A stretch of DNA of 57,023 bases, filler included, from Porpidia crustulata (lineage: Eukaryota), in assembly GCA_964255105.1 (NCBI GenBank). It is 7 parts of 7 records of this genome, joined end to end, with 100 filler letters (N's around TTAATTAATTAA, not from the genome) between each part and the next. Parts side by side here need not be neighbours in the genome. Positions count along the whole stretch, not along the records: positions 24,500 to 32,559 come from CAXUWE010001182.1; 6 more parts are not named here. One strand, 5' to 3'. The notes under the pieces were generated by a model, which worked only from the letters and a program-made list of their open reading frames with translations, was not told the origin of the DNA and did no database searches. This document shows, one piece after another, positions 1 through 57,023 of this stretch. The number at the start of each line of letters is the position of its first letter. Position 1 is the stretch's first letter. Made by a program: the position numbers and the translations under genes.

Positions 1-796
1 GATAAAGAGCTGGGTCGTGTAAGGTATTGTGCTGAATGGATAATAGACGAGCTTCAAAGGGATAAAGGTATTGTCTTCTGAGGATAGGACGATTATATTG
101 GGTTTATGGAGTGTTCGATATCTCGAGCATGGGAGCAGAAATCATGAAGCAAAACGAGAGCACATGATAAAGAGCGGCAATCATCAGCCTGGTACGAATG
201 AAGCGACGAGGAACAAATCATGACCGTGTTTAGATCAGGACATACTTCTTCCTATCCATTCCATCAGCCAACCTTCACGATGCTCCAACCGAAGGGCATT
301 TTCTTCGAGTGTCTTAGGAAGACGTCGAATCCGTTTCAGGATTGGCTTGTGCTTTTATACTAGGTTACCTATTTGGGCAAATTGGCTGGGCGAGAATGAG
401 ACATTGCGTACTCATTTGTACGTGTGCGACTTCTTGGTATCCATCAGACTGTATACAAGCCGGAGCTGTTCGTGAGGCTAGCATCGCTTATCTATATCGT
501 ATGATATTTGCTTTGATCCCTAGCGACGCGCTTTCATTCGCCTGAAGCCCCGGTCTGCCGGCCCGCCCCCGCAATCCGGCGGGGCTGGCTCGACAATCTG
601 GAGAAATTCACGTTGCACTTGTTCAGGACCAACCGCTTCTCGGATACGGACATACACTGGAAGTTTCGCCAAATCTTCATCTGGCCGTTCTCTTAATACT
701 CTACTGCTGTGTCATGCCGTCTCCTGGGGCTCCCCCTACTTGACCGCTTCATCATCCTCCACCCCCCACCCCGACTTCCATGACAACCCAACCACC

Positions 797-2591
797 ATGC
801 TACTTTCTCCGCTCTTAACACCGTACACTCTCCTCCTGATACCCTTCATCTATTACCTACTCCCTTATATCAGATTCCGTGCTGTTCGAGATATCCCTGC
901 TCCCTTTCCGGCGGCATTCTCAAATTTATGGCTGCTGTATCAATGCAGACGCGGTAGGCGCTATCTGGCAGTTGATAGTGCTCATAAAAAGTATGGTACT
1001 CTGGTCCGGATACAACCAGATCATGTTTCGGTAGCGGATGCTTCTGCAATCACCGTGATATATTCGCACACTGGTGGCTGGACCAAAAGGTATTGCAGTT
1101 TTGTATGCTGATACGCCGAGTGTCCTCAGTTCCACAGTCTAGAGAGCACGTGCATCCATGAATCTCGCGTCTAGGCTGACATACTTACTTTATAAGCTCC
1201 TACTATGATGCATTTGTCTCTATCCAACGAGGTCTCTTTAACACCCGAGATCGGGCAGAACATACTCGCAAACGCAAGACTGTCTCCCATACCTTCAGCG
1301 CCAAATCAATCTCGCTTTTTGAACAGTATATGGTCTCAAATCTGCAGGATTTGATCAAACAGTGGAACCGCATCTCTGACGCCGCGACGAAATCAGGGCA
1401 AAGCTATGCCGAGATTGACTCGCTGCATTGGTTTAATTACCTTGCATTTGACATCATTGGAGACTTGGTCAGTATGAAGTATATGAAATTGATACCAAGT
1501 TGATTGACCCAAGGAGTCAGGCATTTGGAGCACCCTTTGGCATGCTGAAGAAAGGAAAAGACATAGCTGAAGTCCGGAAGACCCATGACAGCCCACCCAC
1601 ATATGCTCGTGCAATCGAAGTCCTGAATCGCCGTGGGGAAGTTTCTGGAACACTTGGCTGCTATCCTGCTCTCAGACCGTATGCCAAATGGTTGCCAGAT
1701 CGATTCTTTCGGGACGGACTTGAAGCTGTGGAGAATCTCGCAGGTATTGCGGTTGCGAGGGTGAACGAGCGCTTGAATAACCCGGAGGAGAGCCAACGGG
1801 TGGATCTTTTGGCAAGGCTGATGGAGGGTAAAGATGAGAATGGGAATAAACTGGGCCGCAAGGAGTTGACAGCTGAGGCCTTGACACAATTGATTGCAGG
1901 CAGTGACACGACAAGTAACACCAGCTGTGCGCTACTGTACTGGTGCTTGAAAACACCAGGTGTAATGTCCAGATTGCAGAAAGAGCTCGATGATGCTATG
2001 CCAGCTGGTGTCGAGATCCCTACCTACGACAATGTCAAAGATCTTCCCTAGTACGTATGCGCCAATCTTGTTACCACCGCCCCTACTCAAATTGCCCAGC
2101 CTCCGTAATGTCATATCAGAAACTCTACGCATTCATAGTACCTCCTCCCTCGGCCTCCCTCGCCTTGTTCCTCCCGGATCTGGCGTCACTATCTTGGGGC
2201 ACCACTTCCCACCAGGCACCGCCCTCTCCGTTCCTGCGTATACCATCCATCACTCTCGAGATATGTGGGGCGCTGATGCAGACGACTTTCGCCCTGAGCG
2301 ATGGGAATGCGGAGAGTTGACGGAGAAGCAAAAAGCAGCGTTCATTCCTTTTAGTTATGGGCCAAGAGCTTGCGTTGGAAGGAATGTGGCTGAAATGGGT
2401 ACGTCAAACCAAAAGTTTTCCGTATGCGGTATGCTAACATACATATAGAATTAACGCTCATTGTGGCGACGATAGGCCGGAACTACGAATTCGAGCTCAG
2501 ACACGTTGGGCCGTTGGAGACGAGGGAAGGGTTCTTGAGGAAGCCACTGGGATGCAAAGTCGGAATGAGGAGGAGAAGAGATGAGGATTAG
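797..2591 (+). CDS. CYP53: Cytochrome P450, CYP53 family (benzoate para-hydroxylase-like), multi-exon
   Basis: N-terminal membrane anchor [10 protein letters not shown]..., I-helix AGSDTT, ETLR motif, FRPERW, heme motif [11 protein letters not shown]-terminal exon ...[10 protein letters not shown]... ends at TAG 2589-2591. GT-AG introns join the ORF fragments. Confidence 0.9.
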
Positions 2592-2810
2592 AGGTGATGG
2601 GCAGGAAGATGACGATGAAACAGAAAGTATATGATATCGTGTTGCTCACTGCATACGCGGGGATGTCGTTTGCTGCTCGGCCATTTCTTCATTTGATATT
2701 CTCATAGCATTGTAGCTTATTATTGACTGAGGAAGAGAGGCTTTGTTGATAGCTCTGTCATGCTAGCTTATACCTCGTCGCCCTCAGATAAACCATCGTC
2801 AAACCTTCAT

Positions 2811-2915
2811 CACGTTGGTGGGTGATATTTATAGAATTTGAAGCACTAAACCTTATTGAGTCTAGACGGAGCTGATCACGGGCCGAGGTTGCCGACTAAG
2901 CCGGCCCACGTGGGC
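2811..2915. promoter_or_regulatory. Candidate Pho4/NUC-1-type bHLH sites (CACGTT at 2811; CACGTG within palindrome GCCCACGTGGGC at 2904-2915)
   Basis: Both canonical Pho4 hexamers lie about 0.9-1.0 kb upstream of a phosphate-transporter-like gene. Short motifs, so chance cannot be excluded. Confidence 0.4.
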
Positions 2916-3823
2916 TTGGCACTCTGTTCTCATTCGATGGTCCAACCTCCAACTCGAGATCATCTATTTGTGCGGTTGGGCAGCTGTTTCAACACACCCT
3001 CTCCAAACCACCGATGGGAACCTGACGGACTTTGATTCTCATTTAAGAGATGGGTGACAAGGCTTTCCATACTGCCAGCTCAGCCAGAGCCAGCGGTGTT
3101 GGCTAACGTTGCTCTCGTACGGACAGAAAGACATTAATATTCTTAGAGTGATGGTGTGGTGTATCGGGCCGAGGAACGCATCTTGAAAATAGGATGGCGG
3201 TCTGTAGAGCCATTGGGCGGATCGCGGCGAGTATACCAAGCGCACCCTGAAGAAAGGGCTGTATATGGAGTTCCTCCTCCCTTCCGTCCCTTTCGTTCGG
3301 TAGCATGGCGGCCAATATTCAATATACGATCTGTACATCTATCCGATCGATACGATAAGATCTTCCGTTATGGTTGACCGATAGACATCATGAGTTGGTG
3401 CCGCTGGACAAATGATATTCTGAAGTAATAGTCAATCCCGACCGCTTGGTTCAATTTCTTCCGTTTGTGAAGCTGCCGTCCTTAATGCTTTTTCTTACAT
3501 GGAGGATCTGCACAACCTGATTAAGTCGTTGAGCCAGTCAAAGCGCTCGATGGATGAACGTGCCTACTATGCGATTCACGATGTTGGATGGTTTTGTGAA
3601 CAATAGGTACCGTCATTCGTCAGTCTACCCCCACAAGGCGAACTGTCCCACGGTTGATATACCCGTATCTAGTAGCTAGCTGCAACTCAAGTTACTTCTA
3701 TAAAAGCTTGTCTGCGCCTCCAGATCGTAGTTGTCAACCATCAATTACCAGTACTTCAATAATTTATTCAACGAGCGTAACTACCAGAGCTTCCGGCTTC
3801 TGTGTCTGTGTTCCACGGTAGAG

Positions 3824-6100
3824 ATGGCAACTGATGAGATGGATGACGGTTATGTTACGAATACCGGAGCTCGTATGAACGTGAACGACGTTGCTCATCG
3901 TTTGCCTCCAAATGAGCGGCAGATCTTCGATTATCTTCTCAAACCAGACGACAATTACACTGCTGGAGGAATTTACTGGGCGGACTTACCTTTTGCTCAG
4001 CGGGTCAGGTTTGTCAGTAGTAATGATGCAAAAGAGGCCGGCAGAGAGCTGCGAAATATCGGAGCCATGACCAAGAAGGACCCGCTGAGTCCAGTCGCTT
4101 ACTACTTCAAGAACATGGTTTTGCCTGGTGCTGGGCTAGGTCTTGAAGGGTGAGAAATTCTCCGTTGTTGGTTATAGTTATATCTGTTAACAGCATCAGA
4201 TATGTCTTATTCTCGATTGGGAATATCAAACCACTGTTTTCTGCTGCATTCAAAAGCTGTTGGGGAACAGCGAGCAAAACCAATCAACTTATCTGTAATC
4301 CCCAATGGATCAATGCAGTTGACTACCTCGAGATTGTTGGTATCATTGTTGGGCAGATTCTTGTTGGCATTCTTGGCGATTGGTACGTCTGATGTATTGA
4401 ACGGAGGACTTGAGTTAACTTCTGTTCCAGGCTTGGTCGCCGATGGGGTTTAATTCAGGATGCAACCATAATGTTCATTGGCCTCCTGATGCTGGTTGCT
4501 TCCTGGGGCGTGACACTCAACGGATGGGTTATCTGCTACGCATGGGCGTTATTCTTCTATGGTATCGGCGTCGGTGGGGAATACCCTATGACAGCAACTT
4601 CTGGTATGGAAAATGCAGTTGGCTCCGGCAAGGTATCGACCAAGGACGATCGTTTGCACCGTGGCAGGAAGGTCACAAGCGCCTTCTTAATGCAAGGATG
4701 GGGCCAATTTGCCAACCAAATCATTCTTATTGTCCTACTTCTCGTCTTCCACCATGGAAGCGGGAACCCACCGTACTCGGAGGTTGCTACCCAATGGACT
4801 TTCCGAGTTTCTTTTGCTATTCCAGCTGTTGGGACTCTCTGGCTTGTTTATTACCGTACCTACAAGATGAAATCCGCCAGCAAGCAACTCGATGCCGCCA
4901 AGCAAAAGCACAAAGTCACGGGCTATGATACCGAGTCACTGAAGCTTACCTTTACATATTTCGGTCCTCGAATGATCGCCACAGCAGGCGGTTGGTTTGC
5001 GAATGACGTAAGTAGTGTTTCCTTGTCGATAATTTTCTATTCAAGAGCATCTATGATTTGCTGGACATAATGAAGACGCAGATGCTCTATCGACATGATA
5101 CCTTATTTATCGATCGACTTACGACTTCAACGCTGACTTTAATGGAATAGGTCTTCTTCTATGGCAATAAGCTCTTCCAATCCGAATTTATCAAAGTGAT
5201 TGCCCCAAACAACTCTTCCGTATTGGAAGGCTGGCTATACAACCTGATCAACGTTGGCGTTTCTCTAGTGGGGTACTACCTTGCTTCGTTCCTTATTGAC
5301 AACAAGCTCTATGGTATGCAGCCTCGAATCTCAAGACTTCCTTCCATCTTGATTCCTAACATTGTCCACTAGGCCGGAAGAAAATGCAAATGGTCGGCTT
5401 CTTCATGGACTTCATCCTCTTTGTGGTCCCCGCATTTCACTTCAGCTACTACAAATCACTCCCCGGGGTTCAAGCCTTCCAAGCCATGTACTTTCTCTCT
5501 TCATTCTTCAATCAATTCGGCCCCAATGCCGTCTCCTTCCTCGTGGCCGCCGAAGTTTACCCAACCCCCATCCGCGCCACTGCTCACGGATTTAGCGCCG
5601 CCTGTGGTAAACTCGGTGCTCTGACCGCCGCTGTACTTTACAATTACATCGATACTCAGATGAAATTCTATGTAGTACCCTGGTTCGGGCTTGCGGGCAT
5701 GGTCGTGACTATCCTCTTCCTGCCTGACACTACAGGGCTCGACCTCAAGGAACAAGAGCGCCGGTGGCAATTCATCCGCGCGGGCCACGAAAATGACTAC
5801 CACGGTATCGCGGTGCACCCAAAACATCTGTCATGGTGGGAACGTATGCGCGGCGTCGGCAAGTATCACAACGCCGATCTAGACTACAAGCAGAAGATCG
5901 AGGAGATGCGCGCGGATTGGGAGATGTCGCAAGTGAGGAAAGCAGACGAGAAGGCGGGGCATTGGGACGAGGAGGGGGAGGATGACAGCACATGGTCGAG
6001 TGACGTGTCGACGTACTTTGAGAGGACGAGGGATGCGAGGGATGGGGGACTTAGGAAGGAGGGGTATGAGAGTGACTCGAGTCCGCAGCGGACGTTGTGA
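3824..6100 (+). CDS. MFS inorganic phosphate:H+ symporter-like protein (Pho84/PHT1-related), multi-exon
   Basis: Motifs GDWLGRR (spliced), GIGVGGEYPM, MQGWGQ, WFANDVFFYGNKLF (spliced), FFNQFGPN, AEVYPTPIRATAHGFSAACGKLGA, LPDTTGLDL. Multiple TM segments; four GT-AG introns. Confidence 0.85.
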
Positions 6101-7578
6101 GGGATTGGGATTGGAGGTTGAAAGTTGAAGGAGTCTGGCAATGAACGTAAAGGGATACGTTGGACCTTCTAGACATCATGTCCTTCCTGGGCGTTTGCGC
6201 ATAGAAATCATCCCTCGAGGGCGTTTTCGTAAGCTTCATCCAGATACATATCTATCCGTCAATGTAAGATCACTATCCACGAATTAAGTACCGTGTCATT
6301 GTTGGAATTAGGGGGGGAAGTTGGCAATCTCCGCTGGGGCGCTAGCAGATCTTCTCTTTCCCTGTCTCGCATGCCTTCTAGCAGCGACAGCATCAATGCC
6401 CATCAATCCATATTTTCATATTCCAACCACGCAAATCTCGTGGCTGCCTTGGTGAGTGGAACTCATGTCTCAAAACGACTGGTGCCGTCTACCTCAAGGA
6501 TGATGATTGTAGAAGACACTATCGAGTTGAACAATCAAAGATCGCGCTTACAGAAAGACCGTTCTGATGATCCTATGGTCATTGCGGAAATATACAATGC
6601 CTTGCATAGAGCTCAAGGGACCGCCCACGATCTAGTATCCTGGTCTCGTATGATGAGGGGACAAATTAATAAGATCGAATTTTTATTCTCCCGATGACTT
6701 AGATTACAGTGAGAAGCATCCCTTCTGCCTCAACATTGTCCAATGATCTGCAGTTCGTAACACAAATGCTTCATATACAAGAAGCTTGCATGGACAAAAC
6801 GGTCATCGTGCTGCTAAGACGCTGACTACTAAAATTAAACGATATGGGTCCTCTGCTCGTATTCTAGCTTTCTTGGGAGGACGTGTGATTCTTGGAGAGG
6901 GTTAGCAGCCTGATCAATTTCGACAATACTCTTTGAGCGAGACCTCCGGATTCTGAGTTTTGAATTCGAGCGTCTTTGGAGCACTTTACAAGATCTCGAA
7001 TATTTGGAATGATTTAAGAGCTGACATTGTAGAATTTGCAGGCAAGATCGTGTCATTCAAGACCATGAACAGTGAGAGGTCAAACATGCCAACACGTGCG
7101 AAGCTCGAGTGTTGCTGGAGAGGGAAGTAGGGTCGCAAACAACTCGACACTGGCTTTTGAAATCTACGTTTACTACCATCGCTCGGGTTTCATTTCTTGC
7201 CTTCTTCTAGATCGACTTGCTAACATTGGTTCATATTCTTATTTTCAAATCCATCAGCAAGTTCTTACGCTAGCTTCGCAGCTCGTCTCGGCTTCTGCAC
7301 TTATGGCTTCTTTGTGCTATGTCTTTGTTTTGCAAGCGAGATCTGGAATCAATGGAACATTGGCAGGCTTGTTGTAAGTACAATACGTTGTTCTTTGACG
7401 ATGGCTTTATGGACCAGGCAGTTTTCCAATCCCGGTTTATTTCTGAAGCGTTTCATCGTCTCCCCACCGTCTCGACAATACCCTTATCAAGTGACTCACC
7501 AATTCGCGAAACTTCATCTCCATCATTCTTCCTCAGATCTTTACTACTTAAATCCGTCGATTGAGCTAGAAAGAAATC

Positions 7579-8071
7579 ATGCAACGTACGAAAACATCCC
7601 GCGATGATTGCTCCCACTGCGGCACATATCTGGACTATAGCCATTCTCGATGTCACGGATGTGGCCATGAATTTGCTTACGAACTCGGAACAACCAGCTT
7701 TTCTACGCGTCACGAAACAAAATATATTGACTATCTTGAGAATCGAGATGTCTCCAACAGCGAAGATATTGAAGGTACCGATGAGGCATCTCCGTACCCC
7801 GTCGTTGGCAAGCACCCAATACCAAAATTCAGAAAACTCCCACCAACCCCAGCTACACCTTCACCCACCCAGCAGCTACAAACACGACATGCCACATTTG
7901 CCACACGTCAACCTCATCCACCCCAGCTTCCTCCTCGGTCCCCATCACAGCTACCCCATCGGTCCCTAGAAAGGCAAATGCCCGAACCCAAATCCAGAGG
8001 CTTCATGTCAGCCGTTCGAAACAGCTTTATCTTCAAGCCAACCCCAAAGCCCAAAACACCCCACCCCAGCA
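7579..8071 (+). CDS. Hypothetical protein with N-terminal CxxC-x10-CxxC zinc ribbon and Pro-rich tail; 3' truncated by contig end
   Basis: ATG at 7579, CSHC...CHGCG, frame stays open to the spacer. Confidence 0.45.
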
Positions 8072-8171
8072 NNNNNNNNNNNNNNNNNNNNNNNNNNNNN
8101 NNNNNNNNNNNNNNNTTAATTAATTAANNNNNNNNNNNNNNNNNNNNNNNNNNNNNNNNNNNNNNNNNNNN
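8072..8171. other. Artificial contig spacer N44-TTAATTAATTAA-N44
   Basis: Identical 100-nt spacer occurs six times; TTAATTAATTAA gives stops in all six frames. Confidence 0.97.
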
Positions 8172-8430
8172 GGGTGGATGAGGCGGGGGAGTGGTGAACT
8201 TGCGGTAGGAAGGGGTTTAAACTGTTAGGACGCTGGTTACCTGGCTCAGCCGGGTTTTTGGCAGAGCTGGTCTTCAAGAATCGTCAGAAAAGCTCGTTCA
8301 ATATTTTGGGATCTCAGAACCACGTGGGTTCAAATTACCAGTATATAACTGATGGAGGTCCGCCTTCAAGATAGCCCCTGCAGCCCAATGCCCCTGTCCA
8401 AAAACCATGCACCAGCAAAATCACAAACAC

Positions 8431-11400
8431 TCAATACTCATCGCTATCATCATCGTCCTCCTCGGGTATAAGACCCCTGTACCTCCGAGCTGCCAGATCC
8501 TCCTCCAAGTCCCCGTCGCTTTCCGGGTCCACGTAGCCTGTCCGCACGCGTCAGCCAAAGATCGCCTTTTGCGAAATAACACGCAAGGACGAAAACTCAC
8601 CGTCGCCGCCGACCAGGCTCAACGCCACGGGTAGAAATACCAGCGCGTGCCCCGCGGCGAATACCACCAGCGCCAACCAGATGCGGAAATAGTACACCTC
8701 GAAGATCTTACTGCGCGTGAACGCTAGCACGATGACGCCCAGCAGCTTCGTGATCGTGATCCCGCTGAACACACTCCCGCCAACATTGACCAAGCTGGCA
8801 GAAGCCCTTGCGTCTCGGCCGCGCAGGAATTTGCCCTTGGCCTTCTCCAAGACAGCGCGGCTGGGGAACATGAAGGCACGGGCGATGTGGGCGCAGAATT
8901 CGACGCCGATGCCGACGCAGATGACGAGGTTGACGAGGGAGACAGCGTTGAGGGAGACGTGGGCGAGGGCCATGGTGCCGATGACGTCGACGACGATCAT
9001 GATGACGGTAAGGGTGACGACGGCGCCGGTAGCGAGGGAGCCGAGGAGGAGGGAGGAGAGGAGGAAGATGATGGCGAGGGCGGAGCCGAGGAGGATGCCG
9101 GTGAGGGATTTGATGGAGGCGTATTGGTCGAAGAAGATGTAGAATTTGGAGTAGGGGAAGACGGAGATGTTTTGGGAATCGCCGACGCTGGAGGAGATGC
9201 GGCGGGCGGAGGCGTAGGCGTCGATGAAATCTTGCTGGGTATGAAGGGCGGTGTGTGAGGTGCGGAAATGAGAGGCTGGGATGGTCAGAGCAGTGGAGTT
9301 GATGACGAGGGCGTTGCTGTACGGGGCTTTGCCACCGAAGGGGCAGTCTTCGTTTGTGGGTGAGGCAAGCCATTTCTCGAGGTAGTGGATGAATTCTTGA
9401 CCTTCAGGCATGCCGGAGAGCGTGATGCTCCATGGCGGTTTACGGTCTTCAAAGCAGACCTTGCCGTTCTCGATGCAGCATTCTTCGTTTGCTGGGTTCA
9501 GCCAGGTGAAGAAGTCATCAATCCAACTAGCGGCAGAGCCAGAAATGTAAGACACGTTTGACCTCTTCGACTCCTGCTCCAGGACATTGGCCATGGAGAA
9601 CGAATCGCAAGTTGTATAGCGTGCGCAGACTTCTTGTTGATGCTTTCGCTCGGTGACATTAAGATCACGCGTCACGAAATAGACAGGCGGCCCCGTATTG
9701 AAGTACTCATCTAAGTCGTTGAAGTAAGGGATGAGATATGAGCCCGTAGGAAAGGCGATCCTTTGGTCTAACCCGAGAGCCACTTCTGGAATCAGTGCTA
9801 GACCTGCAGTGAACAATCCAACAAAGCCAACGACGATCACGACTTTCACTTTGCGACCAAGAAGCGCAGGAGCGTACATTCTGCGGATGAATCGTTGCAG
9901 GGGACCTTCCTCGTCAAAGCCGTACGAACCGGCTCCATACGAATTCATCTTCGACACGTCGTGCACCTTCAGCTTGACAAATGGGAAGCAATCTGCACGA
10001 TTGCTTTCAACCCTTTGTTGATTTAGAGCAAGCACGGCGACGAACATTGTGACTTGCAGCAATGCGTTGATCAGAACAGCTCCAGCAGCGTAGACAGCAA
10101 AATTCCTTACAGCGGGCATTCCCACAAACGCACCCAGTGCAAATGCAATAGTTTCCGTAGAGGCCGATAGAAGGATACTCGGTCCCATCCTCCCGAGAGC
10201 TTTGGCGACCCGCGTTTCCATGTCCTCGTCAGGGTGGCTGATGTTGACACGCTCAAATTCGTGTACAATCAGAAAAATGTTATCAACGCCAACCGCTAGT
10301 ACAAGGAACGGGATAACCTCGGCAATGATGAGAGTTACCTTAATACCAGCGGCAGAAAACAAGCCCACTGAGGCGGAGACTGACATTAGGACGATAACAA
10401 TACCCATAACCCCGAGGCTAAACTTGGACTGGACCATAGCATTTGCTGGGTTCCTCAAAATTGAACCAACAGAGAGCGATACGGACCCCAAAGATAGCGA
10501 GGCATAGAGAAACATAATGATATAACTGATGACAACAATCTTGGCGTCAGTGTTCGCTGATCCATTTAGCTCGTCCTCAAGACTTCTCTCAGTGGTAAAG
10601 GAAAGGCGTAGACCACGTTCTTTGGCTTCTTGCTGGGCATACTGCAGCTGGTTGATGAAATTCTCCTCCCATTCCATTGCGAGCAATTCTTCCTCGGAAC
10701 CTTCGGCATGATTGTTCACCACCCAGGTCACAATCAATGCTGCTGCGTCTAGGACGTCACCAGTTTTTTGCCATCCACCTAAGACCATTTCTTTCGACAA
10801 CGGTTGCTGAAAAGCTGGTAGGCACTCTTGGTTGCCGGGATGCTTAGTACAATGCTGAAGATCTTCCTGCCATGTATCCGGGTCCACACTTGAAAAATCT
10901 CCTCCAAAATAGCCAGTCAAAGACTGGATCACACAAGCGGACCCAGTCGGGTTGAAACAGACGTCGCTGAGCATGACACCTTTCAGCGATCGGAAACGGC
11001 TAATTCGGTTTTCGACGTCAAACCACCATGATAATGTATCATAGCTCAAAACAGGCCCGGGCCCTGACGGATGAGTATCATTGACTAGGAAAGCCTGCTC
11101 TGCACGGTAAAAGGGACCAAAGTTCGAGTCGAAGAATTGTTTTTCTTGAGCAGCCTGGGAGGATGGGCTGACCCAGAGTCTTTCTGGGCTAGTCTCAATG
11201 GCAAAATTGATCCAGCCGATGCTCAGTACGAAAACAATCATGACACTGATTCCAATCGTAATCAATGGAAACCTTGCACAAGCCTTGCCCAGGGAGCTGA
11301 AAGCACTATCACATTGAGTATTCAACCAGTAGTGCCTTTGAGGTTGATCCATTACCCCAGCGTTATGTATGACGTCTCCTTCATCCTCGTCATCGCTCAG

Positions 11401-12406
11401 AGCGGCATCTTGGAGGAGTTGCAGTCTTTCACTTTGTCGCTGATTGTGTTTCTGATACGCTACATGCGCAGACACTCCAGCCGCAAGCAGGAGTAAGAAA
11501 ACGCAGTATATCAGGATTACTGAAAAAGACAGGCAGGGTAAAATGCCAACATGGCAATATTCCTGCTCTGTCAGCTGTGGTAGCTCTGGACACACACTAG
11601 GGCAGTCAACACAGGCGCATTGATAGGCCTTGTCGCTATCGTTACAAGCTTTCGCAGTCGGATTTTCTGCAGCCATGCCCTCGAAGTCGCTCGCGTTGGG
11701 TCTTGGAAAATTGATTTGAAACGGACTTCCAAGTAGCTTAGTATCTCCGAGGAACTTGAGGAACTCGGTATAATTCTTTGCTCCCCCACCAATGAAATCC
11801 ATCGCCTTGCCTCCAGTGGCACCAAACTTGACATCTTTGCAACTATTGTAGAAGTCTTCTCCGAATTTATCCGACCAAAGTGTATCCAACTCCGTCACTA
11901 TTAGCTTCTTGGTGGATGCAGTTTGCGTTGCAGTAATGTTGACGAAGAGGGACTGATCTGGGGAGCAAGTAAAGGTGCAGAACATGTCGAAGAAGTTCTT
12001 CTTGCAAGCAGGGCATGACGATATGATAGGTTCTGCCCTTTTCAAATTTGATTTCAAAGCGTCAACCTATGGGAGAGTCAGTACCAGCAACTTTCCCCGT
12101 AGTGTGTGCATGCAGTACCTGGTCGCTGTCACAGCATACAGCATCCGTTTTCCAGTCATCGCCACACACTTCCACAAGCTTTTCCCGTAAGGACTCTTCT
12201 GGCTCCTCTGCCAAGGAATTCTCTGGACAGGGTAGCTGTCCGCCAAAAAATGATTTCTTCCCACATTGGCCTTTCATAGCACATCTGCCACTCTCATGCT
12301 TAACCGTCCAGTTTCCATCGCTCGCCGAGACTGCGACATTGAGTAATAAAATTATTGTGATGCCTAGAAACAGCCGTGGCCGTCGTGGATAAGTAAGCCA
12401 CGACAT
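8431..12406 (-). CDS. NCR1: Niemann-Pick C1-like sterol transporter (patched/SSD family)
   Basis: Signal peptide, Cys-rich N-terminal domain (CAMKGQCGKKSFFG, CPACKKNFFDMFCTFTCSPDQSLF), sterol-sensing domain (EVIPFLVLAVGVDNIF), GIGVEFCAHIAR. Short last exon ends ...DDDSDEY* at 8431. Confidence 0.95.
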
Positions 12407-12847
12407 GACTATACGTGGGGAGCTTTGAGGCTCTCAAGCTCCCGGTCTTTGGCAAGCTTGTGAAGGTGATCAATTTCTTGAGGCTGATCTGACGACGAGT
12501 GGCGCAGCAGGCACCCTTGACCAACGTATGAACCGTATCAAACCCCTGGCGAATCGTTCCGACGCCAGCAACAGGCCTCTACAGTAGAGACGTGATGTTG
12601 CTGTATCTGTGGAGAGTTGATAGAAGAGGGGTTATAAAAGAGAATGAACCTGTTTATTGTTGACAATGCCCTTGCGCATGAACTGCATCCTGCCATCCTG
12701 ACGTGTTTCGAAGGCAGCCACAGATTAGCTGGCGGCAACCATGCCCGATTCGGTCTACCAAAATCCGGGGAAACGCCTTAGCCAAATTCCAAGCCGCGAT
12801 AACTAAGGCTTGCTGCAGAGTGCAAGCAGACGATCGTCAAACATATC

Positions 12848-13822
12848 ATGTCCGCTCCTCGGCTTCATCGCTCATCCAGGCAGATCCTGCGACAGCGCCT
12901 TCTAGATCGCCAATCTCACAGATGCTTCTCGTGCTCCATCCGCTTTGCGCAAGAACAATTCCAACACTCACAGCCACAGCCAAACCCCCTCCCCCAAGAT
13001 GTCCGCACCACTCATTTCGGCTTCAAAACCGTCCCTGAATCCGCCAAAGAATCCAAGGTCAAACAAGTTTTCTCCTCCGTTGCGAGCTCCTACGACACCA
13101 TGAACGACCTTATGTCCCTCGGCATCCACCGCCTATGGAAAGATTCTTTCGTGCGCTCCCTAAACCCTGGCTCCCCCTCCTCCTCCAACGAACCCCCTAA
13201 GCCCTGGACCATCCTCGATATCGCTGGTGGCACAGGCGACATCGCGTTCCGCATGCTTGACCATGCCACCTTCATACACGACGATCACGACACCCGCGTC
13301 GTCGTTTCCGACATCAACCCTTCCATGCTCGCCGAGGGCAAGAAACGAAGCCTCGAAACCCCATACACCGGTACGAAGCGCTTAGACTGGCTTGAAGCTA
13401 ACGCCGAAGACCTTCACGCGGTCGAAAGCGGAAGCATAGACCTCTACACCGTCGCTTTCGGCATCCGCAACTTCACCAATAAACCCCGTGCCCTCGCTGA
13501 GGCGTTCCGGGTGTTGAAACCTGGCGGGGTCTTTGCCTGCTTGGAATTCTCCAAAGTCCACAACCCACTATTAAATAATATGTACAAGCGATGGAGCTTT
13601 AGCGCGATACCGCTGATCGGGCAGCTGGTGGCGGGGGATCGCGAGAGCTATCAATATCTGGTGGAGAGTATAGAAAGGTTTCCAGACCAGGTGGAGTTTG
13701 CGGGGATGATTAGGGAAGCGGGATTCTTGGTGGGAGAGAAAGGATGGGAGGATATGACCGGGGGGGTTGCTGCTATCCATAAAGGCGTCAAGCCGGCTGG
13801 GTCGAATGGGGTAGAGATATAG
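12848..13822 (+). CDS. COQ5: Mitochondrial 2-methoxy-6-polyprenyl-1,4-benzoquinol methylase (UbiE/COQ5)
   Basis: Arg/Ser-rich presequence, THFGFKTV, YDTMNDLMSLGIHRLWK, LDIAGGTGDIAF, AFGIRN, SYQYLVESIERFP. Confidence 0.95.
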   Translation: MSAPRLHRSSRQILRQRLLDRQSHRCFSCSIRFAQEQFQHSQPQPNPLPQDVRTTHFGFKTVPESAKESKVKQVFSSVASSYDTMNDLMSLGIHRLWKDSFVRSLNPGSPSSSNEPPKPWTILDIAGGTGDIAFRMLDHATFIHDDHDTRVVVSDINPSMLAEGKKRSLETPYTGTKRLDWLEANAEDLHAVESGSIDLYTVAFGIRNFTNKPRALAEAFRVLKPGGVFACLEFSKVHNPLLNNMYKRWSFSAIPLIGQLVAGDRESYQYLVESIERFPDQVEFAGMIREAGFLVGEKGWEDMTGGVAAIHKGVKPAGSNGVEI

Positions 13823-14141
13823 ATTTTGGGGAAAGCGGACCATGTATGGACGGCGTTCGAAAATGGCGGGGATGGGTTTTGTGTTAAATGGTATGGACAA
13901 AAGCTAATTGAGCGTTGCAAATGCCTCGAGGCATTCTAATTACTTTATCGGCGTAGATATAGGAGCTCTCATCAGCTCATTTGCAATGTTACATAACCCC
14001 AACAAAAGAGGATAATCAAAGTATTAAGCAAATGGGGGTATACAGCGTTGTAGCTCAGCCAGAAAAGCATCAGAAAGCGAAGATTAATACCAAGAATATC
14101 GTACGCCTTACTTCTACGTCCTCCTTACCAATTACCGGACA

Positions 14142-15920
14142 TCAAAACCCCAACCCAATCCTCTTCCAACTCTTATCAATATCCTCCACCAGCTTGATGA
14201 AATTGTCGTCTCCGAGGCACTCAACAATCATATCATCAATCACAGCCAGTCTAGTCTCTTCGGACTGAGCGGTATACGCCGCAAGATGCTCGGCTGCGGT
14301 CTTTGGCTGTGTGGGGACAGGAAGGTCCTTGTACTTGCGAACCCAGTGATCAAGCTGATCCATGAATGCATCCGGCGCAATGTCCTCGAAATTTTTAGGG
14401 GGATGCAAGGAAGCCTTTGCGTTTTCTAAAAATTTCTTGGGGGGTTTCTTGGCGGCCTTGGGAGGTACGGTGGACAACTCATCGTTACTGTGCGAGGGAG
14501 AGACGGGGGCAATCAGAGTGTCTGATGTTGGGACTGCCGCATTAGATGTCACTGGTTTGTTGCTTGACTCTGTCCGTGCTGGCACAGTAAATGCCGTTGG
14601 TGATTCGGCCCGATACTCTGGCTCGGCAGTCTTAGCTTTGCCTCCAGAGGCGGGGGAGGAAATAACTGTTTTGGGCTTCGTGGCCTTCGCTCGACTTTTC
14701 CGTTGCTTTGTTGGCTTTGGAGGTGTTATCTCTCGTCGCAGCGGATCTCGACTCGAGGAAAGCGCCGCGCGATCTAGCTCAAGCTGAGGTGCTTTCGGCC
14801 TATCTTTTTTTGCAGGAAACGGCAGCTCCCTTTTGGGTGGTAACATCTGGCTTAAGCTCAAAGGCGTAGTCACGGGACGTTGATATTGTAGTTCTGGAGC
14901 ACTACTTGGTGCCCGCATAAAGAAGTCATCTGAAGTGGTAGCAGGACCAGCGAGTTTAGGACTTGGTAGTAGATTCGGTCTTGTCGGATTGTCCATGAAT
15001 GGATTGTAATCCATAGCTGTCGAACCACATTTTTTGATTGCTGCCACTGATTCTCTGGTTGGGGAACTCTGGTTGAACATGCTTACTGTTTGACCGTAGA
15101 TAGTCTTCTCTTGTCTAGTAAACGTCATTTATGTGCATTCAAAGGGAGATGTATCGTTACTTACTGTGACCGGTAGCTACCTTGAGAACCGGTGAAATTA
15201 GCCAGCTCCTCGGATTGCGAAGGTATATACGTGAAGGAACGACGTATTGGCGTCGAAGGAAGATGACCAGACACATTTGGCTCAGCAACCAGAACTTCAG
15301 GAGGAGAATTTTTATCTCTTATAGGTAGACCCCATGCTTTCAAAGCCTTCACTGCAATATCATAGCCGGCCTCAGGTCGGAAATTTAGTTGTATTCTCCG
15401 GATCTGAGGAATGAATTTGAGCATTGGAGAATCATTGAAAAAATCGAAAACTCTTACCTGGCCATCGGAAAGCCGATAACGAATGGCCACAAGCGGTTTC
15501 TTGATGATTAGGATAACAAAAAGATCTGCGTCTTCTAGTCGTTGCGATCGCAGTCTTTCTTCGTCAAGACGCACTTGGAAGATCAATTCATCAAGACTAA
15601 TTTGCTCCTGAGGTAGGAAAAATCAGGAAAATAGTAAGGAAAAGATGAGAATAGACTTCAATAGAGAAGTCTAAAGAGCATAGCATAGTGGAACATACTA
15701 GAATATTACCACCATGAATCAACTTTAGGACTTGTTTCTCAGTGACCATGCCCCCGAGACCAGCCGATCTGAGCTGATCAAAGACAGCGTACATGCCATC
15801 TCTGTGGGGTAGATGAGTCCATATCATCTTAGATTGAAGGGTCGCAGTGGTACAGAAGGAGAGTTTGAATAACGGCAATGAATCGGGTCCAAGCAGCGTA
15901 GGCTGCGACGAGCACGACAT
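14142..15920 (-). CDS. REC114: Probable meiotic double-strand-break factor Rec114 (Rec7-like), 4 exons
   Basis: Three ORF fragments join via GT-AG introns. The N-terminal beta-rich domain has a 'PLVAIRY...IRRIQLNF' motif, followed by a disordered S/P/T linker and C-terminal 'IVECLGDDNFIKLVEDIDKSW', which resembles the Rec114 C-terminal signature. Confidence 0.65.
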
Positions 15921-16183
15921 TTTGATGTAAAAGACGTACTGGAGAACCTTGATGATAAAGCTGCTACTTTATAACATTTTTGTTATTATTGTTACCTTAC
16001 CGACGCTATCAGCTCATTGCTTCTGTACGTTGTAAGGATAACAGCTAGGGCAACATGAATTCCAGAACAACTACCCAGTACCTCATTCAAAGAATAGAAA
16101 ATCGTTTGACTACTGAAAACTACGCAAGAAAGCTGGTTGGTAAAGAGGATGTTTGGATCATACACGAACATCGTAGCGCCAAT

Positions 16184-16235
16184 TAACGTAATCCGACACT
16201 AAACGCACACCCCACCAAAATCCAACCATTATGTT
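16184..16235 (+). mobile_element. Terminus of a pogo/Fot1-like (Tc1/mariner) DNA transposon or MITE, cut by contig end
   Basis: TA followed by ACGTAATCCGACACTAAACGCACACCCCACCAAAA; the same sequence recurs at the end of another contig (40661). Confidence 0.65.
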
Positions 16236-16335
16236 NNNNNNNNNNNNNNNNNNNNNNNNNNNNNNNNNNNNNNNNNNNNTTAATTAATTAANNNNNNNNN
16301 NNNNNNNNNNNNNNNNNNNNNNNNNNNNNNNNNNN
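16236..16335. other. Artificial contig spacer
   Basis: N44-TTAATTAATTAA-N44. Confidence 0.97.
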
Positions 16336-16615
16336 CTCGTCAGCCCATTTTATCTGTGCTTACCTCCATCAACCCAGCCTCAACATCTTAAGTAAGGGAA
16401 GGGGAAAGGAGGTGAGAGAATATAGAATCTCCCCGGCAGCTCGTTTGCAGGGTCTAGAAAGAAGTCCTTTCAAGCCATAAGAAAGATTGCGCTTGTTCCT
16501 TCGTATGACAGGCAACTTGCGCGGATAATTATCCTTCTTGTTCTTGCTTCGCTCCAGCCGTGCCCGACATCTTACCAGGCCAGTCTCCCCTTCTCCGCCA
16601 TCATACTGGCACGGC

Positions 16616-18141
<1,526 letters not shown>

Positions 18142-18983
18142 GTTACGTGCATTGTCGAGAGGCCAAGCAGGATGGAGAATTTTAGAAATATTACGAGACG
18201 CAATAATGCGCTGGATTTATGAAATGTTCCTTCTGTTTTGGATTGGCAAACTTTCATCTGGATTATCCACTGAGTTGCTTTGCTATCCTGGTGAGTACTA
18301 CGAAAAGTAGGTAATTGTTTAAGGTACCTGGCGATAATGTCATAGAGGATACAACAGATAGGTGGATCATTTACTTTACCTATACCCGACGATATCTCGC
18401 CCGATTGAAGTGCCTGCTGTAGATACTCAAGTTTGAATATCAAGTAGGTACATTCATGTGACAATCGGCTGAATGCATTGCTAGCACAGTGCATGTGAAT
18501 CGGTAATGATGATTGGCCCTGGTGGATCCGGGTGCTTATCGATATGCATTATATAAGCAGGTCTTGGAGGGGTAATCGCCCAATAAGGACTAGTTCGAGA
18601 GTAATAGTGTCGGGTGCTGCCTTCTGCGTGGAGTCACTACGGTATGTGGGTATTACCTACCTACGTGCCTACTTCATTACCAGGTACTGCCATCTTCATT
18701 ACCATCAGTTGTGATCTCAGATCCTCTCGCTTTAATGGTACACAGTGGATAAGAGACTGCAGTCGCTATTGAAGTTGCAGCTCACTCTTCTTGGACACGG
18801 CAGACTCATCTATTCCTCGCTTTGTCTGTCGCGAAGCCAGCAGGCTGCGGGTCGATTCCCCTCTCTTGGCTGGTTGACTCGATTCGAGGCTCAAACTCGG
18901 CCAGCTGGTCACCGCCGCACCTGGAATCTACCACCCACACATTTTGATCTATCTATCATCCGATATCACTCGATCGAACAAAG

Positions 18984-21652
18984 ATGGATTCAACAGGGCT
19001 TGAGAGTAAGTTCTACTAGTCTCCAGTATTCGATTCGAGCAGGAACGTCTTTGGAGACTCTTGACCGCCTTCAACGATCACCGGAGTCTCATCTCTCAAA
19101 TTTTGCTGACAGTTGGCCCTCTAGCTGTGGTGACGTTGGTACCTATTGGAGCTCCACTGGAGTTTGTGAGGGTATTCCACCTCAACATCAATAAGAAGGA
19201 GATGGATATTGGCAGAGCCTCACGGAATGCAGCGAAAGGTTTGACTGCCGCAGAAGATAACGCCTGGTTCGACAGCCCTATTATGTCTAGGCAACACGCA
19301 AAATTCAGCCTACCTTCTGTTTGGGGTAATGTGAGTTCACTGATTGACCAAGAACAAGCGTATGTCATACCCTGACCCGTCGTACAGGGAATCCACCTAC
19401 AAGATTGTGGATCTACTCATGGAACGTGGATCGGACATGACCGACTAAAGCAAAAGATCGAGTATACCGTCAATAATGGAGCAACTATCACCTTTGGGGT
19501 GAAGATCACAAGTGGACCTGGTTAGTTTGATATTCCTGAACTTCTAGCAGTCCCTTCCTGCTCATATTGCTGACCCTAAATATAGTCAGCTACCCGGCTC
19601 AGGAATTCCGCGTCCAGCTCTTATGGCAATCATGCAGGTGAGTTGACCACCCTTCAGAGTCGTGGTTCGCGCTGATATTAAACCTGCAGACTTTCGTCGC
19701 AAATGTTGTTCTCCAATCCATATACACGAGGCAGTACTGGCTTCCGTGTTCCTGATGCCGAGGTCGAATCCGCTTCGGATAAATCAAGAGAGGCCTCATT
19801 GCAGATCATCGATTCCCACCCTTGTACATACTCTGTACCGTCTTCCGATGACGAAACGGATGAAGATGGCGAAGACGATGAAGAGATCAATGAAACGTCT
19901 CCAGGCACCACTCTAGAGCAACTAGCTAGGCAGCATAAGACCCCTCGCGACTACGTAGCAGCTTCAAGTTTCGATGACGGGGAATGTGGAGCAATCGCCT
20001 CTGAAGCCCAATCTACTAGAATCTCCAATCCAGGTCACATCCCCGAAGAGAAAATTGGAACATCTCAGTTCAACCCCATCGATCTCGAAGTTCAATCTAA
20101 ACGCAATGCTAATACTCTTCGTATCGAAAGCGACGATGAGGGCCCTGATATCCTGCCTATCAGCCAGCCATATCTAGATCCCTTTTATAGAGCCCCTTCG
20201 ACTAACTCATTCAACGATTCGAAGCCGGAGTCTTCTAGTTTTCGTGTACCCGTGATGCCGTTCTTGCTCTTCCAGAATCGCCAAAATAGTCCGGTCTTCT
20301 CCACTAAAAACGACTTTGCAGGGAAAGATGTGACAGGGACGCCGACTGGCTTTCCGCGCGTACGAACACCCTCATCGTACCTTCGAGGTCCGATCGACGA
20401 CACTGAAGATGATTTTGACAGCGCTGATGAAGACGATGATTATGATTATGAGAATGATAACGACGAGGAGTTCTTAGCAGAAGAACGTGTTCCCAAGGAG
20501 CCTGTCACTCCCAACGAAGCTTCCCAGCGACACAATAGTGTTATAAAGTTCACTGCACCTAAGTCTCATATTTCTATCACCACCGGAGAATCTAGTTTCC
20601 CGGAGAAGTTTGTGCATGATCCCATGGTTAGCTCTTCTGGTGGCCTCAACGTCAGCCAAGATTATGTGAGGAACGATCTCACAGCAGCTCAGCGACCTCC
20701 GAGTCCATCTGATGCTGCCCTTGCTAAGAAGGCAGACTCGAATTTAAGATCCTTGTCTACCGATGAATTCCCCAAAGATTCAAGTTCAGCACATTTGAAT
20801 GGTTTCGGAAAGCAACACGAGGTAGCACCAAAAGGTGGATGGGCTCAGCCATCACTGCATTACCCCATTCCCTCAGACCCTAGTGCACAGATTATGTTCA
20901 ACGGCTTAGAGACTGACAACTCACGATACGAGGACGGCCCTTTTGCGTCACAGTCCAAGATGAACCAGCTGCCACACCCTCTTCCCAATCTATCAAAAGA
21001 ACTATGGCACCCGTCTATGGTTCCAAGTCCAGTACAGTCTGAGCTATTCTTCAGCGAGAACTCTCCAATACCAAGGTCATTTGTCCGTAAGTCAAATTTC
21101 AGAATGGCTACCACCGCAATGACACTGTCCGATACTACGGCAGATGAAATCACCCGGATCTCTAGGGAGAACAGTCTACAGAGGGTCAACGAAGGACAGC
21201 CGTCGAAGGTCAATATCTCTAACCTTGTGAATTCTTATGCAGACATTGCTCGAAACCTCAAAAGAAAGGCCGATGATATCAGCACAGACAGTCAACACAC
21301 CGAACCTGTTGATATTGATTCACAAGTCACGCCGTCGCAGGATCTTAAAAGCCAAGACTTCATCCTCCCCGACGCGCAGGCTCGAGATTTCCCAGCTGTC
21401 GAGGTACAAGTGTCTCAAGAATCGTCTGCAGCTATCGTTCTCGATGACCTATCTTCGAGGGCTATCGGACTTCCAAGTACTGGTAGCCCCGCTCGGAAGA
21501 AGATCAAGACCTCCAAGTCAAAGGCCTTGGGTGTTGGAAAGTTCGTTTCTGGTGTCCTCGTTGGCGTTGCTGGGGCTTTGACTGCTTTTCTTGCCACCAT
21601 TCCCATGAGTGTGCGGGAAGAGGCACTACGGGAATTCCAGAGCGCTTCTTAG
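18984..21652 (+). CDS. FHA-domain protein with long disordered acidic region and C-terminal transmembrane segment
   Basis: FHA motifs IGRAS, SPIMSRQHA and LQDCGSTHGT in spliced 5' exons. The long last exon ends with hydrophobic FVSGVLVGVAGALTAFLATIP. Start inferred from ATG 18984 followed by a GTAAGT intron. Confidence 0.8.
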
Positions 21653-23563
21653 ACCTCTAGCGGCCAATATGAGGACGGTCCGGGCTATCTCCCCGTATTG
21701 ATCAAGAACCACGAGCTTGAGTCTGGCGTTTAACGGCGCCGAGGAACACGGCGTAAGTTTGTCGGATTTTTCATACTTGGGGCCCCGGCTCATGACGGCA
21801 GATGACGTATCAAATGCACAGGATCTGAACGAACATAGGACAAGAGGGGCTGTTTCTTGATAATTACGACTGTATTGCAATACCAACCGCTTCCAACCAA
21901 TTTGACAAGGGCCGAAGGTGACTTGCCTTTTGAAAGAATTCAAACCCTTGAATTGAGCATCTCCTTACGTTCTGTTTGTCATCATTAGATAAATATGTGT
22001 TACGGGTAGGTCCAATGAGCTTACACACTATCCGAGAACTACTTTTCGGGAACTACTTGTGTCTGCAGTCGCCTTCAGGCGCAATACCATTGCAGTTTAT
22101 GAGTTGTGTCCATCAACTATCAATAAGGCTAGGCGTGTACTCACCAACGGCAACTCCAAACCCACAATTCCTTGGATTGGTGAAAGAAGTGAGGCCTATG
22201 CAGCTATAGAACGCATGAAGAGCGAGATATATACATGAAACCTCTGCGTGACCTACTGGGTTTGCAACACAGCTTCGAGCAGTCATCATGTGGGTTTGTG
22301 GGATTCAATCGGAATCGGGGGACTGCCGGATCTCACCACCAAATACCCGTATATGACATCTTCAAACACGAGACTTACTAGACTCATTGCAGGCACCCCA
22401 TCCTCAAACATAACCAAGCGGCCAGACAATCTCCTCATCTCGTCGCCGTCATTTTCCCTACGCCGTAACATGTGGATGCCTGCAGTAGCGGCATAGCGAT
22501 CTAATCTAGTGATACTTTTGTTTCAATAGAATCAATTTCACTCTGACAGCGGTATCACAGGCTCACACGTCAAACTTATCTCCGACTGTGGAGGTTATAC
22601 CGCATTCAAGTGGTCACGGGAATGCTTTTATGCTACCATCGGGATCTTCCATACTATTCCTCCATGTGCACCCTTCCAACCGCGTCGTTCTGCCTAACGG
22701 TATTGTAACGCCCATTCCTCCATGGAATCCTGTATGACCTTCACCTCTCTTTCATTAAAGACTAATTATTCGCGGAACGCATCTGTTTTGACCGGCTACA
22801 CGGGTCGACGATACCGTTGCTTGGATCCTTGACAGAAGATTGGCGTCTGGAGAAGCAAGGGCGTTCGACGATATCTATGTATATGGACCGAATTGGACCA
22901 ACCACCAAGCCGAGTGCTTTCAGGGTCTGCTAAGAGTCTAATCAGCGCAAACTCCGGCAAGACTACAGCTCCCGTTGTATTACAAGACAATTGCGACACT
23001 GAAGAGCCGTACTTGTTCATTGTGTTTATTCATCTCATTACATTTTGCTTGGGAGGATTCGATGTCCGTATCACTGGGCGAGGCAACTGCCACGTGTTCG
23101 AAATGCCAATCTTGTGGCTTTGAGGTATCCTCCACCGTGCCGTGTGTCACATCAACATAAGCTTTAATATAGGATTCTGTTCGGGCTGACGATCTTGAAA
23201 TGCAGGGTCAGTTTTGTGGCAGACTGACTACTCCATCGAAATCTTCATAAAGGGATCTGATAGCTTGCAGATCAAGTCATCGTCGATTGAGATCTTGAAA
23301 CCGTACGGCAAGCCTCGGGTTTTGTTCCTATAGGACCAATGGAGTTTTCAAGGGCTTACGGCGTCCCTGCTGTCGGACTCGTGTTCAATGGGCCAACACG
23401 GTTCAGCCTCAGATACAAAAAGGCTGTCTAGGGGTTGATCTGGCTCGAGGACACCAGCCCAATCTCTTATCACCGAAATTCCACCAGAGTCCAGCTCAAT
23501 CAGGAAGTCCACCGTCAAAGACCTCCCCGACCTCTCGACCATCCCCGCGCCGCATCATCGAAA

Positions 23564-23951
23564 ATGCCCGCTCCTTCCGCTCCTCCTCCGACTCTCGACC
23601 CCTACCATAAACACTGCATCGGCGGCCGAACCGTCGTCACCTGCCCCGCCTGCGCCGGCAACCCAATCAGGTCAGCCACCGTCCCAACTAACCCCACCCC
23701 ATCCCACCATCGTTCCGCCAGCTCACCCGCACCATCATTCTAACGCTCGAAGGTGCAGAGGTCCGCCGTGTCCGGCCTGCAAGGGCAAAGGCGTCAGCGT
23801 GTCGTGGTGCAGCCGCTGCAATCCGGGGGCCACGAGGGCCGAGGAATCACGCCAGGGGTCGGGACCCGCAGCGAGTCAGCGAGTGGATTATTCGAGGAGG
23901 CCGAGCCGTGTTGGGAGTGGGGAAGGAGGGCAGGGGATAGGAGGGATGTAG
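23564..23951 (+). CDS. Small (~100 aa) two-exon Cys-rich zinc-finger protein with DnaJ-type CxxCxGxG motif
   Basis: ATG 23564; intron 23671-23752 (GTCAGC...CTAAC...AG; alternative in-frame CAG at 23758). Splicing gives HKHC...CPACAGNPIRCRGPPCPACKGKG...WCSRC; stop TAG 23949-23951. Confidence 0.65.
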
Positions 23952-24399
23952 GGGTTTTGTGGATGACAATGGGTCTTTGATGGGTCAAGGCTTTGCGGGG
24001 ATAAATCTTCACGGGGGGAGATCTTCACAACCTGCCTTTTACAATTGAAAATTTTAGAGGGCTGGCGGGTTCGAATGTCTCCATCATACTTCTAGAAGAA
24101 AAAAATAAGAATGAATATTTCTCCCTCTCCGTCTTTCTCTTCCCCTTTGTCCATCTGTTCATCGAACCATGACGTCCAACGTAACCTCGTCCCGGCCGCT
24201 TGCGTTTTATGCACACCTATTCCTTCCGTCGCCCGGGATGGTCGCGAGATTTATCGACACGTGCCCTACCTAGACCCTCAACGCGCTGGACCTCCGTCGC
24301 CCGAATGAAGGCAGAAACATATAACGCACCACTCAGATTATCCCGATCTGCTTGGTTCATTGACCTAACATTATCCTATCCTATCCTGTTCTATTTAAT

Positions 24400-24499
24400 N
24401 NNNNNNNNNNNNNNNNNNNNNNNNNNNNNNNNNNNNNNNNNNNTTAATTAATTAANNNNNNNNNNNNNNNNNNNNNNNNNNNNNNNNNNNNNNNNNNNN
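24400..24499. other. Artificial contig spacer
   Basis: N44-TTAATTAATTAA-N44. Confidence 0.97.
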
Positions 24500-24557
24500 G
24501 ATATGGCGAGTCCGTGAGGTGGAGAACACCGCGGAAGTGTAAATCCAACACTTCGCA

Positions 24558-24670
24558 TACACGTACTTACCCCTCAAATGGTCAACCCGCCTAGGGTTAG
24601 ATGTAATCTTGATTTTAGGGTTAGGTTGACCATTTAAGTGGTGTGACCATTTGAGGGGTATATACGTGTA
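24558..24670. mobile_element. Putative MITE (~109 bp) with ~25-bp terminal inverted repeats and TA flanks
   Basis: Left end TA-CACGTACTTACCCCTCAAATGGTCA; right end TGACCATTTGAGGGGTATATACGTG-TA (2 mismatches). Confidence 0.65.
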
Positions 24671-25359
24671 GCCTAGCCTGCCTGAATTATCTAGCGTTAT
24701 CCCTGGGTGATGTATCTAATTTTCCTTCTTCAACCGCGAGATGGCTTTTTCTCCCTCCTATGTTGGAATTACATAGGGGCATGGGACGCTAGCGGAATTT
24801 TCATCTTCCGTCCCCCCTAGATAATTTATACTCCTAATAACAATAAAAACGATAATCTTCATAGTCAATGCCGGGCATCTGTAACTTGATATTTCAACAG
24901 AGCAACGGCTCTTTGAATTTGGTTTTCTGGACTTTACTCTGGGTGGAAGGGGAGGGGAATTAGTAAGACAAGACGTATGATGTCCAGAAGGGTGACCGCT
25001 AAGAGCCCAGCCAGTCATGTGAGCTCCCATGTTGGTATGTTCTTTCATTATCAGCTGTCTAAAGTATCGTGTTACTGGTTATTCGAAAGTATCTGCTGTC
25101 TATCAAGTATGATAACCATAATTGCACATTTTACAATCTCGTTGGGCGTGTCTTCATCAGAATGACTTGCTTTTAACCCCTGAAATGTCGCGGTTCACTA
25201 TGTCTATATAGAGGACAGTGCATTCTGGAGCTCGTCAGTCGTAGCCTACTGATTTCTCACCGCTGTTATTGCTCCAATTAACCAAAGGATCAGCTTTGAC
25301 ATACCGGTCCCGAGCTTTTGCGTACCACAGGCCAATTCCACTTAGGCCACGCGAAGCCC

Positions 25360-27331
25360 TCAATCTCTCTTCAGACCAACTCTGCCACATTTCCGAAGGC
25401 CGAACGCGCCAATGCAGCAAGTAAGAACCATCCACCCGAAGCACGTCCAGAATGAAGCTCGATAACCTATCATCAATGCCTCGGGCGAAACCTTGTCGGC
25501 AAAGCTCGACCCTTGTGTCACAGAGTCTGCGATAACACCAGCAAGCGCCAGCCCGATTGCTTGACCGAATTGAGCAACGGTATTGAAAACCGCACCCGCT
25601 AGCGCTTGTGTTTGGCCCGAAAACACCTCGGAAACTAGGATGATGCCGACTGTGAACAGCACTAGTAGTACTTATTAATTCGTGGATGACTCCAACTTTT
25701 ACTCCTCAGTGGAATATAGCTCAACTCACCATCAGGACTTAGAGGTTCTAGCAGCTGCGCTGGAAATGCTGCGTACCAATATGGCCAGCGTGGATTAATG
25801 AGCGCCATCAACATGGGAGCTACAGCCCCGAAAACAGATGATATCACGACCAGATAAATTGCCGGAATCCTATGGACAATGAAACCCGTAAGCAGATTCA
25901 AGATCGCTGCCAGGATCATACTCGGCAGGAAGCGAATCGATGCTTGAAGCGCTGAGAGTTTCTGCACATTTTGCCAACTATTCGACTAGTTAGCATAATT
26001 GTTATCGTCCAATGGATACTGGAAGAGAGGTTACAAGAGACTACAGAATAGTTCCATGGTCTGCATGACGGCATATGACAGAAGAACCATGAGACAGATA
26101 CTGGTGAAGGGTAATTTTCTCCATAGCGAGTTGGGAATCAGTGCAGGCTTCTGCAATCGCTCTTGTCTGCTGACCCATAGAACAAAGGCTGGAATAAGTG
26201 CCACACTGATTGTCAGTAAAGCAATGACGGAAGCGTGTCTGATGTATGATGTATTGGTCGAGAGAATGCTGTCCTATCTTTCTTAGCGAGCTGTTTCCTG
26301 TCACTGAAAAGAAAGAATGTCAGGAGCTTACACCAGCACGTAAGCAAGAAGAGCCAGGCAGGTAGTCGCTATAATCGTCCCCACCCAATCAATTTGTGTT
26401 CTTAGTCGCTTCAGACTCGGTGGTTGCATCAACGAGTCTGCCGGTAAACTCCAAATGCCAAATAGGAGGAGCATCATAATTCCTCCAGCACACATATACC
26501 ACCCAGTCCTCCAGCCAATTGTATCAACAAAGACACCGCCAAGCACGAGACCGGCAGAGAATCCAAGCGGTTGCCCGAGGCCCATACAGGCAAAGCCGAC
26601 ATTGCGTCTCTTGCCGCTGGACACTGCATTGGTTAGTATACCCACGGAAGTTGGCAGGCAGAGCGCTAGTGCAATTCCTTGCATGGCACGAAACATGATC
26701 AGTTCGATACCAGTTCGTGCTAGACCGCATGCAAGCACAAAACAGGCCAGCAGGAAGCAACCGATGAGATATACGGGGCGACTTCCAACGACGTCAGCGA
26801 CGGAGCCGGCCAGTAGGAGGCATGAACTACTAGTCAAGCTGCGAAAGGATAAGCAGGGGCTTAGTCAACGGGCGATATCGACAGAAAATACTGACCCGTA
26901 GACGGAAAGTGGCCTGCGAAAATGGTTAGCAAAGGCTATGCTACGGTATACACCGCTTGGTCGATGATAGTCCTAGCATTCGATCACAGATATGGGCAGA
27001 CGCTGTAGCAAAGCCAAATCCTACTCAGGCGGGTGGATAATACTTACCAGTAGGTCAATTGCGGTTGAATTGCCAAGTCAGCTGCCATGCGTGGGATCGC
27101 TACATTGATGAGACCAGTAGTAATACTAGTCATGAAAGTCAAGGCAGTCAGTTGTATGATGACAATAACGGCTTGGCTTTTCCGAACTTCTGGCGAAGGC
27201 GCACCCCTTGTTTGCATATTTGTCTCTGGTCCTCTGTCCTTGGGTTCTTCTACAACTTGGCCCAGACTCGCAATTGAGGTGCTTGCGGGTTGTAGAACCT
27301 CAAGCTCGGTTCCTGTGGCGGCGTGGGACAT
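25360..27331 (-). CDS. MFS drug:H+ antiporter (DHA2/Atr1-like), multi-exon
   Basis: GSVADVVGSR, RAMQGIALALCLP, GLGQPLGFSAGLVLGG, GWRTGWY, DWVG, QALAGAVFNTVAQFG, GYRASFW; many TM helices. Confidence 0.88.
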
Positions 27332-27545
27332 GATGCGCTCCGTCGCTCACTTACCACGATTTCTTGGGTCAAATTTGTTGATGACTTCCGAGAGAGAACA
27401 GTATTGCTGACAGTTGAGAATGGCAAGTGGTAAGGCTCAAGTCAAATTCCAGGACTACTCTTGAGATTATCATTAGGTACGAGGCTTCCCGTAATGCTGG
27501 TGCATAAGGGTACGGCAGTCCATATCGTGCAAAGGGAAATAACTA

Positions 27546-27608
27546 ATTTTTTGATTTTCGATTTTTGATTTTTGATTTTTGATATTTGATTTTCATTTTA
27601 AGATTTCG
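27546..27608. repeat. Degenerate (TTTTTGA)n minisatellite
   Basis: About 8 imperfect TTTTTGA-like units upstream of the MFS gene. Confidence 0.7.
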
Positions 27609-28892
27609 GCTTCCGAAATCAACAGTCCCCAAATCTACCTCCCTTCAAATGCCACCCCCAAATGCAGTAACCTGGAAAGCGGAGGTCTGTCTACACTAAG
27701 TCTGCAGTCCGTGGCCGGAAGAAGCTTATTTGTACGACGTGAGAACATATAGGTCATGGCGAAAGGATTGCCTTACTTGCACAGAGAACGCTCTAGACAA
27801 CATCACTATATCGGTTTAGCTACAGCAGGATTGGGTCTTGATCGACCATCTCAAACCAAAAGTATCGCATACAGTGTACTCTAAGATGAGTCTCCAATGT
27901 CTGGGATACCGAGGCCCTTACACAATGCGATTTGTATAAAAACCTGAGCCTCAGGATTGCAGAATACGTGCATATCTTGTTTATCTAGTGGGATGCCTGA
28001 TCGACAGGAAAAATCTGGTCTCTCAACTTCCCGTCAATGTGAGCCTGGAGGGGTTCGCGCCGAGAGATGCGCAGCTGACTGCATCATTAGTGAAAGTATC
28101 TAGACCGGCCCTATCGGTTGTCGTCCCCCGTTACTCACCCATCACAATAAATCTTTACGGATCATGATCGTGGCTACAGCTTTACGTTATTCCGGAGCAT
28201 GCGATCTCGCCACTATGCTTCCCGCCTACATTTTGTTCAGCTAGACGCGGCTTTTGTAAAGCATTAGTGGATTCTGGACAGGGTTCACAGTGTTTGAACC
28301 GGGGTAGTTCTACATTGCCCCTACACCGTCCCTTTACATTGACTCGACACCGCTCATTTGTACTGCCCCAGCTTCCCTCTATCGAAGCATTGCATGCAGA
28401 TATTCCGAAAGCCTCTTATTATTTTAAGGCAAACTTTGCACCAAGCAGCAGTCCCCTCACCCACTATAGATGTGAAAAGTGCCTTAGAGCGCAAAGAACT
28501 CCCGCTATTTAAGCGATTGAGCTACTCTATTGGGTGGGTAAGTGGGACAAGAGCGGAGTCCACCTATACGACCATACCCTATATCCTATGGGATGAAGGG
28601 GGGAAGCACGACCGAAGAGCATCATCTTATTCACATAGATCACTGATGCTCACAGCTAATAGACTTCTTGCTTGATGGTAACGCAAATACGTGTCTCGCG
28701 AATCAGGGATGGACAAACGTCCTAACTATACACTTTCGAGGGCTGTTTCATATCAAGAATGATATCATGGGCCTAAGCTTTCAAAACATCATCAAGATCG
28801 AGCGAATAATATTGTTCCTGAGAGCCACGCCTTCATGCAACCCATTCAAACGTCGATCAGAGCAATATCTTCTGAATCCTCCTCATTTCCCC

Positions 28893-29477
28893 TTATTTCC
28901 CCTCGTTAGCCGCCTTTCGCTCTGCGAGGAGATCCTCAATATATCCGTTGAGCCAATACCGACTTAGCAACGCTTCATCCATATCTTCTGCCCCCTTGAT
29001 TCTTCCACAGCATTTACCTTCCCCAGCGCCACACCAACAGTCAAACGGTTGTGCTAGCGTCCAATCGGTGCTTGGATAAAAGAAACACAACCTATCGCCC
29101 TTGCGCAATGGACGATCTCTTCTAACCCAAATCTCGAACTTATCCATGTGCCACTCCAGAGTAGGATCGCATGAATGGTTGGTAAAGTGGATGTTGCTAT
29201 TGAGCTCGACGTGCAGATCGCGCCCAGCTTGGGTAGTACTGTAGCTCTGGGGCCACTGCTGATTGATGCCCGTAAGGCGTGCGAAGAGCGCTCCGGGTGG
29301 CAAGTCAACCTTAGACTCTGCCCAGGAGCGATAAGAGCCACCGGTCGTCCTCACCTTAAGGAGGCGGTCCCAGTCTGGATTTACCCACGCTGGGAGAAGA
29401 TTGGGACGTTCTGCGGCGGGCGCATTTTCATTTTGGTTGCTGTCAATTATACTCTGCGTGTTGGCGTCGAGCGGCAT
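28893..29477 (-). CDS. Small stand-alone SET + post-SET domain methyltransferase (194 aa, intronless)
   Basis: SET motif FTNHSCDPT, GDRLCFFYPST (ELxFDY equivalent), post-SET FDCWCG...CCG. Confidence 0.85.
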   Translation of the reverse strand: MPLDANTQSIIDSNQNENAPAAERPNLLPAWVNPDWDRLLKVRTTGGSYRSWAESKVDLPPGALFARLTGINQQWPQSYSTTQAGRDLHVELNSNIHFTNHSCDPTLEWHMDKFEIWVRRDRPLRKGDRLCFFYPSTDWTLAQPFDCWCGAGEGKCCGRIKGAEDMDEALLSRYWLNGYIEDLLAERKAANEGK

Positions 29478-29921
29478 TATGGTTGGAAGTTTTGCTAAAG
29501 AATTTGTGGTGTTGTGCAGAATGGCAATCCAGCTAGATATGTCGGATGCTCAAAGAAAATCGAGAGCGGTGGTGACTACTCTTTTATCTCTCTTTGGATA
29601 TCACACGTCAACCATCCCTTGCTATGTTCGAACCAAATCTTCCTGAAGAAGAAGGTATCACAACATGGAACTCACTCATAACCTATCAGATGTTCTTCCG
29701 GGTATGTCATCCTGCACGAACGATGTTACTCAACTGGTCGGGCATGGTCCGAGACCCCAGGGATGTCTGCTGACTTTCTTCGAACGTACGACAATTTCAG
29801 GCAAACTTTCGTGCAACCGTATCTCAAATTTCTTTGAATCGCGTGGAACTAAAACATGGTAACATTGAATCAAAGAGTTGGTTACCACCGGCTGGGCCAC
29901 ACATATTCTTGCGTGTCGTGG

Positions 29922-30335
29922 AACCTATAGCTGACTGCGTTGATGTAAGTAGATCAACGAATCGATTGCCTGCTTTTTGAGTCAGACGAAAAAGCTTGAT
30001 TCAAAGAGAAAGCGATCTATAGGATACTCCTAATGATCTATAGCTGAATGCATTGATGTAAGTAGGTCAATGAATTCGTTGCCTCATTCTTGGATCAAAC
30101 AAGAAAGCTTGATTCAAAAGAGAAAACGATCTATAGGACGCTCCTCATAACCTGTAGCTGACTGCATTAAGGTTAGTCGACCAATGAACCGGTTGCCTGA
30201 TTTTTGAATCAAACGAGAAAGCGGTCAACAGGACGCTCCTCATAACCTATAGCTGACTGCGTTGATGCAGCTCGATCAATGAATCTATTATCAGACTCTC
30301 GATTCGAACGAGAAAGCGGTCTACAGGACTTTCCT
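29922..30335. repeat. Degenerate tandem repeat, 4 copies of a ~95-113 bp unit
   Basis: Each unit starts with an ACCTATAGCTGACTGC-like sequence and ends with a GAGAAAGCG...AGGACGCTCCT-like sequence; copies 1-2 carry an extra internal segment. Confidence 0.85.
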
Positions 30336-30630
30336 CGCAGCCTCAACCTGTGTGTGACAGTACCTTCGATACTGCAGATGCGTATAAACCATCTAATGGC
30401 TGAATGATTTGATTTGTTATGAGGCTACGTCACGGAAAAATTGGCCTCGGAGATGTTTCATTGACCATACTGGAGGGATATTAGCCAGGACAGCAGATAG
30501 TACCATGTTCGATTATACATTTCAGAAACCATTGAAAGCCTTAGATATTCGATGGACTGGTCCTCTTCATCAAGAAGCAATTCCTATTTCGAAGGGAACA
30601 GATTGATCGTTTAGCATTAATTCATAAATC

Positions 30631-32272
30631 ATGGCCTTGACCCGTCGATTTGCATTTCCTTTACATCCCCATGAGTATGCCTCGGATGCTGTACCTAGTC
30701 TTCAGGATTGGCAGCAACTATGGGATGCCTGGCACCTGGTCACTACTGGGATGATTCCACGGGAGAAGTTAATGGAGAAGCCTATTCCATTACGCAATCC
30801 GCTACTCTTCTACTTAGGCCATATCCCAACCTTGTAAGAAAGATCCTTTGTTCAGCATATACGGCTGACAATTCAAAGTGAAGATATTCACCTCACTCGG
30901 GCCACCAATAGCAAGCCCACAGAGCCTAGTTACTATGCTAGGATCTTCGAGAGGGGAATTGATCCAGATGTTGATAATCCTGAAATTTGTCATGATCACA
31001 GTGAGCTTCCTCAAGAATGGCCGAGAGTGGAAGAAATTCTGTTGTTCAGAGAGAAGATTTGTCAAAGGATCAAGTCTATGTACGAAAGCGGGACGGCGTG
31101 GTCGGATCCTGAAATTGGGAGAGCTCTGTGGATTGGTTTTGAGCATGAGGGTGGGATTACATCGTCCGTTACAGACTGATTTTCGTTGATTTGTTGAGCA
31201 CATACTTAGGCTTGCACCTGGAGACCTTCCTCTACATGCTTCTACAAAGCGACTTTGTGATGCCACCTCCAGAGCCCGTACCAAACTTCGAAATTCTAGC
31301 CAAAAAAGCTGCTGCGGAAAGGGTCGAAAACAAATGGTTCACGATTCCAGCGAGTCGAATTGTTCACGGCTTCTCTGAATCCAATAGCGACTCGATGCAT
31401 CGTCGTTTCTTTGTCTGGGACAACGAGACGCCGCGCTATCAGGTACACGTGGCAGCATTTGAAGCCCAAGCTCGTCCTGTTAATAACGGCGAATACGCTA
31501 AATATCTTAGTGTGACAGGTAGAGAAATACCAGTCCTCTGGACGTCAAAGACAACTCAAGTATCAGCCGAGGAGGTCGACGAATCTGCTAAGCTACGCGT
31601 CTTTCTCGACAATAACTTTATCAAGACGGTATATGGACCTATTTCGCTCCACATCGCCTCAGACTGGCCAGTGATGGCCTCGTACAACGAGCTTGCAGGC
31701 TACGCTAGGTGGGTAGGATGCCGCATCCCAACTCTCAGTGAGGTTCGAAGCATATACGATATCGTAGAGACGCAGAAGCGTGTCAAGGACGGTTCGGAAA
31801 GAGCGAACCCGGATTCGATGGCGCCTGAGACGGACGAGAATTTCGTCAACCTGACGGACTGTAACATCGGACTGCAGCATTTCCATCCGATGCCTGTGAC
31901 GCAGAATGGAAATCGATTGTCCGGGCTGGGTGACATGGGCGGCGCGTGGGAATGGACCAGCTCTTTGTTGGAGCCGTACGAGGGTTTCCGGCCAATGGAC
32001 ATCTATCCCGGATACACCGGTATCGTCTCCCGAACATTACGCACGTTGAGCCTCTGCTAAACGCGCGTCAGCCGATTTCATGGACGGGAAGCACAACGTC
32101 GTGCTCGGAGGATCGTGGGCCACACATCCTCGTATCACTGGACGCAGAAGCTTGTAAGTTTTGAAAAACATCTCCACGTGCAAGATAAATTGCCAACTAC
32201 CAAAGCATCAACTGGTGGCAGCTGAACTATAGGTATCCCTGGGTTACGGCCAGGCTCGTTCGCGATGTATAG
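30631..32272 (+). CDS. Egt1/EgtB-like non-heme-iron sulfoxide synthase (DinB-like + FGE-sulfatase fold) lacking the N-terminal histidine methyltransferase domain; 5 exons
   Basis: Spliced product: KPIPLRNPLLFYLGHIPTF, IFERGIDPDVDNPEICHDHSE, FEHEGLHLETFLYMLLQS (HxxxHxE), WDNE, DMGGAWEWTSS, YPGYTADFMDGKHNVVLGGSWATHPRI, ...ARLVRDV*. In-frame TAA at 30625 lies just upstream of the ATG. Confidence 0.9.
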
Positions 32273-32334
32273 TTTGCTCAAGGCTCTTGCGAAAGGCTTG
32301 ATTTGTCGGGAAAGGTTTGATCGGAAAACCGACC

Positions 32335-32380
32335 GAGATGAAACGGAACGAGATGAAACGGAACGAGATGAGATGAGAGA
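32335..32380. repeat. Short tandem repeat of GAGATGAAACGGAAC decaying into (GAGAT)n
   Basis: Directly visible 15-bp duplication downstream of the EgtB-like gene. Confidence 0.6.
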
Positions 32381-32559
32381 ATAGATTGTCGAAGAAAAAA
32401 CAAGATTCATTGTCAAGATTCATCGTTCTCTCTCCCTCCCTTACTTCCTCATTTTCTTTCTCTCTCTCCATCTCCCATCCCACATCACATCTCCTCACTC
32501 CCTATCTACCATCTCCTCTTCTAGCCGCTCGCCCCCCGCCCCCCCCCTCCTTTCACATC

Positions 32560-32659
32560 NNNNNNNNNNNNNNNNNNNNNNNNNNNNNNNNNNNNNNNNN
32601 NNNTTAATTAATTAANNNNNNNNNNNNNNNNNNNNNNNNNNNNNNNNNNNNNNNNNNNN
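32560..32659. other. Artificial contig spacer
   Basis: N44-TTAATTAATTAA-N44. Confidence 0.97.
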
Positions 32660-33564
32660 GGGGTTGGGTTTGGGATTTAAGGTATAAGGAGGTAGTTGGT
32701 GGTTGGTGTTTGAGGTTTGAGGGTTGAGGGTTCAATGGAAAGAGCTTACTTGGGATACAACGGCGATGGCGACGGAGAAATTATGTGTTTACGTAAGCGA
32801 TGGTTCGGGAAATTTCAAGGCTTTGCCGACCTCCCTTTTAGATAGGCACGTGATAGGTAAGAAGAGGGTTGAAACCCTCATGATAGACATTGCACGCCAA
32901 TATTTGAACGGAAATGGGATCTACGATAGCTATGTACTTGACCTAGTCGGGCTATGTCATATACATGAGAGGCAGATAGACCGGGAAAGAGGGATAGGGA
33001 CAGCTTTGATGTGGATAGTGAGTAGAGAGGTTCAAGGCGAGGGGATAAGATGCTTCTACCAAGACTTCAGCGAAGGGTCAATGGTGAAGCGGCTCCGTAG
33101 GATTTGATCTCCACTTCGGTTCTTGGTATCAGTATGCAAGAATCAAGTAGTCTATTGGATTTTCAATTTTGCACCTGGCCGTCTACCTACTTCAATCTGC
33201 AATCAAGCGAGTGTCCTTCTTTGCCACCGATGGTACTAGGCTCTGACAACAGCCGAAACCCTCAAGCACGGTTTCTGAGGACATGTTGAGCCACATGCCT
33301 CCGTCTCCCATTCACTTCCTCTTATCTGCTACGGTTAGTTTCAGCTTCAGGATTAGGCAAACACTATCGCAGCGTACCTAGCCCGTGTGGGCGCCACGTT
33401 CAAGTCTCTATTCACATGCGGGCTCGAGTTGCCATAGTATAGCTAGAGCGGTATTCAATGGCTGGGGCGGCATTTTGCCGCTGGGCGCGGAAAGCCGTCA
33501 GATTTAGCCTTGGCGGGGCGGCCTCTGGACGCACTTCCTCGCGCACTGCGAGGTTGCTAAATTG

Positions 33565-35146
33565 TCAATCTGTTTTTATTCATCAGCTTGAGATCAGGCC
33601 TGTACATCTTTCCGCAACTCGCCGTCGTAGAATTCATCCTCGTCCTCGAAATCAGCTAGCTGCTCAAAATTGACTTTCTGTTCCAATCATCAGTAATCTG
33701 CTTCAGAGGGTGGGACAGCAAGATTAGAACATACGTAGCGGAGCATAGCACCAATCCCACCAAAACCTTTCACGAATTGATTTCCTTCCGATGATCGATC
33801 CGAGACAAACTCAAGTGCAGCACCAAAGTCTTTGTACTTCTCGGCCATCCACTCTAAGAAAGACCCTTGATCAACTACTTCCATCTCTTGGCCGGTTTCC
33901 TTGTCCATGAACATTTCGCGATCCGCCTCCTGCATCTTAGTAGTGTGGAAGATAGCCTCTGACCCGTTGGACGCCTTCAGGACCCATCTATTGATGTCGA
34001 GGTTCTCGTACACAATGAGCGTCTCAGCAGCACCCAACTCAAGCGCTTTTAGTGTATCCTCTACTCCATAGCATACCCGACCAGAATCCTGAGAACCATC
34101 AACAAGCATTCAATTCTCTTTCCGAATTACTCTTAGACTCACCTGGCTAATCTCCTCGAAGTATTTGCCAATAAGCTTCTTTTCTTGAATGAACTTTACA
34201 TTACTGAGTGTTTCCGAAGCCAGTTCGATAGCTTGGTTGAATCCGTTTTCTCCTCCATACGAAACATCAACGACCTTGATGACTTTGCTTTGAAGACGGT
34301 TGTCGAACAAATCGGATTGGTTCAGATCGTTCTTGAAATCGGCAGACCCGGCCAGGATGATTCCCGCAACGTTGACTTTGTCGCCTGAGATGTAGTTTTG
34401 AACCGCCAATTCGGCAACTTTTCTAACGTAGTTGTGCCGTTTCTCTTCACGCAGGCGAGCGAAACGTAAAGCGGATTGTCCGCCGCGACCATGCTTTTTT
34501 GGTAGATCAACAGAGAACTTATGCACGACATCTCTTGTGTTACCACTAAGTGTTCCGAAAAGAGCTCCGTTGCCGTCCATGATGATAAACCCAAACTTCT
34601 GATCGGACTCGAGCAGCTCGCTTAGGGCCTCTGTGTGAAATTTATTATCGCAAAGGTAAAGCGAGGTATTAATGGGCTTGAACGGTTCAAAGTCTATATT
34701 TATCTTGCGCTCCTTTCCTTCAGATGTAATGATTTCACCACAATAGACGACCAGTCCATTTGGGGGGACCTTGTTGTACAGCTTCAGACGCTGCTGCGTT
34801 GAAGTGATGGCAGACAAGACAGATAAACGGTTGACTCGAGATTTGATATTAGACGCAGTTCCCTAAGAGGATCAGCGTCCGTCTGAAAACCTCAAAATTC
34901 AATATACCTACGAATTCTTCTGCCAACATCCTCGCCGCTCGGGAGACTTGATCCTTTGGAGCTACGGAGCCGAGGCATTAGTGCGTGCAATCGAGCGCCT
35001 CGCTCGTAAATCGTTGCGAACATACGAATGATGAGCGATATCATTGAGGTTCCGTTCCCTCTGGCCGCTTCAAGCCGCTTGATGAGCTTCTTTACTTTCC
35101 ATATCTCAATATTCTTCTCTGCCTCATTCGCCTGAGGAGCGCTCAT
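33565..35146 (-). CDS. SUP45: Eukaryotic peptide chain release factor 1, multi-exon
   Basis: [43 protein letters not shown] predicted last GC-AG intron (33622-33570) gives ...DEFYDD*; the unspliced form ends ...[11 protein letters not shown] at 33594. Confidence 0.96.
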
Positions 35147-35327
35147 TTTGAGCGAATCGGGAAGATAGTACTACAAATTTCAGTGGTACTCTTGGAATCC
35201 GAGACTGAAAAAAACTGTGGGGAGTTGTCGCCGACTTGTCGATCGTTGTGGGATTAACAGACAGAATTAGCGGAAGAATTTCGGCGTGCAGATCTCCCTC
35301 GCCAAGCATTCAACCATCAGCCACAAC

Positions 35328-35334
35328 TGACTCA
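35328..35334. promoter_or_regulatory. Gcn4/CpcA-type element TGACTCA in the divergent SUP45 / amino-acid transporter promoter
   Basis: Exact consensus match, but only a single 7-mer. Confidence 0.3.
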
Positions 35335-35978
35335 TCCTAAAACTTCGTCATGACCTAGGAGACCCTCGGGATCATTTTCATACAAGTATCTAAGATACAG
35401 CTTCCATCATCAACTGGCAAACATAATTCTAACAGTAAGCCTCCAATCCGAATCATGATATAAGACATATTTGAAGATTAAGACAGAGAAATGATGAGGA
35501 AATCGGAATTATTATTTATTTCTCCTTATCGCCGCTAATCCTCCCCCTCCCCCACCTTGAGTGTTATCTATCTGCAGGCTATCGAAAGACTCGACTTTTC
35601 GACTATCAACCGCGGCCCGGGATCTCATCACCTGCAGTTTATTGACAGGCAATGATTCTATTTTCTTTTGGTAGCACGCCTTCTCCTACCCAACGACCAT
35701 ACTCCACCTGAGCATTCTTCTCTTCTTCAATCATGACAATTGGTGCCTGCTTTCCCTATGCCCTGCAAGTCATGCCGCTACTCGCGACTTCCTGAAAGTA
35801 TATCGACCCCTCTATGTAACACGACTAAGCATATGCACTTTGTTTTGAGACTCATTCGGGTTCTTCAAAACCCTCGAGGTGCAATACGTGCTTCGTGGAT
35901 TCATCACCTCGTCACAATCCATATTGCTCATTCGCCGTTACTTTGGCTTCGTAGTATTCATAATTTTGTGGTAATGTA

Positions 35979-38297
35979 ATGACCAGCCTAGATTCTAAGA
36001 GGCCCATGATCAACTGGGATGACTATGAACGAGGGAGGGATTCCTCGCGGCATGGCTCGGTAGGGTCTACTGGCAGCCGTGTTCGTTTTGAGAATGATTC
36101 TCCTTCTGCAGTCTCAAATCATTTGAACATCCCTCAATCAGAACACGGTAATGGCGAGTCTGGAGGAAATCTCCACCGCCGGAGGTAAGTGTCTTGCCAT
36201 TTCGTTGCCCAAGCCATTCGTACACCATCAGGATTGATATCTTGAGCCCTGCTAATCATGCGCGGTTCACTTGACTGACATCCTGAAATTACTGGCAGAT
36301 CGTCGCTATCAATGCGCGTCAGCGCCCTTGCTCACGTTGGAGGAGTCAACAGCATAGAGAGCTTTGCTCGTTCTTGGCAGCGTGCTGCCGGGTTTGTTGA
36401 AATACCATCGCGAAAACCTTCGTTCATCCTATCAGAACATGATGGAGATCTCTCGGGCTCTCGACAACCGAGCGAAGACCACCACCCTCAAGCGCAACAT
36501 AGATCGCTGCTTCGACAGCAACTCGAACGACAAGAATCCTCCTCGACAGCGGTGGTTGAAACATCTCCTTCAGGACGTCACAGTGTGGAATCACCAGACC
36601 CTTTCACTGCTGCCAATACCCCTCATCATGAGGATAGCGATGTGATCGGCTACGCCCCGTATCTAGCCTCACCCTTTGCGTCTAGTTACGGTGGCATATA
36701 TGGTTCCTTGTCATCGAGAGTCAATGAATCTTCGATGCGACATGCCGGACAATTGTTTCAGGAGCAACAGTTGAGAGGCGAACAAGAGCCGGATAAAGAA
36801 CATGAACCACTGCTTGTGAAATATGTGGAAAGAGAAGATGGAAAAGTAGTGCCGGTCATCGTCGGCCAGTCCACTTTGCCTCAGACTGTCTTCAATTCTG
36901 TGAACGTCCTGATTGGTGTAGGGCTTTTGAGTTTGCCCTTAGGGCTGAGATACTCTGGATGGCTTGTCGGAATGATATTCCTCTTATTTGCGGCTATTGT
37001 GACAAGGTATACCGCTGGTCTACTCTCGAGATGCCTTGATGTGGATAATTCTCTAGTCACCTTTGCAGATCTAGCTTATGTGTCTTTCGGGTCCAAGGCT
37101 CGGATAGGTACCAGCCTTCTCTTTACAATAGAGCTTTTAGCAGCGTGTGTCGCTCTTGTGGTGCTTTTTGCGGACAGCCTCAATGCTCTCATCCCAGGTT
37201 GGGGAATAGTGGAATGGAAAGTCTTTTGCGGAGTTATCTTGATACCTTTGTGTTTTGTACCACTCCGACTACTGAGTTTCACCAGTATCTTGGGTATCAT
37301 CTGTTGTCTTGGAAGTGAGTGGAAAAAGGCCCCAAAATAATGGCAGTCGTTGACTCGAGTGTAGTTGTAACTCTAGTATTCGTTGATGGCCTTCTAAAAC
37401 CGCATTCGCCAGGCTCGCTTAGAGAGCCTGCGAGGACGTATATGCTACCTCATAATTGGTGTACACTGCCGTTGAGCTTTGGACTTTTGATGGGTATATG
37501 CTCACGCATTTCCATACATAGAAGCGCCACTGACACTTCACAAGCTCCGTGGGGCGGCCACAGTGTCTTTCCGAATATTTACAGAGATATGCGGCATCCA
37601 CGCAAATACAAAAAGGGCATCAACATCGTGTTTGGTTTTACTGTAGGTGGGCAACTCCAACAAAGAAATAGCACTGCTAATCATTGAAAGTATCTGCTCG
37701 ACCTGAGTTTGGCTGTCGCTGGTCTCCTGATGTTCGGCGAGAAAGTCCGAGACGAAGTAACATCGAATATTCTCTTAGTCAAAAGCTACCCCCAGGCTAT
37801 CTCCGTATGTATCGTTGTTTTCATTGCAATTATCCCTCTCACCAAGATCCCATTAAAGTAAGCTCACTTTTCGATGCTTGCTTTTACGCATTCTTCATAC
37901 CTAACCTACGTGAAGTGCTCGACCCATCTTCGTGACAATCGAAATACTCTGCGGTCTCGACGCGCGGGTGGTCCCTTCGTCAAATAGCCTTGTCGGGCTC
38001 TCTGGCTATTCTCGTGGCCTGCTAAAGTGTATGATACGTATCGGCATTACTGTCGTGATCGTTGTGATTGCGATTTGGGTGCCGTCGTTTGATAAGATTA
38101 TGGCTTTAATGGGATCTGTCATGTGTTTTAGTATCTGCATTATTTTACCTTTGGCATTTTATCTGAAGATTTTTGGCAGCGAAATTAGTCGGAAAGAAAG
38201 AATTCTGGATTGGTTCTTGATCACAACCTGCTCTGTCATGGCTGTTGTTGGGACTGTTTGGGTGTTTTTACCACAAGACATGGTTGGGGCAGGTTGA
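35979..38297 (+). CDS. Vacuolar amino-acid transporter (AVT1-like, Aa_trans family), multi-exon
   Basis: GGVNSIESFARSWQRAAGF, GQSTLPQTVFNSVNVLIGVGLLSLP, PWGGHSVFPNIYRDMRHP, IIPLTKIPL, ICIILPLAFYLKIF. Confidence 0.9.
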
Positions 38298-39115
38298 GTT
38301 TTACATGGCATTGGCATTGGGAATTGTGTTTTCTCGCTATGACTGCATCAAAGACATTCTAGGCGTTGATTGATTGAACAATATTGAAATGAGATCGGCC
38401 AGGTTGACGCTGTACGCTTCTGGATGTTATGATGATAAGGAGCACGCTTCTCGCAAAAAGATAGAGTATCATCGCGAGCCACACGTCACAAGCCACACGC
38501 ACAATGCCACGCGACAAGCCAGAAGCCACAAGTTACTCCACATCAGGATTTTAGAGAATTCGTGCCTGACCCATTATGCTCGACAATCTTTGCCAGATTT
38601 CAAAATTGAAGTTCACCAGGGTTCACCATTAACAGCGTCAGAATAAGAGTGATTTCATTCGATTGGCGACCATCACTTGATATTCCGTTACAACAGGCCC
38701 TGAATATTCAACAGAATTTCAAGAGACCAAGTCCTCCAAATAATCCGCATCGTCGAGCTTTCGGTATACGGTGTATGGTAGCATCTCACAGGGAGCAATT
38801 TTAAGTGGCCCGAAATTCACTTGACTTCTAGTATTAAGGAATCTGCTTGCAGCCTCGCTGGTATATCTTCAATTCGCAAACTCTGATCTGATTTGCTACA
38901 TCCGTACAGGGCCTATTAAATAGCAGAATTCGTCAATGAAGACAGGATTCATTTCATTACGGCCTTCGCGCTGTCGATCACATGCAGGTCATAGGCGGCT
39001 ATTCTGACCAAACATTGCACGCAGCACGCCAAACTACGAAGAAATTCACATCCATGGAATATTGAAAGGCCTGGGTGTTGAAGATCAGCACAGTCCAAAT
39101 CTGATCCTTTGAAAC

Positions 39116-40271
39116 ATGCCGGATCTCAAAGATCCAATGGTCCAGGTGGCATACCTTGGCCCCCCATCATCCTACACTCATCAAGTATGACTCGTTTCCA
39201 ATCAATGCAAAAAGCTAGAGCTGAGATCAAGTCAGGCAGCTCGGAGCGTTTTAGATCAGGAAAGCCATGACTTCACTTCTAGAAGCTCCATCAAAGGTTC
39301 GCAACATCTAACACTCTATTCAGAACTGCCTCGTTAACAAGTATGAGAAATCAGATGTGTTCACCGCCGTACAAGCCTCTTACGCACAATATGGGGTTGT
39401 CCCATTCGAGAATAGCACGCATGGATCTGTTCTTGACACCTTGAATCTCTTGATTGATCGTGAAAATGACTTTCCTGACATACGGATCTGCAGAGAGGCT
39501 TACCTGAATATTGAACACTGCCTTCTAGGGTACGCTAGCCCCCAGACAATGAACATCGCAACGCACTCCGGAACTTCCACGCCTACAATTAACCAGCCTA
39601 ATCCACAGAAACCTGAGTCACGGCCGCTAGCCAATCTTGACCATGTTCAGCATGTAGTCTCACACCCTCAAGCCTTTGGACAATGCAAAGCTTTCCTTTC
39701 AAGCTACCTCAAAGGGGCAAGGTACGAAGACGTATCTTCTACGTCCAAAGCAGCAGAATTGGCCGCAGGGGATAAATCCAAAACGACTGCCGCTATTGCT
39801 AGTGGACTCGCCGCAGATGTACATGGTCTAGACATTCTTGCAAGATCGATCCAAGACCGAGGGGACAACCAAACACGATTCTTTGTGCTGCAGAAGATCA
39901 CCTCGAATCCCAATCACCAACCTCCTTGGCTCAAGCTTGAGAAATCAATGGTCTCTACGAGTCCTGAGAAATGGAAGACCCTCGTTGCCTTTCACATCAA
40001 TCATCACCATAGTGGAGCACTTGTACATGCTTTGCAAGTTTACGCTACGCACGGCCTCAATCTTACAAGCATCAATAGCCGGCCAAGTCATGTCCATCCG
40101 TGGCATTACGTGTTCTTAGTAGAATTCGAGGGCCGACGAGAAGAAAACGAAAAGGGCCAAGTCAACGAGGCGCTCAAAGCGTTAGGGGAGAGGACTCAGG
40201 GCTGGAAATGGCTTGGGAGTTGGATCGATCGCCTTGAAAACATGGAAGGGGAGCCACATGCGGAGCAGTAG
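39116..40271 (+). CDS. PHA2: Prephenate dehydratase
   Basis: VAYLGPPSSYTHQ (exon 1), GVVPFENSTHGSV, SHPQAFGQC, NQTRF, NLTSINSRP (ACT domain); two 5' introns. Confidence 0.93.
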
Positions 40272-40660
40272 AGAATAGCGTCCGTGTATGGTGAACGTTT
40301 TTGTCTTGAGCCAGATGCCAGCACATTGAAGTAGGCGGAATCGAAACCCGGCGGCTGCGCTTGACCTGAAATTTTGGAGGAACTTGTATGATAGCAAGAA
40401 ACGAAATGTCGACAACCACAGGTGTCTTCAAGAAATTGATAATATCAGGCCTAAATGACCCTGGATGACCATTGTGTATGAGTAATAGGGTTGAAGCCCC
40501 AGGTGCCCCACGTTATTGATCCTTGATAGCTGTGCCACGCTGCCAAGTAATATTGATACCGTTAAAACGTCTTCCATTGTTTCAGTGCCAAGTGAAGAAC
40601 CTTACGATGCTAGGTCTTGAAACAGGATTTCTTATATCGCCTATTACTTGAAAGTACGAC

Positions 40661-40714
40661 TAACGTAATCCGACACTAAACGCACGCCGACACTAAACGC
40701 ACACCCCACCAAAA
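40661..40714 (+). mobile_element. Second terminus of the same pogo/Fot1-like element, cut by contig end
   Basis: TA-ACGTAATCCGACACTAAACGCACG-CCGACACTAAACGCACA-CCCCACCAAAA, with an internal 16-bp direct repeat. Confidence 0.7.
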
Positions 40715-40814
40715 NNNNNNNNNNNNNNNNNNNNNNNNNNNNNNNNNNNNNNNNNNNNTTAATTAATTAANNNNNNNNNNNNNNNNNNNNNNNNNNNNNN
40801 NNNNNNNNNNNNNN
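40715..40814. other. Artificial contig spacer
   Basis: N44-TTAATTAATTAA-N44. Confidence 0.97.
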
Positions 40815-43196
40815 AGTCCTACCAGATCTACACCGCTCAGATTTCGTTACTGACAAGTCCTCAGGCCAGGAGTTTTCTATGCGGAGGATTGATAGATCTA
40901 TATCGGCAATTCGCCATGTCGAACGTTAACGCTTCAGGCAAGGCGCTCGTCCCCACACTTCCGTTTATACTTTGGCCAGCTTCATTCACAGGACGAGTAG
41001 GTACGATTATATTGATTTGTCAATATCCAAGAGCACCACACCTGGGTCCCAAATGCTGCTGCAGCTCTCTAATCATGGATTCCCTATCCAAGTGCCGCAA
41101 CGATTTTTGCGACCCCCTGATGTCACATCGAGTTTTCTCCAATTCAATTTGGAAAGGTCTTCTTGGAGAGTGAGAAATCAGGCGGCCACGTACCTGTACT
41201 ACCAATTATCCGGCAAACTCTTTTTTGTCTTCCATTTTCATTGGGCTTGCAGGAGATGTGTGTTTTCTCACTCAATTATACCTTTCTTCGCTATAACTAG
41301 CGCACTCATTGTGATGCTGTGAAACACTCATAGGTATTCAGGTAGATGCTAGAAGCCTTTGGGAATTGGAGCTGTCGATTGAAGCATAACACGATACAGA
41401 TAGGAACATGAAGCTGCGCTCCAACCCCGCGGTAACATACCTCCTGGTACTATTTATTATAGTGGATCTGGATAACTCTGCTGCGCCGGTTGTGGTGAGC
41501 TTCTTGAATTGAAGTACTATCCTCGTTAGCACAAGTGACCTTGCCCTCATATATTGCCTTGTGCGTTCTCTGACCTCTCTGCCTTCAAGCACTAAAAGCT
41601 GTATCGCTTGTGTGGCCCTTGTAACTACAGCTTATTTGAACCATTTTTGGTGTGTAGCCTCCTATGCAACCTTGCCAACATACCTAGATCATTTATTGGG
41701 ATTGATACCATGCTAGGAAGTTATGTGAACTTTGGGTTCTTTGAGCTTTGCTCGCGATCATACAACTTGTGTGATTGTGTACCATGTAAAACAATCTGCC
41801 GCAGTTACTTACACCGACTAAATATGGATCTCTACAAAGATTTCATGGGCTATTTCTGACAGTCGAATACCCCCCCGTTAGACTGAGAATTGAATGAAAA
41901 GGTGATCGTTCCGAAATACGAACAGGATCATGACTCCTAACTACGAGGGATGAAAGTGGTTTTCGTTTTATGCCAGAAGAAGATTCGAAACATTGAATAT
42001 CTAGAGGTCGAGTCCTTCATATTTGTAGATTCGTGGAAGGGGTCTGGCTCGTTCGGTTCGGTAATCCTCCGTTGTCGGCGGCCTGATCAGTAAAGAAAGG
42101 CATACCGGTGGGCTCCGGGGGGAAAAATTCTGATTTATGCAGCTTAGATTTCCTTTTTCCTTCAAGTACAGAAAGCGCTTTCCATAGTCAACACAGAGGT
42201 CTAGTAATCATATCCAATCGGTTTTTCTAATCCGTGCCCGCCAGTAGTAGATTGGCAATGTTGCTAGGCCACGCAGCTTAGTATCCTTGAGCAGCTCTGT
42301 TTGGGGTATCCTGTAGCAGCGCAACACGTCGAAAATTGAATACCATTGCGCCCAGAATTACTGTGACCTTGTGCTGTCCGAACGCTTCATCACGATAGGT
42401 AGTCGTCTGCTGGTAGAGGCCAAGCAAGGCGTTGCCTCCACCCCTACCAAACGTGACACGTAAATTTAGTTTGGAGGATCAACCACAGGGGTCCGCTGTC
42501 CCGTACTAGCCTGCACTACCTGAACATCTGAACGACGACCGACTTATCTTATACTACCGCGAAGGTCTCGTGCTGAATGCTCCCTAGACTTAACAAAATC
42601 TCAAATGCGTGATCCACGTTCTCGAAGATCCTCCAACCCGAATCGAGGGTATCATCCCTGATAAATCTCGGCTGATACATTCCAGTCCCCCCACACTGTC
42701 ATTTTCTATCACCACCCAAACCTAATCTGGACGGGGCTGCTACCGGTCAGCTCCTAATACCGGCATCATTCCTTCCTCAACCCCTCTGAGCTCTGTGACC
42801 ATCCCCCTCCGTACACTTGCCTCTACGAGGCATCCGAGGGACAACTACTCAGCCTCGTTGTTGGATTCGAGCAGCAACGAGAAGCACGGGAGTCGGCGCT
42901 CCTCGGACTCGGCAAGCTCAGAATTCTCGCTCTGGAGTGATACGGGAGATTTAGCTGAGCAGCTCGCCAACGAAGAGGACCCTCTACAGATTGACATTCG
43001 GGGGTCTATCGACCACGAAGCTCGCGGAGTCTCTGGATCGAGGCCACGAGATCGACCGGTCAAACGTGTGCACTACGCACAGCAAGACCACTTCCACCGC
43101 AAAAATACCAATCCTAGCATCAGCAAAGAGGCAATCCAGATTCCCGAGCCGGCCGCCAGGAAAATCAGCCGAACGGAAAGGATTATCGCTACCATC

Positions 43197-45101
43197 ATGA
43201 CGGGGGACCGACAATCAAGCCATATGCATGGCTTGACCGGAAAGCCACTATTGTACGTCTCTGCTCCTATGAGGCATGGTCGGATGGTGCTGAGTTGAAC
43301 CAGGTACTTTACAAGTGTGTTTGTGTCATTGGGAGTATTTCTGTTTGGATACGATCAAGGAGTCATGTCGGGGATAATAACGTATGTCGTTTCAGGCCAG
43401 GCTTTCTATTCTGCGCTAATCGGCCTGGGTGGTGGATAGGGGTTCCTACTTCAAAGATTACTTCAATCAACCAACAGCAGCGGAGATTGGAACTATGGTG
43501 GCCATTCTGGAAGTTGGAGCCTTCGTCTCATCGCTATGCGTAGGGCGAATAGGAGATATAATAGGCCGACGGAGAACTATATTATACGGATCGGTCGTAT
43601 TCTTTATTGGTGGAGGCATACAAACACTTTGCAACGGCATGCCGATGATGATCCTTGGGCGGATTATCGCTGGTCTAGGCGTTGGTGCTCTATCGACGAT
43701 CGTTCCAGTCTATCAGTCCGAGATATCACCCCCTCATAACCGAGGCAAACTTGCTTGTATTGAATTCACTGGTAACGTGAGTGGTTATGCTGCAAGCGTA
43801 TGGGTCGATTACTTCTGCAGCTACATAGAGAGCGACTGGGCATGGCGTGTGCCTTTGATGCTTCAATGTATTATGGGTGCGCTGCTTTTCGCGGGCAGCT
43901 TTATTATCTGCGAATCGCCGAGGTTCGTAACTAGGATGTACAATTTTTCCTGGGACAACAGCTAATATCCCTAGGTGGCTACTTGATAATGATCACGACG
44001 AAGAAGGCATAGTAGTCATTGCTAACCTTTACGGAGGTGGAGATATTCATAATGACAAGGCGAGACAAGAGTACCGTGAAATCAAGATGAACGTGCTCCT
44101 CCAAAGACAAGAAGGTGAAAGAACGTATGCCGAGATGTTCAAGAAGTATTACAAACGCCTTTTTATTGCCATGTCCGCACAGGCACTGGCTCAGCTCAAT
44201 GGAATCAATGTCATCTCGTACTATGCGCCGCTTGTTTTCGAGTCCGCTGGCTGGGTTGGCCGCCAGGCAATTCTCATGACGGGCATCAACGGTCTCACAT
44301 ATCTACTTTCAACGATCCCGCCTTGGTATCTCGTTGATCGATGGGGACGCCGCGTCATTCTTCTTTCAGGCGCGATCGCCATGATATTATCCCTTTCTGC
44401 AATATCATACTTCATCTTCATCGATATACGTGCCACGCCCCAATTAACTGTCCTCTTCGTAATGATATATAATGCTGCATTCGGCGCATCGTGGGGTCCT
44501 ATACCCTGGTTGTATCCTCCCGAGATCTTACCTCTCAGTATCCGAGCCAAAGGTGCAAGTTTAAGTACAGCAGCCAACTGGGCGTTCAATTGGCTAGTTG
44601 GCGAGATGACTCCAATTCTCCAAGAATGGATCACATGGCGCTTGTATCTTGTACATGCATTCTTCTGTGCTGTCAGCTTCGTCCTTGGTATGTCCATCTT
44701 CCAGACCGTTCTTCTCTTTAATGTATACTCACTTTTACAAAGTATATTTCCTATACCCCGAAACAGCCAATGTTCGTCTAGAAGATATGGACTTGCTTTT
44801 CGGCGATGCAACCACCGCTATGCCAACACCTGCCCAGCATGCTGAAGTCGAGTCTCTGATGTCCGGGGTCGGGTCTCCCGTCCCTTCCCTCGACATCCGA
44901 AGAGGCGCTCCTGGCAACCTTGGCCCCGACAACGCCATTCCAGGCCTCGATATCAACCCACCCAACGTCTCCGTAGAAGACGGAAAGCCCCAGCTCCCCG
45001 AAGAACCTCGCTCCGAAGGTATCGGGGGCTGGATCTCGAGGATGACCAACCGCAGCAAGAAGGATGGACCGTATAGACGGCTGGATCAGGACGATGACTG
45101 A
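43197..45101 (+). CDS. MFS sugar porter (monosaccharide transporter), multi-exon; possible non-AUG N-terminal extension from about 42786-42795
   Basis: GVFLFGYDQGVMSG, GDIIGRR, VPVYQSEISP, ESPRWL, QLNGINVISYY, VDRWGRR, WGPIPWLYPPEI, YPETANVRLE. First in-frame ATG is 43197. Confidence 0.9.
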
Positions 45102-45875
45102 AGGTAACCTCGCAGCCAGAGTCCTTCTTTATGTTTATGCTCCTAGACTAGCTCAACGGAATAGAAGGGCGAGTTGTATCCAGGCGAATTGCACATTTTG
45201 TTTACGGGGGTGCTTGACACTAGAGCGTGATTCCCAGCATCGGACGAGTGTTCGATGAGCCAGCATTGTATTTATCAGACCAAACTACATTGAACATTTC
45301 TAAACCGCTCAGCTCGAATGAGCTTGTGTCCGAATGCTTGTACGAAATTTGAGAAGTCGAGGATGCCAACCTTGGAGGAGATTGAAGTCTCCAATCCAGC
45401 CCAGGCGTTGTGAGGTATATACTCCTGTGTAGGATCAACCACTTCTTCAATCTCACCACTCCTGTTCACCACTCCTATTTTGAAGTAACTAGGTTTGAGG
45501 ACTAATTTTGTGTGGGTGCCAAGATTAGGTTAGCGCGAAGGGATGACCTGCGGGCGCAAGCGCGGACATTTCTGGCGGAGAAGCTGAGGCTGACAACACG
45601 TTGACAGAATTGAAACTTTTACGGCGTCCAGCTGTAAAATACCTTAAGGGAGCCGTCAGTTTTCATAATTTCATCAACAAGCCCGACTCTTGATACGCTG
45701 TCTCCAGTCGTGTCAATTCCACCGTCATGGCCTAATAAAGTTCAATTTCTACCATTCTTTACACTCTTTCAAATTCACCGAGTTTCCCCTGCTTGAGGCT
45801 CAAGATCCCCACGATTGATACCCCTTTTGGTCTTTGTTTGTTCGACATCTAATTCTCCTGGATTCCATTTTCAGG

Positions 45876-48343
45876 ATGTCGTCAAGTCGTGCTACAGGCG
45901 CAGCGCAGGATGGGTACGATCTTAGGAGGAGGAACGTTGGCCCTTCGGAGAGCAATGGAAGCGTTACGTCTCCCCCAACAGAGGTCGATGAGAAAAAGTT
46001 GCAAAAGGTAGGTTCTTACCCCTTCACCGAAAAAGTACTCGCTAACAGCCACTGTCTTGACAGCCTCAATCATCACTTCTAGTAACCCTCGACGAATACG
46101 AGTTCCTTATTGCACCTTTAATCTTTACGGCATTAGCATTCTTCACCCGCATGTACAAGATAGGCTTGTCGAACATAGTGACCTGGGATGAGGCTCAGTA
46201 AGTGGAAATTAATCTGAAAGGCCTCTGCTTTTTAGTTCACGGCGCAAGGGTAGCTGCTAATACCTCTGACCGACAGTTTCGGCAAGTTTGGATCACATTA
46301 CCTCAAAAGAGAATTTTACTTCGATGTCCATCCTCCTCTGGGAAAAATGCTTGTCGGGCTTTCAGGGTATCTTGCAGGCTACAATGGCTCCTTTGAGTTC
46401 AAATCAGGGGACACTTATCCGGAAGAAGTCAATTACACATTCATGCGGCTTTTCAATTCTACGTTTGGCGCACTCTGCATCCCCGTGGCATACTATACCG
46501 CACGAGAGTTGAACTTTAGGAGACCGGCAGTATGGCTGGTCACCGTGATGGTGCTTTTTGAGAATTCCTACGCTACGATCTCAAGATTCATTCTCCTTGA
46601 TTCGATGCTGCTATTCTTCACCTTTACTACCGTGCTCTGCTGGGCAAAATTTCACCGATTACAACATGACAGCTTTTCGCCGGAATGGTTTATATGGCTA
46701 TTGCTCACGGGGCTCAGTATTGGTTGCGTCTGCAGTGTTAAGATGGTTGGACTATTTTGCACAGCTCTGGTTGGAATATATACCATCGAGGACCTGTGGA
46801 ATAAATTCGGAGATCTCAAAATGCCTACAGTAAGTATAAACCAGCTCTTCTCTGCTCGAAGCTAAAATGATCTAGGTCGAATTAGCCTCGCATGTTGTGT
46901 CAAGAGTCTTTGGCCTGATCGTCATTCCATTGCTCGTCTACATGTTCTCATTCTATATCCACTTCCTCGTGCTGGAGAATAGTGGTCCTGGTGATGCGCA
47001 GATGAGCTCCCTTTTCCAAGCAAACCTTAGGGGGACCGAAGTTGGCAAAGACAGCCCACTCGAGGTTGCATACGGCTCCCGAGTCACTCTCAAGAACATG
47101 GGCTACGGTGGTGGCTTGCTCCATTCCCATGTGCAAGTTTATCCGGAGGGATCGCAACAGCAACAAGTCACCTGTTATCACCACAAGGATGCCAATAACG
47201 ATTGGTTTTTCTATATGAATCGAGATCAACCCCTATATGATCCCGAAGGAAATCTTACATTTGTGGCTGACAAGGACGTTGTTCGATTAATTCATTCCCA
47301 GACTGGAAGAAACCTCCATTCTCACGCAGTCTCAGCGCCGGTCACGAAAGGAGATTATGAAGTTTCGTCTTACGGCAATACCACCATTGGCGATGAGAAG
47401 GATCATTGGACTATTGAGGTTCACGACGACGCGGCATCTCGGGATAGGTCAAAGATAAGAACTTTGACTACGTCTCTAAGATTTAAGCACACTTCCCTTG
47501 GATGTTACTTACGCGCTGGCAACGTCAACCTCCCCCAGTGGGGGTTTAAGCAGATCGAAGTAACTTGCGTAAAGGAGAACAAACCATCAGATGTCTATAC
47601 ACACTGGAATATTGAATCACACTGGAATGAGAGACGTAAATTATTCTCCACTTCTTCAATGAGTACCGCCTACTAACACTGCTATGCTAGTCCCCGCTGG
47701 CGACCCGGGATCCTACAAATCTCCCTTCCTCCGTGACTTTATGCACCTCAACGTCGCTATGATGACATCCAACAATGCCCTTGTCCCTGATCCAGATAAG
47801 CAAGACGACCTCGCCTCCCAATTCTGGCAATGGCCTATTCTCAATGTCGGCCTCCGCATGTGCGGCTGGGACGATCATATCGTAAAATACTTCCTTTTAG
47901 GGAACCCACTCGTATACTGGGGAAGTACCTCCTGCCTCCTTGCCTTCGGGGCTTTAGTCGCTTGGTATCTCGTGCGCTGGCAACGCGGTTACGACGAACT
48001 CAAACCGGCGGACATTGACCAGATCCACTACGGTGGCCTCTACCCCATTCTGGGGTGGACTCTGCACTACCTCCCCTTTGTCGCCATGTCCCGCGTCACG
48101 TACGTTCATCACTATTACCCGGCGCTCTACTTTGCCATCCTGACGACGGGGTTCATGGTCGATTGGGTGACGCGGCCGCTGGCGAGGCGGGACAAGCGGG
48201 TCGAGTGGGCTGTGTATGGGGTGCTGTACGTCTGCGTCGCGGGGCTGTTCATCCTCTTCAGGGCGGTCGTGTTCGGCATGGAGGGTAGTAGTTCGCAGTG
48301 GAGGCATCTGAAGTGGTTTCAGAAGTGGAGGATGACTGATTAG
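45876..48343 (+). CDS. PMT2: Dolichyl-phosphate-mannose:protein O-mannosyltransferase, PMT2 subfamily, multi-exon
   Basis: [36 protein letters not shown] domains (LLHSH, NLHSH), [31 protein letters not shown]. Confidence 0.95.
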
Positions 48344-48869
48344 AAGGGGGGGTGTGGTTTAGGAAGGGACGGAAGGGCAAGATGGGGGATCGGAAAAAGT
48401 TATGGGTTGGTGTGTACGATCAGATCGGGAGGGCGGATGGTCTTCTTCTGCCCTTGTTGGTATGTTTTCTCTCATATGTAACGCGGGCGAGACCGGGAGT
48501 ATCTATTATAATCCGTGAAAGGACAGGCAAGGCCAACGGGTGCTCGGTGTCGTGAACGATGTCTCCAAGTCTCGCCGCCTTCGATCGAGTGATTCTCCCC
48601 CGTCATCGTAAAGGATCTGGCTGGTTGGACGTTAAGGTCGAAATAGCCTCCCTTCGACATGGCCGTGGGTTGGGGGGGTGATCCATCGAATTACCTAGTT
48701 GACTATTTGGTCTAATAAGTCACCGACTCCGTCGATGACAGCCACTTTCGAACCCGTTGACCCCAATAAAATACGCACAAGTGCCACCCGAAGAATCGCT
48801 CCAAACGCCTCGCAATGCCTCTGCGTATACCTACCACACGCGCCTCATCTCACCCACACGCATCAACAA

Positions 48870-48969
48870 NNNNNNNNNNNNNNNNNNNNNNNNNNNNNNN
48901 NNNNNNNNNNNNNTTAATTAATTAANNNNNNNNNNNNNNNNNNNNNNNNNNNNNNNNNNNNNNNNNNNN
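48870..48969. other. Artificial contig spacer
   Basis: N44-TTAATTAATTAA-N44. Confidence 0.97.
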
Positions 48970-50010
48970 GGGTGGGGCGGATCCTGCTACGCAACACTGG
49001 ATAATGTGAGTATTCGTATTTAGAGGAGGTACATGGGGGCAAAAGGGATGAGGTAAAGCCACCTGGATATTGGTTGCACCTGGACAGGCACCTGCGACGT
49101 AATGACCACCACTACATGCGGTGGCGGTATTTTGGCAGACACCGGGGCCGTCCGCCGTGGTACACTTGGTAGTCGTTGATTTGACACAACACTGGGCAAG
49201 ATTAGGGTATGTTCAACGGCTTCGTCGGCTTTGATTGGTCCAAGCCAGAGTTGGCAAGACGTTGCTATTGTTATAGACTGTAGCCTTGCTTCTTTGGAAG
49301 ATTGGTCCATAGAATGATCTACCGGAATTCTTGGGAACGAAGCAATATGGCAGATTTTTACAGAGAGCATGGAAAGAGAAACGAGGACAGAAAGAAAAAA
49401 AGGCTGGACTGAAGAAAGCAAGAGATGTTGGATTACCTGATTGGTGCTAGGCCCTGGACAAGCCCCAGCGATATAAGAACCACCGGAACACGATGTACCA
49501 GTATTCTGACAAACACCCGAGCCGGAAGAAGTACTACATGGTACTCCAACGCAACACTGATAGCGTATGAGATTCGAAAGTAGCACCTCTATGTATGCCC
49601 AAAGAGCTTACCTCAACAGTACTCGGGCCAGGGCAAGCACCAGCAACAAAATGACCGCCACAGGTGTCTGCAGTATTCATGCAGACACCAGAGCCACTGG
49701 ACGTAACACATGTCTTCTGGACACAACATTGCACGCCGCTAGGGTCATTGGGGCAGTAGCCAGCCAGATTGAAGCCGTTCTTGGTGCAGCTGGTAGTTTG
49801 CTGGCATGTTCCAGTTCCGTACTTTTTTGGAGGTTAATGTTGCGAGTTGACGGCTCAAGGAGAGGACAAGCGTACAGGCGTTGAGCATGATGAGCCGATG
49901 GAACGGCCGGTCAGAATATCCAATACGCTGTTCGCTTCCAAGTCGGTAGGGAGGGCTGATACAAGAGTAAAGGCTGCAGCGACGCAAGACAAGAGCTTGG
50001 TAAAACGCAT
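48970..50010 (-). CDS. Secreted protein with four tandem 6-Cys repeats; 3' end truncated at contig edge
   Basis: Signal peptide MRFTKLLSCVAAAFTLVSA. Exons 50010-49876, 49821-49612, 49556-49437, 49191-49063 and 48996-48970 splice in frame into repeats of C-x5-6-G-x-C-x4-6-C-x-G-x4-G-x-CP-x6-7-CCV. Confidence 0.85.
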
Positions 50011-51404
50011 ACTGGAAATACTCTGTTGAACGACTGCTCGAATTAAAGATGAAGAATACACCACGAACTGGCTGGCCACGAAAGACAATACGAGCGAAAG
50101 ACTTCAATATATCTCATTCTCGCATTGCAACTAAAACCATGATGGCTGACATTCGATAGCTTACATGATGGTCGATCGAAGATTTAGCTGAAAGCTACTG
50201 TGGTGAGATAGCACTTGCTAAGTGCGCGACTGATGAACATGCCAATCATCGCTTCCCGACCCCAACGACGGAGGACTTTCACAATCTCCTCTGGAGCTTC
50301 TTCCATAAGCAGCAGCACTTCAGCTCACTATTACGACGATTGTAGTGTAGCCTGTACCTGCATATACTGGTGTCATTACGGGCCACGGGACCTCTATTTG
50401 AGGCATAGATGCACAGTAGATCCGGGGTTGAGGGTAGGTAGAGCGGGCGGCCACGAGGTCTACTATGGCAGAAAATCACTGAGATTGTGACCGTAAAGCA
50501 TTCGCTTTCGCATAGAATAGACCGCGATAGCCTCTGACCCATATCTACAGCGTGATGCTGTTCTGCTGAAAGAATCAAGAAGCTGTGTTGACGAGTCTCT
50601 CCCGCCAGCCTTCCAGCCTTCCCCGCTGTGGAATCTCAAGCGAATCGCTACTCCTGCCAAGCCTCCGGTACAAATTAGCGTGCTTCAGGTTGCGCCACGT
50701 GGATTAGGGTTAGGACTTAATCTTATCCGATCAATCAATCCAATACCATCTACCGGCCCACCTAGAATAGGTACCTCTTCGTTGCAAAGCAGTAATATGT
50801 AATGATGGCTTTACAACAATGAATGATTCTGCCCTTTTGTTTGTACGATATAAATATCAGCAATGGGACTTGAGAGATCTGGACATTGGGTATTTGGATT
50901 GTCCTTGGTAACCAATGGAGTTGGAAAAGTATTTGACGCATAGTGCCTTTACGGAGCTAGTTGCCTCTATGACCAGCCGGTATGACCTGGTAACGTCGAA
51001 GATCAAAGGTCAATATTTGGAAGTACAGGGCCCATTCTCACCGTCCCACAGTAGAAGGCCTAGATTTCCAAGAATGATGCCGTAGTGAACAACCCTAGCG
51101 TTGTACATCAGACAAAACAGAAGAGAATCAAGCATGAGATGGGAACGACAATTCTGAAGCTTCGAACCTTGAAAGAAGTATGACAAATAAACCAGACTGA
51201 AAAAGCTGTCCGCTCCACGAATTGCTTCGGCCAACATAATAACCGTAAATCGTGATCTGAACCGTGTGATCAAGCCGTACGACTCGATGCGCGGCAGAGG
51301 CGCGGTGCGAGCTTCGTGGCATCCATGATCCGCGGATGATTGCACTACTTGCAAGCGTCGAATGTGTGTAGCGACCGTGCCCCCAGAATACCCGTGGGCA
51401 GCCC

Positions 51405-52710
51405 CTAGCCCGGAGTTTTCGTGGGCATCGTAGGTAATGGCTTGCCAGTCACCGACTTCGATGCTGGCACACGGGCTATCGCTAGGTCAAAAGGCTTGAG
51501 AATGACAGGCTCGCAACGTCCGAATATGGGCAGTTCGTCATCACTGTCTTGACTCATCATTTCATTACCCCGGAAGTCCCGAACTTCTGGCCATTGTATC
51601 TGTGTATTCTGAGAACTCTCCATGTCGGTCCAATCCTGAGACTTTGGTCGGCCCCGTTTGCTACGGTTCGAGCCGCTGAAAAGCTTTGCAAACCCTTGAC
51701 TGAGGTTCAGATTCGCGAATAGAGGCCGGTATGTTACGGCACATGCACAGAGGAGAGCCAGGGCTAGCTCGATCTGACTCCAAGCATATTCGTTGACTAA
51801 GGATACTAGGCTTCGGTGAGCTTGGATAGAGCATTTTGAATGGAAGATAATTACATGTGAGGTCCTCTTGTTGGAGAATGTCCATGGAGACGACACGCAT
51901 GATTCCAGCAACACAAGAGCTGCGGATCTTAGTAAATGGCCGTGTGTCGGACTTCTATGACTTACAGGCCCCCAAGAAGAAAGATTCCCGACAGCATCAG
52001 CTTCTGTCGTGTTAGTAGCTTCAGTTTCCAAACCATATGCAGAGGCAGATACAAGACCACAGCGTCGAGGCCCAAGTTCGCAACGGTCACCCCTGTATAG
52101 AAGGCTTGCGGATCGATACAGTGATCGGTAAAAAGGAGTGCTGGCTCAAAAGCCGCAGAAAAGGGACGACATTGGAAGATGTCCATAAAAACTTCAACGA
52201 CGAGCCATGCAACACAGGCAATACCAACGACTAATGATATTTTTCTAAACAAAGGTGTAGTGAATATCCGGCGGTAGAGCAACAGAATGGAAATCTTCAC
52301 AGATGTTATTGTAAGTGAATAAGTTGTCATGGCAGCCAAGACTAGCTTTTAAAAGGCTACTATTAGCAATACTCACGAAAGTACAAGTGACAAGAAAGTC
52401 GTACCTTGAGGAATTCAGAGATCTCGGAAGAATTTAACGTTGATATAGGTCTCCCAAACCCTCCTTTGACAAGGACTGTAGACGTGTTCTAGTCATTGAA
52501 AATGTGAGGCTAAAGAGTGTGGATAAACGCACGCAGTATACTAGTAGTCATCATGCCGTATAATGGCACGAGGCTAAGGGCAATAAAGATGTCGTCAACC
52601 CCTAACTTTGCCTTGCACTTTACCCGTGCTGCGAAACGTAAGATAACAGCAGCTGTGTCGATGATACCCACTGCACCGGTGACGAAGTATAAATATGATC
52701 CAGTACCCAT
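51405..52710 (-). CDS. PTH11-like (non-CFEM) rhodopsin-domain integral membrane protein, multi-exon
   Basis: AVILRFAAR...LGVDD, SVKISILLLYRRIF, IFQCRP, DAVVLYLPLHMVWKLKL, IFLLGGL, WSQIELALALLCACAVTYRPLF. Confidence 0.88.
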
Positions 52711-54851
52711 TATCGAGCGCCCTTCGAGTCTGATTTGCTGGTGGCTATATCAACGAGAACGCAAGAAAGTCCTTGAACTCATAGAGTATGGAAAATGCTA
52801 CGAACTTACCCAGGTAGCCTTTCTTTCACAACGATGTAGGAATAAACTTTTGAAGGGCGCTTTAGAGCTTAAGAATGAGATAACTACACAAAATGCGACC
52901 CTATCCTTCCCGAAGCTTTCTTTTTCAACGCTGCGCAAGCAGCAACGGAGTACCCGACACAACGATGCCGCATGCTAGTCAATGGAAATGCCGGTTACAC
53001 AGAGACTGTTTCATCGGTCCAGGCCACCTCAGTAATAGGCATAGAGGTCGTAAGGCAGTCATTCCAAATTATCAAGATACGACAGTTACCCTCGCACAGC
53101 TAAGCAAGCTTCCAGGACATTCCAATGTCAGGCATCAACTCGATTATCTCATCTTGATCTATTGGGAACGCAAGCAGTGTACTGAAGTGTTCAAAACGTA
53201 AGTCGAGAAAGTTCTTGTAATCCTCGTTCGTAAATGCAGCGGTACTCTGACACGCCAAATGGATAATTGAATAATCAAAAATGCGAAAGGCTTGTCTTTG
53301 CCCTCCTTATCCCTGATCACATATGGAGTAGCGTAGTCTAAGCCGCGTCCTTCCAACAAACGCGATCTGATATCCAATGGAAATGACATATAGGTGTAGT
53401 GAAGAGGTTCTGGGGTGTTACGAATTGATTGACATGGATCGGAGATCATAGGACAACGCTGCGCTGCCAGCTGATAAGCAGGCAATTGTTTGATAGCCTC
53501 GCTAATTATCAACGGCTGGGACCACCACCAGCACCGCTGATGCACTTTATAATTGCATTGTTCCTTCCTCATCAGGATCAGGTCGCATTGCAGCAGGTCT
53601 CAAGTGTGGAATATGTGGCCAATGGAAGGCTACCCACGCATGTGTTATATATGCTGCACTCTGGTAGCGAGATGCTGTTGGTGGGCGGCGCGCGTCTAAT
53701 CGGATCGGGTTCTGATTGGTTGAAAGAACCAAAATGATTTGAAATTTCGACTCATGTTTGCATTTTCCCTTGCTCCTTGAAACCTTGAGTCCTTGTGTAA
53801 CGGTATTCCATGTCCTTCCGTCAGCATAGGCTGACATCCTTCGCTTCGGTCCTCCTATCACGCAAGATGCAATCGTCCGGATCGTCATCTGGGTTTACGC
53901 CCGCAGACCGTCGCGAATGGCTAGACATGATTGCCATTTCCTCCAATCAAGCTATCACGCTCACACCGGCAAATATATCCCAAAACTTGGAGACATTCTG
54001 AATTTTGCGGGAGACGTCTTGCATCTGATACATCTGATCGATTTCCTAGGTCTTATTAGAATCATCGATACACCTAGCTCTTACATCAGAGGTGTAGTCC
54101 CTTTAGCTTGATAATTGGGAAAGCTGCGGCAGCCTTTGCCCTGAACAACAAACACTTGTGCTTCAAGACCTGACCCAACCACAATTTCTTACTAGTTGCG
54201 TCGATACGACGGCGCAGCTGGAAAGGCACGTGTCGCTCAACGTGGGACCTGTAGAGACCGTGCCTTTGGTTGGTACCTTCCTCTTGCTGGCTGCACCTTT
54301 CAAACACCAATGTCCTTGAGCGGCGCCTCTGATTGATCAATGGACATGCGTTCGGATAAGTGATCTTCTCTGACCGTAATGCAATCCCCATCGTCCATGG
54401 CACCAGATATTACAGCACCTGGTAGAGAGGTAAAGATTGTTGTAGAATACCCAAATGTATGCCGTCCTATTGATACAAAATAAATGCGAGGCTTGTAAGG
54501 TTAATGAACCATCCAAGTATTTGCAATAGTTCGGGAGGTTCAAACGATCCTGCACCAATCATGTACTACTATCATCAAAGGTTTTCAACACGGGATGGGT
54601 GCATCAGCCTCCCTGAATGTGGTGAAAACTCGCATTTCCTGAGCTGAATCTAAGTGGAGCTTAACATTTAACACACGCAAAGGTGAGAAAGGCGGACAAC
54701 CTCGTTCTTTTTGATGATCTTGATAGACAAACGGCTTTTCTCCAGTTACTCCTGAAGCCTCCGAGTATTACTCAGCCAAGCTCAGCACGAGGCTACCACC
54801 ATTATATTCACTATTGCGATTGGTAGAAAGGGCTCAAGGGTGAGGACTCGA

Positions 54852-56467
54852 ATGTCTTCCACAATCAATTTCGACATTCTCTACGCAATATGTCAACAAG
54901 TGAGTGCAAAGGTGTATTCTTCAGAATTCCGTATCATCCACTAACAAGTACTACTTATCAGGTGTATGATGTTTCTGATCGGCGCGATCTCGCCGCCTTA
55001 TGTTTGGTCTGCAAACTGGCGAACAGAGCAGCAACGCCATTTTTATATCGCTCTGTGTTGTTTAACCTTGCTTTCCATGGAAATCCCTCGACAGAGGGTC
55101 TGATCGACGTTCTTACCAAGCGAAGACCTGGCCATCGAGATTTTGTTCGAGGTGTGACCGTGGTCAGGGACTTCCTAGGTAACGAGCTCGAAAAATCATT
55201 GACTCTAGGTTGGTCCTACAACGCTGAACGTCTTACCGAACTATTACCATTGCTGTCCAATATTCACCAATTCCGGTACGTCCCCTTGCCTAATTATTTG
55301 AGCGAATACCATCTTAACCTTCGATATAGGTGGGTAGTACCTGGTATCACTCGGTCTGACATGCACAGGGCGCTTCGACGTTATCAGAGTCTAACGAAAA
55401 TAGCTATTTCTGACGCCTCATTTCTTCCGAACTGGAAGACCGATGCACAACATTACAGATCCTCCATCTCCGGAGGCAGAATGACTTCAATACCGGATCG
55501 CAAGATCTCGCCATTCCGATTCAAGTCCCTGGGCCTGAGCTTTGGTGACTCTAAATGTCTCCAAATGGTGGCTAATCGTCCAGGTTGCGATGATATCATT
55601 GGTACCGACTCCTCCGTCGCAACGTTCGAAGAATTGACACAAGAAGCTTGCGACTTTTTGTCAGCTGGTACTTTCGTACAGCAACAGATTAATCTCTCGG
55701 AGGTACTGGCGTGGGAGCTTACCAATTGCGCAAACCTCGGATTCCTCTTCGATGAATTCTTATGCGCCTCCAACAATCAAAAACTCAAGCGCCTTATTGT
55801 CAGGAATACTTCTGACCGCAATATCTTTGGGTACTTTGACCGAGAAAAATTCGAGCGGTGGCTTATGTTATACAAAGGATTAGAAGACGTTGCCTTCATC
55901 AATCTAGGAGATAATAGACCCAGCTTTGAAGCCATCAGCGCTCATGGCGCAACACTCAAACGTCTTGCAATACAAGAATATGAAATTCCCCAATCGGAGA
56001 AGAGACCTTATCCTAGCGCAGAAAACGTTCAGCTTCTTTTAGACAATTGTCCAAATTTGCAGCACTTGTCTCTCGACTTGCCAGCCACCGCCATCTCTGA
56101 CGAGGACGAGATCGTGACAATACTAAGGGAATTTGAACAGATAACCCATTTGGTAATCAGAAATCCCTTAGACATTTACACCCCAGTGCACGATCCTGAG
56201 GTCCTCAAATCCACAATACTCGACCGTTCCTGGGTTCTCCAGATATTCGACAGTATAGCTTCACCACATTTGATGAGACTCAACTTGTATTCTGTCGAAC
56301 TACCCAGCGGCCATGGTACCTTACAGAAAAACAAAGCAGACGATCTACAACACCACTGGCGAGTCGATCGGGTGGGAGCAACACTTCGGGTTCGTGATCT
56401 CACTCCCAAAATCCTCAAGGCGAAGCGTCACCGCTCCAATTCTGATGGACAAGAGGCTCATGTTTGA
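54852..56467 (+). CDS. F-box-like N-terminus with LRR/RNI-like C-terminal region, hypothetical
   Basis: Spliced N-terminus MSSTINFDILYAICQQ/VYDVSDRRDLAALCLVCKLANRAATPFLYRSV is F-box-like. LRR-like segments (LKRLIV, HGATLKRLAI, CPNLQHLSLD). A second in-frame intron is likely near 55276-55329. Confidence 0.7.
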
Positions 56468-57023
56468 GAAGGATTGAACGACAAATGCCATTGTAATTCG
56501 CATCTCTGAACCGCGACTATGAGGATCAGCTCAAGTGCTGCCACTGGAGTCAGCTCTGCTGCCAGTGGGAGCTACCGGGTAGGACCTACAGAGTAGATCG
56601 ATCGAGTTCTCCACACTCTCACAATCACACCTTCACATCATCAAGATCTTCAAGCCGCATTCCATGATCTGTGCGCCTACGACGGGAAGAACACATCCTC
56701 ATATACCCAAGTACGGTGGTGTGGGTCCCGGGCGACCAATGTTGCACACTAGCTCCACGAAGAAATTGTTCTGGACTGTGCTTGAAAGATATTTACCTTG
56801 AAGTAGTGGAATAAAACAACTAGCGGAAGATAAAGTCACGAGGAAGGGCTTTGTTCCAAGCAGAGCTCGGACCTACTGAGAGCACGAATTAAACCACGCT
56901 CAGGACCATCTCCATTTTACGATTTTCCCTAACCCTTCCAGTCTCTCCACACAATTCAGCGTTCCCATACAGTCCATCATCCGATCACTTCGGTACCAGA
57001 GGTCGTCCCACCACTACCCCGAC

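Follow-up and report, generated by a model that had tools for sequence, protein, structure and literature searches.

Porpidia crustulata carries a gene for a methyltransferase-less, Egt1-type sulfoxide synthase beside a gene for a small, BurB-like SET-domain protein, and the co-localisation of the two genes is conserved across species. The synthase falls in a fungal clade with its own four-position signature, for which the SET protein is an unexpected conserved partner. With a probability of roughly 0.5, the head-to-head SET-synthase pair, with an MFS exporter gene linked beside it, would form a conserved fungal module for an exported, methylated thio-histidine-type metabolite, for which we infer the substrates, the order of the steps and the export.

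The window, the whole stretch of DNA analysed (57,023 nucleotides), consists of seven contigs of about 8 kb with runs of N between them. The original prediction concerned positions 25360 to 32272, on the contig at 24500-32559 (8,060 bp), and named three recognisable genes there, an MFS exporter and a SET protein on the minus strand divergent from a sulfoxide synthase. All three are present in that arrangement (Table 1). They are also the only recognisable ones, as none of the four other ORFs of at least 100 aa in the contig has a Pfam match. Neither an Egt2-like lyase nor a further biosynthetic gene was found in the contig or within 10 kb in L002, one of the assemblies with a related locus described below. 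A search for RNA runs that contain this stretch gave none. The region between the SET and synthase start codons is presumed to act as a shared promoter. It holds about four copies of a tandem repeat with units of 95-114 bp (TRF periods 114 and 95), and this array is absent from the L002 SET/synthase intergenic region.

Table 1. Features of the P. crustulata contig, in positions of the window.
Feature	Position	Strand	Evidence
MFS transporter gene	25360..27331	-	Pfam MFS_1 on exon ORFs; GT-AG junction enumeration; model translation
MFS exons (stop included)	27331-27048, 26859-26332, 26268-26035, 25977-25730, 25670-25360	-	
SET-domain protein gene, BurB-like	28893..29477	-	Single exon, 194 aa + stop; Pfam SET
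Divergent intergenic region between SET and synthase start codons, 1,153 bp	29478..30630	.	Gene coordinates
Tandem repeat array within the intergenic region	29922..30336	.	Repeat search and TRF
Methyltransferase-less Egt1-type sulfoxide synthase gene	30631..32272	+	Splice model; FGE-sulfatase match; clade; motifs
Synthase exons (stop included)	30631-30833, 30879-31150, 31210-32019, 32072-32153, 32206-32272	+	

The synthase model has five exons and four GT-AG introns of 45-59 nt and encodes 477 aa with no frame break; its stop codon ends at 32272, the end of the predicted region. Exon 3, the largest, matches FGE-sulfatase (6e-18), and DinB_2 is below threshold on the short window exons. Over its full 477 aa the protein is 68% identical to P0066, a 478-aa protein that carries PF12867 (DinB_2) and PF03781 (FGE-sulfatase, C-type-lectin-like), a domain pair also present in its full-length relatives. 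Judged by sequence, the window synthase is a member of the DinB_2 plus FGE-sulfatase sulfoxide synthases (the EgtB/Egt1/OvoA family). With the N-terminal domains of three canonical Egt1 proteins as queries, tblastn at E<1 gave no match to an EgtD-type domain in the contig. The alignment of canonical Egt1 to the contig begins only at residue ~326-360, the point that corresponds to the start codon at 30631. The 477-aa model and the tblastn result bear out the prediction of an intact Egt1-type synthase without an EgtD methyltransferase.

Three stretches of the synthase, FYLGH, EHEGLH and DIYPGY, align with the corresponding stretches of EgtB-IV (8VIH) and are kept across 195 aligned rows, save in truncated or gapped gene models. 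We take the FYLGH and EHEGLH histidines (GH...HExxH) to be the three-His iron ligands and the DIYPGY Tyr to be the catalytic Tyr; the conserved Arg (LRN) and Asp (GIDPD) are presumably thiol-binding positions. Composite motifs for the iron-ligand and catalytic residues of sulfoxide synthases are given in a passage of PMC11030361, where hercynine acceptors (EgtB-I/II/IV and SenA) are marked by Asn-Trp/Phe, an Asn with a bulky aromatic residue after it at the betaine site, and histidine acceptors (OvoA and OvsA) by Ala at that place. The FINWWQ of the window synthase aligns to the NWF of 8VIH, so that it has the Asn-Trp of hercynine acceptors, a lead to the substrate rather than proof of it given that the rule is unvalidated in fungal enzymes.

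The stand-alone fungal synthases are a genuine clade rather than truncated gene models, as both synthase trees show. A FastTree phylogeny of 121 rows places the window synthase together with 10 stand-alone proteins (support 100, stem 0.34), and in an IQ-TREE phylogeny of 76 rows 48 clade rows are separated from 28 canonical rows (SH-aLRT 100). An E-L-M-W-type signature is present in 44 of the 195 aligned rows (all four letters in 25), none of which has an EgtD domain. At the same four positions canonical Egt1 rows have L/A/F-M-F-Y. Because these four conserved positions in the pocket region differ from canonical Egt1, the product is probably not identical to ergothioneine. The clade also scores far under the NCBIfam equivalog cut-offs, at 144 versus 400 for ovoA_Nterm and 122 versus 360 for EgtB.

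The SET protein matches Pfam SET at 24.3 bits (cut-off 22.4) and has 64 homologous matches, most of them 180-205 aa long. H101-S102-C103, C147, C149 and C156 are invariant in the family and Y134 is nearly so; the window protein has the NHSC motif, the conserved Tyr and the post-SET CxCx6C of the SET fold. The nearest PDB entry to the SET profile is BurB (9L4T, E 3.7e-15, 59 bits), followed by the best histone methyltransferase as the next entry (E 4.3e-6, 30 bits). When an AF2 model of moderate quality (pLDDT 71.5) was searched with Foldseek, BurB chains took ranks 1-3 (9L4T E 3.9e-8; TM 0.66-0.70, target-normalised). The model matches 109 PDB chains at E<=0.001, and those among the matches listed are all SET-domain enzymes. 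BurB is thus a nearer relative of the window SET protein than the protein lysine methyltransferases are, at an identity of only 24-25%.

Lysine-methylating SET enzymes and SETD3 methylate a side-chain atom, and trimethylammonium groups are the classical product of SET enzymes. SETD3 had been the precedent offered for a SET protein acting on a small molecule; BurB, nearest by sequence and by fold, is a better one. According to passages of PMC12542666, BurB converts free Met to S-methylmethionine, holding Met via main-chain atoms, with the alpha-amino group and carboxylate anchored away from SAM and the side-chain end methylated. Since these contacts to Met are made by main-chain atoms, the substrate specificity of the SET protein is not readable from its sequence.

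SET and synthase genes were adjacent in every case checked, comprising one further lineage by DNA and about seven named species by tag or accession order, and the linkage on which the original prediction depended does recur in further fungi. The lineage checked by DNA is one sequence found in six assemblies (L001-L006), with MFS, synthase and SET within 6 kb. Its SET protein is 76% identical to that of the window. The SET and synthase genes diverge head to head here too, ~960 bp apart, and the MFS orthologue (47-86% identity per exon) is linked but on the opposite side. Linkage of the MFS gene to the pair is seen in two genomes only. In the window its model has five exons and encodes ~534 aa, with an uncertain first splice junction and a stop codon (25360-25362) that coincides with the start of the predicted region. 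Of three exon ORFs with an MFS_1 match, the largest scores 62.9 bits and passes the 33.4-bit cut-off, and the other two fall short of it. A simple hydropathy scan gives the 534-aa model 13-14 hydrophobic segments, and the tentative DHA2 (14-spanner) label is compatible with this count and with the length, both subject to the uncertain first junction.

Among named genomes, adjacency was read from consecutive locus tags or accessions and covers about seven species in four genera (Pyricularia, Ophiocordyceps, Apiospora and Aspergillus) and two classes. Consecutive tags are found in Pyricularia sp. (PspLS_12170/12171), P. oryzae (MGG_00019/00020, with four more strains likewise), O. camponoti-rufipedis (CDD80_5262/5263) and Apiospora hydei (PG997_010094/93). 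The accessions are consecutive in Ophiocordyceps camponoti-floridani (KAF4595174/5), as are the accessions or tags in Aspergillus alliaceus (KAB8228285/6 and ETB97_005203/02), and by the same kind of order SET and synthase are two apart in A. bertholletiae. The synthases that lie next to a SET gene are spread over three distinct sub-clades of the synthase tree, as are their SET partners over three of the SET tree.

To judge from sequence matches, the pair does not look obligatory. For the clade synthases of Fusarium (~20 rows), Paecilomyces, Penicillium polonicum, A. cristatus and A. wentii, the 64 SET matches listed include none from the genus or species concerned. Conversely, for 23 of the 27 named SET representatives (from Xylaria, Nemania, Monosporascus, Xylographa, Talaromyces, two chytrids and other taxa), the 120 rows listed contain no clade synthase from the same species. 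These absences are weak because both searches were limited by shared words and to the matches listed. In Aplosporella prunicola a clade synthase occurs alongside a canonical fused Egt1 (P0338 and P0369). The synthase also has other partners: in A. nomiae and A. pseudonomiae the partner is an FAD oxidoreductase of the DAO type, and one Fusarium gene model joins a Methyltransf_2 gene to the synthase.

The pairing could have no metabolic meaning, with the SET protein a lysine methyltransferase of histones or other proteins, the synthase a redundant second ergothioneine enzyme or one with an unrelated job, and the adjacency only a shared bidirectional promoter or chance retention. Pfam shows a generic SET domain only, the SET profile matches histone methyltransferases at E 4e-6 to 1e-5, and SET homologues occur in species without a clade synthase among the matches listed. 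In P. oryzae, MGG_00019 is treated as a chromatin-type SET gene that is Gcn5-repressed in a passage of PMC6247014. However, BurB beats any histone enzyme by nine orders of magnitude in profile E, the 194-aa SET protein is without reader or targeting domains, and the adjacency is kept over two named classes and despite a rearrangement that moved the MFS gene. We regard this as quite improbable, the least probable of the explanations considered.

In the module that we propose, the synthase would belong to the fungal (type III, Egt1) non-heme-iron sulfoxide synthases, having lost its EgtD methyltransferase domain. It would most likely use O2 to couple cysteine sulfur to the imidazole ring of hercynine or a closely similar histidine-derived betaine. 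The SET protein would be a BurB-like SAM-dependent methyltransferase whose target is a free amino acid or an intermediate of the pathway rather than histones. A C-S lyase, if required, would be the housekeeping Egt2, and the MFS protein would export the product, which would be a methylated metabolite of the thio-histidine type, akin to ergothioneine or ovothiol. Given a real module, side-chain (ring-N or S) methylation would be our slightly preferred, though still doubtful, assignment for the SET protein, N-alpha-trimethylation in place of EgtD would be somewhat more doubtful, and something else would take up the rest. BurB, lysine-methylating SET enzymes and SETD3 all modify a side-chain atom, so methylation of a ring N or S is at least as likely as that of N-alpha.

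Were the SET protein a histidine N-alpha-trimethyltransferase replacing EgtD, in line with the original prediction, the locus would encode a split pathway to exported ergothioneine, or to a hercynine-derived product, independent of canonical Egt1. This would suit a synthase without an EgtD domain that retains the Asn-Trp of hercynine acceptors and so would need a trimethylammonium substrate. A methyltransferase adjoins the synthase in all checked neighbourhoods (four named genera and two lineages by DNA), SET enzymes classically make trimethylammonium groups, and BurB is a small SET enzyme described as accepting a free amino acid. But BurB modifies the side-chain end and keeps the alpha-amino group and carboxylate from SAM, and lysine SET enzymes and SETD3 act on side chains too. 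Clade synthases also occur in many genera without a SET match among the matches listed, where the substrate must come from elsewhere, and with canonical Egt1 present in Aplosporella prunicola hercynine is probably available there anyway. We consider N-alpha-trimethylation in such a pathway unlikely.

Alternatively, the SET protein may have a tailoring role and methylate a side-chain atom, either an imidazole ring N (ovothiol-like) or sulfur (yielding an S-methyl thio-imidazole or sulfonium), with the betaine substrate supplied by canonical Egt1. BurB, the nearest solved relative, methylates the side-chain S of a free amino acid, the patchy way in which SET and synthase co-occur suits accessory tailoring, and the synthase has different neighbours in other lineages. 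However, no residue of the SET protein points to its substrate, and a second synthase would be hard to account for if canonical Egt1 already made an identical sulfoxide, save where the two enzymes attached sulfur at different sites. As a full account this too is unlikely, and as a sub-reading of the exported-metabolite module it is slightly preferred.

Thio- and seleno-imidazoles (ergothioneine, ovothiol, selenoneine and ovoselenol) are a small metabolite family, and to our knowledge every new synthase subfamily to date has led to new chemistry. Fungal enzymes were expressly excluded from a recent motif-based mining, as worded in a passage of PMC11030361, and our literature search found no published description of a SET protein paired with a methyltransferase-less synthase. 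It is a more doubtful proposition that the fungal SET protein is the first eukaryotic SET-domain enzyme acting on a free amino acid or thio-imidazole and, together with the new methyltransferase-less clade, makes and exports a novel fungal thio-histidine metabolite, patchily distributed in Pezizomycotina. Possible products would then be a ring-N- or S-methylated, or 5-thiolated, hercynine derivative and not ergothioneine, and the hosts would include lichen-forming, insect-pathogenic and plant-pathogenic fungi. Should the pair prove to produce a new exported thiol, SET small-molecule chemistry would reach fungi, beyond the one bacterial case, and heterologous expression would have a concrete target of two genes. 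Many fungal 'SET domain', 'C-type lectin' and 'DUF323' annotations would also need relabelling.

Canonical fungal Egt1 (type III EgtB) has an EgtD-type methyltransferase (PF10017) fused to a DinB_2 plus FGE-sulfatase synthase. The window synthase has the same synthase fold and domain pair, with 48-53% identity across the whole synthase part, and the presumed iron-ligand His, catalytic Tyr, Asn-Trp, Arg (LRN) and Asp (GIDPD) are common to both. It differs in being without PF10017, in belonging to a separate clade (support 100) and in having a SET gene as partner. It also has TFEDIH versus TF(L/A/F)DIH in canonical Egt1, HEGLH versus HEAMH, ADFM versus ADFF, NWW versus NWY, and PLRNPL versus KLRNAC. 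The solved structures that best match the clade profile are EgtB-IV (8VIH, E 2e-31) and OvoA (8KHQ, E 4e-22), neither of which, like the window synthase, is fused to EgtD. The hercynine-type Asn-Trp motif is present in EgtB-IV too. Both are bacterial, however, and OvoA, in which Ala replaces the Trp, carries a class-I methyltransferase of its own at the C-terminus.

BurB of Burkholderia thailandensis (a SET methionine S-methyltransferase, 9L4T/9L4V) resembles the window SET protein in being a small single-domain SET protein (172 and 194 aa, respectively), with an alignable HSC motif, Tyr and post-SET CxC...C. BurB is bacterial and the window SET protein fungal, and by profile alignment count several BurB SAM contacts are swapped in the window protein (H72 to S, R133 to Q and H138 to W). 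The BurB cluster contains DMSP/malleicyprol genes, whereas the partners of the window SET gene are a sulfoxide synthase and an MFS gene. The two would have in common a biosynthetic gene context, and the BurB substrate is a free amino acid according to a passage of PMC12542666. Small bacterial thio/seleno-imidazole clusters such as ash, published in PMC13674229, follow a like plan, with the gene for a non-heme-iron sulfoxide synthase grouped with genes for an accessory tailoring enzyme and an MFS transporter. They differ from the fungal locus in kingdom, in synthase subfamily and in the tailoring enzyme, which is an ATP-grasp enzyme or class-I methyltransferase and not a SET protein.

We located the finding on the fourth of the seven contigs of about 8 kb that runs of N connect in the window. 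Gene models assembled from stop-to-stop ORFs, Pfam matches and splicing by hand gave three genes, and in the synthase gene the four introns are of the GT-AG type and 45-59 nt long. The SET and synthase genes are head to head with 1,153 bp between them. The outer stop codons of the MFS and synthase genes coincide with the limits originally predicted for the cluster, and none of the four other ORFs of at least 100 aa on the contig matches a Pfam family. The contig was therefore accurately described as carrying three recognizable genes. The six remaining contigs encode ordinary fungal genes, and no relative of Egt1 or of the C-S lyase Egt2 was found on them.

Features of the fourth contig and gene content of the other contigs in the window
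Feature	Position	Strand	Description
Contig with the finding	24500-32559
Inverted repeat	24558-24670		36-nt arms, 83% complementary, 41 nt spacing; near contig start, downstream of MFS gene
MFS transporter	27331..25360	-	five exons, ~534 aa, 13-14 hydrophobic segments; first junction uncertain
SET protein	29477..28893	-	single exon, 194 aa
Tandem array	29922-30336		SET-synthase intergenic region; about four units of 95-114 bp
Sulfoxide synthase	30631-30833, 30879-31150, 31210-32019, 32072-32153, 32206-32272	+	477 aa, unbroken
Imperfect 15-nt repeats	~32300-32385		short run just 3' of synthase stop; one frame reads RDETE repeatedly
Genes of the other six contigs	1-24399, 32660-57023		P450, sugar transporters, NPC1-like sterol transporter, COQ5 methyltransferase, protein kinase, eRF1, amino-acid transporter, prephenate dehydratase, protein O-mannosyltransferase, fungal rhodopsin-domain protein

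Each unit of the tandem array carries a short palindrome of the GTTGAT..ATCAAC type. The corresponding intergenic region of a related metagenome locus, L002, lacks the array.

Canonical Egt1 proteins are 800-880 aa long with PF10017 (the histidine methyltransferase domain, EgtD), PF12867 and PF03781, and their alignment to the window starts no earlier than residue ~326-360 of Egt1. A search of the contig with the N-terminal domains of three Egt1 proteins gave no match, ruling out an EgtD exon hidden upstream of the synthase and bearing out the original prediction that this synthase lacks the methyltransferase domain. Its closest relatives, with 54-68% full-length identity, are likewise stand-alone and 470-535 aa long; canonical Egt1 is 48-53% identical to it. 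A FastTree phylogeny of 121 rows joined the window protein to 10 stand-alone proteins with a support of 100 on a stem of 0.34. The remaining 10 short rows nest within canonical Egt1 and look like truncated gene models. Searching with a profile of the stand-alone clade recovered at least ~45 further members among the matches listed, from Fusarium (many), Aspergillus, Paecilomyces, Penicillium polonicum, Aplosporella, Apiospora, Ophiocordyceps, Ilyonectria, Pyricularia and lichen fungi. In an IQ-TREE phylogeny of 76 rows, 48 clade rows were split from 28 canonical rows at an SH-aLRT of 100. In that tree the stand-alone synthases of Fusarium, and likewise those of Aspergillus, are divided among two or three sub-clades, which points to old duplications or transfers inside the clade. 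Against NCBIfam, the window synthase scores far under all equivalog cut-offs and the SET protein matches no family.

The solved structures closest to the clade profile are the bacterial sulfoxide synthases EgtB-IV (8VIH, E 2e-31) and OvoA (8KHQ, 4e-22). Stretches of EgtB-IV align with FYLGH and EHEGLH (histidines), DIYPGY (tyrosine), LRN and GIDPD of the window synthase; the last two we take to be the thiol-binding side. Four conserved positions read E-L-M-W in the clade as opposed to (L/A/F)-M-F-Y in canonical Egt1. This clade-type signature is present in 44 of 195 aligned rows (all four letters in 25), none of the 44 having an EgtD domain. The NWW of the window synthase aligns to the NWF of EgtB-IV. 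According to the composite motifs of Kayrouz et al. (PMC11030361), hercynine acceptors have Asn and Trp/Phe at the betaine site while histidine acceptors have Ala, and by that rule the window synthase looks like a betaine acceptor. Two of the four signature positions are on or adjoin substrate positions of the composite motif, a hint only that the substrate or the site of attack may be altered in the clade.

When metagenomes were scanned once with the SET alignment, 21 loci were recovered. Among these, L001-L006 represent a single sequence present in six assemblies; its SET protein shares 76% identity with that of the window, and in each locus a synthase is head to head with SET, ~960 bp away. 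Five of the six also encode a complete MFS orthologue, located beyond the synthase as seen from the SET gene; the sixth, a short contig, includes part of it. The SET-synthase pair thus outlasted a rearrangement that shifted the transporter. Around the pair, L002 has genes for a kinase and a further MFS protein as well as a DDE transposase fragment; no lyase was found in these surroundings. The DDE_1 fragment (10799-11257 of L002) directly adjoins the SET gene, which together with an MFS gene on the opposite side from that in the window suggests a transposon-associated rearrangement. The other SET-like loci (L007-L021, 26-46% identity) are more distant and either short or probably not orthologous, and no synthase is present within reach of them.

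In named genomes adjacency was judged from locus tags or accession order rather than from DNA. SET and clade synthase are consecutive in Pyricularia sp. CBS 133598, P. oryzae 70-15 and four other strains, two Ophiocordyceps species, Apiospora hydei, Aspergillus alliaceus and A. burnettii, and are two apart in A. bertholletiae. The adjacent genes are spread over three sub-clades in both the SET and the synthase trees. Linkage in other fungi, on which the original prediction depended, is found in metagenome DNA and, by tag or accession order, in named species. The next gene in P. oryzae, MGG_00021, codes for a Zn2Cys6 factor (PMC4192604). Among the 120 matches listed, a same-species clade synthase was missing for 23 of 27 named SET representatives, and Fusarium, Paecilomyces and other clade-synthase genera had no SET among the matches listed. 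These negatives are weak, as both searches depended on shared words and on how long the lists were; they do suggest a non-obligatory pairing.

Other neighbours are also encoded beside the clade synthase. A DAO oxidoreductase is the neighbour in A. nomiae and A. pseudonomiae, and one A. pseudonomiae protein (P0438) is a merged or fused model of clade synthase and DAO-type FAD oxidoreductase. Another such model, from Fusarium sp. NRRL 66182 (P0346), joins an MpaG'/LepI-like O-methyltransferase (Methyltransf_2) to a clade synthase. From these two models, the clade synthase has different enzyme neighbours in different lineages. As a meaningful partner the Fusarium Methyltransf_2 carries little weight because it comes from one merged gene model only; with MpaG' and LepI as best matches, it resembles an ordinary O-methyltransferase of fungal secondary metabolism. 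The 200-aa SET homologue of Ophiocordyceps camponoti-floridani (P0021) is publicly named 'galactose-proton symport', evidently wrongly, and the misnaming might point to a neighbouring transporter gene.

At least 64 SET homologues are among the matches listed, mostly of 180-205 aa and from Pezizomycotina, with two distant chytrid sequences. They keep an HSC motif, the post-SET cysteines and one Tyr. Against the PDB, the family profile matched the Burkholderia SET enzyme BurB (9L4T) at E 3.7e-15 and the best histone methyltransferase at 4.3e-6. Foldseek placed BurB chains at ranks 1-3 for the AlphaFold model (pLDDT 71.5), and an ESM Atlas search returned generic fungal SET clusters only. BurB, of 172 aa, converts free L-methionine to S-methylmethionine (PMC12542666). 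As a precedent for small-molecule chemistry it is closer than SETD3, and its S-methylation suggests that the SET target may be a side-chain atom and not the alpha-nitrogen. The SET protein could methylate a side chain, replace EgtD in N-alpha-trimethylation, or do something else. That its pairing with the synthase is non-metabolic is possible but unlikely. We give roughly even odds to the locus being a conserved module whose product would be an exported, methylated metabolite of the thio-histidine type.

In the openly accessible full-text literature searched, we found no description of a sulfoxide synthase paired with a SET protein or of the stand-alone fungal Egt1 clade. Full-text searches likewise returned no paper on FGSG_01683 and its neighbours and no functional study of MGG_00018-21. 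Sulfoxide synthases of this family, SET enzymes and MFS exporters each belong to a known kind; new here are the synthase clade, its signature and its partnership with the SET protein.
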